DNA of 64,000 bases. Origin: Candidatus Altimarinota bacterium. Lineage in GTDB: Bacteria > Patescibacteriota > Gracilibacteria > 1-14-2-50-48-13. Numbering within the stretch: position 1 is the stretch's first letter; every line of letters starts with the position of its first letter. The stretch covers positions 416,001 to 480,000 of the forward strand of contig JBKBWQ010000001.1 of the NCBI GenBank assembly GCA_046314355.1. The letters run 5' to 3'. Below, piece by piece: positions 1 to 64,000 of the stretch. Position numbers and translations under genes: made by a program. The notes beneath the pieces were generated by a model that was given only the letters and a program-made list of their open reading frames with translations, had not been told where the DNA came from and searched no databases.

Positions 1-323
1 AGAAACTCATAGCTCATAGCAATGGATTCCTTTTTGAAATAGGTCCCGAGACTCCAGTTTCCGAGCATCTCAAAGAATGTCAGATGCCGCGGATCTCCTA
101 CATCATCTATATCATTTGTACGTACACATTTCTGCACAGAGCAGAGTTTTCCTCCAAGCGGATGCTCCTTTCCCATAAGATATGGTACAAACTGCTGCAT
201 GCCTGCAGTAGTAAAAAGTACAGTTGGATCATTCTCAGGCACTACTGAAGAGGTCGTAATCTGCTTATGGTCCTTTGAAAGGAAAAACTCTATGTATGCG
301 CGGCGTATTTCTTGTGAATTCAC
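1..323 (-). CDS. alaS: Alanine--tRNA ligase, N-terminal part (runs off window start)
   Basis: Not in ORF track. Manual translation from GTG at 323: [14 protein letters not shown]...[17 protein letters not shown]...[34 protein letters not shown], the AlaRS N-terminal motifs. Confidence 0.95.
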
Positions 324-400
324 TGGGAGTAGTCATAAAGGGTACAATCAAGGGCTATGGTACTGGATGCAGGCTGTTTTTGCAAGACTAATTGGAGTTG

Positions 401-485
401 CCTTAATTCTTATCCTCATCCTTAATTCTTGAGCTCGGAGGATAAGGATAGGGATGAGGATAAGAATTAAGAATTAGGGATTAAA
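401..485. repeat. Hexamer-period palindromic element (family A), gene-less copy
   Basis: cttaattcttatcctcatcc (402-421) is the exact reverse complement of 452-471; units AGGATA/AGGATG/AGAATT; central gagctc. Confidence 0.9.
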
Positions 486-598
486 ATGTATATGTTTTAA
501 AATTATTTTTTAACTTATGTCAACAACCCCCCTATAGACTTTTGACTAATAATACATACAATACATTCTGCTAAATTCTGTATATTTTGACCATCCAT

Positions 599-1441
599 AT
601 GGATTCATTCCGATTGGTATCTTTGCTAGGTGTTCTCTCGATTATTGTTCTTTTTATAGCAAGAGTACTGACAGGAGATATGGGACTTGCAATTTGTGCT
701 CTCCTTATCGTTATCATTGATCTCTGCATATACTTTTTCTCCCCGCGGATAGTACTTTCTATGGCTCGTGCGAAGCCTTTTCCTATACATGCTGCTCACG
801 AGATTGCTGCGGCACTTGAGGATCTCTCAAGACAAGCTAATATTCCAACTCCGGATCTATACCTTACGCCGGATCCACAGCCAAACATCTTTTCAGTGGG
901 AAGAAATACATCCCATGCAAGTATTGCAGTAACAAGGGGGCTAGTTGAAGTACTCTCACTATCAGAAATACGAGCAGTAATGGCTCATGAGATTGGTCAC
1001 ATCGCACACAATGAGATCCTTATACATAGTATATCTGCGACACTTGCAGGTCTTCTTACTGCAGTACTACCAGTCCAGACGCTCACAAGCAAACACTCAG
1101 AGGAGGGAAGCACCTCACATGGAAATAGCCTGGGAGCATTATTATTATTGATAGTGGCACCTATTGCATCCTATGTGATCAAATTCGTCAGTTCTGACAA
1201 AGTAGAGTACAAAGCAGATTTCTATGGAGCTACACTTACCCGTGAACCTATTATTCTCGCAAGAGCTCTAGAAAAAATACATCTTGCTGTTCAGGAGGAG
1301 ATTCCTCTAATGAGTCCAAATCCTGCATTAGGACACCTCTATATTGCAAATCCATTTCACTCTAAAACCCTCACAACTCTTTTCTCTACACATCCACAGA
1401 TGGAAGAGCGAATTACTCGTCTAAAAACCATGCTTGTTTAA
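599..1441 (+). CDS. htpX: Zinc metalloprotease HtpX (peptidase M48)
   Basis: N-terminal TMs, PNIF..GR, HEIGH zinc motif, EYKAD, FSTHP..EERI; ATG 599 preferred over TTG 587. Confidence 0.9.
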   Translation: MDSFRLVSLLGVLSIIVLFIARVLTGDMGLAICALLIVIIDLCIYFFSPRIVLSMARAKPFPIHAAHEIAAALEDLSRQANIPTPDLYLTPDPQPNIFSVGRNTSHASIAVTRGLVEVLSLSEIRAVMAHEIGHIAHNEILIHSISATLAGLLTAVLPVQTLTSKHSEEGSTSHGNSLGALLLLIVAPIASYVIKFVSSDKVEYKADFYGATLTREPIILARALEKIHLAVQEEIPLMSPNPALGHLYIANPFHSKTLTTLFSTHPQMEERITRLKTMLV

Positions 1442-1462
1442 TCACTTATTTCTGAACTTTTC

Positions 1463-4069
1463 ATGAAAAAGCTTTTTCCAGGATTTCTTTTTGTATCTAT
1501 GATGCTGTGTTTATTTTTCTCCCAAGGAAAATATGCCAGTGCCATTGATTGTCCAGCGGTCAGTCTGAAAAATACTCAGGGAGGATTTGTAGGGATGCAT
1601 ATAACAAGCAATATCGCACCTTTACAGTCAGGAGTAAGACTCACCTGGAAAGATCCTTCGGATACTAAGCCAGTATCAGTTTCAATACTAAGAAAAAAAT
1701 CAGGAGAAGTTTTCCAAGAAGTAGGAAAAACCACTGGTGGATCAGAGACATTTCTTGATACAAAAATTGCAGCAAAAACAGCTTCATATTTCTATGTACT
1801 TAAGAATACTTATCTTTGCGGCAGTACTAACTTCAGCAAATATATAGAAGTACCACTACTGCTCCAGAGAGACAATTCTGAACCAAGAGCCGTGTATCTC
1901 GGGAATATGCAAGATGGTAAATACATTCAAGGAAAAGAAGATCCAATCTTAATAGTAATGAGGGATTTAGAATCCGGTGTAAATACTTCCACTATACAAG
2001 TCAAACATGATAGTAAATCAATGACCGGTAAAGTAATCGGCACAATGCAGTCTGCACTGTGGTATTTCTACCCTGCAAAAACTGAGTTTACCGCAACGAG
2101 TACAGGCAGTACACTTGCACTGGAAGCCAAAAATGGACTGAGCATAGGCTTACCATCTCAAGATAAAAGTATACCTTTAGAACTCTACAATAGTACAAAT
2201 ACGGTCCGTTTTTCTGGACCTCAAATGGGAGGTGTCATTGACCCTTACAAAGCGCTTACACTCAACTGGAAGACACGAACAACAACCACTGGATCATACA
2301 GTCTCAGTGTATCTGCAGATCTAGGAAAAAGCTGGAAAATTATTAATACTCAATCAGTAGCTCCATTTGTTATAGACAACCTTACTACTCTTGTTCCTGA
2401 GATAGTAGATAAAAGAAAAGAACCATTTCTACTATTTAAGATTGTTTTAGTTGAAGGAGGAAAACAGATCGCATATGATATTCTTCCGCTCACAGTGGGG
2501 AACATTACTGTAAAAGTGGCAACCTCCGTAGAAACTCTTTCTGCGCCTTCAGGAAGTTTTAGAATATATGATGCTTACTCAGGAAAAGCAGTATCATTTA
2601 CACCTGTAAATAATACGCTTACCGAGCTTCAAAAATCATGGAAGTTCACCAGTACATCCACAGAAGCTACTACCATCCTTCCTCCAGGATACTATTTTAT
2701 TAAGCCAAACTTCAACTCCTTTGCTTTTCCAACATACAGCCCCGAAGACCACAGTGGTATCTTCTATTTTCCGGGTGGATCTATGGATCTGACATTACTC
2801 TCAGACCCTATGACTTATTATGACTCCCAAAGAGAAGAGCTCGACCCATATTCTGTAAAAGTAATCTCTTCACTTGAAGAACCTGCTTCAAAATATCCCT
2901 ATACATTCCCGGAAGGAACTACAAATCAGAATACTAACTCTATACCCACAGAGCCGGAAGATACAACTCCTGCTTTGAAGATGTCTATTTCATACTGCCT
3001 GAATGACAAATTAATTTGTAAAAATGATCTCTTCACAGCTTTAAATCTACATTCAGTCTCGCTCCACTTTGATCCATTAAAAAGAACATTTTTTAGTACC
3101 AATGCTTCTATCTCCAGCGAAGAAAAAAGCCTAATTGGGATACCTTCACTTCCCAAAAACTACTTTTTCAATATTGATGAAAAGTACTTTGTACAAATAC
3201 CTGCAACACTTATTACACGTCTCTCAGAGGAATCACAAAGTATATCTCTTCTGACAGTAGAGAAGAAAACTGCTGATGGACCGTATACATTTACTCTCTC
3301 TCAGCAGCTGGAAGCATTCGCTGCGTCAACAAAAGATTATGTATACATACGTAAGCAGAATGCATGCAGCGAAGAATTTATTGCTGTCGATTCCAAAGGA
3401 GTAGAGACACCGTATTTTTCTCTCTGTAATGCTGCCAATGAGCGCATAAGTATCATACCTTTCAAATCTTCCACTACATTGAAAGTCGCTGCAAAAAACT
3501 CACCTATGATCTCAAACACTGAATGGTTTGCTCCATTCATGAATCTCTTTGAAACATATAAAATATTTACCCATACAAACGCGGCGTCTGCTCCGCATGA
3601 GAATATAACACGCGGTGAACTTGCTGATCTCATCCTGCGAAGCTATCATATTGCACCTGCAGCTTTCACGCAGACATATATAGATCTTGGCAGCTCACAT
3701 GAATACTATTCTTCCATCCTTGCGCTCGATAAGGTAGATGTCATGAAAGGAGAGCAAACATCAACAGGCGCACGGATTGTACGTCCAGATAGTCCCGTAC
3801 TACGTGCGGAAGCTCTCAAGATGATTATGGCAGCCTCCAGAGTCAAACAGCCTGTACAAAAAACATCTCTTACTCCTGTGGTTCCTTTTAAGGATGTACT
3901 CCTCCATCATTGGTTCTATCCATATGTAGATACTGCGTATCAGCTTCAGATTATAGAAGGATACAAGAATAGTGACGGCAGCAGGGAACTGCGCCCGGGA
4001 AGCTACGTAACAAGAGCAGAGGCTGCGAAGCTCATTATCACATCCCTGATGAAAAAAATAGAGGAATAA
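1463..4069 (+). CDS. Secreted surface protein with FN3-like N-terminus and C-terminal SLH domains
   Basis: Signal peptide; SLH motifs ITRGELA, RPDSPVLRAEALK, FKDV..HWFYPYV..GY..RPGSYVTRAEAAK. Confidence 0.8.
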   Translation: MKKLFPGFLFVSMMLCLFFSQGKYASAIDCPAVSLKNTQGGFVGMHITSNIAPLQSGVRLTWKDPSDTKPVSVSILRKKSGEVFQEVGKTTGGSETFLDTKIAAKTASYFYVLKNTYLCGSTNFSKYIEVPLLLQRDNSEPRAVYLGNMQDGKYIQGKEDPILIVMRDLESGVNTSTIQVKHDSKSMTGKVIGTMQSALWYFYPAKTEFTATSTGSTLALEAKNGLSIGLPSQDKSIPLELYNSTNTVRFSGPQMGGVIDPYKALTLNWKTRTTTTGSYSLSVSADLGKSWKIINTQSVAPFVIDNLTTLVPEIVDKRKEPFLLFKIVLVEGGKQIAYDILPLTVGNITVKVATSVETLSAPSGSFRIYDAYSGKAVSFTPVNNTLTELQKSWKFTSTSTEATTILPPGYYFIKPNFNSFAFPTYSPEDHSGIFYFPGGSMDLTLLSDPMTYYDSQREELDPYSVKVISSLEEPASKYPYTFPEGTTNQNTNSIPTEPEDTTPALKMSISYCLNDKLICKNDLFTALNLHSVSLHFDPLKRTFFSTNASISSEEKSLIGIPSLPKNYFFNIDEKYFVQIPATLITRLSEESQSISLLTVEKKTADGPYTFTLSQQLEAFAASTKDYVYIRKQNACSEEFIAVDSKGVETPYFSLCNAANERISIIPFKSSTTLKVAAKNSPMISNTEWFAPFMNLFETYKIFTHTNAASAPHENITRGELADLILRSYHIAPAAFTQTYIDLGSSHEYYSSILALDKVDVMKGEQTSTGARIVRPDSPVLRAEALKMIMAASRVKQPVQKTSLTPVVPFKDVLLHHWFYPYVDTAYQLQIIEGYKNSDGSRELRPGSYVTRAEAAKLIITSLMKKIEE

Positions 4070-4095
4070 GTTCGTAGTTAATAATTATTACTAAT

Positions 4096-4124
4096 AAAAA
4101 ATCACTTCTTAGGAAGTGATTTTT
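4096..4124. terminator. Bidirectional intrinsic terminator
   Basis: aaaaaatcacttc-ttag-gaagtgattttt between convergent genes. Confidence 0.8.
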
Positions 4125-4133
4125 AGATATATT

Positions 4134-4475
4134 TTATTCTACTAATGTGAAATGTATTGCTACATATCTTTTTTGTTTTGGACTTCTTTCTATTTTGCAT
4201 AACTTCACCAAGCAGACTTTTCCATAGATGAGTTTCTTTATCACATGGAGAAGTCCTTCTTCATTCTCTTTAAATTTAGATATATATGGGATATCTGTAT
4301 CGGCAACTACATATTTTATACCATTGCTGCCGATATAAAAATATTCCATACAGTTTCTTTTTGTATTTAAAGCTTCCTGCACATTCGATGTGTGGACTCG
4401 AATGAATTTGGGATTAGAAGAAAGCTCCTTGAGAGCTGCTTCTCTATTGATCTCCTTTTCATCATACTTATACAT
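4134..4475 (-). CDS. Hypothetical protein (113 aa)
   Basis: ORF with AAGGAG 7 nt upstream of ATG; start overlaps the stop of the upstream micro-ORF. Confidence 0.65.
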   Translation of the reverse strand: MYKYDEKEINREAALKELSSNPKFIRVHTSNVQEALNTKRNCMEYFYIGSNGIKYVVADTDIPYISKFKENEEGLLHVIKKLIYGKVCLVKLCKIERSPKQKRYVAIHFTLVE

Positions 4476-4596
4476 TATCTGACTCCTTACTCTGGATCAT
4501 TACAATAACTTGTTCTCCGCATTTCATACATCTTTTTACAGTCGCGCCATATCCTCCTTCAATTACAGCACTACAGCATAACGACAGATCACCCAT
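4468..4596 (-). CDS. 42-aa Cys-rich micro-protein (CC...CxxC, putative zinc ribbon)
   Basis: MGDLSLCCSAVIEGGYGATVKRCMKCGEQVIVMIQSKESDNV*; AGGAGG at 4607-4612; overlaps the start of 4134..4475. Confidence 0.7.
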   Translation of the reverse strand: MGDLSLCCSAVIEGGYGATVKRCMKCGEQVIVMIQSKESDNV

Positions 4597-5034
4597 ATTT
4601 TAAGAACCTCCTATTTGATTTATATTTCCTTAGGAGTGTATGCAAAATATCAAAAAACTCAACAGAATTCCCTTTAAGAGGTTTGCTACCATTTTCCTTA
4701 ACCTTCTATGAAAAGAATAAATAAATCATTTAAAACAGGGAAAATATGGTTCGTAAATTATCACCTATACATAAATGGAGAAATGGTACCTATGGTTAAC
4801 TCGTTATAATAGTAATTAATAATAAATAATTTTATTCTAGAAGAGGATTCAGAAAAAAGTAAAAGATACTCAAAATAAGTGCATTTAGCCAATAGGGGAT
4901 TCATTCTACCGGGGAAGACCCCAAGAGAAGAAATACAATTAATACTTTGTACAAGATACATTGTACAAAGTATTAGAAATCTCCCTTCTTCTGCCCTCTA
5001 AGAGAATAGGTATTCATATACTATTTTCCGCATA

Positions 5035-5655
5035 CTATTTATTTAACTCTTTTTCCTCTAGGAGAGAGATTCTTTGTTCCTTCGAATCGACAGCTTCTCC
5101 AATAATGTAGTTTTTTAATATTTGATCATCAAGACTTACCACAAGATATTTTAATCTTACTAATTCAAAACTATCAATTGCATACTCTGCTCTACCGTCT
5201 TCAAGTCTATCTTGGAGGAAAAACTCTATTTGACTTTCATTAGTACTCTTAAGTACATCCTCATATTTATCAGCAAGTAATTCATAAATATTACTATATG
5301 AATCAAGTATAGAATATTTTTCTGTCAAATATGGTAAGTCATTTGGTAAGTATGCTATTCCTTTGAGTAGTTTTTTAAAACTAAGCATCTTACTAGCAAC
5401 CAGAGCTGTAAATTCATCTTTTGTTTGCGTCAAATCTTCCCACTCCACAAGTTCTCTCCAAATTTGCGGATATCTCTCTTCTATATAAGGCATATCTGCA
5501 GAAAGATTGATAAGCTCCTTAGCAAATATATCTTTGTCTTGAGCTGGTGCAGATACATATTTTTCTATCAGAGTCTCTATCTCATCTTTAATTTCATCGT
5601 ACTCATTTTCAATCTTTGCATAGGTGTAGTAAGCATGGGGAGAGAATATGGTCAT
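5035..5655 (-). CDS. Hypothetical acidic helical protein
   Basis: 206-aa ORF starting 8 nt after the hisS stop. Confidence 0.65.
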   Translation of the reverse strand: MTIFSPHAYYTYAKIENEYDEIKDEIETLIEKYVSAPAQDKDIFAKELINLSADMPYIEERYPQIWRELVEWEDLTQTKDEFTALVASKMLSFKKLLKGIAYLPNDLPYLTEKYSILDSYSNIYELLADKYEDVLKSTNESQIEFFLQDRLEDGRAEYAIDSFELVRLKYLVVSLDDQILKNYIIGEAVDSKEQRISLLEEKELNK

Positions 5656-5663
5656 TTTGCTGC

Positions 5664-7073
5664 TTAATGAAATAGTGTAGAAATTTTGTTTGATAAATTT
5701 TCTAATGAAATATCTATTTGTTCACCTGTTATCATATTTTTTAGCTGAACACTTTTTTTGTCCAACTCTTCCCCTCCAGCAAAAAGTACATACTTTGTTT
5801 TCTTATCAGAAGCAAACTGCATTTGTTTCTTTAATTTTGCATTTTCCGGATAAATCTCCACTGATGTTCCTGCCCCTCTTATCTCCTGTATATATGGGTA
5901 GATACGCTCCACTTCCCTGTCTCCAAAATTCAGAAGCATGATATCTACAGTCTTTATAGTATCCTTTGGAAATAGATCAAGCTCCTCAAGAAGGTCGTAA
6001 ATACGCTCTACACCAAAGGAAATACCAACACCAGCAAGCCCATCTACACCAAATATACCCGTAAGATTATCATATCTTCCGCCAGCAGCAATGGTTGAAG
6101 TCAAGCTGCCGAGCTTTGTCTTCACTTCGAATATAGGTCCTGTATAGTAGCTGATGCCTCGCGCTAGCGTAAGATCTAGTTCAAGCTCTGCTTTAAAGGA
6201 TAGCTTATTTAGAAAACTAAAAATATACTCTATTTCCTCTATTCCCTGCCGGCCTATTTCAGAATCAGAGAGAAGATTTTTAATGAATGCCAACTTAGCT
6301 GCATAGTCTGTACTCATTGCATCAATAAGTTCTCCAATTTTTCCACATGCGGTATCCGGAATACCTGATGATTTCATTTCGACAAGTACTGCCTCCTTCC
6401 CTATCTTATCAAGCTTATCTATTGCAACCGTCATAGCTACAAGTTTATCTGTGATCTGGAGCGTCTCCGCAATTCCTGTAAGAATTTTTCTATTATTAAT
6501 CTTCATAGTGACTGGAAGACCAAGTTCTGTAAAAACTCCATCATAAATACAGAGAAGATCTACTTCACTAAGCATACTTTTAGAACCAATAATATCTGCA
6601 TCACACTGATAAAACTCACGGTATCTTCCCTTCTGCGGACGGTCAGCTCTCCAGACTGGCTGCATCTGATATCTTTTAAATGGAAGTGGAAGCTCCCGGT
6701 AGTTCTTTGCCATAAATCTTGCAAATGGGATCGTAAGATCATAGCGGAGAGCCTTATCAGAGATTTTTGATAATAGTTGTTTAGAATCAAGATCCTGGAT
6801 ACTTACTTCGCTCTTCCCTGCCTTTTCAAGTTCAGTCTTGTAATCCTTTAGGTAATCTCCGCTGGCTAGTACTTTAAAGATGAGCTGATCTCCTTCATCT
6901 CCATATTTTCCAGTCAGAGTTGAGAGATTCTCCATAGTAGGAGTCTCAAGCTGTACGAAGCCATATCTTTGAAAATGTTTTGCGATCACTTGAAACATAT
7001 ATTGTCTTTTTGATACTTGATCCGGGAAGAAATCCCGCATCCCTTTACATGTTTCAGGCGCTTTAACGTTCAT
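5664..7073 (-). CDS. hisS: Histidine--tRNA ligase
   Basis: KGMRDF, LRYDLTIPFAR, VWRADRPQKGRYREFYQCDAD, ARGISYYTG, GGRYD, GISFGVERI. Confidence 0.97.
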   Translation of the reverse strand: MNVKAPETCKGMRDFFPDQVSKRQYMFQVIAKHFQRYGFVQLETPTMENLSTLTGKYGDEGDQLIFKVLASGDYLKDYKTELEKAGKSEVSIQDLDSKQLLSKISDKALRYDLTIPFARFMAKNYRELPLPFKRYQMQPVWRADRPQKGRYREFYQCDADIIGSKSMLSEVDLLCIYDGVFTELGLPVTMKINNRKILTGIAETLQITDKLVAMTVAIDKLDKIGKEAVLVEMKSSGIPDTACGKIGELIDAMSTDYAAKLAFIKNLLSDSEIGRQGIEEIEYIFSFLNKLSFKAELELDLTLARGISYYTGPIFEVKTKLGSLTSTIAAGGRYDNLTGIFGVDGLAGVGISFGVERIYDLLEELDLFPKDTIKTVDIMLLNFGDREVERIYPYIQEIRGAGTSVEIYPENAKLKKQMQFASDKKTKYVLFAGGEELDKKSVQLKNMITGEQIDISLENLSNKISTLFH

Positions 7074-7135
7074 AATGATTGGAAAAATTTATTTTATCCC
7101 AGTATATCATATCTACTTCTATTACAAGAGGAGTT

Positions 7136-7723
7136 TTAGAGTTGAATGCCTATTTTATTGAGACCGATCACTGCTGTATCTATCACTTTTTTACGGTAAA
7201 TGAACTTACACTCCCAAAGATCTTTCCACTGTTTTTCTTCTTCCTTTGATATATCACTCATTACAACACTCAGCGTAGTATCTATTTTCCTTCCCTCTCT
7301 TTGAGCTAATGCTGCTCCAGCAGCACGGTGATGTCCTTCAATAGTTACTATTTTTCCTTCATGATTTCTCAATGCAATTATCTCCGTCTCTCTAGGAAAA
7401 TTCTTTGAAATATCCTGAATACGGTCATGGTTATCAAATTTTCCAGCATATGCCATCTCTTTATAGTTCGGTTTTACCCCCTTCTGAAGATAAGATTGCT
7501 CCCATTTCTTTGCGCCTGGATACATGTAAGTCATGAAATCCTGGGGCTGCTCAACAATCTTTTTGATCCAGCTGCGTTTTTGAAGTTTGAACGCATGAAT
7601 ATATCCAAGACGAAACTGTTCCCAGGATTTAAAACCTGCTTCAGTGTAGAATTCTTTCCATATTTCATCTTCCCTTTCTTTCCAGTTTGCAGTTACTTCC
7701 TGCCATGTAATGCTTTCTTTCAT
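7136..7723 (-). CDS. Hypothetical protein with ParB/Srx-like motif
   Basis: IVTIEGHHRAAG resembles the DGxHR motif of the ParB/sulfiredoxin fold. Confidence 0.55.
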   Translation of the reverse strand: MKESITWQEVTANWKEREDEIWKEFYTEAGFKSWEQFRLGYIHAFKLQKRSWIKKIVEQPQDFMTYMYPGAKKWEQSYLQKGVKPNYKEMAYAGKFDNHDRIQDISKNFPRETEIIALRNHEGKIVTIEGHHRAAGAALAQREGRKIDTTLSVVMSDISKEEEKQWKDLWECKFIYRKKVIDTAVIGLNKIGIQL

Positions 7724-7727
7724 AAGG

Positions 7728-8705
7728 CTATATATTATTAAATTCTTTCTTCAGCTCTTCAATAAAGATGATGATTCTGCTTTTTTCTTCATGTTCAATC
7801 TTCTCTATATCCCTTAGAAATTTTGGTCCGTTCTGTACGAGAGAATGAAAAATTTCTAGTTCCTCATTCTCAGTAAGAGTTTCATACTCAAAAGAACTAA
7901 GAGTATTTCTCCTGTAATAATTTTTTAAGATGTCCGTGAGTTCCCAGGAGCCGCCCTCATAATAACATAAAAACTCTTCAAACAAATTGTGTTCCTTCAG
8001 TGTCTCTATCTGGGATTTAATGAGATCAAGATCCTTATTAGAGATAGATTCAGATATTTCCTGAAAGATCTTTGAACGAATAAGTGATGATTCAGCAATT
8101 TTTACGTTGTCATGTATTACTAGTTCTTTTTGATGTACGTGCTGACTCTCAATCATATGAGTTAATAGCTCAAAAAAATCCCCTGAGATCTCAGAGTCTT
8201 TGGCTAGATTTTCAAAGTACTCCTTGATAGGAGTAATGCTACCCTCGTTAGATTGGACATACCTATGGAAGATATTTCGAAAGCAGTCATAGTTCATAGA
8301 ATCTCCAGTCCCAATGAAGAGCAGTATCTTTATATATAATAGTCTTTGTTCTTCTATGCCATCTCTCTGAGAGAGGTCCTCAATTTGTTTGTAAATTCTC
8401 TTTAGTCCTAACTTTTTGACCCCTTTCCGAAGGATAAATTCTTTTTCATTATCCAGTAATAGAGCATGCTGAATAAGTGTTTCAAGATCATGGAAGGTAG
8501 GAAAAGTATTTTCAATAAACTTATCTTCAAGCATGATATTTTGCACTTTATCCGCTACTGATTTTTTTATCTGTAGGAAATGCTCTCTATTCTTCTTCCT
8601 TACATTCTCTAGACTCATATTTTCAGCAGTGTTCTCTTCTTGTGGGAAACTGTATCCGTTCATAGTATTTTCCAAATTCTCTCCAGCTTCATGTAGAAAA
8701 CTCAT
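7728..8705 (-). CDS. Hypothetical protein (325 aa)
   Basis: Long ORF, acidic and helical, no recognised motif. Confidence 0.65.
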   Translation of the reverse strand: MSFLHEAGENLENTMNGYSFPQEENTAENMSLENVRKKNREHFLQIKKSVADKVQNIMLEDKFIENTFPTFHDLETLIQHALLLDNEKEFILRKGVKKLGLKRIYKQIEDLSQRDGIEEQRLLYIKILLFIGTGDSMNYDCFRNIFHRYVQSNEGSITPIKEYFENLAKDSEISGDFFELLTHMIESQHVHQKELVIHDNVKIAESSLIRSKIFQEISESISNKDLDLIKSQIETLKEHNLFEEFLCYYEGGSWELTDILKNYYRRNTLSSFEYETLTENEELEIFHSLVQNGPKFLRDIEKIEHEEKSRIIIFIEELKKEFNNI

Positions 8706-8758
8706 AAGAGCATATTAAAAATTTATAGGAATATACTCCAATTTTTTTGTATGTAAAG

Positions 8759-8791
8759 AAAAAGGGAGAACCCCATGAGGTCCTCCCTTTT
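8759..8791 (-). terminator. Intrinsic terminator
   Basis: aaaaagggag..ctccctttt hairpin downstream of 8803..9303. Confidence 0.7.
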
Positions 8792-8802
8792 GATCATACA
8801 AA

Positions 8803-9303
8803 CTATTTCATATGACTATATTCATCTCTCTTATGAGCTGCCGATGCACCTAAGTGATCTGTTGCTTCTGCAACTTCGTTTTTTGCATCATGCAGAGAAT
8901 TCTTTACATCATGCTTTACGTTATTAGCAGAGTCTTTTGCTTTCTCACCTAGATTTTTCATCTCATTCATCGCTTTCTTACCTGTATCCTCTAGTCTCTC
9001 CTTTGCTTCCTTTGATTCATTAAATAATCCCTCAAAGGTCTCGCTAAGGTTATTCTTTAATTCATTACCCTTTTCTATGAGCATCTCTCCCTTCTCTTTT
9101 GCTGTTTTAGCAAGATTTGTCACATTTTCTTCTGCCTTATTCTTTACATCCTCTGCCTTCTTTGCAATATCATTTCTATTCTCTTTTTTTGAAAGAAAAA
9201 GTGCTGCTGCTCCTACTGCCGCTGCAGCTCCCAAAGCAATTACTTTTCCTGCAACTGAACCAGACTGTGAATGTGTATTGTTTGCCATAGTGTTGTGAGT
9301 CAT
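8803..9303 (-). CDS. YtxH-like / LEA-like membrane-anchored protein
   Basis: GAAAAVGAAALFLSKKENRNDI followed by K/E/A-rich amphipathic repeats. Confidence 0.7.
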   Translation of the reverse strand: MTHNTMANNTHSQSGSVAGKVIALGAAAAVGAAALFLSKKENRNDIAKKAEDVKNKAEENVTNLAKTAKEKGEMLIEKGNELKNNLSETFEGLFNESKEAKERLEDTGKKAMNEMKNLGEKAKDSANNVKHDVKNSLHDAKNEVAEATDHLGASAAHKRDEYSHMK

Positions 9304-9452
9304 GAAGTAATATATAAGTATATTCCTTTCTTCTCAGAAATCAACCCTGTAAATATACATAGAACTCATATTCTGCTCTATCAAAGCAGATAGAGCACAT
9401 TTTATTTTTTAAAAAAAGAATAAAATTGAATAAAATTTATAACAGCGTATAA

Positions 9453-10763
9453 TTATAGTTTTGCGCTTTCTTCGTGGATCACTTCCCTATCACTCCACGG
9501 TTCTTTTTTGTCTCCTACCACTCTGCTTGTCTGGTCTCCCATGCCTGTAACAATAACTATATCTCCTTTCTTCGCCTCATTCATAGCAGAAAATATTGCC
9601 TTTCTGCGATCCTGGATCACATGATAGTTCTTCTGTCCCTTCCCCTTTGCTATGCTCTCAAGCATATACAGAATATCCAGAGGATCCTCTGAGTACGGCT
9701 CCTCATCCGTAAAAAATACCTCATCACAAAGTGTAGTGGCAATATCTCCCATTTGCCCTCGCTTTCCTTGATCCCTATCTCCGCACGCTCCAAGTACTGC
9801 TAGAATTTTTCCTCCCTTGCTGCTCTCACGCAGAGTTGTATAGCATTTCTTAAGTGCCTCGGGAGTAACTGCGTAATCTATAATAATAGTAAAATCCTTT
9901 TTAAGATCTATCACTTCCATTCTGCCGGGTACCGCAGTAAGCTGAGGAATATATGATACCGCTTCTTCTGCATTGATGCCTTCCGCCATAACTGCTCCAA
10001 GTGCTGCTGCAATATTATCAAGATTGAAGTTTCCAATAAGATTTGTACGTGTGTGATAAGTCTTATCTCCAATGATCAAATCAAAGCTCTGACCATCTGA
10101 TTCAATTTGGATATTTGTTATATTAATGACAATACTTGCCTTTGAGAGACATGCTGCCCCCTCACCATTCTGGGTAAAGAGAATTTTTTTATCCGTAGGA
10201 AGATCGAGAAGCTCTTTATTATAGCAATCCCGTGCATTAAGTACAAATGTGCGTTCATTAGTCTTATTCTTAGATACGAGCGTAAAGAGCTTCTTTTTTG
10301 CAGCAAAATACTCTTCCATTGTCCTATGATAATCCAAGTGCTCGCGGGAGAGATTTGTAAATACTGCGGTTTTAAATGGTATACCCCAAACCCTGGATTG
10401 CTCTAAAGCATGCGAAGATACCTCAAGTACCGCATGTGTTACTTGCGCGTCCTTCATCTTAGCTAGTAATTTCTGAAGACCAAATCTTCCGAGGGTAGTC
10501 TTATGCGTAGTATTTACAATAGCCTTATCCCCTATCTGAAATGCTACTGTGGATGCCATACCCACATTCTTTCCGGCAAGTCGTAAGAGCTGCATGGTTA
10601 GAAATGTTGTCGTAGTTTTACCATCGGTACCAGTAATACCAATAACATTCATTTCACGGGCAGGTAGTCTAAAGCGAAGAGCTGCAGCCACAGCAATACC
10701 CTTATGGTATATCTTTCTTAGCGGAAATTGATCAGGGATGATTTTTTTGAGGTGCTGAAGCAT
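9453..10763 (-). CDS. murE: UDP-N-acetylmuramoyl-tripeptide synthetase (Mur ligase)
   Basis: GITGTDGKTTT, LEVSSHAL, FTNLSREHLDYH, VPGRME, GACGDRDQGKR. Confidence 0.92.
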   Translation of the reverse strand: MLQHLKKIIPDQFPLRKIYHKGIAVAAALRFRLPAREMNVIGITGTDGKTTTTFLTMQLLRLAGKNVGMASTVAFQIGDKAIVNTTHKTTLGRFGLQKLLAKMKDAQVTHAVLEVSSHALEQSRVWGIPFKTAVFTNLSREHLDYHRTMEEYFAAKKKLFTLVSKNKTNERTFVLNARDCYNKELLDLPTDKKILFTQNGEGAACLSKASIVINITNIQIESDGQSFDLIIGDKTYHTRTNLIGNFNLDNIAAALGAVMAEGINAEEAVSYIPQLTAVPGRMEVIDLKKDFTIIIDYAVTPEALKKCYTTLRESSKGGKILAVLGACGDRDQGKRGQMGDIATTLCDEVFFTDEEPYSEDPLDILYMLESIAKGKGQKNYHVIQDRRKAIFSAMNEAKKGDIVIVTGMGDQTSRVVGDKKEPWSDREVIHEESAKL

Positions 10764-10798
10764 AAGATTGTGGCAATAGGAGGTTATTTTGACGTTTT

Positions 10799-10827
10799 TT
10801 GCAAATAAAGCACTTGTATGGTATACT
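10799..10827 (+). promoter_or_regulatory. Sigma70 promoter
   Basis: TTGCAA-17 nt-TATACT with extended -10 TG. Confidence 0.7.
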
Positions 10828-10833
10828 AATACT

Positions 10834-10926
10834 GGTGAATCGACCCTGACGCCGGAAATGAAATAAATACTTCTTTATTTCAGGGAAAATATCTGAATGT
10901 ACATAACTATTGTACTCATTTTTTTT
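10834..10926 (+). ncRNA. Candidate small structured RNA
   Basis: Follows the 10799 promoter; hairpins, possible pseudoknot, ends in a U8 tract. Confidence 0.35.
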
Positions 10927-11058
10927 GATATGAGTAGTGGACTTTGTAACATTCTCCTAATTATATCGTCAGATAAGATGTACAACTTTACTCTACGTCA
11001 ATTGCTCTCTTACGCATTTTTCTTATAATACATGTATATGATTTCTTTTTCCTTATGT

Positions 11059-12060
11059 ATGAGACGTATTCTTACTTCTGCTCTACTCATCACGATGCTC
11101 GCATCAGTACCGCTTACGGCTTTTGCTGCAAGTAAATTTCAGGATGTTCCTGAAGGCAGTCTCTATTATAAACCAATAGAATACTTTGCTTCCCTTGGTG
11201 TAGTCCAGGGATATCCGGATACTACTACTGGGCTTTCTTATTTTAAACCTGACAAAAACGTAAATAGAGCGGAGGCTATTAAAATAATCCTCGCAGGAGG
11301 AGTAAAACAATATACCTTTGCCACTTCCCTTTCAGAAAATGTATTTCCTGACGTGAAGCCACAAGAATGGTTTGCACCATATGTAAAAGCTGCAAAGGAT
11401 GAAGGTATAGTAAAAGGTAACGATAAAACTGGACTCTTTGAGCCAGGTCGGACTGTAAACAAAGCAGAACTTTTGAAGATGGTATTCCTAGCTAATGCAG
11501 TAGATATCACAAGCATACAGAAAGAAGTCTCAGGAACTGTATCAAATGATGTTTCAAAAAATGCATGGTACTATCCATACATGCTCTATGCAAAGGAGTT
11601 TGGTATTATCTTCCCTGATACTCTAGGAAATTTTAATCCAGGAAAGGAACTTACTCGAGGTGAAGTTATGGAGATAATGTATAACACAGCAAAGATTCTT
11701 AAAGGAGGATTTACGCAGCAGCTTCTCTCTCGTACAGAGGCAAAGATATTTTCTTCGATCACAAAGATTAATCTTCAAAATTATGATGAAGCATTAGCAG
11801 ATATAAACATTGCTAAGGAATATTCAGACCGTGCTCTTCTTGCTTCTCCTAGTGAGACAATCGTTCAGGAAGCCAATAAGATTACTGCCGCCTTTGCACT
11901 TTCTATTGAAGGATTTAAAATCTGGAAAAAAGATGGAAACCTTACACTTGCAAAGACTAAAGCACAGGAAGCAGCAAATCTTGTCGCAAATATAACTGAG
12001 CTCACTGAACTCAAGAAGTCACTGATGATATTGATAAACGCATTGAATAACGCCGTGTAA
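11059..12060 (+). CDS. S-layer homology (SLH) domain protein
   Basis: Signal peptide from MRRILTS; three SLH repeats (FQDV..FKPDKNVNRAEA; FPDV..FEPGRTVNKAEL; NDV..FNPGKELTRGEV). Confidence 0.88.
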   Translation: MRRILTSALLITMLASVPLTAFAASKFQDVPEGSLYYKPIEYFASLGVVQGYPDTTTGLSYFKPDKNVNRAEAIKIILAGGVKQYTFATSLSENVFPDVKPQEWFAPYVKAAKDEGIVKGNDKTGLFEPGRTVNKAELLKMVFLANAVDITSIQKEVSGTVSNDVSKNAWYYPYMLYAKEFGIIFPDTLGNFNPGKELTRGEVMEIMYNTAKILKGGFTQQLLSRTEAKIFSSITKINLQNYDEALADINIAKEYSDRALLASPSETIVQEANKITAAFALSIEGFKIWKKDGNLTLAKTKAQEAANLVANITELTELKKSLMILINALNNAV

Positions 12061-12075
12061 ACAAATCACTTAAGC

Positions 12076-12132
12076 AAATAGAGCTGTCGCAGTTAGACTC
12101 AATAATGGGTTTTCACTGCTGCAGCTCTATTT
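12076..12132. terminator. Long hairpin between convergent genes
   Basis: aaatagagctg..gcagt / actgc..cagctctattt. Confidence 0.65.
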
Positions 12133-12151
12133 ATATTCGTCTCATTCTTTC

Positions 12152-14581
12152 TTACTTTCCATTGTATTGCAGAACAAGATATCCTACTGCACTATGAAAC
12201 TGAGTCATAGCTGAGAGCTTTACTGTGATCGTAATACGGTCACCAGGGGCAAAGACTGGAGCCCCAGCGAATGATAGGTTTGAAGTAACCCATGTATCCG
12301 CAGTGCCGCTTGTAAATGTCGATGGCGTGAGAAGGATAGGCATATTAGCACTATCCGCGAGAGCAATATCTATTTTATTATCAGTAGAATTAGCAGTTTC
12401 TGTTTTATATTCAAGCGTAAATGGTGTTGCCTGGAAAGATACAAAGTCTTGAGGTAACTCAACCTGAAGCTGCAGATCGATATCATTTAATGTACTTTGA
12501 GTTGTAGTCCATTCATAGTAATTTTTTCCATTAACTGTATCTCTTTCAGCATTAAGAGCTCCTTTATTTGCTGTACCATCTTTTGTCACAACTACGCCTG
12601 GGTACTCAGGAGAGAAAGCCATACTCTTTGTACGTGCACTGAGTGCTGAGTACGGAATGTTTGTAATCGTATTTAGAGATCCATCTATCGCTTTATTTAC
12701 GAGAGCCTGCGGAGAAGACACATCAAAGAGCGCACTGAAGATTCCTCCAGCATTGCTCACTTCCCATCTCCCTGCCGCCGCATTATACTTAAGTGTACCA
12801 TCAGGTGAAGTACCTTGATTGGCAATAATATTCACATCATTTGGTGTGCCTGTATTCTGTCCATCAAGCGTAAGGTTTGTACCGCCAATATTCACGTTAT
12901 TTGTGGTATTAAGCTCACCATTTACTTTTAAACTTGATCCAAGATCAAACATATTACTCACGCTATCCCACTTAAGGGATTGGTTTACTGGGGTTCCAAA
13001 ATGAAGAATAATATCCCCGGCAGTATTGTCCTGATTAATAGTAAAATCAGAATCATTTGTACCATTGCCCGTGCCATTATTTACTACCGTAGTAGTCCCG
13101 CCTCCGCTAGTACCTGGAGTAATGTTCACGTATGACGTATTACTGCCTCCCATTTTTTGCCATAGAGTTCCATCGTAAAAGTATGCCATACTCTCACGGG
13201 TATTAAAATACTGCTGACCTTTTACTGGATTTTGAGGCGGTGTATCCTTATTTTCAAGTACCGCATTGATGAGCTGCTTTTGTCCAAAATCTACATTTTT
13301 ATTAAAAGAGAAAAGGCTGTTTGCTGAATTATAAGAAAGACTTCCGAGATCATTACCACCGCCAAATTGAAGGGACCACTTACTCTTTTCAAGATCCCCG
13401 AGTCCTATCGTAAAGGTCGGATTTGCAGTTCCTGAGAGATATCCGTCCCATGTAGCAATCTCATTAAAAATGAGTCCATCACTGCTCACTTCCCATTTCT
13501 TTGTCATTCCATTAAAACGCAGGATAGCATTTTTATCTGATCCTTGATTTGCAACAAGGTCGATCATAGCATTTGGATCTGTGTTCCCTACCCCTATCTC
13601 AAAGGATGTAGAACCAGTACCAGAAGGCATTTTAGAAATCAGTACCTCATCTCCAAATGCGTAAGCCGCTGAAGCATGTCCACTTTCATTCTGAATTTTT
13701 CCATCCTGAATGAAATATCTATCTCCTCCGCTTCTCGGTCTAATAAGCTCAAATCCTTGAGTCAGATCATCAACATTCCGGAGTTCAACCTGTAGATAAA
13801 CATCGTCAGCAGTATAGAGACTGCCTACAGAAGCAATCTTACCAATCTCCACACTAAATTCTCCTTTCTCGTTTGGATGCAGTACCTGTAAGGATTCCGC
13901 TGCTACGTATGAATTACTAATTTGTCTTATACTTCCATCACCGAGCCTATCTCCAATCTTATCAAAAGTAGGTGAATTCCAAAGTGAAGTACGCAGTGTA
14001 AATATACCCGGAAGAGGTTTTCCTGCTTTATCTAAAAGTACACCATCAAGAGTTTCATAATGATCTTTAAATACATTTGTAAGTCTAGAGGTTTCCATAT
14101 TGATTCTTTGTACACCATCCCGTTTAGCATCAAGGTCATAAAGTACATAAGCAGATTCTTCCTCAGACTGACGTTTATACTCTACTTGGACAAAGACATT
14201 TTTCATATCTGCTGGGATCACCCAAGGCGTAAATCTACCGAGAAAAAAGGTACCATTACCTGCATTATCCGCAGTAATATTCTGCTGTTCAACAAAATCT
14301 GCAAACTGGTTATTTTCAAAAAGGAGTCTACCTTGATCCACATCTGATTGAGCAACGGTTTCATTTTTCCAGAAGCTTACTCTCACATGAAGTGATCCAG
14401 AAAGCGGCTGCTTGAGACTATTTGTGAAACGCAGTGAAAGAGGAATCGTAGGAATATCACTCAGGACTTTAGCTTGAGTGAATGGAATCATACCTATAAC
14501 AAACATAGCAAGAATACACACAGATTGTATCCTGCGTAGCATTTTGTTTGTATACAAGTATTGAAGGGTCATGTTTAACAA
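12152..14581 (-). CDS. Large secreted beta-rich surface/fibre-like protein
   Basis: Signal peptide; internal duplications; PPQNPVKGQQYFNT..YFYDGTLW motif of the type seen in fibre proteins; true start may be downstream at MLRRIQ. Confidence 0.7.
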   Translation of the reverse strand: MLNMTLQYLYTNKMLRRIQSVCILAMFVIGMIPFTQAKVLSDIPTIPLSLRFTNSLKQPLSGSLHVRVSFWKNETVAQSDVDQGRLLFENNQFADFVEQQNITADNAGNGTFFLGRFTPWVIPADMKNVFVQVEYKRQSEEESAYVLYDLDAKRDGVQRINMETSRLTNVFKDHYETLDGVLLDKAGKPLPGIFTLRTSLWNSPTFDKIGDRLGDGSIRQISNSYVAAESLQVLHPNEKGEFSVEIGKIASVGSLYTADDVYLQVELRNVDDLTQGFELIRPRSGGDRYFIQDGKIQNESGHASAAYAFGDEVLISKMPSGTGSTSFEIGVGNTDPNAMIDLVANQGSDKNAILRFNGMTKKWEVSSDGLIFNEIATWDGYLSGTANPTFTIGLGDLEKSKWSLQFGGGNDLGSLSYNSANSLFSFNKNVDFGQKQLINAVLENKDTPPQNPVKGQQYFNTRESMAYFYDGTLWQKMGGSNTSYVNITPGTSGGGTTTVVNNGTGNGTNDSDFTINQDNTAGDIILHFGTPVNQSLKWDSVSNMFDLGSSLKVNGELNTTNNVNIGGTNLTLDGQNTGTPNDVNIIANQGTSPDGTLKYNAAAGRWEVSNAGGIFSALFDVSSPQALVNKAIDGSLNTITNIPYSALSARTKSMAFSPEYPGVVVTKDGTANKGALNAERDTVNGKNYYEWTTTQSTLNDIDLQLQVELPQDFVSFQATPFTLEYKTETANSTDNKIDIALADSANMPILLTPSTFTSGTADTWVTSNLSFAGAPVFAPGDRITITVKLSAMTQFHSAVGYLVLQYNGK

Positions 14582-15144
14582 TTGCGTTTAAGTGGTGCTG
14601 CGATACACCCAAGCCCAAAGGCAAAGAGTAAAAGTAAGGCAAAAGAAAGATACTGTACAAACGTGATAATCTGAGGATTTACTTCTGATGCGCTTGCATG
14701 TGTTAGCATAACTTCACCTTCAGCGATCTGATGAATAGTAGATCGTATTGTAGAGATAATAGGTATATTCTGTAAGACTGCAATGGATATCTCAATTCCC
14801 GAATCAATCGCTTCAGAAGCAGCTTTTCCGCTAGGCGCTGAAGCGTGTACCGGCTCCGCACTCACAGCCTTTACTGATACAGGAATCTTTTTCTTCGGCA
14901 GAATTTTCTTTTGTATTGGACTCTGTACAGGTGATGTTGTAGTTGGAGATACCTGAGTTGTTACAGGGGTTTGTATCACTGTTTTTGGTATGACAGGAGC
15001 CGAGACGGGAGCCTGTGTGTCTCCGGTGATCTGATACGAGGAACTTGAACCTTCTATACTTAAAGCGGATGTGTCCGTAATACTCAGATTTAGCAAGATT
15101 AGAAAACTTATACTAATCCTGCTTATTGTCGTCGCTATAGTCAT
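14575..15144 (-). CDS. Membrane-anchored hypothetical protein
   Basis: Signal peptide, P/T/S-rich linker, C-terminal TM. Confidence 0.65.
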   Translation of the reverse strand: MTIATTISRISISFLILLNLSITDTSALSIEGSSSSYQITGDTQAPVSAPVIPKTVIQTPVTTQVSPTTTSPVQSPIQKKILPKKKIPVSVKAVSAEPVHASAPSGKAASEAIDSGIEISIAVLQNIPIISTIRSTIHQIAEGEVMLTHASASEVNPQIITFVQYLSFALLLLFAFGLGCIAAPLKRNC

Positions 15145-15228
15145 TTGTATATGTATTTTTTATTTACATTATACTATACCATAATTTCGCTATTTTTCAA
15201 AGTATCAAATACACTTTCTTTGGAGATT

Positions 15229-17346
<2,118 letters not shown>

Positions 17347-17415
17347 CTATATTAGCGAGAAGTGTGTTTTAAAGAAAGGGATCTAGAGAAAATAAGATTT
17401 TTATTTCTCAACTTC

Positions 17416-19116
17416 TTATGCTCCAGCTACTCTCATCACCTCTTCAAGTGTAGTCATTCCCTGCATTACCTTCAGAAGTCCATCCTGTTTCATAGTTATC
17501 ATACCTTCTTCCTTAGTCTTTTCTAAAATCTGCTTTGTAGATGCCTCAGTAAGGATCAAGTCACGAATAGCATCAGACATATTGAGTACTTCTATAATTG
17601 CAATCTGACCTACATAGCCGGTACCGGTACATAATGTACAGCCTTCAGGATGATATATAGAAGTTGGTACATCGATCTTGAAATCCTTATATACTTTTCT
17701 AATATCATCTATCACTTTCTGAAATATCTCTTCCTCCTCCTGATTCACAGCAAGTGCTTTTCTACAATGTGGGCAAAGCATACGTACAAGTCTTTGAGCT
17801 ACAATTGCATTGAGCGAAGGAGCTAGCAAAAATGGCTTTACTCCCATATTCAAAAGTCTTGGGATAGTTTCCACTGCTGAATTCGTATGCACAGTGGAGA
17901 GCATGACATGTCCTGTAAGTGCCGCCTGTACTGCCGTCTCTGCAGTCTCAAGATCACGTATTTCTCCCACCATGATCACATCCGGATCCTGACGCAGTAT
18001 AGAGCGTAGACCTGAACCAAATGTGTATCCTTCATCCTCATGTATCTGACTTTGAGAAATATTTGGAAGATGGTATTCCACTGGATCTTCGAGGGTGATT
18101 ACCTTAATCTTTGGAGTACTTATTGTGTTCAAGATTGAGTACAATGTCGTAGTCTTACCAGAACCAGTAGGACCTGTAACGAGGATCATTCCATTTCTGG
18201 CACCAATCGCAAGTTCAAGATGATGATGTGTAATTCCGATAAATCCGAGATCTTTGAAAGGAACAATTCCTTTTTTTGCATCAAGGAGTCGAAGCACCAC
18301 AGTCTCTCCAAACTCTGTAGGAAGTGTCGACATACGTATATCAATCTCTCTATCTGAGAGCTGAAATGCGAACTTTCCATCTTGAGGCACTAATATCACA
18401 TTCATCTTCAGTGCAGATCTGAACTTCATTCTTATTAAGATCTTTCCATATACTGAGATGGGAAATGTAAATATTGTATGCAGTACACCATCGATTCGGA
18501 ATCTCATAGAAACTTCCTTTGATTCAGGCTGCATATGAATATCAGACGCCCCCATCTTTAGTGCTCCAAAGATGATACCGTCGACCGCATCCTCATCCGA
18601 GATATACTCAAATTTGTCCTTCAGCGCTACAAGATCTGCAAGTTCTTTCTCATATTGTTTTAGTGCTTCATCATCATACGCATAGGTCCGTATCTCCTTT
18701 TCTACGATCTTATGAAGATTATAAAGAGAAAGTCCCTGAGCAAGACTCTCCTCAGAGATAAGTACAGGACTGACATGAAGTCCTCTTGCTGTAAGTACGC
18801 TGTAGAGATCCTTATATTCCTGTGATTCAATCGATGGACTTGCAAGTTTGACTTCTTTACCGATCAGGAAAAATGGTACTGCCCGTGCAAGCTCTGCTTC
18901 CTTTGGAGAAATAATTCTCAAGGCATCAGGATTAATAGGTACCATCAAAAGATTGATGTACCCCACTCCCATCTGTTTCGCACGTTCCGAGATCTCTTTT
19001 TCTTTAAAACCAAGATTGATGGAATCAAGACGTGACTGAATAGTCCCCTGTCCTATTCTGGAGATAGCACCGTCACTAGATCCGTGATCAAATTGTGTAT
19101 CGATTGGCTTTGCCAT
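17416..19116 (-). CDS. pilB: Type IV pilus assembly ATPase (PilB/GspE family)
   Basis: ASDIH, GPTGSGKTT, TLEDPVE, LRQDPDVIMVGEIRD, TGH, tetra-Cys motif. Confidence 0.92.
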   Translation of the reverse strand: MAKPIDTQFDHGSSDGAISRIGQGTIQSRLDSINLGFKEKEISERAKQMGVGYINLLMVPINPDALRIISPKEAELARAVPFFLIGKEVKLASPSIESQEYKDLYSVLTARGLHVSPVLISEESLAQGLSLYNLHKIVEKEIRTYAYDDEALKQYEKELADLVALKDKFEYISDEDAVDGIIFGALKMGASDIHMQPESKEVSMRFRIDGVLHTIFTFPISVYGKILIRMKFRSALKMNVILVPQDGKFAFQLSDREIDIRMSTLPTEFGETVVLRLLDAKKGIVPFKDLGFIGITHHHLELAIGARNGMILVTGPTGSGKTTTLYSILNTISTPKIKVITLEDPVEYHLPNISQSQIHEDEGYTFGSGLRSILRQDPDVIMVGEIRDLETAETAVQAALTGHVMLSTVHTNSAVETIPRLLNMGVKPFLLAPSLNAIVAQRLVRMLCPHCRKALAVNQEEEEIFQKVIDDIRKVYKDFKIDVPTSIYHPEGCTLCTGTGYVGQIAIIEVLNMSDAIRDLILTEASTKQILEKTKEEGMITMKQDGLLKVMQGMTTLEEVMRVAGA

Positions 19117-19169
19117 GAAACGTAAGAGAAAAATATCTCTTTAGTATACCATACCTACCCTAGAATAAC

Positions 19170-19200
19170 AAAAAAGACCCACGTATTAGGTGGATCTTTT
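19170..19200 (-). terminator. rpsU terminator
   Basis: aaaaaagacccac..gtggatctttt. Confidence 0.7.
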
Positions 19201-19209
19201 CGAAGGGAT

Positions 19210-19419
19210 TTATGCCTTGAACTCTTCTTTCTTTCTAAGTGCTCGATAGTACTCTCGCATAAGAGCTTTTCCTCGCGTCTTTGCTTTCGTAAGAGGCTTC
19301 TCGAATCTCTGATGACGTTTCATATCCATGATATATCGCGCTCCTCGTACCATTTTCTTAAATCTCTGCAAAAGATGATCGTTTGTTTCTCCCTGATTTT
19401 TTCTACAAATTACTGCCAT
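19210..19419 (-). CDS. rpsU: 30S ribosomal protein bS21
   Basis: RKNQGETNDHLLQRFKK..RFEKPLTK; ATG 19419 follows a strong SD. Confidence 0.85.
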   Translation of the reverse strand: MAVICRKNQGETNDHLLQRFKKMVRGARYIMDMKRHQRFEKPLTKAKTRGKALMREYYRALRKKEEFKA

Positions 19420-19423
19420 ATTT

Positions 19424-19435
19424 TCACCTCCTTTC
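19424..19435 (-). promoter_or_regulatory. Extended Shine-Dalgarno GAAAGGAGGTGA of rpsU
   Basis: 12-nt complement of the canonical 16S 3' end UCACCUCCUUUC. Confidence 0.85.
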
Positions 19436-19509
19436 ATGAAATTAGAGATCTAAAGTAGGCTTAGTGTATGGGAAAGAGGACTCTTCGTCAAGAAATTAGT
19501 ATACTTCTT

Positions 19510-20067
19510 CTATGAAAATAAAAGATCTTTCAATGTTCGCCTCTTTTCTTCATTATAGTAAGCAAGCTGAAGTTCTGTTTTAATGTCACTTCCCCTAAAA
19601 TCACTTCTACAGCCAATTTCTAGAAATTCATCAAAACTCACAAGTTTTGTCTCAATCTTCTCACCTGGATCTGGATGAAGTATCCCCGTATTAATACAGT
19701 TTTTTGCAATATAGCAGCTGACAATAAAACGAACACTCATATTCGGCATATGCGAAAAGTGCATACTCCAATCATCAGATTTATATCCCGTTTCTTCAAT
19801 AAATTCTCTCTTTGCCGCTACTAGATGATCTTCTCCTTCATCTACTCTTCCTCCAGGCAATGCGTAAAACCAATCTCTATGAGGCTGCTTCTGGTGCGTC
19901 ACAAGGATTTTATCTCCGACTACAGGTATAATAGTTACTGTATCAGGACGTACAATACATTCAAATATTTCTGTTGAGCCGTCAAACATTTTCTGTTCCC
20001 ACTGATACACGGAGAAGATAGTTCCTTGGAAAACTTTTTTTGCATTTTCAGGAATATTGTGAATCAT
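19510..20067 (-). CDS. NUDIX hydrolase (ADP-ribose pyrophosphatase-like)
   Basis: LPGGRVDEGEDHLVAAKREFIEETGY Nudix box. Confidence 0.9.
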   Translation of the reverse strand: MIHNIPENAKKVFQGTIFSVYQWEQKMFDGSTEIFECIVRPDTVTIIPVVGDKILVTHQKQPHRDWFYALPGGRVDEGEDHLVAAKREFIEETGYKSDDWSMHFSHMPNMSVRFIVSCYIAKNCINTGILHPDPGEKIETKLVSFDEFLEIGCRSDFRGSDIKTELQLAYYNEEKRRTLKDLLFS

Positions 20068-20109
20068 TTTATCGATAAAAAAGAAATATAGTCATCCTCC
20101 TTTACAATA

Positions 20110-21105
20110 TTATCTCAAAAACCCAACCTTCTGATACACATCAGCAAGCATAACTCCTGCTCTCAATTCAGCCTCTTTTCTCCCCTCCTCTAGGACATGC
20201 ATAACAAAACTTCTATCCTCCTGAAGCTTCATATATTTCTGCTGAATCGGCTCAATAGTTTCTACCACGAACTCAGCAAGATCAGACTTGAAATCTCCAT
20301 ATCCTTTCCCTTCATAAAGCTGCTCGATTTCATCAAATGATTTACCTGAAAGAATATTGTAGATAGTCATAAGATTTGCTACCCCCGCTCTGGACTTATC
20401 ATATTTAATAGTTCCCTCTGAATCTGTCACAGCACTCTTTACTTTTTTTCGCAGAACATCAGGGATATCAAACATTAGAAGTGAATCCTTAGGATTAGTC
20501 TCAGATTTTGACATTTTAGACTGTGGATTTTGAAGTCCCTTGATTCTGGCTCCCTGTTCTTCGATATGTGGTTCCGGTATGATGAATGTCTCTCCATAAA
20601 CCTTATTGAATCTCTCAGCTATATCACGTGCGATCTCAATATGCTGCTTCTGATCATCACCCACTGGCACTACATTCGACCGATAAAGAAGAATGTCTGC
20701 TGCCATCAAAATAGGATACGTAAAAAGTCCCACATTGATATTTTCAGGATTTTTTAAAGACTTGTCCTTGAACTGAGTCATACGATTCATCTCACCCATA
20801 TAGGTAAAACAGCTAAGCACCCATGCCAGTTCTGCATGTGCAGAGACCTGAGACTGAACAAATATTTTATTCTTGGTAATATCAAGACCACAGGCTATAT
20901 AAAAAGCTGCTAGATTAAAAGTCCTCTCCTTTAATTGCTTTGGATCCTGCCTTGCAGTGATACTATGAAGATCAGGAATAAAGAATAAGCAGTCAAACTC
21001 TTCCTGCATCAGTGCCCAGTTACGCACAGCTCCTATATAATTCCCTATCGTAAAATCTCCGGAGGGTTTTACTCCGCTGAGCATAACTGGCTTTGACTGT
21101 GACAT
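20110..21105 (-). CDS. trpS: Tryptophan--tRNA ligase
   Basis: SGVKPSG..TIGNYIGA, YPILMAADIL, VPVGDDQKQH, KMSKS. Confidence 0.97.
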   Translation of the reverse strand: MSQSKPVMLSGVKPSGDFTIGNYIGAVRNWALMQEEFDCLFFIPDLHSITARQDPKQLKERTFNLAAFYIACGLDITKNKIFVQSQVSAHAELAWVLSCFTYMGEMNRMTQFKDKSLKNPENINVGLFTYPILMAADILLYRSNVVPVGDDQKQHIEIARDIAERFNKVYGETFIIPEPHIEEQGARIKGLQNPQSKMSKSETNPKDSLLMFDIPDVLRKKVKSAVTDSEGTIKYDKSRAGVANLMTIYNILSGKSFDEIEQLYEGKGYGDFKSDLAEFVVETIEPIQQKYMKLQEDRSFVMHVLEEGRKEAELRAGVMLADVYQKVGFLR

Positions 21106-21162
21106 ACCTTGGTAATTAGTTAATATGTACAATGAATATAGTGAGTTTTATTGATGAAGGCA

Positions 21163-21291
21163 AAGTAATTCAATAATTCAGTAATTGAGTAATTATGTAA
21201 GAAAGTAAGAAAGGATGACTCAGGAGAATTTCTATGCTTATCTCCTTGAGCCTTCCTTCAATTACTGAATTACTCTCTTACTCAATTACTT
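21163..21291. repeat. Octamer-period palindromic element (family B)
   Basis: aagtaatt/caataatt/cagtaatt/gagtaatt/atgtaaga/aagtaaga ... caattact/gaattact/ctcttact/caattact around an inner ctcaggaga/tctccttgag stem. Confidence 0.85.
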
Positions 21292-21603
21292 TTCCCCGTT
21301 CTCTTTTCTTTCAATGGAAATAGTAAGGTGAGATGCGAGTGCAGCAATAGCGGCAACTGCAGACCAGAAAGGGATAAGGAGAACTCCTACCACTCCAATA
21401 GTCATAGGAAAATCCAGGAGGACTTTTCCTGCATTATTTTTAATAGTAATCTTTCTGATATTACCTTCCCGAAGCAATTCCTTTAGCTTTTCAATAAGAC
21501 TGTCGCCTTTGATTGAAAAATCCTCTGTATAGGATGCATTCTCCTTTTTAGTATCTTCAGTTTTACTCTCATCGCTAGTTTTATTCGTATTGCTTCGTGC
21601 CAT
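21286..21603 (-). CDS. DUF4342-like protein
   Basis: EDFSIKGDSLIEKLKELLREGNIRKITIK..P.TIGVVGVLL. Confidence 0.8.
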   Translation of the reverse strand: MARSNTNKTSDESKTEDTKKENASYTEDFSIKGDSLIEKLKELLREGNIRKITIKNNAGKVLLDFPMTIGVVGVLLIPFWSAVAAIAALASHLTISIERKENGEK

Positions 21604-21686
21604 AGTATAAAGTATGTTAGAAAAAATCATCTGCGTCTATAAAGAGTATATTCAGTTCTTTCTATTTCATCAATACCACTTTCCAT

Positions 21687-21932
21687 ATGGTACAGCCTGG
21701 GCAAATCTACCGTCATTATAAAGGAAAAGAGTACAAGATTCTCACCACTGCTAAACTAGAAGCAACTTTGGAAGATGTTGTAGTCTATGAAGGGCAATAC
21801 GAAGATACTGAGTTCGGTAAACATCCAGTATGGGTACGTCCACTTTCAAGTTTTATGGAAATTGTTCAGATTGAAAAAGATAATGGGCAGATAGAAACTA
21901 TTAGAAGATTTACTCAAGTTGGGTCAAGGTAG
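21687..21932 (+). CDS. DUF1653 family protein
   Basis: GQIYRHYKGKEY..VVVYE..WVRPLSSF..RF. Confidence 0.88.
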   Translation: MVQPGQIYRHYKGKEYKILTTAKLEATLEDVVVYEGQYEDTEFGKHPVWVRPLSSFMEIVQIEKDNGQIETIRRFTQVGSR

Positions 21933-22000
21933 TTAAAAGAACATTGACACATTTTTTGAGAGTAGTAACATATGCCGGTTTATCCCCGCAACTATTACAT

Positions 22001-22693
22001 ATGAAGCCAGAGTCTGATCCGTTGAATGATATAAGTGATAATGAAGAATCTACAAATACAGTACTAGTGAATGAAGAAAATATAGGAGATGATGGTGATC
22101 TGTTAAGTCCGATACTTATATATGGATTAATAATGGTAATAACCATTACGGCTGGGGTTACATATAAAATAAATACTTTACTTAAAAAGCCCGATTCACC
22201 TGATTCTGTCATGCAGGAGACTCTACAGGCAATCAATAAAGGATATGTGTCTGAGAGTGAGATGACTGTTTTAAGTGCAAAGCTGCACAAACAATTAAGT
22301 ATTCATAAGGATAATACTCAACTTATGCTGCACCTTGGTGATCTTTACAGAACTAATTTTGAATATAGGAAAGCATATCTACAATATCAGCTTGCCGCTG
22401 ACTCAAAGGATCAGAATGAAGCAGTAATGGCAATAGCTTCAATTAACGGTCTACTTGTTGATGCTTTTCCTAAATCTTTTAGAGATTCTTCAAAGAAAGG
22501 CATCTCTGAAGAAGTAAGAAAGGATTGCCTCTCTCATCCAGAGAAAGAAACACCTGAGTGCACAAAAATAACATTTTCTACATTCTGTGCAAAAGAACAG
22601 CATCAAAGAATTATGAAAAATTGTCAGCTCTTTAAAGAACCCTATGAAGTTACTGAAAAATCTACTACCTCACTTTCTACCTCTGATAAGTAA
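22001..22693 (+). CDS. Single-TM protein with TPR-like motif
   Basis: TM ILIYGLIMVITITAGV; LGDLY....EYRKAYLQYQLA; Cys-containing C-terminus. Confidence 0.6.
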   Translation: MKPESDPLNDISDNEESTNTVLVNEENIGDDGDLLSPILIYGLIMVITITAGVTYKINTLLKKPDSPDSVMQETLQAINKGYVSESEMTVLSAKLHKQLSIHKDNTQLMLHLGDLYRTNFEYRKAYLQYQLAADSKDQNEAVMAIASINGLLVDAFPKSFRDSSKKGISEEVRKDCLSHPEKETPECTKITFSTFCAKEQHQRIMKNCQLFKEPYEVTEKSTTSLSTSDK

Positions 22694-23879
22694 TCCTATA
22701 CACAACTCCAGCCTGATCATCAGAGACAAGCATTGATCCGTCAGGCAGTACCTGTACATCTACAGGTCTTCCCCATACCTTTCCATCTTTGAGCCATCCC
22801 GTTGCAAAATCCTCATAGGAGGAGGCAGTATTGCCATTGAGTTTTACAAGAGAAATCTTATACCCTACTGGTACAGAACTATTCCATGAACCATGCTGAG
22901 CAATAAAGATTTGATCTTTGTACTCTGCGGGAAATAAATTACCAGTATAGAATCTCATCCCCAAGGCTGCCATATGAGCTCCAAGCTTTTGTACCGGAGC
23001 TATATAATCGGCGCAGTTTTTTCCTTTTCCAAATTCTCTATCTAAAAGATCTCCACCATGACAATATGGGAATCCAAAATTTAATCCTGCCTTTTCAGCA
23101 CGGTTGAGTTCATCTGGAGGAAGATTATCCCCTAAAAGATCACGTCCGTTATCCGTAAACCAGAGTTCATCTGTACCTGGCTTCCAGTCAAATCCCACAG
23201 TATTTCTGACTCCTGTTGCAAATACTTCCTTTCCTGTTCCATCAAGATTCATGCGTGTAATATTTTCATAGGTACTATCTCTCTCGCACACATTACATGG
23301 AGCTCCTACAGGGATGTAGAGTTTTTTATCCGGACCAATGGCTATGAATTTCCAACCATGATAGGTCTCTTTAGGATAGGAGTCATTAATAACTCTAAAG
23401 AGTGCATTCTCCTTTATATTCTGATCAATATTTTCAAATTTAAGAATCCTGCTAATCTCAGCTACATAAAGATTTCCATCTAGATATGCTACTCCATTTG
23501 GCTGATTTAATCCTTTGGCAATAATAGTTGTCTTGTCGGCTACTCCATCTTTATTTGTATCCTGCAGTGCGTATACTACTCCTTTTTCTTTTGTACCTAC
23601 AAATACCGTCCCCTCTTTACCAAGAGTAAGTGACCTTGCACCATCTATATCCTTAGCAAATAAACTGATGGAAAAACCATCAGGGAGTTTGATAGAATCA
23701 AGAGGCAGATCAGTGTCTATGGCATTTACTGGAGGTAATGTCTCGTTACTATTCATATTAACATTTCCAGACATCAGATTTGAATTCATCTGTCTCATCT
23801 CAGTACTAGATGGTGCGCATGCACTGAAAAATAGGAGGCTTCCAAGCAGGAGGCTGAACTTGATATTCCGTATAATCAT
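22677..23879 (-). CDS. Sorbosone/aldose sugar dehydrogenase family lipoprotein (beta-propeller)
   Basis: Lipobox FSAC; GVRNTVGFDW, TDNGRD, PPDELN, AQHGSWN, GRPVDV. Confidence 0.9.
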   Translation of the reverse strand: MIIRNIKFSLLLGSLLFFSACAPSSTEMRQMNSNLMSGNVNMNSNETLPPVNAIDTDLPLDSIKLPDGFSISLFAKDIDGARSLTLGKEGTVFVGTKEKGVVYALQDTNKDGVADKTTIIAKGLNQPNGVAYLDGNLYVAEISRILKFENIDQNIKENALFRVINDSYPKETYHGWKFIAIGPDKKLYIPVGAPCNVCERDSTYENITRMNLDGTGKEVFATGVRNTVGFDWKPGTDELWFTDNGRDLLGDNLPPDELNRAEKAGLNFGFPYCHGGDLLDREFGKGKNCADYIAPVQKLGAHMAALGMRFYTGNLFPAEYKDQIFIAQHGSWNSSVPVGYKISLVKLNGNTASSYEDFATGWLKDGKVWGRPVDVQVLPDGSMLVSDDQAGVVYRITYQR

Positions 23880-23959
23880 AGTGAGAATTGCTAAGGATGA
23901 TCTGAAATCATACCACAGCAAAAATATTTTTCCAGTAGTTTAAGGAAATCGTAACTACA

Positions 23960-24958
23960 CTAGAGTGTATTTATAAGCTTACCATCATAAAAAGACTGAA
24001 TAGTTTCCGATGTGGTTTGAATAATTCTTTCAAGTGCCTCCTTACTGTAAAAACCAATATGCGGCGTAAATACGACATTTTCCATCTTCATGATCATGTC
24101 ATCTCGAGAAAGAGTTTCAAGCGCTTTCGTATTCCCTTTCTCCCGCAGCAGCTCCTTGTCTTCCCGAATAAATTCCTCTCCCTCAAGCACATCTAATCCT
24201 GCACCTGAGAGGATGTTCTTCTCAAGAGCTTCAAGCAAGGCATCTGTATCCACCACCGCTCCTCTTGCAGTATTTATCAGTATTGCTCCTTTTTTTATAT
24301 ATCCAATGCGTTCTTTATTAATCAGATGATGTGTATGGGCATTATAAGGCACATGCAGCGTAATAATATCCGAACACTGCAGGATATCATTGATTTCTGC
24401 ATATTCAAATCCCATGACTTCCGCCATAAAAGTATCCTTCTTTACATCAAAGGCTTTCACATGCATACCAAAACCTTTTGCAATACGGATAACATGCAGT
24501 CCTATCCTGCCCGCACCGATGACTCCTAATGTTTTTCCTTTTAGATCGAATCCTTCAAGTCCTTTAATAGAAAAATCCCCTTGTAGAGTACGCATATAAG
24601 ATTTATGCACATTTCTAGAAAGAGAAAGTATGAGTGCAAAGGTATGTTCCGCCACGGTATTTTCTCCATAGAAAGGGACATTTGCAGCTGCTATATTTCT
24701 TTTTTTACACTCCACAAGATCGATATGATCGTATCCAGTAGATCTTGTGGTCACTAACTTAAGATTTGGTAAAAGATCGAGGACATCTTTTGTAACCTCA
24801 GAGTATATAAAGACAGAAATAATCTCTGCATCAGCAAATTCAGCAGCATTCTCTGCGGAGAGAGATTCGTTTACAAACTCTATAGTCTCCGCCTGTGGAA
24901 AAAATTTATAGAGATTCTGTCTATCATGCTCTTCACAGTCAAAGAAAACGATCCTCAT
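23960..24958 (-). CDS. D-2-hydroxyacid (D-lactate-type) dehydrogenase
   Basis: TRSTGYDHID, VAEH, GVIGAGRIG, INTARG, GLDVLE, TPHIG. Confidence 0.92.
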   Translation of the reverse strand: MRIVFFDCEEHDRQNLYKFFPQAETIEFVNESLSAENAAEFADAEIISVFIYSEVTKDVLDLLPNLKLVTTRSTGYDHIDLVECKKRNIAAANVPFYGENTVAEHTFALILSLSRNVHKSYMRTLQGDFSIKGLEGFDLKGKTLGVIGAGRIGLHVIRIAKGFGMHVKAFDVKKDTFMAEVMGFEYAEINDILQCSDIITLHVPYNAHTHHLINKERIGYIKKGAILINTARGAVVDTDALLEALEKNILSGAGLDVLEGEEFIREDKELLREKGNTKALETLSRDDMIMKMENVVFTPHIGFYSKEALERIIQTTSETIQSFYDGKLINTL

Positions 24959-25012
24959 ATAATCGGAAAAATTAAATATTCATTATAGTTTATCATAGTT
25001 CTATCTATTACT

Positions 25013-25909
25013 CTATGCCCCCTTTGGACAAAGTACAGAAATAGCCTTTGGTACAACTGTGATTTCAACAGGAGTGCTGCCTATGATCTCTCCATCTGCA
25101 TGTACCGGCAGCTTCTTCTTACAGTCTATTTTTACTTCCTTACAGGACTGAGAAAAATACAGCTTTTTGCTTACTTTAAATTTAGTAAAAAAGAAGTTGA
25201 GGGTAAGTCTTACGTAATCGAGCAGAGTTTTAGGTCGTGCTGCACAGACATCTATTCTGCCGTCGATCATCGAAATGGATTCTCCAAAACTCAGTCCCAT
25301 ACCCAAAAATACATCTGTATTTGCTATAATAATGTCAGCAGCCTTGAGTTCTACAGGTTTATCATCCAGCAGCAGCCGGTATCTTCTTGATTTATGTGCA
25401 AAAACTTTACCCAGCCCAATGAAAATATACATTAATCTTCCAAAAAGTTTCTTATGCTGCTGAGTGGCTTCTTTGGTTACTTCAGAGCTAAGGCCAATAG
25501 TGATTTGCAGAAAGTAATATTCATTCATACACTTCATTGCATCCAGTTTAAGTGTGGTGTCTGATTCTGCGCATATTTCCAAAGCTCTCCTCACATCTAT
25601 CGGCAGCTGGATAGCTCTTGCAAACACGTTCGCAGTGCCCAGCGGTATAATAGAGAGTATCTGTGAGCTTTTCACTAATTCAGAAGCAACTCCTGCCACA
25701 GTACCATCACCTCCGCATGCAACCACTACATCATATTTTTTCTTTTTAAGTTCTTTTTTCAGCTGATCTTTGATCGATCCTTTATTCAAGGTATAGAGTG
25801 TGTATTTCTTATGAGGATGCACAGCAAATACTTCCTCGATCATTTCAGGAAAACCCTTATCAAGCGCGCTTCCAGAATCAGGATTAATAACAAAGAGAAA
25901 GTTTTGCAT
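25013..25909 (-). CDS. Diacylglycerol/lipid kinase family protein (YegS-like)
   Basis: NPDSG, GGDGT, PLGTANVFAR, ADGE. Confidence 0.92.
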   Translation of the reverse strand: MQNFLFVINPDSGSALDKGFPEMIEEVFAVHPHKKYTLYTLNKGSIKDQLKKELKKKKYDVVVACGGDGTVAGVASELVKSSQILSIIPLGTANVFARAIQLPIDVRRALEICAESDTTLKLDAMKCMNEYYFLQITIGLSSEVTKEATQQHKKLFGRLMYIFIGLGKVFAHKSRRYRLLLDDKPVELKAADIIIANTDVFLGMGLSFGESISMIDGRIDVCAARPKTLLDYVRLTLNFFFTKFKVSKKLYFSQSCKEVKIDCKKKLPVHADGEIIGSTPVEITVVPKAISVLCPKGA

Positions 25910-25990
25910 ACGGAAAAGTTCAGATATTGATGTTCCTAGTGTACATTGGATTTCTAAAAATGAAACAATTAGTTTATTGAGCAGAGATAA

Positions 25991-26018
25991 TTGACATATT
26001 AATATATTATTTTATAAT
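25991..26018 (+). promoter_or_regulatory. Consensus sigma70 promoter
   Basis: TTGACA-16 nt-TATAAT upstream of the SLH gene. Confidence 0.75.
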
Positions 26019-26123
26019 ACACATAATTATATAATTTTATCCATTACCAAAACAAATATACATAAAAATGTAACCTTTTAGAAAACCGCACGTTTAAAAC
26101 TATATATACCTTTTCTCACCCCT

Positions 26124-28160
26124 ATGAAAAAGTTCCTTAGTACATTTCTTTTACTTTGTATAGCAAGTACCTCTATCCTTTCTGGAGAGTCTATATCTGA
26201 AGTAAAAGCAGCAGGTCCCTTCTCCGATGTAGACAGCAGCAATACCTATTATGATGCCCTCTCCTATCTGCAGGAAGAAGGAATCTTAAAAGGAAATCCT
26301 GACGGAACATTTAAGCCTTACAGCACACTCAACCGTGCAGAATTTGTAACTATCATCGTGAGAGCACAGCATCTGGATACAGGCGGCTGCAGCATTAGCT
26401 CTGATGTATTTCCAGATGTTGGACGGGACCAATGGTATGCGGCATCTATTTGTTATGCATATAAAAGCGGCCTAGTAACTGGATATCCGGATGGAACATT
26501 CCGTCCCACTAGCCCTATTTCTTTTGTGGAGGCAGCAAAGATACTTACCCCAGATTATTTAAAGGAATATTATGACTACCCTGCAAATCCGTGGTATGAA
26601 GCTCCTGTTGAGTATTTAGAATCTGAGTCTGCTATTCCTACAAGTATTTCAAGCTTTGATCAAAGAATCATCCGAGGCGAAATGGCAGAAATACTCTACC
26701 GAACACGAACATCTGGATATAGGAATAAATATGGTGTTCAAAATCCAGTATCACTCTCATACGAGCAGTTAGGTCATCTCTCTGACCAAAACAGTACTTA
26801 CTCAAACACGACATACGGTTTTTCATTTCAGCTCCCAAATGACCTTCAGGGATATAAAATTGCCAATGAAAAGACAAATCCTTTTGAGGGTGTAGGATTT
26901 AGCTCTACTGCTGAACCAATAGATGCGGATACACTCATATTCTATATGAACCCAAGTGAAAAGCCGGCTGCCACTGAGTTATTTAGGATTCATGCAGTGA
27001 CATTAACGCAAAAAGCTCTCTTTGAGAAAAATATAGAAAATACTCAGTATGGAATGGGAGAGACTACACCTGAGTTATTAACTACGACAAACTCTCATGC
27101 ATTTTTTATTGATATGCAGTCAGATGTAGCATCAGACGGAAGATATACTTCTACTTTCCGTAAGAGTACCTGGGGATATAATCGCATCAAATCCTTCATA
27201 CAGAATACAGTACAAATCACACAAACAGGAACTACTAGTAATACCACCTTTACTCTCAGCTCTTCCAATGAACAATTGCAAATCTGGGAAGATAGTGGCA
27301 GTGGTTACTGCGAAGGTGATCGTCTATATAAAGGAACTTATACAATATCCGTAGAACAAAATAAGCTCAATATAGGAGAACATACTTTCCTCGGAGGAGG
27401 AGAAAATGCATGTGATTATTATAATGAAGAACACAGGAAAGTTGATGTTGTTCGTATGGATAATGGAAAGCTCTATGGTTTTGCGTATAGTGAGTCATAT
27501 AAAGCTAAAAAAGTAATTGCTGTTGTATACGATCCGCAAAGCAAAATATTAAAGCAAGTAAATTTTTATGATGAGAACGGACAAATTTACAATAATACTT
27601 CTTTGAATTCTGATACCCTAGGCATGTATTCCAGTAATTCTGAGGCAGAGAAGAACGACAAATATATTACTTTTCATACCTATCCGTGTTGCGGATCAGC
27701 AGGTTTTTATGGAGAGGAGTATTTCCAACCAGCAGATAGCGATCCGTCTATTCTCATCCTCAGAAAATTTACTACAGGACAGAATGAAAATGAGACTTCT
27801 TTTGAAGATGGTGGGGTCATAGAAGGAGCAGAACCACAGGATGCAGCACTTGCCACAGTATATAGATTTTACAGAGCCCTTCGTTACGCAGACGGAGCGA
27901 AAGCCGTACAGGAAGTAGTTCCTGAAAAAAGAGAAACAGGTGCCTATAAATCCTCTGAGATATCAGACACTTATAGTAGTTGGAATCTGGCAATGGCACT
28001 ACATCTTATTGAATTGAAGAAAGTAGATTCAAAAACCATTTCTGTAGTATACAAATATGCAACAGACACTAGGACATGTGAAGATAAAGCTACTGTATCA
28101 CTTAGGCAAGATGGAGATAAATTTTTTATTGAAAAAATTGTCCCTGAAAAAGGATGCTAA
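26124..28160 (+). CDS. SLH-domain surface protein with variable C-terminal modules
   Basis: Signal peptide; FSDV..GNPDGTFKPYSTLNRAEF; GYPDGTFRP; IIRGEMAEILYR. Confidence 0.85.
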   Translation: MKKFLSTFLLLCIASTSILSGESISEVKAAGPFSDVDSSNTYYDALSYLQEEGILKGNPDGTFKPYSTLNRAEFVTIIVRAQHLDTGGCSISSDVFPDVGRDQWYAASICYAYKSGLVTGYPDGTFRPTSPISFVEAAKILTPDYLKEYYDYPANPWYEAPVEYLESESAIPTSISSFDQRIIRGEMAEILYRTRTSGYRNKYGVQNPVSLSYEQLGHLSDQNSTYSNTTYGFSFQLPNDLQGYKIANEKTNPFEGVGFSSTAEPIDADTLIFYMNPSEKPAATELFRIHAVTLTQKALFEKNIENTQYGMGETTPELLTTTNSHAFFIDMQSDVASDGRYTSTFRKSTWGYNRIKSFIQNTVQITQTGTTSNTTFTLSSSNEQLQIWEDSGSGYCEGDRLYKGTYTISVEQNKLNIGEHTFLGGGENACDYYNEEHRKVDVVRMDNGKLYGFAYSESYKAKKVIAVVYDPQSKILKQVNFYDENGQIYNNTSLNSDTLGMYSSNSEAEKNDKYITFHTYPCCGSAGFYGEEYFQPADSDPSILILRKFTTGQNENETSFEDGGVIEGAEPQDAALATVYRFYRALRYADGAKAVQEVVPEKRETGAYKSSEISDTYSSWNLAMALHLIELKKVDSKTISVVYKYATDTRTCEDKATVSLRQDGDKFFIEKIVPEKGC

Positions 28161-28206
28161 TCCGGTCTCACAATATTATTTTATTCGCAAATTTTATCAT
28201 TACACT

Positions 28207-29034
28207 ATGTTTAAAGAAAGTCACATTCGTATTTACGGCATGATAATCCCAGTAATGCTTCTCGTCACTAGCTGTGGAAACACAGTTCAGAAAATTGATG
28301 TGAAAACTCCAGTCTCAAGCGGTACAACAGTACAAGTAGAAAACTCTAATACAAATCAGGGGATGCAGAGTCAGAACAATAATACAAATGCTATTACTGT
28401 TTCTGATACAGGTACTATTGCTCCTGAGGATCAAAGCACAGAGCCTCCTGAAACACTTAATACATCAAGTACTAAAATAGTATCTTGTATGAATTTCTAT
28501 GAACAAAATCGGGATGAAAAAGCTCTGAAAACGTGGAAAGATCTTCTTGATAAGTTTTATCCTACCTTCCCTGGAGTAATGCCTGGTGAAGTATGTACCC
28601 TTAATACAGGAAATATTTTAGTGACTGCTGCACTAGATGGATACTATATGCCTAGTAATCCTGAAGCTACCATAACACCTCCAGAGAAGCCTTACAAAAA
28701 GGTGATTCTCTTCGATAAGAATAAACGGCACCTTCTTTCTACTACGGGACTCACATGTCCGAATCTTGGAGATACTGGAATACCTACTGTGGATAAAGAA
28801 AAATCATTTAAAGATAATGCAATTATCATAAATTGTTCTGGAGGAGATGCCGGTCATACCTTTAAACAGGTTATACGTGTGAATACAAAAGACTTCTCTT
28901 TCGGTATCATCAAAGAAGTACACACTGGTCCAGCTGAAGGATATATCACTGGTGAAGAAAAGCAGGATTTTATTGAAACCACAAAAGAATTACAGCCGGA
29001 CGGTACATGGAAGGTTACAGAGAAGAAGGTTTAG
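28207..29034 (+). CDS. Lipoprotein
   Basis: Lipobox LLVTSC after ATG 28207, followed by an N/T/Q-rich linker. Confidence 0.7.
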   Translation: MFKESHIRIYGMIIPVMLLVTSCGNTVQKIDVKTPVSSGTTVQVENSNTNQGMQSQNNNTNAITVSDTGTIAPEDQSTEPPETLNTSSTKIVSCMNFYEQNRDEKALKTWKDLLDKFYPTFPGVMPGEVCTLNTGNILVTAALDGYYMPSNPEATITPPEKPYKKVILFDKNKRHLLSTTGLTCPNLGDTGIPTVDKEKSFKDNAIIINCSGGDAGHTFKQVIRVNTKDFSFGIIKEVHTGPAEGYITGEEKQDFIETTKELQPDGTWKVTEKKV

Positions 29035-29050
29035 TCCTTTCAAAGTAATA

Positions 29051-29089
29051 AAAAAATACTCCTCACTTTTCTAAGTGGGAGTATTTTTT
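29051..29089. terminator. Bidirectional terminator
   Basis: aaaaaatactc..gagtattttttt between convergent genes. Confidence 0.8.
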
Positions 29090-29114
29090 TGAAAATAATT
29101 TCATTAAACAATAT

Positions 29115-29870
29115 CTATTTTTCAAGAATATATTCTCTAAGCCACCAAAGGAAAGGCTCCGCAAAATCTTTATTTTTCCAATCTAGCTCAGGATGCCACT
29201 GTACACCAAGGATTCCTTTTTCTTTATTAGATACTGCCTCTACAAGACCATCTATCCCCACCGCTTCCACAAATAGTTCCTTTCCCAGATCTTTTATCCC
29301 TTGATGATGATAACTATTCACACTCAATTCTGATTCAGAAAAAATCTCTTTCAATACGCCACCATCTCTTAAGACTACGGGGTGAAAAGTATGCTCAATC
29401 TGCTCAATGTCTTTTTCGATAAAGCTTCCTGTGGAGGATTTGATATGAGTATGCCAGTCTTCTTCCTCGAGATGCTGGTAAAGCGTACCCCCTAAAGAAA
29501 TATTGATCATCTGAAGCCCTCTGCATATCCCAAAAACAGGAATATTTCTTTCAAAAGCATAACGTATAAGCGCCAGTTCATAATAGTCGCGAAAAGGTTG
29601 TACCCCCTGAGTATTTTCCTCTTCTTCTCCATACATAACCGCAGAGATATCATTGCCGCCCTGAAGAATGATTCCAGCAAATTCTTCTATAGAAAAGAGA
29701 TCCTCAACATAATCCTGTGCATCTTTGTATGAACTTAGATCAGTTGAGTAAAAGGCAAGCACAGGAAGTATTCCCTGCTCTATTAGAAACTCTCCAATGG
29801 AATTGGTAGCAAAACTTCTATACGTATTTCCAAGCTGAAAAAAACGTGGAGCAATGAGAACTTTCTTCAT
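29115..29870 (-). CDS. Gamma-glutamyl-gamma-aminobutyrate hydrolase family (peptidase C26, class I glutamine amidotransferase-like)
   Basis: GGND, FGICRGLQMINISLGGTLYQ, VNSYHHQG, GVQWHPE. Confidence 0.92.
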   Translation of the reverse strand: MKKVLIAPRFFQLGNTYRSFATNSIGEFLIEQGILPVLAFYSTDLSSYKDAQDYVEDLFSIEEFAGIILQGGNDISAVMYGEEEENTQGVQPFRDYYELALIRYAFERNIPVFGICRGLQMINISLGGTLYQHLEEEDWHTHIKSSTGSFIEKDIEQIEHTFHPVVLRDGGVLKEIFSESELSVNSYHHQGIKDLGKELFVEAVGIDGLVEAVSNKEKGILGVQWHPELDWKNKDFAEPFLWWLREYILEK

Positions 29871-30038
29871 AGAAGGAAAAGTAGATAACGGATTCTATTA
29901 TACGTGCATCTGGAAAAGTGCAAGCTAAGGTTTTTCAAGAGGCTGTAAAAACATAGCAACTGCAGTATATTTCTGTATTTCTTATTCCATTTTTCTATTT
30001 CTTCAGTACCATAAAGCTCAAGTTTACAATGAATATTT

Positions 30039-31766
30039 ATGGCAGACCAGATAAAACAACTTCTCCTTAGAGATCTCACCGTCGGATTTAAAGACCAGCT
30101 TCTCTTTCAGAACCTATCCATCAAAATATCTGATACCGATAGACTCGGTATTGTGGGTATCAATGGTGCTGGTAAGTCCACATTCCTCAGGATCCTTCAA
30201 GGCATGCTCTCGCCTGTAGAAGGTCAGGTAGAAAAAACAGGTAATATTCAGACAGGCTATGTACAGCAGCTTCATGAAAATCTCACACATAGTGTCTGGG
30301 AAGAGCTTGAGACATGTTTTCAGAATCTCAAAGATATAGAAAAAGACATGTCTATTTTCGAAGACAAGATGGCCGCAGGAGATGTGAGTGAAGAAACTCT
30401 GCAGGGTTATTCTGATCTGCAGGAGCAGTATCAGCTGCTCGGAGGGTATCTGTATCAGAACTCTATTCACCAGGTACTCACAGGACTTCAGTTTCCAAAG
30501 GATCTCTGGCACGCCTCTCTTGATATCTTAAGCGGAGGACAGCGTACAAAAATATCTCTCGCCAAGATGATCCTGATAGAACCCGATATCCTCCTCCTCG
30601 ATGAGCCTACCAATTTCCTAGACTTGGATGCAGTAGAATGGCTGGAATATTATCTCAATGATAAATGGAAAAAAGGATTTATTATTGTCTCCCATGACCG
30701 TTACTTTTTGGACAAAGTTACAAAAGAAACTCTCGAAATGATACCGGAACGTACGCCTGAATATTACCCGGTACCTTATACGGACTACATCGCAGAACGT
30801 GAACGGCGTGAGAAACGGAAGCTCGATATGTATGAGCATCAGCAGACAGAGATCATGCGGCAGGAAGAGATCGTGCGCAGACTTCGAGCAGGATCCCGTG
30901 CAAGTATTGCTCAAAGCCGCATGAAGATGCTGGATAAGATAGAGCGCATAGATAAACCCGTGGAACTGAAGGAACCGTCTATTACCTTTAAGAAGGCTGA
31001 TCCGAGCGGTGACTCTGTCATTCGGTTTAAGGACGCTTTCATCGGTTATGATAAGGAGAACCCGCTCTACTATATAGGAGAACTCAGTCTTCAAAGAGGA
31101 CAGAAAGTAGCGATTATGGGACCAAATGGCTGTGGAAAGACTACACTCTTTCATACACTCATGAATGAGATAGAACCCCTCACAGGATTTTTATCCTACG
31201 GAAAAGATCTCAAGATCGGCTACTACGCACAGACTCTTGCGCATCTCAATCCAGCAAATTCTATTCTTGATGAAATATTTGAATTTGCAAAGGATATGAC
31301 ACGAGAGGAAGTACGGAGATTTATGGGGCGATTCTTATTTTCAGGAGATGAGATCTATAAAAAGATAGAAGTCTTAAGCGGAGGAGAAAGAGCCCGGGTA
31401 GCTCTCGCAAAACTTACTCTCTCCCCTACGAACGTACTGCTCCTTGATGAGCCAACCAATCACTTAGATTATCTTGCTCGTGAAGCTCTTGAAGAAGGAT
31501 TGAGAAATTATAAAGGTACTATTTTATTCATCTCCCATGATCGTTATTTCATAGATAAAATAGCAACACATCTCTGGATAGTGGATCCTGAGATTGGAGA
31601 ACTCAGAATGCAGTATGGAAACTACAGTGACTATCAAGAACGTAAGAATCGAGGTTCTTACAATTTTGAATCATGGGAACAGGAGGAAGGTGAACTTTTA
31701 GTCACAGAGATAGAAAAAGCCGGAGGCGAAGAGAACTGGAAGAAAAAGAAGAAGCGGAGTAAGTAA
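30039..31766 (+). CDS. ABC-F family ATPase
   Basis: Two NBDs (GINGAGKST/LSGGQ/LLDEPTN; GPNGCGKTT/LSGGE/LLDEPTNHLD), no TMs. Confidence 0.95.
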   Translation: MADQIKQLLLRDLTVGFKDQLLFQNLSIKISDTDRLGIVGINGAGKSTFLRILQGMLSPVEGQVEKTGNIQTGYVQQLHENLTHSVWEELETCFQNLKDIEKDMSIFEDKMAAGDVSEETLQGYSDLQEQYQLLGGYLYQNSIHQVLTGLQFPKDLWHASLDILSGGQRTKISLAKMILIEPDILLLDEPTNFLDLDAVEWLEYYLNDKWKKGFIIVSHDRYFLDKVTKETLEMIPERTPEYYPVPYTDYIAERERREKRKLDMYEHQQTEIMRQEEIVRRLRAGSRASIAQSRMKMLDKIERIDKPVELKEPSITFKKADPSGDSVIRFKDAFIGYDKENPLYYIGELSLQRGQKVAIMGPNGCGKTTLFHTLMNEIEPLTGFLSYGKDLKIGYYAQTLAHLNPANSILDEIFEFAKDMTREEVRRFMGRFLFSGDEIYKKIEVLSGGERARVALAKLTLSPTNVLLLDEPTNHLDYLAREALEEGLRNYKGTILFISHDRYFIDKIATHLWIVDPEIGELRMQYGNYSDYQERKNRGSYNFESWEQEEGELLVTEIEKAGGEENWKKKKKRSK

Positions 31767-31885
31767 CATCTCATTACAATTAATAACACATAAGAATTTT
31801 ACTAAAAGTAAATGTTCTTTATTTGTATTTGACAATAATGCTCATATCATGTAAATGAATTTCACTGAATTTTAACTATTTTGTG

Positions 31886-32365
31886 ATGAAGAATAAAAAC
31901 GAGCAGATGAAAGACCAGATAAGTGATGCAGAAAAAAGTGTATACCTTATCGACGACAGCGAAATTAATACAAAGCTTTTGAAGCAGATGATGGAATATT
32001 ATGCATTTAAGACTCTCAACCGCGTGTGTAGAGTAGAGACCTTTTCAAATGCGAAGGATGCATTTGAAGCGATCTTAGTAAATACGCCAGACACAGTGAT
32101 CACTGATCAGCGTATGCCGGGAATGAAAGGTACAGACCTTGTAAATGCAATACTGGAATCAGATCAGATTATTTCCAAACCCAAAATCATTCTTCTAAGC
32201 GGTGATACTAACCTCAAAGAAATATCAGATCTTCGTAAAGCGAAACACGAGAGTGTAAAAGCTATTTTAGATAAAACTGGTCACAGAGAACAAACCTATG
32301 AAATGCTTAATATAGTCTTTGATATCCAAAATAAGAAAATCAAGCCTGTACATCGGAGAATGTAA
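31886..32365 (+). CDS. Single-domain response regulator (receiver)
   Basis: IDDS, ITDQRMPGMKG, LLSG, ILDK. Confidence 0.85.
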   Translation: MKNKNEQMKDQISDAEKSVYLIDDSEINTKLLKQMMEYYAFKTLNRVCRVETFSNAKDAFEAILVNTPDTVITDQRMPGMKGTDLVNAILESDQIISKPKIILLSGDTNLKEISDLRKAKHESVKAILDKTGHREQTYEMLNIVFDIQNKKIKPVHRRM

Positions 32366-32368
32366 AAT

Positions 32369-32399
32369 AAAAGCACCGCATTAGACGCGGTGCTTTTTT
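32369..32399. terminator. Bidirectional terminator
   Basis: aaaagcaccgc-attagac-gcggtgcttttt. Confidence 0.85.
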
Positions 32400-32400
32400 A

Positions 32401-33063
32401 TTAATGTGTTATTGAAGCTTCAGAAAAGGCTATTTCATAATACCTCTCCATCAAGTTTTCAATCACTTGGTTCATTTCTTCTACGTGTTTATTTTTTTGC
32501 GACTCCTTAACTTGATAGACCACCATTGAAATGTTAGAAAAAGTAGAAAGAGTTTTAGTTAACTCCATACTATTTTTTCTCGCTTCTTCCTTTGATTTTA
32601 GATACATTCTAACTTCTAAGAACAGATATTCTTCCTTTGAACAGAAGTCCTCGATAGTCATATTCTTTTCCTTTAATATATTTTTTATATAATTTAAAGA
32701 AAAAAACTTACTCTTCGCGGTATGCTCTAACTGCACTGCACCGCGCTTTTTCAAATTCTGGATATGAGCCAAAAAATCTGTTTTTTTAATGCGTTTATTT
32801 TCATAAACAACTGTCTCACGTTGTGCCGCCCATTCTCTTGCATAATTGAGCTGCTCCTGCAGCATGATGAGAGGAGTAAAAACATCCAAATATTTGACGC
32901 TTAACTCTTCCATAATGCTGTTTTTTACTTCCTCAGAACAATCTGACATTGGAAGTAACTTATGCTCAAACCAGCTTCGGGTAGATATATTTAAATGTGT
33001 ATATATCTCTCTTATATCCGCATCTTTGAGCATATTATCAACCCTTATCTTGTGGCTTTTCAT
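32401..33063 (-). CDS. Hypothetical protein
   Basis: ORF with AAGGAG 8 nt upstream of ATG 33063. Confidence 0.65.
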   Translation of the reverse strand: MKSHKIRVDNMLKDADIREIYTHLNISTRSWFEHKLLPMSDCSEEVKNSIMEELSVKYLDVFTPLIMLQEQLNYAREWAAQRETVVYENKRIKKTDFLAHIQNLKKRGAVQLEHTAKSKFFSLNYIKNILKEKNMTIEDFCSKEEYLFLEVRMYLKSKEEARKNSMELTKTLSTFSNISMVVYQVKESQKNKHVEEMNQVIENLMERYYEIAFSEASITH

Positions 33064-33162
33064 ATGTATCACTCCTTCTTATATTTTTATTTACCAAAAA
33101 AATCTACTCTAACAAAAAAGATTGTCAATATTCAACAATCTTAAAACCCATCAATGTTTAAG

Positions 33163-33804
33163 CTATTTTCCAGATCTAATAATATTCTTATTCCCTACCG
33201 TAGTAGCAAGAATCGCAGCTTTTCTCGTGAGGTTCTGAAAAGGAAGGATCATTTTTTTCTTCACAGGCAGGATCTTATGATTATCTGGGATAGGCTGCAC
33301 AAAAATAGTGCGAAGTTTCGTATCATCTGTCTCATCAGGCAGACCACCGCCATCAGTATTCGGGTTATCACCTATCATACACGTAGTAGTATAGTCAAGC
33401 CCCACATCGTTACACGCATGCCTGAATCCCTCCTTATAAGGTTTCGCTAATTTTCCTTCGTAGGATCTGATACCCATTTCTTTCAAGATATTGAGTCTCG
33501 GCATACCATGACAATTAGAATAGATCCCAATCTTAAAGTACTCCAAAAGCTTTTTTATATGTGCTAAGTTCTCAGGAAGTATCTCATCATATGCAGGAGC
33601 AATACAGGCATCCACATCAAGCAGTAGTCCAGTTACAGCCCGATTCGTTTTTTTCTCAATGATACGGATAAGATCTCTATTAATATGGGTAAATTTGTCC
33701 ATATATGCATCAGCTTTTCGTGTACCTCCGGTCACCACTTTCATAAAATGCATCATCTTTGTGGGATCAATCCCCTCTCTGCCCTGCGGATAATATCTGT
33801 CCAT
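33163..33804 (-). CDS. HAD phosphatase, YqeG-like (subfamily IIIA)
   Basis: LLLDVDAC, IYSN, AKP, MIGDNPNTDGGG. Confidence 0.85.
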   Translation of the reverse strand: MDRYYPQGREGIDPTKMMHFMKVVTGGTRKADAYMDKFTHINRDLIRIIEKKTNRAVTGLLLDVDACIAPAYDEILPENLAHIKKLLEYFKIGIYSNCHGMPRLNILKEMGIRSYEGKLAKPYKEGFRHACNDVGLDYTTTCMIGDNPNTDGGGLPDETDDTKLRTIFVQPIPDNHKILPVKKKMILPFQNLTRKAAILATTVGNKNIIRSGK

Positions 33805-33903
33805 AAAAGTTCGATTAAATTATCTGCAGTGTGCAAAAAACACGCAAGAATTGCAAGAGCAACATGTAAAAAAAGTATTACGGATAACCGTAATACTTTT
33901 CTA

Positions 33904-34308
33904 TCATAACTCTTTTCTTAGTAGGCTTATTCGATGATTTGCCTCATCAATAAGCTGCTGCTGCTCCCGACTTAAAGATTCAAGTAAGTCTGCATTCGAA
34001 ACATGAGTAGTTATTTGTTCCTTTTTTTGTGTCTTAGTAATGTCCGTAAAATTTTTACTCTCATCCATGAGAATAGTCATATTTACCTGACTATCATCAA
34101 TCTCTATGTAGAATCGTCGTGCATCTACCTCAAGGACAATGTTTTGTTCTCCGATTCTCTTATTGAGCGTCGTAGAGATATCATTAGGCTGACCTTGTTC
34201 TATAACCTTCTCATATAGAATCTGGCTGTCTGATGGTCTTTGTACCAGCAGCAAGATAACCAATAACACTATAAGACCGGCAATAGCAGCCAGATTTTTA
34301 TTTTTCAT
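33904..34308 (-). CDS. Membrane-anchored hypothetical protein
   Basis: N-terminal TM; AAGGAGG upstream; terminator hairpin at 33869-33900. Confidence 0.65.
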   Translation of the reverse strand: MKNKNLAAIAGLIVLLVILLLVQRPSDSQILYEKVIEQGQPNDISTTLNKRIGEQNIVLEVDARRFYIEIDDSQVNMTILMDESKNFTDITKTQKKEQITTHVSNADLLESLSREQQQLIDEANHRISLLRKEL

Positions 34309-34425
34309 TTTCCTTCCTCCTTAATTTTTATTTTCCACAAAATAATCCATAAATTATTTTTGTCAAGTTTGTAACCATTTTTAAACATGCCCGTTATACT
34401 GTATATACATCATTTTTAAACTCTT

Positions 34426-35196
34426 ATGCAGAACATTCTCCCGATACTCCTTCTCGTAGTACTTCTCTTTTCTTCCTGCAGTACTACAGTTACTGTCTCA
34501 AATCAGAATAGCTCAGTAAGTCCTATCATACAAAACTCCAATAACTCTGAACCAATATTACAGAATGTTCAGAATCAGAATGCCACTACACAGAGTCAAA
34601 TAGCAACTACTATAAATAAAGGTTCTATCGGTCTCCAATCAGACAAAGATACATGTAGCTTAAAAGTACTACAAGGTACGAATGTTGTACTCCCAGATCT
34701 TGTAAACGTAATAAAAAAATCTATCCCTGACGCTAAAGTCGGAAAAGTTGATGATCTCTGCTATGACGCATTTACCTTCCAGCAGATTTTAGATACTGAT
34801 CATATATTGATGCAGCTTCCAGGAGACGGACGCGAGCATCCTTCTTTTGGAAAGATCTATGTACTTACACTTGCAGATCAAAAGCTCCTGCCGCTTGAGT
34901 ACTTCAACAAGAAATATACTAGCAAATACGCAAGCATGAGCGTCTCCACTGATGGCAAAAGAGCTCTCTTTGTGCAGAAGGATGCTCCTAAGGATCTTGT
35001 CATGTTTAGATTTGATCAGAACAAAGATACCGTTATTAAAACACTGCGCGGTAATGAAACATGGGATGGCACAGAGTTCTGGTCTGATGTGACTCTTACA
35101 GTTGATTGGTTAAGCGAAAAACAAGTTGAGGTTACAGTCTATAAAGATAATAATGAAAGAAAGGAACTCAGAAAAGAAAAAGTTACTCTAGAATAA
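34426..35196 (+). CDS. Lipoprotein
   Basis: Lipobox LFSSC, N/Q-rich linker, beta-rich domain. Confidence 0.75.
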   Translation: MQNILPILLLVVLLFSSCSTTVTVSNQNSSVSPIIQNSNNSEPILQNVQNQNATTQSQIATTINKGSIGLQSDKDTCSLKVLQGTNVVLPDLVNVIKKSIPDAKVGKVDDLCYDAFTFQQILDTDHILMQLPGDGREHPSFGKIYVLTLADQKLLPLEYFNKKYTSKYASMSVSTDGKRALFVQKDAPKDLVMFRFDQNKDTVIKTLRGNETWDGTEFWSDVTLTVDWLSEKQVEVTVYKDNNERKELRKEKVTLE

Positions 35197-35204
35197 AAGC
35201 ATTC

Positions 35205-35262
35205 AGGATGAGAATCCAGTACAGGTATGTAGAATTATAATTCTTGTTCTTGTCCTATTCCC
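35205..35262. repeat. Degenerate family A hexamer element
   Basis: aggatg-agaatc..agaatt then aattct-tgttct-tgtcct-attccc. Confidence 0.45.
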
Positions 35263-35311
35263 ACTAAAAGGACATAGTTTTCTACTAATTTTAAATATAT
35301 TATAAAATATA

Positions 35312-35464
35312 TTGACATTATGTAAAATAAGATTAGAATCCCCTCGCTTTCTTCATTTGAGAATCATTTCAGATAGGTCGAGTGCTTACAAATATTGTAG
35401 GTAGTCTACCTATCTGAAATGATAGGAAAATATATTGATCATTCTCAGAAGGAGAAAAATCCCC
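35312..35464 (+). promoter_or_regulatory. Promoter plus structured 5' leader
   Basis: TTGACA-16-TAGAAT; perfect 16-bp stem 35363-35378/35408-35423; SD AAGGAG at 35449-35454. Confidence 0.7.
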
Positions 35465-36130
35465 ATGGTACGCTCACAAAATCTGATTTCCAAATCAGTT
35501 TTAGCATTCAAAAAAGTAGGAATTAGTTTAGGTATCTGTTTAGTCTTTGTTTCAACACCTGGATGCAGCAGCAACCCAAACATTCCTGCAGCACCTACAA
35601 TGAATGTGGTTACACCGCATTCATCAGATTCTGCTTTCATTGTTAAACCCGGCATTCAAAATGCCGTGGCACAGACAACAGAGTTATCTGGACAGGTAGT
35701 CTGGCCGGAAAAAGAAGAGGCATCTAGCTCTCCTATTCCAAACCCTAGTCCAACAGCAAGTCCAACTGCTGTTGCTAGTACACCATTGTCTGTTCATGTT
35801 TCAGGAAACGGCGGAGGCGGAGGAAATTATATACCTTCACCCTCTCCATCTCCTTCCGCCATTAATAAGGAGTGTCCTTACTTAAACCGGCCGGAGTTTC
35901 AATACTCAGGACTCCCCTGTGTAAAGAACGGAATTGTAAACAAGAATGACAGTAGTTCCTCGAACTACAATGAGTACAAAGCTTACAATGAAAAAGGAGA
36001 AATGGTCTTTTATGACCGCAGCAACAGCGGCTCAAACAACTCTAATATAACCATTACTTCTGGTTATAGCGGAGAATACGGAAGTTATTTAAAACAAAAA
36101 GAGGAAGAAAAGAAAAAAGCTCAGAGTTAA
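35465..36130 (+). CDS. Probable lipoprotein with P/S-rich linkers
   Basis: Basic N-terminus, hydrophobic stretch, TPGC; terminator at 36173-36204. Confidence 0.65.
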   Translation: MVRSQNLISKSVLAFKKVGISLGICLVFVSTPGCSSNPNIPAAPTMNVVTPHSSDSAFIVKPGIQNAVAQTTELSGQVVWPEKEEASSSPIPNPSPTASPTAVASTPLSVHVSGNGGGGGNYIPSPSPSPSAINKECPYLNRPEFQYSGLPCVKNGIVNKNDSSSSNYNEYKAYNEKGEMVFYDRSNSGSNNSNITITSGYSGEYGSYLKQKEEEKKKAQS

Positions 36131-36230
36131 ATTTTAAAATTTGAATTAAGAGTTTTCTTTTTAATCACCTATGACCTTCATGTAACAATGAGGGTCTTTT
36201 TTTTATCAAACTTTAAAGCAAGAAAATAAA

Positions 36231-36264
36231 TTTCTAATTCCTAATTCCTATCCCTAATCCTCAA
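36231..36264. repeat. Family A arm, left of the four-helix-bundle gene
   Basis: 36241-36264 matches the reverse complement of 36724-36747 at 21/24 positions. Confidence 0.85.
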
Positions 36265-36370
36265 CACATCCCGTCTGTGTTGTAGAATTTTTACAACACT
36301 TTCGTAAATAAAGAATTAACACTCTTAGACATAAAAGTTACGATGGGTATTATTCAGTAACTGATAGTTT

Positions 36371-36727
36371 ATGTTTGATTTTGAGAGATTCCCAGTTTAT
36401 CAAAAAGCTGAAGTATACTACACGGATATTTTACAAATTTTATTACAACCAAGAATTGATAAAAATCTTAAGAGTCAACTCAGACGGGCATCACTAAGCA
36501 TTGTGCTAAATATTGCAGAAGGGTCTGGAAAGTTTACAAAAAATGATAAAAAGAATTTTTATATAATTGCAAAGGGATCAGTAAATGAATGCATTGCTAT
36601 CTTAAGGATCCTCTTAATAGAAAAACATGTTAGACAATCTACATATAATAACCTGTATGAAAAACTTACAGTATTGGCAAAAATGTTATCAGGACTTATC
36701 AATACAATGACTGAAAGAAAGAATTGA
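36371..36727 (+). CDS. Four helix bundle protein (23S rRNA IVP / Avd-like family)
   Basis: FERFPVYQKA, LKSQLRRASLSIVLNIAEGSG, FYIIAKGSVNEC, KMLSGLI family signature. Confidence 0.92.
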   Translation: MFDFERFPVYQKAEVYYTDILQILLQPRIDKNLKSQLRRASLSIVLNIAEGSGKFTKNDKKNFYIIAKGSVNECIAILRILLIEKHVRQSTYNNLYEKLTVLAKMLSGLINTMTERKN

Positions 36728-36794
36728 GGATGAGGGATAAGAATTAAGGATAGGGGTTCCATAATTCTCATCCTCATCCCTTATCCTTAATTCT
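36720..36794. repeat. Family A palindrome, right of the four-helix-bundle gene
   Basis: gaattgaggatgagggataagaattaaggatagggg then aattctcatcctcatcccttatccttaattctt; overlaps both convergent stop codons. Confidence 0.9.
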
Positions 36795-38516
36795 TTTGAT
36801 CATATACTCCCCTTCCAGCTCATACCCCCACTTCCTAAAATACTCTCTCACACCAATCCCCGATATCACCGCCATCTTAAATAGTCTATCAGAATACTTC
36901 TCTCGTACAATCTCCTCGGCTTTCTCTATCATTCTTCGTCCAAAGCCTTGATGCTGTGCAGACTCTCCTGTCCCGCCTATCTGCAGCTGAGCTCCGTAGG
37001 TATGTATCTCACGGATGAGGGCTGCTCCTTGAAGTACTTTCATCCAGTGTTTCTTCTTCTCAAAATATTGAGATGGGATTCGCAGTCTAAGAAATGACAG
37101 AATAAGATCCTGTCTTGTATCCTCAAAACTTATAAAATATTCCTTTCCATCTGAGGCATCGTATTCTCGAACTATCATCTCTACATCCTCAAGCACGACT
37201 ACCTGATCCCGCACTTCTCTTGCCCGGATATCTCTGCAGACTTTACCTTCCTTCTTTAGCTGTGCCTCTGCCACCTGACGCAGATTTGAAGTCTTAGTAC
37301 CTGCAAGAATATCCGTCGCAGGTATATCACGTATGAATCTGATCAGTCGCATATGCTCCGGGATCATTGGAAGCACTTCCATAGAGAGCTTCAAAAAATC
37401 CTCATCCTCCATTGGCTTAAATTCCCCGCTTCTCCAAAGCTTCGTAAGTTCACTATATTCAGTGACTACACATGGATAGAACTTCAGCTGATCAGGCTGG
37501 TATTCCTGCTTTGTAAGAATATCCCGGAACATATCCACATCCTTTTCAAAGGTTGTACCCCAAAGTCCCGGCATCATATGATACGTAAATTTAAATCCTG
37601 CATCCTTCATAAGCTTTGTAGCACGGATCACGTGACCTGCTAAGTGCCCTCTCTTATTTTTCATAAGCACGTCATTGTGCGTGTGCTGTACTCCTATCTC
37701 CAAGCGTGTAGCTCCAAGCCATCTAAGACGTTTAAGTTCTTTTTTATTAATCCAGTCTGGTCTTGTCTCAAGTGTAAGACCTACACACCGTACGTCTGCA
37801 GTTTCGTTGAGTTTATGCGCATCTTTCAGCGTGGAGGAAAGATTAAGTCTCTTTTTATCAATAGGTCCAAACTTCGCGTACTTAAACTTTGATCTTTCTT
37901 CAAGCTCAAGTTTTTCCTTCGCGATGGAGAAAGAATTCATGGCATTAAATGCACCCTTCAAGAAACTTACCTGATAATGTTTTGGATAAGAAGAAAAAGT
38001 CCCTCCCTGTACTATGAGTTCAATCTTATCAGTATTATGTCCCGTCACCTCAAAGGCACGGAGACGGTTATGTACCTGCTTATATGGATCAAACTGATTA
38101 AGTACCGCTCTCATCATTCCCGGCTCAGTAGAGAGATAGCTCTTCGGCATATTTTTCTCCGTAGGACAGAATACACATTCTCCAGGACACCCAAAATCCT
38201 TTGTAAAAATAGAGAGCGGAGCAATACCTGAAAGAGTACGGATACTTCGTTTCTGAATAAGCGCAAAGAACTGCGGATGCGCTTCAATCTTTCCTTCATC
38301 TAAAAGATCTCTATACGCTTTGATGAGATCCAGATTCAAAAGAGCTGGGATAGCAAATTTTGAACTATACTTATTCTTTAATTTTTGAATAGCGAGAATA
38401 GAAAAGGATTTCTTCTCGAGAGCTTCTAGGACAAAAAGTTCAGGGATGGATTGCTGCACAGGTTTTTCATAATAATCTAGCCTTGAGAGTATAGGGAGAA
38501 AATAGTCATAATGCAA
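36774..38516 (-). CDS. Elp3-family tRNA U34 carboxymethylation enzyme (radical SAM + GNAT)
   Basis: IRTLSG, CPGECVFCP, PKSY..EP, ETRPD, EIGVQ, IREIHTYG, QHQGFG, ISGIGVREYFRK.GY. Confidence 0.93.
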   Translation of the reverse strand: MHYDYFLPILSRLDYYEKPVQQSIPELFVLEALEKKSFSILAIQKLKNKYSSKFAIPALLNLDLIKAYRDLLDEGKIEAHPQFFALIQKRSIRTLSGIAPLSIFTKDFGCPGECVFCPTEKNMPKSYLSTEPGMMRAVLNQFDPYKQVHNRLRAFEVTGHNTDKIELIVQGGTFSSYPKHYQVSFLKGAFNAMNSFSIAKEKLELEERSKFKYAKFGPIDKKRLNLSSTLKDAHKLNETADVRCVGLTLETRPDWINKKELKRLRWLGATRLEIGVQHTHNDVLMKNKRGHLAGHVIRATKLMKDAGFKFTYHMMPGLWGTTFEKDVDMFRDILTKQEYQPDQLKFYPCVVTEYSELTKLWRSGEFKPMEDEDFLKLSMEVLPMIPEHMRLIRFIRDIPATDILAGTKTSNLRQVAEAQLKKEGKVCRDIRAREVRDQVVVLEDVEMIVREYDASDGKEYFISFEDTRQDLILSFLRLRIPSQYFEKKKHWMKVLQGAALIREIHTYGAQLQIGGTGESAQHQGFGRRMIEKAEEIVREKYSDRLFKMAVISGIGVREYFRKWGYELEGEYMIKRIKDKG

Positions 38517-38569
38517 TATTCAATAAATCAGGACTATTTTTATTGACATCCTATAAAAAATGTATATTT

Positions 38570-38598
38570 TTGACATACGAACAATATTGTTTTACAAT
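38570..38598 (+). promoter_or_regulatory. Sigma70 promoter
   Basis: TTGACA-17 nt-TACAAT upstream of 38633. Confidence 0.7.
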
Positions 38599-38632
38599 AT
38601 TATGATTTCTTCTCAATTCTATTCTTACACTT

Positions 38633-41113
38633 ATGGCTATATCAAAACTGAACTTAGATAAAACTCCGGAATCACCAAAACAATTAAATGTAGAATTATA
38701 TGTAGAATCAATAGAGCAGTTAGATGCATCGGTTGAAATGGCCATCACAAAACTTCAAGAAGAAGTAAAAACCATTAAAGAAAGTGATAAAATCACCGAA
38801 CAAGAGAGAGAATCCGCTCTCAAAGGATACAATATTAGAAATTTTTTGAATGATGAAATTACTAATGCTATACATTATTCTCTTACTAAAGAGAAAGGGA
38901 TTAAAATAGAGAAAGATACTATAAAACAGCATATTTCAATACTTATGCAGCCTCTTTTATCCGTATATGCTCCTTTAGTAAAACAAATCGAAGAAGAGAT
39001 TACTGAGACAAAAACAATAGCAGAAAATCCGGTTGATGATGATGCTGAAGAAATAGAGGTAAAAGAAATATTTAATATATTTGGACATTTAGAACAAATC
39101 CCAGGTAGAAGTGAAGAATATCTCGATAAATCAAAAAATAAAGCTTATACGCTTGCACAGGCTCAACTTGCCCTAGATTCAAAACTACTTGTTGAACAAT
39201 GTAAGGAGGAGCTAGCAGAGATTTGGAGAAAAAATGAATTTGCCGACCCTAAAATGAAGCTTCATTGGGTGAGATTACTCAAAAAATTAGCTTCAGCTTT
39301 ATGTTTTGTGGCATCTACAAAATTCTCCTTTAGTTCAATGGATTCATTCCTTCAAGGACATGATATCAACGGCTACTTTGGCAGTCATTCAAACGTCAGA
39401 CATATTATTGACCTGACAGTTGCTTTAGGAATGTCTTCTACCATTCTTGGTTTTAAGAACAGAATCTTAGATAAAATTGGTGATACTCAATCCGTTAGAA
39501 AAGGAATCTCAACTGCATATAAGAGACATAGAAAAGCATTTCTTTTAGGTGCAATAGTAAGTGCTACATCACTTACATCAAACGGAATTGGAATCTTACG
39601 CGACACCTATGAAGGATCTGAGAGACAAGCACAGATAGATAGTGTAAATGCAAAGATTGAAGCCGCAACTACAACATTTAACAATCAAAAATCAAAGCTT
39701 GAAAAGATTCCTTCCCTTATAGAAAAAGCTGGAAACACAATTGTTACAAAAGAAGAAGCTGGTTCATCTACGAGTAAAGCTGCAGGTAAAGGAATAGGAT
39801 GGGCATCTAAGGCTGCGACCTTTAGTGGTTCCGCTGAACCGTTTAATCAAATTGGAAATCCAAATGCTAAGGGACTAAAGAGCTATCTACAATCACAGGG
39901 AGCGATCAATAATCAAAGCCCGCGTGCCCGCGTGCAGAAACTACTTAGCACATCCTTTGATTTCGAAGCACAGAATAAAAATATATCTTTCACTAATGGT
40001 CTTAAGGAAATCAAGAAAATACAGAAAGGTATCTCTCCAGAGATGACTCTTGTACAAATCAATGGAGAATTCAAGAAGATAATACCCCTCCTAAAGTCCA
40101 TGGATGCTGCCTTTACGGAAGATACTGGGCTTATCAATAACGAGATTGAAAGATTAAATGAGATTCTTTTACACATTGATACAATCAATGCAGCTAAAAA
40201 TGCCGATAAATCTCTTATTTCAAAAATGGAAGTAGATGTAAAACCAGTAGATATTTCAGCTATTCAAGCAGAACTTAATAAGGCAAAAGTAGGAATTAAA
40301 AGTATCCCTGAGATCTATAAATTCATCAAACAGCAGATCAAATTAAGCAACCCTTCAACAAAAGAAAGTGAAGCCGCAGCCGCAGCTATTACTCAAATGC
40401 TTGCTCTTATATTATTGGTCATTCTCATCGACTTAGGAGATACAGTAATATATGGACTATTAGGAGTAAAAAAAGCTATAGCACGCGATGATAAGGCTGC
40501 TATTGGCAGCATCGATCTCGCTGAACGAGCAAATCAGAAATATACAATTATCAGTAAATTGCACAAACTCTTAAACTCTAAAGAGGTGAATACATTTTTT
40601 CCTCATGCAGAACCAATCAGTAGAGATGTAGTTGAGACAATATTGGATGACTTTATTTCAAGAAATAATATGTATATGCTCCGTTCTGAGGACGAGATTC
40701 CTGAGAAAACAAAAGGAGTAGCCAATTATATGAAGCAAATTAACAAGGCATTATTAGTCCCTCGTAAATCAGAACTCCAAGTACTTCGAGCTGAAAAAGT
40801 TGAGGTGGAAAAAGCACTTACGAATAAAAATATGGTTCTTGAATTACTTGAGAAATTCCTTCCAGGTATCAATAAACTGTATGAAACAACTGATCCTTCA
40901 GCAGTTTCTTTCGCAGACACTCAGAAAAAATATTCCGATGGGAAAAAGAAACTTGATATTACAGCTGAACAGCTTCAAAAAGATAAAGATCTTATCAAGA
41001 AGCAGCGAAAAGAAAGAGAAAAGATCAATAATAACCCTTATGAGGAAGAAAAACCCGTAGGTAAATGGCAGAAATTTATGAAGCGAGTTCTTGATGGTAA
41101 GAAAAAGAAATAG
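38633..41113 (+). CDS. Large membrane/coiled-coil protein (DUF4407-like layout)
   Basis: About 3 hydrophobic helices, coiled coil with EEAGSSTSKAAGKGIGW, then TM LALILLVILID. Confidence 0.65.
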   Translation: MAISKLNLDKTPESPKQLNVELYVESIEQLDASVEMAITKLQEEVKTIKESDKITEQERESALKGYNIRNFLNDEITNAIHYSLTKEKGIKIEKDTIKQHISILMQPLLSVYAPLVKQIEEEITETKTIAENPVDDDAEEIEVKEIFNIFGHLEQIPGRSEEYLDKSKNKAYTLAQAQLALDSKLLVEQCKEELAEIWRKNEFADPKMKLHWVRLLKKLASALCFVASTKFSFSSMDSFLQGHDINGYFGSHSNVRHIIDLTVALGMSSTILGFKNRILDKIGDTQSVRKGISTAYKRHRKAFLLGAIVSATSLTSNGIGILRDTYEGSERQAQIDSVNAKIEAATTTFNNQKSKLEKIPSLIEKAGNTIVTKEEAGSSTSKAAGKGIGWASKAATFSGSAEPFNQIGNPNAKGLKSYLQSQGAINNQSPRARVQKLLSTSFDFEAQNKNISFTNGLKEIKKIQKGISPEMTLVQINGEFKKIIPLLKSMDAAFTEDTGLINNEIERLNEILLHIDTINAAKNADKSLISKMEVDVKPVDISAIQAELNKAKVGIKSIPEIYKFIKQQIKLSNPSTKESEAAAAAITQMLALILLVILIDLGDTVIYGLLGVKKAIARDDKAAIGSIDLAERANQKYTIISKLHKLLNSKEVNTFFPHAEPISRDVVETILDDFISRNNMYMLRSEDEIPEKTKGVANYMKQINKALLVPRKSELQVLRAEKVEVEKALTNKNMVLELLEKFLPGINKLYETTDPSAVSFADTQKKYSDGKKKLDITAEQLQKDKDLIKKQRKEREKINNNPYEEEKPVGKWQKFMKRVLDGKKKK

Positions 41114-41178
41114 TAGAACGTTGCGCTATAGCGAGATCTGATATAAAATGATTAGAAGCATTATTTTAAAGTGATGTC

Positions 41179-44100
41179 ATGACGAAAGTGAATACACCGT
41201 CTGGTCCAGATTCTCCCAATAATAATCCGGGTGGAGATAAAAATAAATTAGATGAAAAATCTAAGGGTTGGTCATGGAAAAAAGAAAAGAATATCAAAGA
41301 TGAAACCGGAAAAAAAGTCAATGAGACACTTAATACAAATGCAAAAGCCGAAAGGGAAAAAATATATTATGCTCTATTAAAAAAGCTAAATAATATAGAA
41401 GATTTACATGAGCTTTCCTCTTTCTACAAAACGAACTCTGCAGATACTAAATTTAGGAGCTTAACCAAAAGTCAGAAAGAGAATATATACAATGACTTTG
41501 ATACCCAAGGTATGAAGCTTATTGCTAATGAAATATCAGATATCGAGAAGCTGATTGATATAGAAAAATATATTGAAGCCGCAAATAAGAATAAAAAATT
41601 TGAAGATACCTATAATGTAGCAGTAGAGTCATTTATTTATGCCAGTACAAGAAGTCAAATTGAACGAGGAATTGGCTACAATCTTACACTCAAAATCGCA
41701 GAAGTAGCAGAAATGTTATACGAAACTGCGTTAGATATTTATCAAAATGAACCTGCTAAAGCAGAGCAGCTCTGTTATGCAGTATTGAACTTTCAAGTAG
41801 AAAACGAAGCGCTTAATATCAAAACTCAAGAATTACTTGATGAACTTGCTTCTAGAAAGAAGACTCCTATCAAAAATGAATCCAATGAATCATCTGAAAA
41901 TGATACTAAATTCGATACTCACAAATTAAAACATAAGCCATCACTTAATAACGGTGACGAAATAGGCATTGACCCTTTGAAAGAGGAAAGTAAAACCATA
42001 CCTCCAATTAATGAAGAAATTACGCCTGAGCCCTTGGAGGAAAATACGTCAGGTATACAAAATAAGAAGAACCTTAAAGAGTCATCTCTTCCTAATCCTT
42101 CAGATGACTTACCAAGTATAGAAGAAGTTAGCACTCCGGACAATGTATCTGACATTAAACAGGAGGTAGAAAACAGTAAAACGTCAAACTTCTCCGAACC
42201 TAAGTCAGAACCTATTCCTAATAATACAGAAAATGACAGCACTCCTGAAGATACTGATAAATTAGAAACTGTTGATGCTATAATTATAGAGGAAGAAGAA
42301 AAAAAGAAAGACGACTCCTCAAATGAGTCGGATACTATTGATGATGATTTCACAGAAGAAAAAGCAGAAGATATCATAATCAAGCCAGAGGATTTAGAGA
42401 AAAAAGAAGATACAGATACTCCTCCATTACCCCCGGTACCTCCAGTCCCGCCTCTACCAAAGAAAAACCCTACACCAATACCGCCACTAAAGACCCCTAA
42501 TCCTAATCCTAATCCTAATCCTAATCCTAATCCTAATCCTACCCCTACTCCTACTCCTACTCCTACTCCTACCCCTACTCCACCAGCGCCAGTTATCATT
42601 CCCGACACAAACCTAAGCCTAGTCTTTGTCGGCATCGACGAAAAGCTCGAACGTATAGCAAGAAGAGTCGCTCAGGAGCGTCTTGATCATGATATGAAGT
42701 CCAAGCGAGGTATCATAGGATTCCTCAAAAAAGCCTGGATGCGGAATGCATATCAGGGATATATTGAGCGGGATACAAAACTCTATATTGAGCGTCTCAA
42801 AAATGACCGGGAATACCGTGCAGAACTTATGGGACTCAATAGAGGTCGCGTACAGCCTATCTCAGCAGATCCGGCGAATCCTGCTATTCCAGGTTCAGAG
42901 TACCTTCTCGAGCATGAACTTAATGCAATTGCGGCACGTTTTGGTATAGCGTGGAATGAACATGAAGATAAAAGTGCCGCAGTAAAGCATGAACTGCTCA
43001 TCAATGAAACTCTTGAGGGTCAAAATGAGGAGCAAAACTATGATGGTATTCAAAGTGAAGTATCTGACATGGCGAAGAACTTTATCTCAGGAATACTTAC
43101 AGAAGAAGAGTTTAGAAAAGAATTTAATGAAAAAATTCTCCCGCAGGTGGAATTTATACAGCAGGAAGCCATAGTAGCATTTTTAGATAATAGACATCAT
43201 AACGGCACAGAGAGCCATAAGGGTTTTATAGATAGACTCAAAGAGATCAAGACACATGCAGATGGACTTAATCGAATAGATGCCAATCTTCAGCAGCAGT
43301 ACATCAATGATCTTAAAATAGATATCGCTTTAGGTAGCGCGCAGCATGTGGATGCACGTACCGATATCCGCCAGACAGGATGGGCTGATAAAGCATCCAG
43401 ATGGATCATGAGAAACATACAAAAGGTTCCTTTCTTAGGTCAGGTTGCGTCCCCTGCCTCACTCAGTGTGGCAGTATACGGAGGTATCAATATGCTTACT
43501 ACATCAAGTATAGCAACCTTTGGTAGATTAAGTGTACTGGGCGGAGCAGTTACAGGAGGTCTTATCGGAGGAATGCGGCAGAATATAGAGACATCACGTC
43601 TCAAGCAGGCGGAAGAAATAAGAAATGCTTTAAATGTTGCTCCTGAAAAAGATACTCTTGAGAAAGACAGCAGAAGCAGAAAGCTACTCGGCGGAGGCGG
43701 ATTTGAAGAAAAACTGCGCCACAACAATACTATTTACGAAAAAGAAAAAGCAGAACTGCTTATAGAAAAATTTAAAGTTCTTCTGGAAAATCCATTAGGT
43801 ATCAATAAGGATGAACTCTGGAAGCATTATGCAAAAGTATATGCTCTTCGTGAATTATCAGACTCAGGCATAGACGGTAATGGAATTGGACGCATGGACC
43901 TTATCAGCTTCAGCGATCAGAAAAATATAGAAAAGGATCGTCTCGATTTATTCCTCCTTCTCGCGAAAGCGCAGAAAGAGCTGAGAGACAATAATCCAGA
44001 TTTTCATACTCAATTTGTAAAAAAGATTTCAGATACGAAGGATCGTATTCGTCTCATGATAGAGACCAAGGATCAGAACTTTAAGAAGCTCAAATCCAAG

Positions 44101-45939
44101 GAAGTCTGGAGCGCCCGCAGGATCGGATTTGCAACAGGAGCAGCAACTTCTATACTTGGTAGTCTCTTAGCGACCGGAGTAAGCGCCGCTCATCATTGGT
44201 GGAGTCCAGAGAGCTATACATTTGATAACAATGGTCTTCACACATGGCTTACTAAAAACGGATTTTCTGAAAATGAGATCTCGCAGCATGTAAAATTTTC
44301 AAATGGAAAACTTACTGAAGACTCTCTAAAGTATCTGACGGAACAAGGCGTACCTCTTACAAAGACTACTTTTTTTACAGATCTTGGAACCCCTTCTGAC
44401 AGCGCTACTATAAAGTCACTAATGACTAAATACAGTCTTGATCCAAGCAAGTTCCAAGTTGATGCCAATGGTCATACTTCTGCATCAACCCTGCATTATC
44501 TTAAAAGTCATGGATTCTCTCTCACAGAACAAACGGTTTCTACAAATCATACATCTATAGATGTCACCGATCTAGGCTTTCAGGAAGCAGGAAAAATGCA
44601 TTTCAATCACAATCCTGGTCGTGCAGCGTTTGATGAACTGAGATTTCATTGGGATGGAGCTCCAGGAGTGCGAGATGGCAATGTGCATTTCAGAATAAAC
44701 GATATGCTCAATCCTAATCTCCATCATTCCAAACTTCCCGCTGGAGTTCATTTTCCAAAGAGCTTTGATGATATGAAATTTGCACTTCTGGTAGAAGAAG
44801 AAGGTACCAGGTACTGGAAGTTCTTCACTCCTGATGCACATGGTAAATTAAGCATTCCTGCAGAATTTTTTGATGAATCACATCTCGGATATGTAGCACG
44901 GGGAGGTCATACTTTACCTGGTCTCAAAGCATCTTCCATGCATGTCGGATTTGAAGACCAAAACGGAACATTCCAGACCCTTACCTCACTCAAAGGAGAT
45001 GGATCATATCTCTCTGATATTAATGGAGGAAATACCAATACACCAGATGCCACTACAACGAAAGTAAGTACATATACTCTTAACGCACTTCATCCTGAGA
45101 AATACTTCATAGACTACCAAGCTGAGTTTGTGCCGCCAATTACCATCTCCAAGAATATGGAGCATCTTGAATATGGTAAAACTGCCATCACCGAACCAGA
45201 TCACCTCCGATCAAATGAAGAACTTGAAGATGATTTTGTAGCTGAAGCACAAAGACAACAAAAGAAGAGAACCACTTTACTCAATCCATTCAACTGGAGA
45301 AGAGATAAAAATGCTATTGATGATGCCTTAAGAACAGAGATAGCAGACCTTTATCTTTCATTGATACAGAATAACCGGGGACAGATAAGTTATGTCGAAA
45401 ACGGTGTGAGAAAGAGTCTGCGGTACCCTGATATGACCATAGAACGTGTGATGGTCATCGTAAGACATAGTATACTGAAGAAGCTTAGACAAAAAGATAT
45501 TCATGCAACCGAAGCAGAATTAAGAGACCTATGGAGTAAAAATATTGCACATGTGAGTAATCAGGTCACTGCCATAGTACATGCTGCCTCTGACACATTA
45601 CTCAAAAATCCTACCCTGCTTCCAACAATGATCCTGCCTTTGGATCAAGCAGATGCAACAGATAAGTTTAAAAGCATTCTTCACAGTCAGAAACCTTTCC
45701 AAGCAATGATTGAAATAGAATATCTGGCAAAATACTTTAAATCAAAGGAAACAATAGATAAAACACTTGCTCTCGAGTACTTTGGTCTCAAAGGCAAAGA
45801 TACTGCTGCAATTACGGCAAGATTCACCGCATTGGAAAATGAGTTAAATAGTATTCAGATCAGAAACACCTCAGAGGAAGCAATCCTTGCATACCTAAAA
45901 GACTTTATCGCTCAGACAAAGCAGCGGGTAACTTCTTAA
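41179..45939 (+). CDS. Giant hypothetical protein (1586 aa)
   Basis: Helical N-domain, acidic disordered region, PN/PT linker, Gly-rich hydrophobic helices. Confidence 0.75.
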   Translation: MTKVNTPSGPDSPNNNPGGDKNKLDEKSKGWSWKKEKNIKDETGKKVNETLNTNAKAEREKIYYALLKKLNNIEDLHELSSFYKTNSADTKFRSLTKSQKENIYNDFDTQGMKLIANEISDIEKLIDIEKYIEAANKNKKFEDTYNVAVESFIYASTRSQIERGIGYNLTLKIAEVAEMLYETALDIYQNEPAKAEQLCYAVLNFQVENEALNIKTQELLDELASRKKTPIKNESNESSENDTKFDTHKLKHKPSLNNGDEIGIDPLKEESKTIPPINEEITPEPLEENTSGIQNKKNLKESSLPNPSDDLPSIEEVSTPDNVSDIKQEVENSKTSNFSEPKSEPIPNNTENDSTPEDTDKLETVDAIIIEEEEKKKDDSSNESDTIDDDFTEEKAEDIIIKPEDLEKKEDTDTPPLPPVPPVPPLPKKNPTPIPPLKTPNPNPNPNPNPNPNPTPTPTPTPTPTPTPPAPVIIPDTNLSLVFVGIDEKLERIARRVAQERLDHDMKSKRGIIGFLKKAWMRNAYQGYIERDTKLYIERLKNDREYRAELMGLNRGRVQPISADPANPAIPGSEYLLEHELNAIAARFGIAWNEHEDKSAAVKHELLINETLEGQNEEQNYDGIQSEVSDMAKNFISGILTEEEFRKEFNEKILPQVEFIQQEAIVAFLDNRHHNGTESHKGFIDRLKEIKTHADGLNRIDANLQQQYINDLKIDIALGSAQHVDARTDIRQTGWADKASRWIMRNIQKVPFLGQVASPASLSVAVYGGINMLTTSSIATFGRLSVLGGAVTGGLIGGMRQNIETSRLKQAEEIRNALNVAPEKDTLEKDSRSRKLLGGGGFEEKLRHNNTIYEKEKAELLIEKFKVLLENPLGINKDELWKHYAKVYALRELSDSGIDGNGIGRMDLISFSDQKNIEKDRLDLFLLLAKAQKELRDNNPDFHTQFVKKISDTKDRIRLMIETKDQNFKKLKSKEVWSARRIGFATGAATSILGSLLATGVSAAHHWWSPESYTFDNNGLHTWLTKNGFSENEISQHVKFSNGKLTEDSLKYLTEQGVPLTKTTFFTDLGTPSDSATIKSLMTKYSLDPSKFQVDANGHTSASTLHYLKSHGFSLTEQTVSTNHTSIDVTDLGFQEAGKMHFNHNPGRAAFDELRFHWDGAPGVRDGNVHFRINDMLNPNLHHSKLPAGVHFPKSFDDMKFALLVEEEGTRYWKFFTPDAHGKLSIPAEFFDESHLGYVARGGHTLPGLKASSMHVGFEDQNGTFQTLTSLKGDGSYLSDINGGNTNTPDATTTKVSTYTLNALHPEKYFIDYQAEFVPPITISKNMEHLEYGKTAITEPDHLRSNEELEDDFVAEAQRQQKKRTTLLNPFNWRRDKNAIDDALRTEIADLYLSLIQNNRGQISYVENGVRKSLRYPDMTIERVMVIVRHSILKKLRQKDIHATEAELRDLWSKNIAHVSNQVTAIVHAASDTLLKNPTLLPTMILPLDQADATDKFKSILHSQKPFQAMIEIEYLAKYFKSKETIDKTLALEYFGLKGKDTAAITARFTALENELNSIQIRNTSEEAILAYLKDFIAQTKQRVTS
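42496..42579 (+). repeat. Coding microsatellite (CCTAAT)x7 + (CCTACY)x7
   Basis: Encodes (PN)7(PT)7. Confidence 0.95.
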
Positions 45940-46032
45940 GATAATAGTTCACTCTCACTGTACAGATTAAAAAATATACCTCTTTCAAAATTTCTGTACA
46001 ATATACTCAAACATCAATAAATTACTTCTCAT

Positions 46033-46365
46033 ATGACACCAGAACTTCGCGACTTTATAGATAGTATGCTTACTCAGGCTTATGGAAATAGCCTTGATGC
46101 AGATGTACGGGAAATCATGATACAGGATCTTTATCCGCGTCTTGAGCAGACCCTATCTCTTGCAATGCTCTCCAAACTCTCACCAGATCAGCTCTCCACA
46201 GTAGAAAAGATGACAGATGAGAATATGCCTACTGAGAGTATTCAGGCCTATGTAGTGGAGCAAATACCAGATTATGCAGAGGTACTTGAAGAGGCTCTTA
46301 AAGAATTCTGGGCATTATATATAGCACCAGATAATAGTTCTGAGGATCAGCCCGCGGCAGCTTAA
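46033..46365 (+). CDS. DUF5663-like small acidic protein
   Basis: MIQDLYPRLEQ..MLSKLSPDQL..IQAYVVEQIPDYAEVLEEALKEF pattern resembles the CPR family. Confidence 0.7.
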   Translation: MTPELRDFIDSMLTQAYGNSLDADVREIMIQDLYPRLEQTLSLAMLSKLSPDQLSTVEKMTDENMPTESIQAYVVEQIPDYAEVLEEALKEFWALYIAPDNSSEDQPAAA

Positions 46366-46383
46366 GCATAAAAATGTGCATAC

Positions 46384-46419
46384 AAAAAAAGAATCCCCTA
46401 TCATATCGGGATTCTTTTT
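46384..46419. terminator. Bidirectional terminator
   Basis: aaaaaaagaatccc..gggattcttttt. Confidence 0.8.
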
Positions 46420-46432
46420 ATTTTAGTGCGTC

Positions 46433-46495
46433 TTAACGGTTGAGGAATACGAAGGCAGTGGCAAAAGTTACAAAGAGCATAGTGAGGAGATCCAT
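46433..46495 (-). CDS. 20-aa hydrophobic micro-peptide
   Basis: MDLLTMLFVTFATAFVFLNR*; pyrimidine-rich leader like other genes here; terminator immediately downstream. Confidence 0.45.
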   Translation of the reverse strand: MDLLTMLFVTFATAFVFLNR

Positions 46496-46613
46496 AGTGA
46501 GGAAAAAGATAGATAATTATTTAAAGTAACCCTAGCTAGAGGCAAATGCCTGGAGCTATATTGCAAGAGAATATCACTGTGTGCAGTGATTTGAGGAGTT
46601 TTTGATATATATT

Positions 46614-47363
46614 TTAGATTTCGACTGCCCATAAAGATTCGAAAAGTGCCTTTTGCATTTCAGCCACCTGTGGATTCTCGAGTGAAGAAGCTTGAAGTGA
46701 GCTTCCCTGCTCTGTCCAGTATCCAATGTACGGACCTGCTACGTTCATTCCTGAGGTAAATGCCATAACCTGCCGTACTGTCTTTACTTCGAAGTTTCTG
46801 GTTTTGAGGAAAACAGGATCTTCTTCCGGACTATGTACAAGTACTTTTACGATGCATCCTTCTGCTTCAAATCTTTTACCTAAAGCTTTCATCTCTCCGC
46901 TCATCTGCGCAAAGAACTGCGCATTACAGATAAAACGGATAGTTCTCTCAGTCTGAATAGCCGTCTGAATATGTGTTTCCCACATACGAAGAAGACCTTC
47001 CTGCCCTGCATAAAGAGAAAGACTAGCTGCTGGAAGCAAAGGATTCTTAAGACGCTCGAGATCACCCATGACCGCTTTCAGATGCTCCTTGCCTATCATG
47101 AGCTGCATCTCCTGCTTACTAATGTATGCAAGCAGATGCTGAGGAGTATCTACATCAAACACCTTCGTACTTCCCCGCTTCTTTTCCACTACGATCCCCT
47201 TGGAGCCAAGAGAAACAAGTAGATCATAAACAGTTGTTCTTGGAAGATCAGCTTCTTGAGCAATCTCAATAGTAGTAGCTTCTCCTCCTGTTTTCAGAAG
47301 AGCAAGATATACCTTTGTTTCCTTGATGGAAAGTCCGAGATCTTGGAGGGTTTGTTCGATCAT
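46614..47363 (-). CDS. TrmB-family HTH transcriptional regulator
   Basis: LQDLGLSIKETKVYLALL..IAQEADLPRTTVYDLLVSLGSKGIV; YAGQEG. Confidence 0.88.
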   Translation of the reverse strand: MIEQTLQDLGLSIKETKVYLALLKTGGEATTIEIAQEADLPRTTVYDLLVSLGSKGIVVEKKRGSTKVFDVDTPQHLLAYISKQEMQLMIGKEHLKAVMGDLERLKNPLLPAASLSLYAGQEGLLRMWETHIQTAIQTERTIRFICNAQFFAQMSGEMKALGKRFEAEGCIVKVLVHSPEEDPVFLKTRNFEVKTVRQVMAFTSGMNVAGPYIGYWTEQGSSLQASSLENPQVAEMQKALFESLWAVEI

Positions 47364-47371
47364 AGAATTTG

Positions 47372-47510
47372 TGTCGATTAGTTTCGTCGGATTATTTATA
47401 TCATCTTCTAAAAGTGTTTACAATACTATTTTTTAAATGACGAAAACTTTCGACAAGTTATGAACATTTTTTATTCATAACCTTTTATTTTAGCTACAGT
47501 AAACACTTTT
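47372..47510. promoter_or_regulatory. Candidate operator boxes in divergent promoter
   Basis: tgtcgattagtttcgtc (47372-47388) and gacgaaaactttcgaca (47439-47455) are inverted; aaaagtgtttac (47410-47421)/gtaaacactttt (47499-47510) is a perfect 12-bp IR. Confidence 0.55.
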
Positions 47511-47591
47511 CAACACTACAACTTATACACAGATTGACGATTGACTTTGCGGTATAAGGAGGTATACATTAGTGAAAATTTTACTATAAAT

Positions 47592-48590
47592 ATGGCACCA
47601 AAAGACGTCCCTTTGGAACCACAAAAAGACGATACTACATCAGAAAATCCTGCAAACAGTTTTCTAAAACTTTCAAGTACCCAAATAAAGGACGATCTGG
47701 AAATCGCCTACCTAAAAAAAAGAGAAGAAATTGCCAAGAATATACGTAGTGGTCTGCAAAAAAAGAAATGTGCGCTTGATATTCAGTATTCTTTACTACA
47801 TCAATACACTCAAACTGCAGAATTCATATCTTCTCTTACACACCAATATGATCTGCAAGAGTTTAATCAGGAATTTGATCTTCTTATCACACTTTTAAAA
47901 AATCAACTTCAAGGCATACAGGAAGAACTACAGACTCATTTTGAAAATTCACAGAAAAGTATACAGAATTTTCAATCTGAGCCTTATGTATTTAATACCC
48001 TCAGCGAAAGGGTCAAAATGTATATCTCGTCGGAGGAGTATGAAATTATTCTCACAACCCATCTTCGCTACCTGAACCTATACCACACTATACATCTGCC
48101 TGAGTTTCAGCATATTGAAAAGCAGATAGAAGGCTGGAGCAATTACTGCAATAAACTTTTATTAAGTCATAAGAAAGTATTGGATATTATTCTGGACGAT
48201 CACATAAAAGAGATGAGAGAATCAACACTCTCTACCCTGACAAGCATCTCCTTAGATCTAAGTATGCTGAAAAGTGAAATAACAGAGTGTAAAAAATCCC
48301 TCGAAGAAAAAAGAAATAGCCACATCATACCTAGTATTTATTTGATAACCGCAGAGGATTTCTATAACACTGCTTTAACACATCTCATCAATCAACAAAT
48401 GTTTATTCGTGGTGATATCCGTACTATTCGAGAAAAAAATCTCGATGAATTATTATCAAAATACAACTCAATGCTTACAAAATGTTTTTCATTGAGAAAT
48501 GTAGTGTCGCAATACCACACTACAGAATGTCTACATAGAAGCACCTATAGCTCTCTCAAGCAAAAAATTGATTCTATTCCAAAGTACTAG
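47592..48590 (+). CDS. Hypothetical helical protein
   Basis: Long ORF; ATG at 47592 (MAPKDV) preferred. Confidence 0.6.
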   Translation: MAPKDVPLEPQKDDTTSENPANSFLKLSSTQIKDDLEIAYLKKREEIAKNIRSGLQKKKCALDIQYSLLHQYTQTAEFISSLTHQYDLQEFNQEFDLLITLLKNQLQGIQEELQTHFENSQKSIQNFQSEPYVFNTLSERVKMYISSEEYEIILTTHLRYLNLYHTIHLPEFQHIEKQIEGWSNYCNKLLLSHKKVLDIILDDHIKEMRESTLSTLTSISLDLSMLKSEITECKKSLEEKRNSHIIPSIYLITAEDFYNTALTHLINQQMFIRGDIRTIREKNLDELLSKYNSMLTKCFSLRNVVSQYHTTECLHRSTYSSLKQKIDSIPKY

Positions 48591-49966
48591 CCTTGAATAA
48601 TATCAGTAAGCTTCTGAGTCTTCTCTTTTAAAAGTTCATCTGTCTTAGCTTCGACATTAAGTCTCAGTAAAGGCTCCGTATTGCTTGCCCGGATATTTGC
48701 CCACCAGTCTACGCTCCTATCGGAGCTATGACTGGCAGGCCAGTTGAGAGTAAGACCATCGAGGTCATTTTGTTCCAGGTCAGCAAATTCTGATTTAATT
48801 CTCTCAAGTGCTGCAGGAATATTTTCCACTTTGAAGTTAATTTCTCCTGAGGCTTTGTATGTCTCGAATTTTTTTCGTAGATCATGGAGCTTCTTCCCTT
48901 CCTGACCAATGAGATCCAGCATGATTACAGCAGCGATAAGCCCGCTATCCGCGTTCCAGTTATTGGAAAAATAATAATGACCTGAATGCTCTCCCGCAAA
49001 ACTAGCTTTATACGCCTTCATATCCTGTTTAATGAGGCTATGCCCTACTCTCACTCTCTTAGCCGTTCCACCCATATTTGTAATTGTCTCCGGAACTATA
49101 CGTCCGCAAATAGCATTATAGAGTATGGTCTGATTAGGATCTTTCTGTAGAAGAGATTTTGCAACCATAGCTGTCATAAGTGTACCTGTGAGCGTCTCAT
49201 AGTTATCATCTATCAAAAACACGCGGTCTGCATCACCATCAAAAGCCATGCCAAGATCAGCTTCCTCCTGCTCCATCTTTCCTTTGATATCTACTAGATT
49301 TTCCTCCTCCAGCGGACTTGCAGGATGGTTTGGGAAGGTACCGTCTTCCTCAAAATATAATGGTACAAGCTCAAGCTGCGGAAGTTTTTCAAAGAGCTTC
49401 TCCACCATTCTTCCCGCCATCCCATTACCTGCATCTACTACAATCTTCATAGGTTTAATATTCTTTGTATCAGCAAAAGAAAGCACATGGGTAATCCAGT
49501 CATCCATCACTTCATGAAACTTCTTAGTTCCCTGCTCTGTACCTTCTTCAATTTCGCCCCTCAGCATGAGATCTCTCATTTCAGACATCCCATTATCCAG
49601 AGAGAGCGGCTCCGCGTTTTTAAGACAAGCTTTCATACCGTTCCACTGCTTTGGATTGTGGCTTGCAGTGATCATAATACCAGCTTCATATCCATATTTT
49701 CCGCATGCAAAATACAGCATATCAGTAGAGACTCTTCCGAGTTCAATAACATCTGCCCCCTGACTCATAATTCCCCGGCTTAGCGCTTCAAATAATTCAT
49801 CTGAAGAAATTCTCATGTCCCGTCCCACAGCTACACTCTTTACATTCAAAACCTTTACAAAGGCTTTACCAAATTCAAATGCAAACTCTGCATTGATCTG
49901 ATCAGGATAAGTCCCACGGATGTCATAGGCTTTAAACATTGCATTTAGTATATCTGCTTGGAACAT
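48587..49966 (-). CDS. Phosphomannomutase/phosphoglucomutase
   Basis: FKAYDIRG, TASHNP, FDGDADR, GEHSGH, RASNTEP. Confidence 0.95.
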   Translation of the reverse strand: MFQADILNAMFKAYDIRGTYPDQINAEFAFEFGKAFVKVLNVKSVAVGRDMRISSDELFEALSRGIMSQGADVIELGRVSTDMLYFACGKYGYEAGIMITASHNPKQWNGMKACLKNAEPLSLDNGMSEMRDLMLRGEIEEGTEQGTKKFHEVMDDWITHVLSFADTKNIKPMKIVVDAGNGMAGRMVEKLFEKLPQLELVPLYFEEDGTFPNHPASPLEEENLVDIKGKMEQEEADLGMAFDGDADRVFLIDDNYETLTGTLMTAMVAKSLLQKDPNQTILYNAICGRIVPETITNMGGTAKRVRVGHSLIKQDMKAYKASFAGEHSGHYYFSNNWNADSGLIAAVIMLDLIGQEGKKLHDLRKKFETYKASGEINFKVENIPAALERIKSEFADLEQNDLDGLTLNWPASHSSDRSVDWWANIRASNTEPLLRLNVEAKTDELLKEKTQKLTDIIQG

Positions 49967-50084
49967 AGTAATTTATTCAGGAATAATACAGTAAAGATTG
50001 TAGCAGAAAAGAAAGTCTCCTCAAGAGTCTATGATAAAAAAAAGAGCCCTTTTCGGGGCTCTTGGCAATACTTTTTAAATCTTC

Positions 50085-51062
50085 TTACACTAATAACTGT
50101 TTAAATTCTTCTACCATATCCACAGGCGTAGGATCTACTCCATACTCAAACGCGAGGTAATATGACATCAGATATGCAAGAACTAGTCCATAATAGGTCT
50201 CACCAAGCCAATCTTCTCCCTTAAGTTCAAGATCAATAAAAGGAATACCCTTTGCTCCAAGTACTTTCTTCATAGTATCCATACGAAGTGTCACCCTTTC
50301 AAAATCCAGAACGCTTCTGATCAAAAGAATAGTTGGCTTCATTGCAAGATTTGTATATCCTACCATTTCATTATGGTTCATCTCCGGAAGCTCTGCAAAG
50401 AAGCTCTGAGTCTTTGCATTCTCATTGAAATGAATCTTTGTAATACGCGCAAGAGCTGCACGTCTCGGACCTCCATAGACAACTGGCACAGTACCCTTTA
50501 TAAGAGCAGCATTTTTCTTTGCTATCTGTTCAATATTTTCTATCTCCTGAGCAATAAAATCCTCAGTCTGCTTTAAAAATGCGAATTGATCCACTACCAC
50601 ATCCATTTGTTCAAGTATTCCAAGCAGTATTCCCATACCATAACCGATCGCACATCTCGGCTGAATAGCTTCGGGGACTTCAAAGTATGGCAGATCAAGC
50701 TTCTTGGCCATCTCATGAAGTTTTCCTCCGTGAGCCATAACAAGGATCTCAAAGCCGTTCTTATATGCATCTTCCAAAGCAGAAATAGTCTCCTCAGTAT
50801 TTCCTGAATAAGAACTCGCAATCACCAGTGTATCATGAGAGCTGGCACCTTCAGGCAGAAAATAATCATGACATGTCTCAAATTCAATCCCTCCTTTTAC
50901 ATAATCACGGATAAGTTCTCCCGCTAAGGCACTTCCACCCATGCCGCATAGAACAATTTTATCGAAATTACCGGAAGGAACTGCTGTACCTCTTCCCACT
51001 TCGAGACCTTTGATAAGATGAGTATGAGCTGTACGCATTTCTGAGAGCATTGCTTGAGACAT
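50085..51062 (-). CDS. Bifunctional phosphoglucose/phosphomannose isomerase
   Basis: GMGGS, SSYSGNTEET, QPR, NENAK, PEMNHNE, GVDPTPV. Confidence 0.93.
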   Translation of the reverse strand: MSQAMLSEMRTAHTHLIKGLEVGRGTAVPSGNFDKIVLCGMGGSALAGELIRDYVKGGIEFETCHDYFLPEGASSHDTLVIASSYSGNTEETISALEDAYKNGFEILVMAHGGKLHEMAKKLDLPYFEVPEAIQPRCAIGYGMGILLGILEQMDVVVDQFAFLKQTEDFIAQEIENIEQIAKKNAALIKGTVPVVYGGPRRAALARITKIHFNENAKTQSFFAELPEMNHNEMVGYTNLAMKPTILLIRSVLDFERVTLRMDTMKKVLGAKGIPFIDLELKGEDWLGETYYGLVLAYLMSYYLAFEYGVDPTPVDMVEEFKQLLV

Positions 51063-51243
51063 AATGTAGATTTTATCTATAAAACGGATGAAGTATACTG
51101 CAGGTTCATAAGCAAGACAAGAAGGTCTCTGCATAAGCAGTCGTAGACATAAATAAATATTTCAAATCAGATAAAGATAGACATTATTGACAAAATATAT
51201 TTATCGTATACTTTATGTAAAATTAAAATACAAGGAGAAGCAA

Positions 51244-51612
51244 ATGAAGAGTAATGAATTTAAAAATTTTGGGTCATATTTAAAGCATTGCAGAAGTAAT
51301 GCGAGCAATACAGTAAGAGCTGGAAAACCTATGTCTCAATGGGATCTATGCCAACTAATCCATAAAAAAGATGGTTATGTCCAGAGACTAGAAAATGGTA
51401 TAAAGTTGCCGCATGAAGATGAGCTCACAATTCTTAGCAGGCATGTTCCATTAAATATAGATATTGCTAAAGAGCTTTTAGAAAATGATAAAGTGAAGAA
51501 AAAAGTTTACGGTCAGAAACAAAAATCTTTGCTAATAAGCTTTGAATCTTTGCAGGGAGAGCAACAGAGCAAAGTTCTAGACTTTATTAAATCTTTAGAA
51601 AAAAATACATAA
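51244..51612 (+). CDS. XRE-family HTH regulator
   Basis: FGSYLKHCR..MSQWDL..YVQRLENGIKLP; AAGGAG upstream. Confidence 0.75.
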   Translation: MKSNEFKNFGSYLKHCRSNASNTVRAGKPMSQWDLCQLIHKKDGYVQRLENGIKLPHEDELTILSRHVPLNIDIAKELLENDKVKKKVYGQKQKSLLISFESLQGEQQSKVLDFIKSLEKNT

Positions 51613-51620
51613 ATTATTAC

Positions 51621-51653
51621 AAAAAGAGCCATCAAAATATGACGGCTCTTTTT
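51621..51653. terminator. Bidirectional terminator
   Basis: aaaaagagcc..ggctcttttt. Confidence 0.8.
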
Positions 51654-51677
51654 ACTAATGTCAGAAAATACCAATAT

Positions 51678-52649
51678 TTACATCTTACTCACATGATTGT
51701 AAATCGCATTCACGGCAATCACTCCCTCACTCATCGCAGGAAGCACCTGTCTAAACTTATTTGAACCAGTGGTAAAATCCCCTGCGGCAAATACACCTGG
51801 GATATTAGTAGATTGATCAGCATTTACCTTTACATAATTGTATTCATCAAGCTCCACTCCAAGCTGGTTTGGGAGATCCACTATAGGATCTGAGCCGATC
51901 TCGACAAATACACCATGGAGACTAATCTTATTCACATCTGAGCGATCCACACCTGCATCTTTGTTATGAATGCCATCATGACCATCCCATGGCTTCTTAA
52001 GAGAGATTGATACTACTTTTCCATCTACTCCATCGATAGAAGCAACTTCATTCTCCATCACAAAATGCACATTTGGAAAAGCCTTTGTCATATCCACCCA
52101 TGTGGGCTCAGCTCTAAAACATGATCCTCTATGAATTATGTATACATTCTGTGCTATACCAGCCAGCAAGTATGCTGCTTCTAGAGCACTATCCCCTCCT
52201 CCGATCACCGCTACATCTTTTTTCTTATAAAAAAATGCATCACACGTTGCACACCATGTGACTCCTTTTCCTTCAAACTCATTCTCACCAGGAATACCAA
52301 GCCTTCTGTACTTTGTCCCCAGTGCAAGCAATACAGATTTAGACTTGAACATATCTCCATTGGAATCCAGAAGCGTAAATACACCATCTTCACCTCTTTC
52401 AATACTACGTATCATACTTGTCTTTACTCCATCAGGATTAAATTTCTGCACATGATGCAAAAACTTGTCTCCAAGATCAAATCCTGAAATCTCCTCAAGT
52501 CCCGGATAATTATCCACGAGATGAGATGTAGAAATAAGCCCGCCAGGAAGCTTACCAAATACCAAGTGACTAAGTTTATAGCGGGATGCATATATGCTTG
52601 CAGCGACACCAGCAGGACCGAAGCCGATAATAATAAGATCGTATATCAT
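51678..52649 (-). CDS. trxB: Thioredoxin reductase
   Basis: IIGFGPAG, NYPG, CATCD, IGGGDSA, HR, GVFAAGD. Confidence 0.93.
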   Translation of the reverse strand: MIYDLIIIGFGPAGVAASIYASRYKLSHLVFGKLPGGLISTSHLVDNYPGLEEISGFDLGDKFLHHVQKFNPDGVKTSMIRSIERGEDGVFTLLDSNGDMFKSKSVLLALGTKYRRLGIPGENEFEGKGVTWCATCDAFFYKKKDVAVIGGGDSALEAAYLLAGIAQNVYIIHRGSCFRAEPTWVDMTKAFPNVHFVMENEVASIDGVDGKVVSISLKKPWDGHDGIHNKDAGVDRSDVNKISLHGVFVEIGSDPIVDLPNQLGVELDEYNYVKVNADQSTNIPGVFAAGDFTTGSNKFRQVLPAMSEGVIAVNAIYNHVSKM

Positions 52650-52754
52650 GATAAAGTTATTTTTAAGTGAATAGTTTTATTTTAGAGAAAAAACTGAAGA
52701 ATGAAACCGGAAATATGCATTTCTGCTACTAAATGAGCCGATTATTAAAAACAG

Positions 52755-52894
52755 AAACCACCGTCTCGGGATTTTTAAGGGGAGAAACCATCTGATGACA
52801 GTTCGAAGCCACTTAAGTTTCCTAGATGGTTTTTCTCCCCTTAAAGACTTTTGGTTACTTTTGGTCACAAAAGTGACGCCCCACCGGCAAGGTG
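52755..52894. repeat. Multi-hairpin REP/MITE-like structured element
   Basis: Stems 52774-52793/52824-52845, gttacttttg/caaaagtgac (52854-52877), cacc/ggtg (52882-52894). Confidence 0.6.
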
Positions 52895-52978
52895 AAGAAC
52901 GTTCAATTACACCATTTCTTCCCAGCACTCTTAAACATTAACTACACAGATAAAGAACAAGACACACACAGAATTACA

Positions 52979-53057
52979 CCTTAATTCTTATCCTTATCCC
53001 TATCCTCAATTCTTTTCAGCTCAAGGATAAGGATAATGATGAGGATAAGAATTAAGG
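52979..53057. repeat. Family A hexamer palindrome, gene-less copy
   Basis: ccttaattcttatcct (52979-52994) is the reverse complement of 53042-53057; central agctc as at 432-436. Confidence 0.9.
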
Positions 53058-53084
53058 TCACATACATTTAGCTCAAAGGAAAAA

Positions 53085-53528
53085 TTATTTCCATAGCTCC
53101 TCCATCTCCTTCTTAAATTCATCCACATCTTTAAATCTTCTATACACGGAAGCAAAACGAATATATGCCACCTCATCGATAGCTTTAAGACCTTCCATAA
53201 TATCTTCACCTATCTGTCTCGAAGGTACCTCATCCTCTAGTCCCCACTTCTCTTCAAGTCTCGCCACAAGGTCAGAAACCTGGGCAACGCTTACCGGACG
53301 TTTTGTACATGCTCTCCAGATTCCCTCTTCGACTTTTTCTCTTTTATACGGCTCCCGTGTGCCATCCTTTTTCACTACCACAAAAGAAGACATTTCCGCC
53401 TTTTCATAAGTGGTAAAACGAAATCCGCACTTATCACATTCTCTTCGTCTGCGGATAGCACGGTCGCTATCCACCACTCGTGAGTCGAGTACCTTTGTAT
53501 CGCTATTCGTGCATTTAGGACATTTCAT
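53085..53528 (-). CDS. nrdR: Transcriptional repressor NrdR
   Basis: MKCPKC..KVLDSR..IRRRREC..RFTTYE; ATP cone; VAYIRFASVY. Confidence 0.98.
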   Translation of the reverse strand: MKCPKCTNSDTKVLDSRVVDSDRAIRRRRECDKCGFRFTTYEKAEMSSFVVVKKDGTREPYKREKVEEGIWRACTKRPVSVAQVSDLVARLEEKWGLEDEVPSRQIGEDIMEGLKAIDEVAYIRFASVYRRFKDVDEFKKEMEELWK

Positions 53529-53551
53529 AGTAGTGTTGGATCAAAAATAGT

Positions 53552-54811
53552 CTACATTTCACGTGTTATACGTGCTCCGAGCTTTGTTAGTTTACATTCA
53601 AAGTTCTCATATCCCCGGTCAATATACTTGATCTCGGCCACCTCAGTAGTCCCTTCAGCTGCAAGTCCCGCAAGTACCATAGCTGTTCCAGCACGCAGAT
53701 CCCAGCTAGTCACAAGAGTTCCCCGAAGCTTCGCAGGTCCAACTATAATTGCCTCGTGATTATTGATAATCTCAGCGTTTACTCTCATTTTTTCAAGCTC
53801 AACAATATAATTGAGACGAGACTCAAACATAGTTTCAAAAATTCTTGAAATACCTTCTGCCTGCGTAAGCAATACTGCCATTGGTGCCAAAAGATCTGTA
53901 GGAAAATCAGGAAACACAGCAGAACGTACTTTTTTTACAGCAAATAGCTTTTCTGTTGGAAATATCTCTACATAGTCATCTCCAAGTTCAAATTTCGCTC
54001 CCATTTCCTCAAGGAAAACCCAAAAGATATCAAGATGATCGGGAACAATATTTTCAATTTTTACATGTCCTTTAGTGACCAGTGCTGCTATCACAAAAGT
54101 ACCTACTTCAATATAGTCAGGGGTCACAGTATGTTCCGCACCATGGAGTTCAGATACACCTTCAATAGTCAGTACATTTGTACCGATACCGCTGATCTTT
54201 GCTCCCATTTTATTCAAAAACATACAGAGATCTTGAACATGTGGTTCTGTAGGTACTTGTCTCATTTCAGTCATTCCATCGGCCATAACAGCGGCAATAA
54301 TAGCATTTTCTGCTCCTGTAACACTCATTTCAAGAAGTCTCATTTTTCTATTTGCTTTGAGTCCAGTAGTGCGTATATGAATCACTTCTTCAGAGCTTAC
54401 TACCTCTGCGCCCAGATCTTCAAAAGCCCGCAAATGTGTATCTATAGGTCTTTTCCCTATGGAACATCCTCCTGGAAATACTACCTTTGCATCATGTTTT
54501 CTTGCTAGAAGACCTGAGAGAAACAAAAGACTTGTACGAAGCTTCTTTGCATCCTCTCCCATGATCTCCGAAGTTGTAATCTCTCCAGGAGTAATCTTCA
54601 TCGTATTATTCTCAAACTCTACTTTTCCTCCTAAATCCTCAATAATGGAAGCCATGATCCTCACATCTGTGATATCTGGAACATCATGGAGCACACTTGT
54701 CTCCTTTGAGAGAATACTTGCAGCAATTATAGGCAATGCAGCATTTTTAGAACCGCTTATACGTACATTTCCTTCAAGGGGACGCCCTCCCTCTACGATA
54801 AATTTTGACAT
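53552..54811 (-). CDS. murA: UDP-N-acetylglucosamine 1-carboxyvinyltransferase
   Basis: SGSKNAALP, PGGCSIGKRPIDTH, SVTGAEN, FPTDL, DLRAG, IDRGYE. Confidence 0.97.
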   Translation of the reverse strand: MSKFIVEGGRPLEGNVRISGSKNAALPIIAASILSKETSVLHDVPDITDVRIMASIIEDLGGKVEFENNTMKITPGEITTSEIMGEDAKKLRTSLLFLSGLLARKHDAKVVFPGGCSIGKRPIDTHLRAFEDLGAEVVSSEEVIHIRTTGLKANRKMRLLEMSVTGAENAIIAAVMADGMTEMRQVPTEPHVQDLCMFLNKMGAKISGIGTNVLTIEGVSELHGAEHTVTPDYIEVGTFVIAALVTKGHVKIENIVPDHLDIFWVFLEEMGAKFELGDDYVEIFPTEKLFAVKKVRSAVFPDFPTDLLAPMAVLLTQAEGISRIFETMFESRLNYIVELEKMRVNAEIINNHEAIIVGPAKLRGTLVTSWDLRAGTAMVLAGLAAEGTTEVAEIKYIDRGYENFECKLTKLGARITREM

Positions 54812-54894
54812 GAAAAAGGTAAGCTATTGAGACAAATCTTGCATAGCTTACCGTTTAAAATTTTAGCGAGCAAGGAAAAATAAAGGAAAATATT

Positions 54895-57800
54895 TTAGAA
54901 ATTGCTCTCATTACTAATCCGGTTTTGTTTCGCAGTGGAAACATTCTTTTTGACTAGAGTTCCAATACCAGGCTTTATAAGCAGTAAGTCTTCCAGATCA
55001 ACAGCGAGAGAAGGCGCGACTTGGAGTTTATCTATTTCAGCTTTTAAAGATTTATTGATTTCTTCTACCTGAGCTATGTAGGCAGTCCTGAAAGAATCCT
55101 TTTCTTGGGATTCTAATATATATCTTAATTCTCGTACCCTATCTGCTTCTCGAGTAGTATCTTTTCCATCCCTCTGCATGTTTTTATCAATGGCATCCTT
55201 ATGCTTTTCTAACAAAGATGATACCTGTTCCTTATCCTTCAGTAAGGCTTCTATATATTCCACTCTTTTTCCTATTTCAAACTGACTCTTCATGGCATCA
55301 TTTAAGCTTCGGTGCATACGTTTTACAGCGCTCCATTGAGCGTCATTTAAAGCTACAGCTCCCTTCTCTGTCGAAACAGGCACACTTTTGACAGAGACAT
55401 CAGCGGCAGGCTTTTTCCCAAGCTGGCTTCCCAGAAGATCAAATCCCTTAAACACCATATTCTTCTGCAGTACTAGGGATGCAGATATTCTTGAAAGATG
55501 CGAAAGAGCAACTGAAGACTCAGAAAGAGCATTAGGCACGTAAGCTGCTACACTTACTTTTCCAACGAGCTGCGTATTGATTAATGAAGCTCTCCAGGTC
55601 ATTTCCTTTGTAATATCCTCAAGAGTACCAAGATATTCTCCTCCTGCTTCCCAAATGGTCCTTCCTTCTTTTACAGAAAGCACTGTCCCGAAGTTTTGAG
55701 ATGCAATTGCGCTGATCTCGGTAGGAACCATAAATTCCTTCATATTGATCATATCGTAGATATATTTTCCGTTCACTTCCTTCAAAAGCAGAGCTTCATC
55801 CATAGTTCGAAGTCCCATCATAAAGTCATGAAGAGGCATATTCAGATCCATAGAAGTTTTCACGAGACCATACGCTTCAGGATATCGTGTGAAGAATCCA
55901 TACATATCAGCAGCTTTGCCATCCGGGAAGTATGTCTTGATAATTTCAAAGGTTCCTCCATAGCCGTATCCCATATAACTGCCAAAATCAGAATAATAAG
56001 TTGGTATATACTTCTGAAGACGCTGCGTCATTTCCATTTGAGAACTCAACCCAATTCCTGCATAGGAAGAGAGAATCTTTAAAGTACTTTGATTCATTCT
56101 GTTCTGAATAACCAATGCCTTCAGAGCTTCAGTAGGTACCTTATTCAATGCAATTAATTCTGTTTCTGACAAGGACGCAAGTACTAATCTATACTTTTCA
56201 GGAATAACGCGGTCTGTTCCTCCAGTCTCTACTCTACTGAGAATCATGTCTACATGAGCTTTTCTCTGATCCGGCAATGCATCGTACTGCTTTCTGTCCA
56301 AAACTACAGTCTCTACCTTCTGCGGTTTTGTCTCTTGCGGGAAGAGTTTTTCCATCCAGTTCACTCCACCAATAGAGACGGCTACGTTATTCATAAGACT
56401 AATCCAGGCACCTACCATCCTAAATATATCCTTTTTTCTAAGCTCATTAAAAGCTACAATAAAGTGCCCCCTCTCACTAGGAATCATAGTATCAACTCCC
56501 TGAAGAAAGTTTATAGTTGAACGTGCCTGATCCATTACTTTATAGTCCTTTCCGGATAAGGAGAGGATTTTCATTTTATTATCAAGAGAAGCAAACGCTT
56601 CCTGTGTTTTCTTGAATTGAGGTGCATTCTTATCTGTATTGATAAAAATCTGCCTCATATTTTCTGCATTTGTAAGGAGCATATCATGGAGCACTTTTGT
56701 ATCCATATTCTTTGTCAACTCGGGTGACTTCAGTATCTTCAGCTGAGCAAGCGTATTCTGCAGTTCCCCATTTGGAAGAATATTTTTAAGCAAACTCTCA
56801 TATTCATTTTTAAAATCCGCTACATCCTTTTCCACAGTTGCTTCTATATTTCCTATTTTTTCATCAAGCATCACATCTCTACCAAGATTCTCATTCTTAT
56901 TATTTCTTAGGAAATATTCATCCTTCACATCAGCATCATTCAGTGTAAAGGTCTTATTATACTGTTCGAGTACATTTTTCTGCTTTTCTGAAGTAAAAGA
57001 TGATCCTGCCTGAGTAATCACTGTATTTAATCTATCCCGTGCAAGAGTCTCTACGTCTAGATTCTTTTCTTTAGCAAGCTTTAAAACCTGTTCGGAGGCA
57101 CTTCCCTCTCCTTTTACACCTAATGCCGCAATAGTCTCTTTATACACATACTCCATCATATTTTCTTCTCCTTTATACTTATCAGCCATTGCTCTGGAGA
57201 ATTTCTGCTTCTGGTTATCTGCCTTTCCTCCAAGTTTCGTCACTAACTCTTCCACAAGATTTCCAACGATAGCTTGTTTAAAGACTAGTTCTTTATTTTT
57301 TCTGGCAAGAAATCCTTTTTCCTGATCCAAAGCATTAAGCTTTTGAAGTTCATAGTATTTATCTTGGATTCTATCTAGGGCTAACTCAGGGATGAAAGCA
57401 ATTCTCTTTTCCTGTTCCTGTGTAGTTTTGTTTATGGATTCTTGAGTCTGAATTGGAGTTTCTTGAGCATTACTCGTATCATTGATAAGCTTCAAAGTAG
57501 CTTCAAAGGCAGGCAATGTCTCTTTTGGGACATTTACAAACATTTTTGCAATCAAACCGAAAAGTTTCATACCTACATCGGTACGCGCAAGCCACACAGT
57601 CACTTCATTTACAAATTTCTGCACTTCTGCACTGCTTCCCGCATGCTGCTTCAGCATATCTATCAATCCTTGAGAAGTGATTTTATTTCCTATCACCGCT
57701 TGGATAGCTTCATGAAACCCGTACTTCGAAGCTTGAGCAAAGAAATCAAAGGCGTTTTTTACGGGACCTGCAAGGAATGCTCCTGTTTTAACGAGATTTA

Positions 57801-58863
57801 TAGTAAGCATCGCGAAATTATATGCATAATCATGTCCTTTAGCGGCATCCATCGCCTTCGTAAGTGAAGCTATCAATGCACCATCCTCTGTTTTCAGATC
57901 ACCGAATATTTCATACATATCCATTACATCTTTCATTTCTCTCATCTGTTTCTCCTTTTCTTTGAGAAAATCCTCAGCCTTTACATCCTTAGGCAACAGA
58001 TCAGCTAGAGATTCACGTTCCTCTGGAGACAGTGATCTAAATAGCGCAACAGTCTGCTCCATTTTGTGGTAATCACCTACCACTTTATGTATTTCATCCT
58101 TCTTAGGCATTTTTGTGAGCAGTGATTTAAGTCCTGCCTGCCCTTCACTCAAGAAAAATTCCACAAGCTCTTTTTTTCCTTTCTGCGGAGTCATAAAGAG
58201 TTCCTGCGTAAAACTCTCAAATGTCTTAGTTATAGAGCCGAACTTATCATCTCCTTCTTTAATATTGTGGAAAAGCTGTACCGTATCATGGACATTAATA
58301 TTCTTCAAAGTTTTAGCTACTTCTAGCTCAGAGGCTTCAGGAGTCCACCCTACTAGTTTCTTAGCGACCTCCAGTACTTGATTTCCATTATCATACTTTC
58401 CTTCCTTTTGTTCTTTGAAAGCCAAACCTTCCTTTGCATTCTTTAGAATAGTATCAGCTTTACCGCCCTTTTTCCCAAGCTTGTACTGTACACTTACTTT
58501 CATATCCTGAATCTCTTTTTTACTAAACTTTGGATCCTGGCTAAGTACAGCTTCCAGTTCTTCAAAGAGTATCCCGATAGCTTTCTGTGCTTCTACACTT
58601 TCATCAAGATCCTTTTCGTTTGCTTTGATTGCTTCTTTAAAAGTCATATTATCCTTTTGAAAAAACTTCTTCACAAAGACTTTATCAAAAGCAGCTGCAG
58701 CTTTTGGATCCACAGCATCAATTTTCTTTTTAGCAGAAATAAGAGTTCTTTCAACAACTGCAGCCACATCAATATCAGCCTTCTGTTCAACTTTATTAGT
58801 TTCCTTGGAAGTCTCTCCTGAATTTTCAGGATCTAAATATTTTGTGTGTAGGTATTTATTCAT
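54895..58863 (-). CDS. Giant helical hypothetical protein (1322 aa)
   Basis: K/E-rich long ORF, last gene of a 4-gene operon; hairpin at 54819-54853 downstream. Confidence 0.75.
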   Translation of the reverse strand: MNKYLHTKYLDPENSGETSKETNKVEQKADIDVAAVVERTLISAKKKIDAVDPKAAAAFDKVFVKKFFQKDNMTFKEAIKANEKDLDESVEAQKAIGILFEELEAVLSQDPKFSKKEIQDMKVSVQYKLGKKGGKADTILKNAKEGLAFKEQKEGKYDNGNQVLEVAKKLVGWTPEASELEVAKTLKNINVHDTVQLFHNIKEGDDKFGSITKTFESFTQELFMTPQKGKKELVEFFLSEGQAGLKSLLTKMPKKDEIHKVVGDYHKMEQTVALFRSLSPEERESLADLLPKDVKAEDFLKEKEKQMREMKDVMDMYEIFGDLKTEDGALIASLTKAMDAAKGHDYAYNFAMLTINLVKTGAFLAGPVKNAFDFFAQASKYGFHEAIQAVIGNKITSQGLIDMLKQHAGSSAEVQKFVNEVTVWLARTDVGMKLFGLIAKMFVNVPKETLPAFEATLKLINDTSNAQETPIQTQESINKTTQEQEKRIAFIPELALDRIQDKYYELQKLNALDQEKGFLARKNKELVFKQAIVGNLVEELVTKLGGKADNQKQKFSRAMADKYKGEENMMEYVYKETIAALGVKGEGSASEQVLKLAKEKNLDVETLARDRLNTVITQAGSSFTSEKQKNVLEQYNKTFTLNDADVKDEYFLRNNKNENLGRDVMLDEKIGNIEATVEKDVADFKNEYESLLKNILPNGELQNTLAQLKILKSPELTKNMDTKVLHDMLLTNAENMRQIFINTDKNAPQFKKTQEAFASLDNKMKILSLSGKDYKVMDQARSTINFLQGVDTMIPSERGHFIVAFNELRKKDIFRMVGAWISLMNNVAVSIGGVNWMEKLFPQETKPQKVETVVLDRKQYDALPDQRKAHVDMILSRVETGGTDRVIPEKYRLVLASLSETELIALNKVPTEALKALVIQNRMNQSTLKILSSYAGIGLSSQMEMTQRLQKYIPTYYSDFGSYMGYGYGGTFEIIKTYFPDGKAADMYGFFTRYPEAYGLVKTSMDLNMPLHDFMMGLRTMDEALLLKEVNGKYIYDMINMKEFMVPTEISAIASQNFGTVLSVKEGRTIWEAGGEYLGTLEDITKEMTWRASLINTQLVGKVSVAAYVPNALSESSVALSHLSRISASLVLQKNMVFKGFDLLGSQLGKKPAADVSVKSVPVSTEKGAVALNDAQWSAVKRMHRSLNDAMKSQFEIGKRVEYIEALLKDKEQVSSLLEKHKDAIDKNMQRDGKDTTREADRVRELRYILESQEKDSFRTAYIAQVEEINKSLKAEIDKLQVAPSLAVDLEDLLLIKPGIGTLVKKNVSTAKQNRISNESNF

Positions 58864-58870
58864 AGATTGG

Positions 58871-59173
58871 TTATTCTAACTGACCAAGTAATGTTTTCAA
58901 CACGGAATCATCTGAGATCCGTTCTTTATTCTCAAAGGATTTTACGAAGCTTTTTACCTCCTCTTCGTAAGCCTTTACCGCCTTCACAATGTATTCCTGG
59001 TAAAGTTCCTGTCTTACTTTTGCAACATTTAATAGAAACACAGCAATAGCATCCAAAGTGCTTTTAGACTCCGTACGCCTAATCGCTTTTTCCAGAAACG
59101 CTTTTCTTTCTTCTCCGAGAGCAGTTTCCCTTGAAAGAGAGGATAGCAGCTCTTCCTTTTGTACATCTAACAT
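58871..59173 (-). CDS. Small helical protein, paralogue of 59523..59837
   Basis: Shared V.K.E....L..ETAL.E ... TL..I..FL ... L+.QL pattern. Confidence 0.75.
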   Translation of the reverse strand: MLDVQKEELLSSLSRETALGEERKAFLEKAIRRTESKSTLDAIAVFLLNVAKVRQELYQEYIVKAVKAYEEEVKSFVKSFENKERISDDSVLKTLLGQLE

Positions 59174-59182
59174 AGAAGAAAA

Positions 59183-59518
59183 TTAGGAAATGAGTGTAGA
59201 AAGATTATTGAGAAGCGCCTGGATTTTTGGATCTTCAGCTATTTTTTTATCAATAAGATCTTGTGGTGTACCACCAAGCTTTCCCTCTACGCGACGATCA
59301 AGTTCTCTTTTCTTTATTGTCTTCTCAGCTTCTGTAGCACCTTTCATAACTGTATCTAGTAAAGCATGTGCCTTATTCTTCGCAGTATCGACACGGGAAA
59401 GTGCATCGGGAGTATTCCCCTGAGCTTCATTCTTGGATTCGTTAGCTTCAGGCTCCTCCGCCATCCCCTGTTCAGGATTTATAGCTCTGTATTTTGAATA
59501 GTATTTTTTGTATTCCAT
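59183..59518 (-). CDS. Hypothetical protein (111 aa)
   Basis: N-terminus resembles that of the 1322-aa protein. Confidence 0.7.
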   Translation of the reverse strand: MEYKKYYSKYRAINPEQGMAEEPEANESKNEAQGNTPDALSRVDTAKNKAHALLDTVMKGATEAEKTIKKRELDRRVEGKLGGTPQDLIDKKIAEDPKIQALLNNLSTLIS

Positions 59519-59522
59519 ATGT

Positions 59523-59837
59523 TTATTGTAATTGATTCATAAGTTTTTGCAGCTCATCCTTCTGGATCTTCTGATAATCCAGTTCGATTTCTTTGAGCAT
59601 TTTTTTTGATTCTTCCTGATAGACCTTCTCTACACTTGAGACTACACCATTCTCTACCCGGATTCTTTCCTGTTTTAGAGCCTCCAGAAAGGTCTTGATA
59701 GATTCAAGAGTCGCCATGTCCTGCGTTTTTTCCACGACGCTTTTAATACTAAAATGCTTCGCTTCAGTAAGAGCAGTCTCATGATCGAGCAGATCCATGA
59801 CTTCTTGTTTTGCTACTTCTACTGCAAAGAGCTCCAT
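59523..59837 (-). CDS. Small helical protein (104 aa)
   Basis: ATG 59837 (MELFAV); the track's longer start runs into the repeat element. Confidence 0.75.
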   Translation of the reverse strand: MELFAVEVAKQEVMDLLDHETALTEAKHFSIKSVVEKTQDMATLESIKTFLEALKQERIRVENGVVSSVEKVYQEESKKMLKEIELDYQKIQKDELQKLMNQLQ

Positions 59838-59897
59838 GAAAAAGTAAGAAAAATGTATGATTCCTAGTATTATAGCACGGCAAGGTGGATATGGGCA

Positions 59898-60075
59898 AGG
59901 AAGGAAGGAATAAAGTAAATAAGTAAAAGAGTAATTCAGTAATTGGGCGCACATTATTGGACTCCTATCATTGGGCTGCAATTATTGGGGCACAGTGATG
60001 TGCGCCCAATTATTGAGCCTAATTACCGAGCCCAAATTACTTACTTACCAATTACTCTCTTACTTTCCTTATTTT
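59898..60075. repeat. Family B element with internal ~14-bp unit array (copy 1)
   Basis: ttgggcgcacatta/ttggactcctatca/ttgggctgcaatta/ttggggcacagtga/tgtgcgcccaatta/ttgagcctaatta/ccgagcccaaatta between octamer arms. Confidence 0.9.
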
Positions 60076-60277
60076 CCCCCGAAATTCTCTTGCAAAAATC
60101 TAAAAAAAACGTACTATCTCTCCTATATGTTCTCGCAACTCTTCCGTGTTTTCATTATAACAACAGGTTATCGTGAAAAGAAAGGACCTGTTGTATGAGT
60201 CATATACCAGCCACATTCTAAGCGATATTTTTCGCTTCTTGTTTGGTTCATAATTTATTCTTTTTCCTCAAAAAATT

Positions 60278-60886
60278 ATGGAAATGATTGCAACTGTTCA
60301 TCCACATAGCGGTGAACTCACTGGTGATGTTATTACTCGAAAAGAGCTCTATGCAGAGAAGAAGTGGTGTAGAACTACAAATATCTTTATTTTCAATAGT
60401 GATGGTCATGTACTTTGCCATCAGAGATCTATGGACAAAGAGGTTTTTCCGGGAGTATGGTTTACACATACTGGGGGTCATGTAGGTGCAGATGAGAGTT
60501 TTGAAAGCAACGCGATGAAAGAACTTGAAGAGGAGGCTGGAATTGCAATTAGCGAAGATATGCTTATACCATGGAGAACAACGAGAAAGGATTCACACAG
60601 ATTCTGGATTAGAGAATTCGTAGTCGTTGTTGATGTGGCAGCAAGTGATCTTGTTCCTCAGCCTGGTGAAGTAGAAGAGTTTCAGTGGTTAAGTATTGAC
60701 GATATCATTAACAATCAGAAAAACTTCCCTGAACTATGGGTCGCAGGAACTCATGACTTTATTACAGAGTACAACTGTATGAGAGCTATTCTTTCAGCTT
60801 TTTCACACAAGAAGCATCTCAATGATGTACATCACTCAATGAAAGAATGGGGCGGTACTATAGGAACTCCAGGACTTGTATTCTAA
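60278..60886 (+). CDS. NUDIX hydrolase (IDI type 1 / YfcD-like)
   Basis: IFIFNSDG..LCHQRS..K..FPG.W...GGHVGADE..AMKELEEEAGI; QPGEV. Confidence 0.85.
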   Translation: MEMIATVHPHSGELTGDVITRKELYAEKKWCRTTNIFIFNSDGHVLCHQRSMDKEVFPGVWFTHTGGHVGADESFESNAMKELEEEAGIAISEDMLIPWRTTRKDSHRFWIREFVVVVDVAASDLVPQPGEVEEFQWLSIDDIINNQKNFPELWVAGTHDFITEYNCMRAILSAFSHKKHLNDVHHSMKEWGGTIGTPGLVF

Positions 60887-60895
60887 TAAAAAAGA

Positions 60896-61432
60896 TTAAT
60901 TCTTTTTAAAGAAATTACCAAAGGCAGCACGGGAAGCAACGCGTACTGCTTTTTTTTGCGATGCAGCACGGAGAAAATCCGTCACTTGAGTACTCTCCCG
61001 GAGCAGTTCATCTATTTTTGCCTGAGATACGCCCCTCTTTCTTGCTTCTTCGATAAGCTTATTCGTATTTGCTTCAAAGTATTTCAGAGATTTCGTATTT
61101 GATTGGCTAAAGAGATCCGCAATATCTCCAATCACAGGTATAAATCCATACCCAAGGTCAATCGCCTGATGTTTAAATATTTTCCACATGTCAGCAGTGG
61201 AGAGCTTTGCTTTTTTTGCTTCGTAAAACAAGTATGCAGATGCAAGAATAGCAACTCCCGCATCTCCGACAGCTGGGATAAGACCTAGAAGAAAGTCCAC
61301 TCCCTTTTTATCCATGATATTTGCAAAAAGTCTTACTCTTTCCTCTGCACTCTTTGCATGAGCAATTTGTGTTAAAATTCTTTCATGTTCATGATCCCAG
61401 ATCTCTGGTGTAATAATTTCTTTATTAGACAT
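60896..61432 (-). CDS. DUF4112-like membrane protein
   Basis: GVDFLLGLIPAVGD ... IDLGYGFIPVIGDIADLF..N. Confidence 0.8.
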   Translation of the reverse strand: MSNKEIITPEIWDHEHERILTQIAHAKSAEERVRLFANIMDKKGVDFLLGLIPAVGDAGVAILASAYLFYEAKKAKLSTADMWKIFKHQAIDLGYGFIPVIGDIADLFSQSNTKSLKYFEANTNKLIEEARKRGVSQAKIDELLRESTQVTDFLRAASQKKAVRVASRAAFGNFFKKN

Positions 61433-61462
61433 TTGACAGAAATTAATGATGTAGGGTAAAAT
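61433..61462 (+). promoter_or_regulatory. Sigma70 promoter for candidate ncRNA
   Basis: TTGACA-18 nt-TAAAAT, pointing antisense to the flanking genes. Confidence 0.65.
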
Positions 61463-61468
61463 ATTATT

Positions 61469-61583
61469 GAAGGTAATGAATCACTTCAATTTGTCCTCTT
61501 ATCATTCGTCCGTCGGGATACATATGCCATATTACTTGGCCCCACGGCAATGGTAGGACAGAAGAGATTCTTACCTTCTTTTT
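61469..61583 (+). ncRNA. Candidate ~115-nt rod-shaped ncRNA of unknown class
   Basis: Nested stems join the 5' and 3' ends; ends in U5; own promoter. Confidence 0.65.
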
Positions 61584-61594
61584 AATATGTCACT

Positions 61595-62194
61595 TTATAT
61601 CTTTCCGCTGAAAAAAGCAACGATTCGCTCAAAGAACTCATTGTGCTTTTTCTGCATACTTTTCAGTGAAGGTTCAAAAACAATAAGCGCAAGTGGGATA
61701 AGTATAACTGTAGTAAAACCTCCAAGAATAAGGAGTAAATCTCTCAGCCCAATTTGAAGGTTTACAAATTGCGTAATAATCGCAACTACAAGGGATATGA
61801 TAATTCCTACAATTAACCCGTAGACGAAGATTCCAGAAAGAACGTTCACAGATTCCTCTTCATCTTCTTCTTCCTTTCTCTCGCAATTCATAATATCAGC
61901 AAGCAAATCTGAAGAGACTACCACATATGAATTAGTCCTTTCATCAGGCTTAAGAGATTTAATTTGACCTATAAGATGATCCAGTTCATGAGTCTGCACC
62001 ATACTGACAAATTTAGTAAAATCTACACTCACTCGTGAAGCGATTGAAGCAATTTTTACGTCAGATTCTTTTAAAAGTCCCTGGAAAACCTCTCTAGGAT
62101 CTTTATCAATTAAATCTTGAAGTATCTCTTTAGTTTGCTGCTTTGTCCGATGCTGAGGTTGTGCATCATTTCGAAGATTGAGTTCGTCTGCCAT
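61595..62194 (-). CDS. Two-TM membrane protein
   Basis: Cytoplasmic N-domain, acidic patch, two hydrophobic helices. Confidence 0.7.
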   Translation of the reverse strand: MADELNLRNDAQPQHRTKQQTKEILQDLIDKDPREVFQGLLKESDVKIASIASRVSVDFTKFVSMVQTHELDHLIGQIKSLKPDERTNSYVVVSSDLLADIMNCERKEEEDEEESVNVLSGIFVYGLIVGIIISLVVAIITQFVNLQIGLRDLLLILGGFTTVILIPLALIVFEPSLKSMQKKHNEFFERIVAFFSGKI

Positions 62195-62324
62195 ATGAGG
62201 AAAGTACATTAAAAACACTGGAATAAGTTGAGACTAGACTACACTAAATCCCTCTCGAAGTGGATAGGATATGGAAGGATGCGCTTGACGAATGAAGGGA
62301 GTGACGGGACGTGATAAGGGGGAA

Positions 62325-62463
62325 GAAAGTAAATGAGTAAGAGAGTAATTAAGTAACTGGGCTCACATCATTGGACTCCTATCATTGGGCTGCAATTATT
62401 GAGCTCAATTATTAGAGCCCAATGATTGTGCCCCAATTACTTATTTCCTTAATTACCGAGCCC
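62325..62463. repeat. Family B element with ~14-bp unit array (copy 2)
   Basis: ctgggctcacatca/ttggactcctatca/ttgggctgcaatta/ttgagctcaatta/ttagagcccaatga/ttgtgccccaatta. Confidence 0.9.
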
Positions 62464-62468
62464 TTCTC

Positions 62469-62496
62469 TTGACATTCGCACGCTTTTTTTTATACT
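62469..62496 (+). promoter_or_regulatory. rpsT promoter
   Basis: TTGACA-16 nt-TATACT. Confidence 0.75.
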
Positions 62497-62539
62497 GTAT
62501 TGCGATTCCCCTCAATTTTATACGTCTTTTAAAAGAATT

Positions 62540-62830
62540 ATGCCTATTACATCGTCTGCCATTAAGAGTTTGAGAAAGAGCCGAAAAAATGAAATTAGAA
62601 ATACTGGATTTAAGAAGAAAATGAAAGATGCAATCAAAGCTCTTCAGAAGATGGTAAGCGGCGGAGAAGCCAAGACAGCGGACATTCAGAAGTCTGTATC
62701 TGGTACAGTATCTCTTATTGACCGAGCAGTAAAGAAAAACCTTATCCACAAGAATAAGGCAGGACGAAAGAAATCTCAGATTGCAAAACTTACATCTGAA
62801 AAGAAGGAGACAAAGAAAGCAAGTAAGTAA
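62540..62830 (+). CDS. rpsT: 30S ribosomal protein bS20
   Basis: MPITSSAIKSLR..N...IDRAVKKNLIHKNKAGRKKS. Confidence 0.96.
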   Translation: MPITSSAIKSLRKSRKNEIRNTGFKKKMKDAIKALQKMVSGGEAKTADIQKSVSGTVSLIDRAVKKNLIHKNKAGRKKSQIAKLTSEKKETKKASK

Positions 62831-62852
62831 AAGAAGAAACGAGATTGTGATT

Positions 62853-62880
62853 AAAAAATCCGGGTAAACCCGGATTTTTT
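62853..62880. terminator. Bidirectional terminator
   Basis: aaaaaatccggg-taaa-cccggattttt. Confidence 0.88.
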
Positions 62881-63000
62881 AGAGTAAGAAAGTAATTGGG
62901 CTGACATTATTGGACTCCTATCATTAGGCTGCAATTATTGAGCTCAATTACTGAATTATGCGTACCCAATTATTGTGCCCAATTATCGAGCCTCCTTACT
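62881..63000. repeat. Family B element with ~14-bp unit array (copy 3)
   Basis: ttgggctgacatta/ttggactcctatca/ttaggctgcaatta/ttgagctcaatta/../tgcgtacccaatta/ttgtgcccaatta. Confidence 0.9.
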
Positions 63001-64000
63001 TCACCGACACACTCTTCTTCGTCATCTGCACATTTCCATTCTTATCCTGTACTCTTAACGTCACATCATAGTTACCTGCTTTGTTGTATCTATGGACAGG
63101 TTTCACTTCATTTGCAGCAGTTCCATCTCCAAAGTCCCATCTGTAGCTAATAATCTTTCCTTTAGAAAGTGATCCGTCAAAGGTCATGGTTACTGGTGCC
63201 TGACCTGATTCAGGTGAGACTGTAAAGATAGGAAGAAGCTGTTCTTCAAGTACAGATATAGCCTGGGTTGTTTCTGTCTTTGTACCATCAGTGGTTCTCA
63301 CAGTAAGTTTTACAATGTAGTTTCCTGGTGACTGAAATTCATGAGTGATCTGAGCACCTGTAATTTGAGGTGCCGTTCCATCACCAAAGTCCCAAACATA
63401 GGATCCAATACTTCCCTTGGAATAGCTTGACCCTGATGCGTCAAAAGCAACTGCAAGAGGTGCTTCTCCAGCAAGAGGATCTGCATTGATGATAGCGGTA
63501 AGATCTTCAGCATTTACCTCAACATTCATTGTTGCCTCTGAGCTATTGCCAGCACTATCTGTAACCTGCAGTGTAAGTATAAAATTACCTGGTGTCTTAT
63601 AAATGAAACTTGCATCTTTACCTGTTTTATCAAACTTCTTATCTCCATCAAAATCCCACTTCCAGTCTACAATATCATTTTCAGGATCAGTAGAAAACGA
63701 TCCATCAAGAGTAAGGGAAAGAGGTATATTACCACGTATGACACTTGTCGAGTCAGAATCTAATGCACGAGGAAGGCTATCTGATTTTACCCGTATACGT
63801 GCAGTCGGAGCGCCCTTAGCAGTTTCAATTGAGATGAGCTGAGTAGTATCTGCAGTGGTACCTAGGTCAGTTTTAATACTAAGTTTTACGGTATATTTCC
63901 CTGCTTTTCTATAAATATGATCTGCATTCACTCCTGTGGATGTCGCTGAACCATCACCAAAATCCCACGTATATTCTACAATTCGTCCCTGAGGTGTAGT
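62996..64000 (-). CDS. Multi-PKD-domain surface protein, C-terminal part (starts beyond window)
   Basis: Repeated WDFGDG / H.Y..AG.Y.V.L PKD motifs; the frame stays open to the window edge. Confidence 0.92.
   Translation of the reverse strand, partial: TTPQGRIVEYTWDFGDGSATSTGVNADHIYRKAGKYTVKLSIKTDLGTTADTTQLISIETAKGAPTARIRVKSDSLPRALDSDSTSVIRGNIPLSLTLDGSFSTDPENDIVDWKWDFDGDKKFDKTGKDASFIYKTPGNFILTLQVTDSAGNSSEATMNVEVNAEDLTAIINADPLAGEAPLAVAFDASGSSYSKGSIGSYVWDFGDGTAPQITGAQITHEFQSPGNYIVKLTVRTTDGTKTETTQAISVLEEQLLPIFTVSPESGQAPVTMTFDGSLSKGKIISYRWDFGDGTAANEVKPVHRYNKAGNYDVTLRVQDKNGNVQMTKKSVSVK

What the first reader, a model, noticed from the sequence alone, without database searches (positions are those of the whole stretch)
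61433..61583. Promoter-driven rod-like ncRNA candidate antisense to its neighbours
Seen: TTGACA-18-TAAAAT is followed by a sequence whose predicted +1 region pairs with its 3' end. Stems: gaaggtaa/ttaccttc (61469-76/61571-78), gaatc/gattc, cttc/gaag, tgtcct/aggaca, atcatt/aatggt (one G-U), ccgt-ggg/cccacgg, gcca/tggc, then U5. It is GC-richer than its flanks and I see no ORF. It lacks the SRP GGAA-tetraloop/CAGG motif and is shorter than a typical 6S RNA with no large central bubble. Inference: a discrete ~115-nt structured RNA, either novel or a very divergent 6S/SRP-like RNA.
Basis: partly seen in the sequence, partly recalled or inferred. Interest (0 to 1): 0.72.

Follow-up and report, generated by a model that had tools for sequence, protein, structure and literature searches.

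The report
Family-specific hairpin small RNA gene
A short stretch between two genes of an uncultured Gracilibacteria-type bacterium looks like a small, hairpin-shaped RNA gene with its own promoter; two related genera carry it too, it is neither the SRP RNA nor the 6S RNA, and its function is unknown.

Summary
TTGACA-18-TAAAAT (61433-61462) sits 6 nt before a 110-nt unbranched hairpin (61469-61578) that ends in U5 (MFE -44.7 kcal/mol, z -7.35, 0 of 200 shuffles as stable).

Two other genera of the same family (records titled Candidatus Gracilibacteria) have the same architecture at the syntenic place: TTGACR, a 15-nt spacer, GGGTAnAnTA, 4-5 nt, then GAAGG...closing stem...CCUU(C). The closing stem shows two compensatory pair changes, and the 5' arm carries a conserved UUGUCCU motif.

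It is single-copy and matches no Rfam family. It does not belong to the genome's abundant palindromic repeat family.

- **SRP RNA is excluded.** The genome and its class lack Ffh and FtsY, a loss already reported for CPR bacteria (PMC8080830).
- **6S RNA is excluded.** A class-specific model finds a normal-type ~160-nt 6S candidate elsewhere in the genome.

My verdict is a probable new, narrowly distributed small RNA gene. It has no expression data and only three sequences. My best guess at function is a cis-antisense RNA against the convergent membrane-protein transcript. Interest is moderate to low.

The parts
61433..61462 (+). Sigma-70-type promoter: TTGACA, an 18-nt spacer and TAAAAT, with GGG just before the -10 box (GGGTAAAAT).
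   Evidence: scores it 11 of 12. The same block (TTGACR, 15 nt, GGGTAnAnTA) occurs in G002 and G003. The composite TTGAC-N14-16-GGGTAnAnT occurs only twice on the 1.62-Mb contig. This promoter type is in use here: 14 of 37 tRNA genes have TTG[AC]-N18-20-TAnA[AT]T upstream, against 26 of 5000 random windows.
61469..61583 (+). Predicted small RNA: a 110-nt unbranched hairpin plus a U5 tail.
   Evidence: MFE -44.7 kcal/mol, z -7.35. The orthologous hairpins in G002 (z -4.64) and G003 (z -4.19) start 4-5 nt after the -10 box.
61469..61476 (+). 5' strand of the closing stem (GAAGGUAA).
   Evidence: It pairs with 61571-61578. The first five pairs are identical in two of the three genomes and differ on one side only in G003. 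Homologous pairs 6 and 8 change on both sides.
61490..61504 (+). Conserved 5'-arm motif UUUGUCCUCUUAUCA. It covers part of helix UGUCCU/AGGACA, the CUU bulge and the start of the next helix.
   Evidence: TTGTCC is invariant in the three-sequence alignment.
61571..61583 (+). 3' strand of the closing stem (UUACCUUC) plus the U5 tail; terminator-like.
   Evidence: G002 ends CCUUC plus U6. G003 ends CCCUUUAC, with a U run further on.
61595..62218 (-). Convergent neighbour: a 207-aa (or 199-aa from the ATG at 62194) predicted membrane protein of no known family. Its stop codon lies 11 nt from the RNA's 3' end.
   Evidence: Orthologues in G002 (53% identity) and G003 (46%) keep the RNA downstream on the opposite strand.
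60896..61432 (-). Divergent neighbour: a DUF4112 protein gene whose ATG abuts the -35 box.
   Evidence: In G002 and G003 a murA-like gene (EPSP_synthase family) occupies this position.

Best explanation
This is an independently transcribed, non-coding small RNA gene specific to one family of Gracilibacteria-class (CPR) bacteria.

A strong sigma-70-type promoter (TTGACA, 15 nt, GGGTAAAAT) would start transcription at or next to the G of GAAGG. The transcript folds end to end into a rod whose 8-10-bp closing stem plus U tail serves as its own terminator. The product is about 110-115 nt here and about 90-108 nt in the relatives. That part is inferred from sequence and conservation, not shown by transcript data.

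Proposed mechanism, a further inference. The RNA is a cis-encoded antisense RNA. The convergent membrane-protein gene has no terminator of its own before the hairpin, so its transcript must run into or through the complement of the RNA gene. The two RNAs would then be fully complementary over about 110 nt. The RNase III encoded in the genome could cleave the duplex, and the opposing strong promoter could block read-through into the next - strand gene.

I put about 0.65 on 'real sRNA gene' and about 0.3 on this particular mechanism.
For: - **Stability:** the hairpin is far more stable than shuffles.
- **Position:** the hairpin base lies 6 nt after a near-consensus promoter.
- **Conservation:** the whole unit is conserved in G002 and G003 at the syntenic place. 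The promoter hexamers and their spacing are kept while the 15-nt spacer sequence varies, and GAAGG lies 4-5 nt after the -10 box.
- **Covariation:** homologous pair 6 of the closing stem is A-U in one genome and G-C in another. Pair 8 is A-U, G-C and A-U in the three genomes.
- **Promoter type:** tRNA genes of this genome use the same type. The extended GGGTAnAAT form recurs at promoters across the class. The full composite occurs only twice in 1.62 Mb.
- **Uniqueness:** it is single-copy and not part of the palindromic repeat family.
- **Non-coding:** there is no frame-specific amino-acid similarity and no shared start codon. The genome shows no Shine-Dalgarno signal (7% of genes against 7% in the control region).
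- **Mechanism:** the RNA is convergent with the 207-aa gene or its operon in all three genomes, and it stayed with that gene when murA moved 6.6 kb away in this genome. RNase III is present. Hfq, CsrA and Ro were not found.
Against: - There are no transcript data of any kind.
- Only three distinct sequences exist, all from one family. A fourth family genome (85% complete) showed no copy.
- Once the closing stem is removed, the interior of the G002 and G003 hairpins is no more stable than shuffles (z -1.35 and -1.11). The conserved structure is therefore mainly the terminal stem.
- Folding energy does not choose the strand. G002 folds slightly better on the other strand.
- G003 lacks a clean U tail.
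- Strict consensus promoter sites occur at chance frequency genome-wide.
- In G002 a 91-codon ORF lies between the 207-aa gene and the RNA.
- Synteny among three related genera is weak evidence for a functional link.
- A cis-antisense role does not by itself explain why the 5'-arm motif is conserved.
Confidence: 0.6

Rival explanations
1. It is a real sRNA, but it acts in trans. The rod, with its conserved bulged 5'-arm motif (UUGUCCUCUU), is either a protein-binding platform or a base-pairing seed for distant mRNAs.
For: The 5' arm and the motif are the best-conserved RNA parts. The motif spans a bulge in the G000 fold, as protein-binding sites on rod RNAs often do (general knowledge).
Against: - In this genome the motif is mostly paired.
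- No Hfq, CsrA or Ro was found.
- Translation-initiation regions of the neighbouring genes rank at the bottom for duplex energy (1191 to 1471 of 1498).
- The genome shows no Shine-Dalgarno usage, so an anti-SD-like CCUCUU seed has little to target.
Confidence: 0.22
2. It is not an RNA gene. The hairpin is a structure in the - strand operon transcript (a terminator, processing site or stabiliser after the 207-aa gene), and the + strand promoter-like block is incidental or serves something else.
For: The - strand folds nearly as well. The element lies directly after a - strand stop codon. Long hairpins are common in this genome's intergenic regions.
Against: - A + strand promoter is kept at a fixed 4-6 nt from the hairpin base in three genera, with a variable spacer sequence.
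- The U tail is on the + strand in G000 and G002. No U tract follows the - strand hairpin in G002 or G003.
- G003 has six G-U pairs on the + strand, which would be A-C mismatches on the - strand.
Confidence: 0.12
3. It is a highly structured mRNA for a small hydrophobic peptide, like a type I toxin.
For: One frame is open for 38-43 codons in all three sequences and reads (F/V)VLL across the conserved motif. G002 has an ATG giving a 40-aa hydrophobic peptide. Pairing between the 5' and 3' ends is typical of type I toxin mRNAs (recalled).
Against: - There is no shared start codon. G000 has none in that frame, and its own ATG opens a different frame.
- Cross-frame BLOSUM scores show no frame preference.
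- There is no Shine-Dalgarno usage, and GAAGG lies 0-2 nt from the ATGs.
Confidence: 0.04
4. It is a very divergent SRP (4.5S) RNA or 6S RNA.
For: It is rod-like and promoter-driven. Rfam finds neither SRP RNA nor 6S RNA in this genome.
Against: - **SRP:** no SRP_SPB domain and no SRP54 GTPase were found in the genome. No full-length SRP54 domain was found in 41 class genomes, and no SRP RNA in 61. The loss is reported for CPR bacteria (PMC8080830, passage read). The hairpin has no GNRA loop and no domain IV motifs.
- **6S:** a full-length 6S candidate lies elsewhere at G000:C1:544451-544613 (36 bits, E 1.6e-6), and G002 has one too.
- **Model scores and shape:** the hairpin gives no hit to RF00013 or RF00169 at E<=10. 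It has no two-sided central bubble.
Confidence: 0.02

Closest known systems
3'-overlapping cis-antisense sRNAs, such as RatA/txpA and SR4/bsrG of Bacillus subtilis (recalled, not from a call)
   Same: A small, structured, promoter-driven RNA is transcribed convergently to a protein gene, so that the 3' regions can pair. RNase III is available.
   Different: The partner here is a 207-aa membrane protein, not a toxin of under 60 aa. Overlap of the two transcripts is inferred, not shown. There is no sequence relation.
6S RNA (Rfam RF00013)
   Same: A rod-like, abundant-type RNA with a strong promoter of its own.
   Different: It is about 110 nt rather than about 155-190 nt and has no central bubble. 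It gives no model hit. The genome has a separate 6S candidate.
Bacterial small SRP RNA (Rfam RF00169)
   Same: A single hairpin of about 100-115 nt.
   Different: It has no GNRA tetraloop or domain IV loops and gives no model hit. There is no Ffh or FtsY for it to work with.
Intrinsic (bidirectional) terminators between convergent genes
   Same: A hairpin followed by a U run lies between convergent transcription units.
   Different: The stem-loop is about 110 nt, far longer than a terminator, and it begins at a conserved promoter's start site. The whole transcript would be the hairpin.
The genome's own palindromic intergenic repeat family (about 130 nt, units AATTATTGGGC)
   Same: A long intergenic hairpin. 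Three copies lie within 1.6 kb of the candidate.
   Different: The family profile does not hit the candidate even with all filters off and E<=1000. The candidate is single-copy.

Membership tests
Bacterial small SRP RNA (RF00169) | A score against the covariance model (domain IV helix with GNRA tetraloop and conserved symmetric and asymmetric loops) | tested here: not met
   No hit at the gathering score and none at E<=10 on 451 nt. The apical loop is a 7-nt UAUUACU.
Bacterial small SRP RNA (RF00169) | The partner protein Ffh (SRP54 GTPase plus M domain) and the receptor FtsY are encoded | tested here: not met
   PF02978 gave 0 matches. PF00448 gave only P-loop fragments below the cut-off in the own genome. 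Of 41 class genomes, 10 had weak partial matches and none was full-length. A motif scan found no open frame with the G1 and DTAGR motifs (the motifs are recalled).
6S RNA (RF00013) | A score against the covariance model; closing stem, large central bubble and apical stem; about 150-200 nt | tested here: not met
   No hit at E<=10. The RNA is 110 nt and its largest loop is a one-sided 8-nt bulge.
6S RNA (RF00013) | It is the genome's 6S locus (normally one, or a few paralogues) | tested here: not met
   The class-specific model R3 finds a full-length candidate at G000:C1:544451-544613 and one in G002. It re-finds the Rfam-detected 6S of G016 as a control.
Y RNA / Ro RNP | A Ro (TROVE) protein is encoded | tested here: not met
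   PF05731 gave 0 matches.
CsrB/RsmZ-type protein sponges | CsrA is encoded, and the RNA carries repeated GGA motifs in loops | tested here: not met
   PF02599 gave 0 matches. There are no repeated loop GGA motifs.
cis-encoded antisense sRNA (3' overlap type) | An independent promoter on the strand opposite to a gene, with convergent orientation | tested here: met
   seen in all three genomes. This rests on sequence only, with no transcript data.
cis-encoded antisense sRNA (3' overlap type) | The two transcripts actually overlap, and the sRNA affects the target mRNA | not testable with these tools
   No RNA run was listed.
Structured ncRNA in general | Covariation supports the helices | tested here: inconclusive
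   Two compensatory pairs were found in the 10-bp closing stem among three sequences. The interior cannot be aligned reliably and is not significantly stable in G002 or G003.

The most novel reading that the evidence does not exclude
The rod RNA is the RNA subunit of a lineage-specific ribonucleoprotein in these reduced, SRP-less bacteria. The conserved bulged UUGUCCUCUU helix would be the protein-binding site, which would make this a new class of stable housekeeping RNA rather than a local regulator.
Probability: 0.07. Interest if true: 0.7.

Novelty: new member of a known kind. Interest (0 to 1): 0.33.

Why it matters
Almost nothing is known about small RNAs in CPR/Patescibacteria. Two of my literature searches turned up nothing relevant: 'Candidate Phyla Radiation' with '6S RNA' returned 0 papers, and a Gracilibacteria plus sRNA-term search listed nothing relevant.

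A promoter-to-terminator hairpin RNA conserved across three genera gives a concrete, testable sRNA candidate in this group. It would also be a seed for a new RNA family.

The work shows as well that the Rfam 6S model misses the 6S RNA of this family, while a class-specific model finds it.

The significance is limited. The element is narrowly distributed, it is unverified at the transcript level, and its function is unknown.

Tried and rejected
**Searches for homologues**
- BLAST of the 162-nt region against 60 relatives gave only chance-level short matches and missed the true homologues.
- The single-sequence covariance model R1 found G003 only weakly (E 0.004-0.04) and G002 at E 0.13. It also hit the reverse strand and the palindromic repeats, so it could not give a clean alignment.
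- MAFFT and RNAalifold alignments of the three RNAs were out of register. I therefore read covariation from a homology-based pair table of the closing stem only.
- The class-wide pattern GAAGG..TTGTCCT..CCTTC over 401 genomes was badly designed. It missed G000 by one base of gap and G003 by its 3' end, and its 36 hits were no more numerous than those of the reversed-pattern control.
- The strict promoter+GAAGG+TTGTCC pattern found 2 records in genome contigs, the G002-like and G003-like ones. It found 2 metagenome contigs whose sequence is identical to G002's over the 175 nt compared. No new diversity came from either scan.
- The sequence-only model R2 over 151 class genomes gave strong hits (E 1e-13 to 1e-16) only for G000, G002 and G003. 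I inspected ten of the next-best hits (E 3e-4 to 0.03). They are generic promoters without the motif or a closing stem.
- I inspected 30 murA loci. Only the G002 and G003 loci carry the unit. The 27 other-family genomes and G000's own murA locus show no promoter-plus-hairpin upstream of murA. There is also no intergenic space after the 207-aa orthologue of G016.

**Expression**
- No RNA holder was listed.
- Laying contigs gave only one near-identical contig, which may be the source of this DNA, and no variants.

**Other tests that led nowhere**
- Neighbouring genes were not enriched in the target prediction against translation-initiation regions. The duplex structures printed there looked odd, so I give that test little weight.
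- Protein-family, NCBIfam and Atlas searches gave no function for the 207-aa protein.
The faster version used 9-nt exact seeds and so does not list the candidate, whose longest exact arm is 8 nt.
- I did not request supplementary files of papers.

Full report
**What is there.** The 162-nt gap between two - strand genes holds three elements. The genes are a DUF4112 protein (60896-61432) and a 207-aa predicted membrane protein of no known family (61595-62218). On the + strand the gap holds:
- TTGACA, an 18-nt spacer and TAAAAT at 61433-61462, scored 11 of 12;
- six bases later, a 110-nt unbranched hairpin at 61469-61578;
- a U5 tail.

The energy is -44.7 kcal/mol against -22.2 +/- 3.1 for 200 dinucleotide shuffles (z -7.35; none as stable). 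The other strand folds nearly as well (-41.5, z -6.45). GC is 0.41 over the hairpin and 0.29-0.34 in the adjacent windows.

**Is it a repeat or a known RNA?** Rfam 15 gives no hit in the whole window at gathering scores. On 451 nt around the element it gives only meaningless hits at E of 1 or more. The element is single-copy in its 1.69-Mb, 98%-complete genome.

That genome is rich in long intergenic hairpins. A palindromic repeat family of about 130 nt has 59 loci at E<1e-3, three of them within 1.6 kb of the candidate (59920-60070, 62333-62463, 62881-63008). The family profile does not touch the candidate even with all filters off.

**Homologues.** BLAST found none in 60 relatives. Following the 207-aa gene did. 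It has orthologues in two of the three other genomes of the family (53% and 46% identity). Downstream of each, on the opposite strand, lies the same unit:
- TTGACG, a 15-nt spacer and GGGTA(C/T)A(A/C)TA;
- 4 nt further on, GAAGG opening a hairpin closed by ...CCUUC plus U6 in G002, or ...CCCUUU in G003.

Both hairpins fold as unbranched rods (z -4.64 and -4.19). The records are titled Candidatus Gracilibacteria bacterium.

Within the promoter the two hexamers and the spacing are kept while the spacer sequence differs. That is the footprint expected of a promoter. In the 10-bp closing stem, five pairs are unchanged in all three genomes. Pair 1 changes on one side (G-C to G-U). Homologous pair 6 is absent, A-U or G-C, and pair 8 is A-U, G-C or A-U, so there are two compensatory changes. 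A 5'-arm motif (U/G)UUGUCCU is conserved.

**Limits of the comparative evidence.**
- There are only three distinct sequences. Two metagenome contigs are identical to G002's copy over the 175 nt compared.
- The fourth family genome, 85% complete, has no match.
- A sequence model of the promoter and 5' arm finds only these three among 151 class genomes. The next hits are ordinary promoters.
- Of the 30 murA loci I inspected, only those of G002 and G003 carry the unit; the 27 other-family genomes show nothing comparable there.
- With the closing stem removed, the interior is significantly stable only in this genome (z -3.78). In G002 and G003 it is not (z -1.35 and -1.11).
- Energy does not choose the strand.

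**Is the promoter credible?** Strict consensus sites are no more frequent than in shuffles (46 against 42-49), so the motif alone proves nothing. Three things support it:
- 14 of 37 tRNA genes carry TTG[AC]-N18-20-TAnA[AT]T within 70 nt upstream, against 26 of 5000 random windows.
- The extended GGGTAnAAT form recurs at promoters across the class.
- The full composite occurs only twice on the 1.62-Mb contig, once here and once 35 nt before an ORF.

**SRP-like?** No. Rfam small and large SRP models find nothing in the genome, and the small model finds nothing in any of 61 class genomes at E<=1. The SRP M domain gives 0 matches. The SRP54 GTPase domain gives only sub-threshold P-loop fragments. 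Of 41 class genomes, 10 have weak partial matches, one is just over the cut-off, and none is full-length. A motif scan of all six frames found no Ffh- or FtsY-like frame. A passage in PMC8080830 states that two SRP subunits are absent in many CPR bacteria (only that passage was read). The loss is therefore known, and there is no partner for an SRP RNA.

**6S-like?** No. Rfam 6S finds matches of about 155 nt in 10 of 36 class genomes outside this family, two of them over the cut-off, and none in the family. I built a model from four of those matches. It finds a full-length candidate in this genome at G000:C1:544451-544613, outside the window (36 bits, E 1.6e-6). It finds another in G002 (E 4.9e-8) and re-finds the known one in G016. 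The candidate has a promoter, a long closing stem and the CCCAC(U/C)U and ACGGUAUUUUGGG segments of the class 6S RNAs. Rfam misses it even at E<=1. The hairpin under study is therefore not the genome's 6S RNA, and it lacks a central bubble.

**Coding?** Unlikely. One frame is open in all three sequences, and G002 has a 40-aa hydrophobic ATG frame. However, there is no shared start and no frame-specific similarity. The genome also shows no Shine-Dalgarno signal: 7% of 1084 crude genes have one, against 7% in a control region.

**How it may work.** The RNA is convergent with the 207-aa gene, or with a 91-codon ORF after that gene in G002. It is divergent from the next - strand gene, which is murA-like in G002 and G003 and DUF4112 here. 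In this genome murA lies 6.6 kb away, and the RNA stayed with the 207-aa gene.

No terminator lies between the 207-aa stop codon and the hairpin, a gap of only 11 nt. The - strand transcript should therefore contain the complement of the RNA. RNase III is encoded, while Hfq, CsrA and Ro were not found.

I therefore favour a cis-antisense role: duplex formation with the 3' part or the read-through of the - strand transcript, followed by RNase III cleavage or collision-based insulation of the downstream gene. This is inference, at about 0.3. A trans-acting or protein-binding role for the conserved 5'-arm motif is the main rival. Duplex prediction against neighbours' start regions gave no support.

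**Verdict.** This is a probable new, family-restricted small RNA gene. Without transcript data and with three sequences only, I put about 0.6-0.65 on it being a real sRNA gene. Interest is moderate to low.

Noticed in passing
window 59920-60070, 62333-62463, 62881-63008; 59 loci genome-wide: A palindromic intergenic repeat family of about 130 nt, built from alternating AATTATTGGGC-like units. Each copy folds into a very stable hairpin (z about -8). It has 59 loci at E<1e-3 in the 1.69-Mb genome.
   Followed up: partly
G000:C1:544451-544613 (+), outside the window; G002:C6:96289-96453: A full-length 6S RNA candidate (163 nt) found with a class-specific model (36 bits, E 1.6e-6). Rfam RF00013 misses it even at E<=1.
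   Followed up: partly
whole genome G000 and 40-60 class relatives: No Ffh, FtsY or SRP RNA was detectable. This agrees with a published remark that SRP subunits are absent in many CPR bacteria (PMC8080830).
   Followed up: yes
G000, 3' flanks of about 12 tRNA genes: A conserved trailer, TTCTTCGCTTCTCACGAAGCTACG (a small hairpin), directly follows many tRNA genes. There are 8 exact and 12 relaxed copies in the genome.
   Followed up: no
whole genome G000: ARAGORN finds 39 tRNAs but no tmRNA and no tRNA with anticodon UCA. murA has no in-frame TGA here, whereas several class relatives show 4-33 in-frame TGA codons. This genome therefore seems to use the standard code, unlike part of its class.
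   Followed up: no
whole genome G000: No Shine-Dalgarno enrichment upstream of 1084 crude gene starts (7% against 7% in a control region), although the 16S 3' end carries GGATCACCTCCTTTC.
   Followed up: no
class relatives (loci L133-L144) and window 61454-61462: Promoters across the class share an extended -10 box of the form GGGTAnAAT, often with an A-rich stretch after TTGAC.
   Followed up: partly
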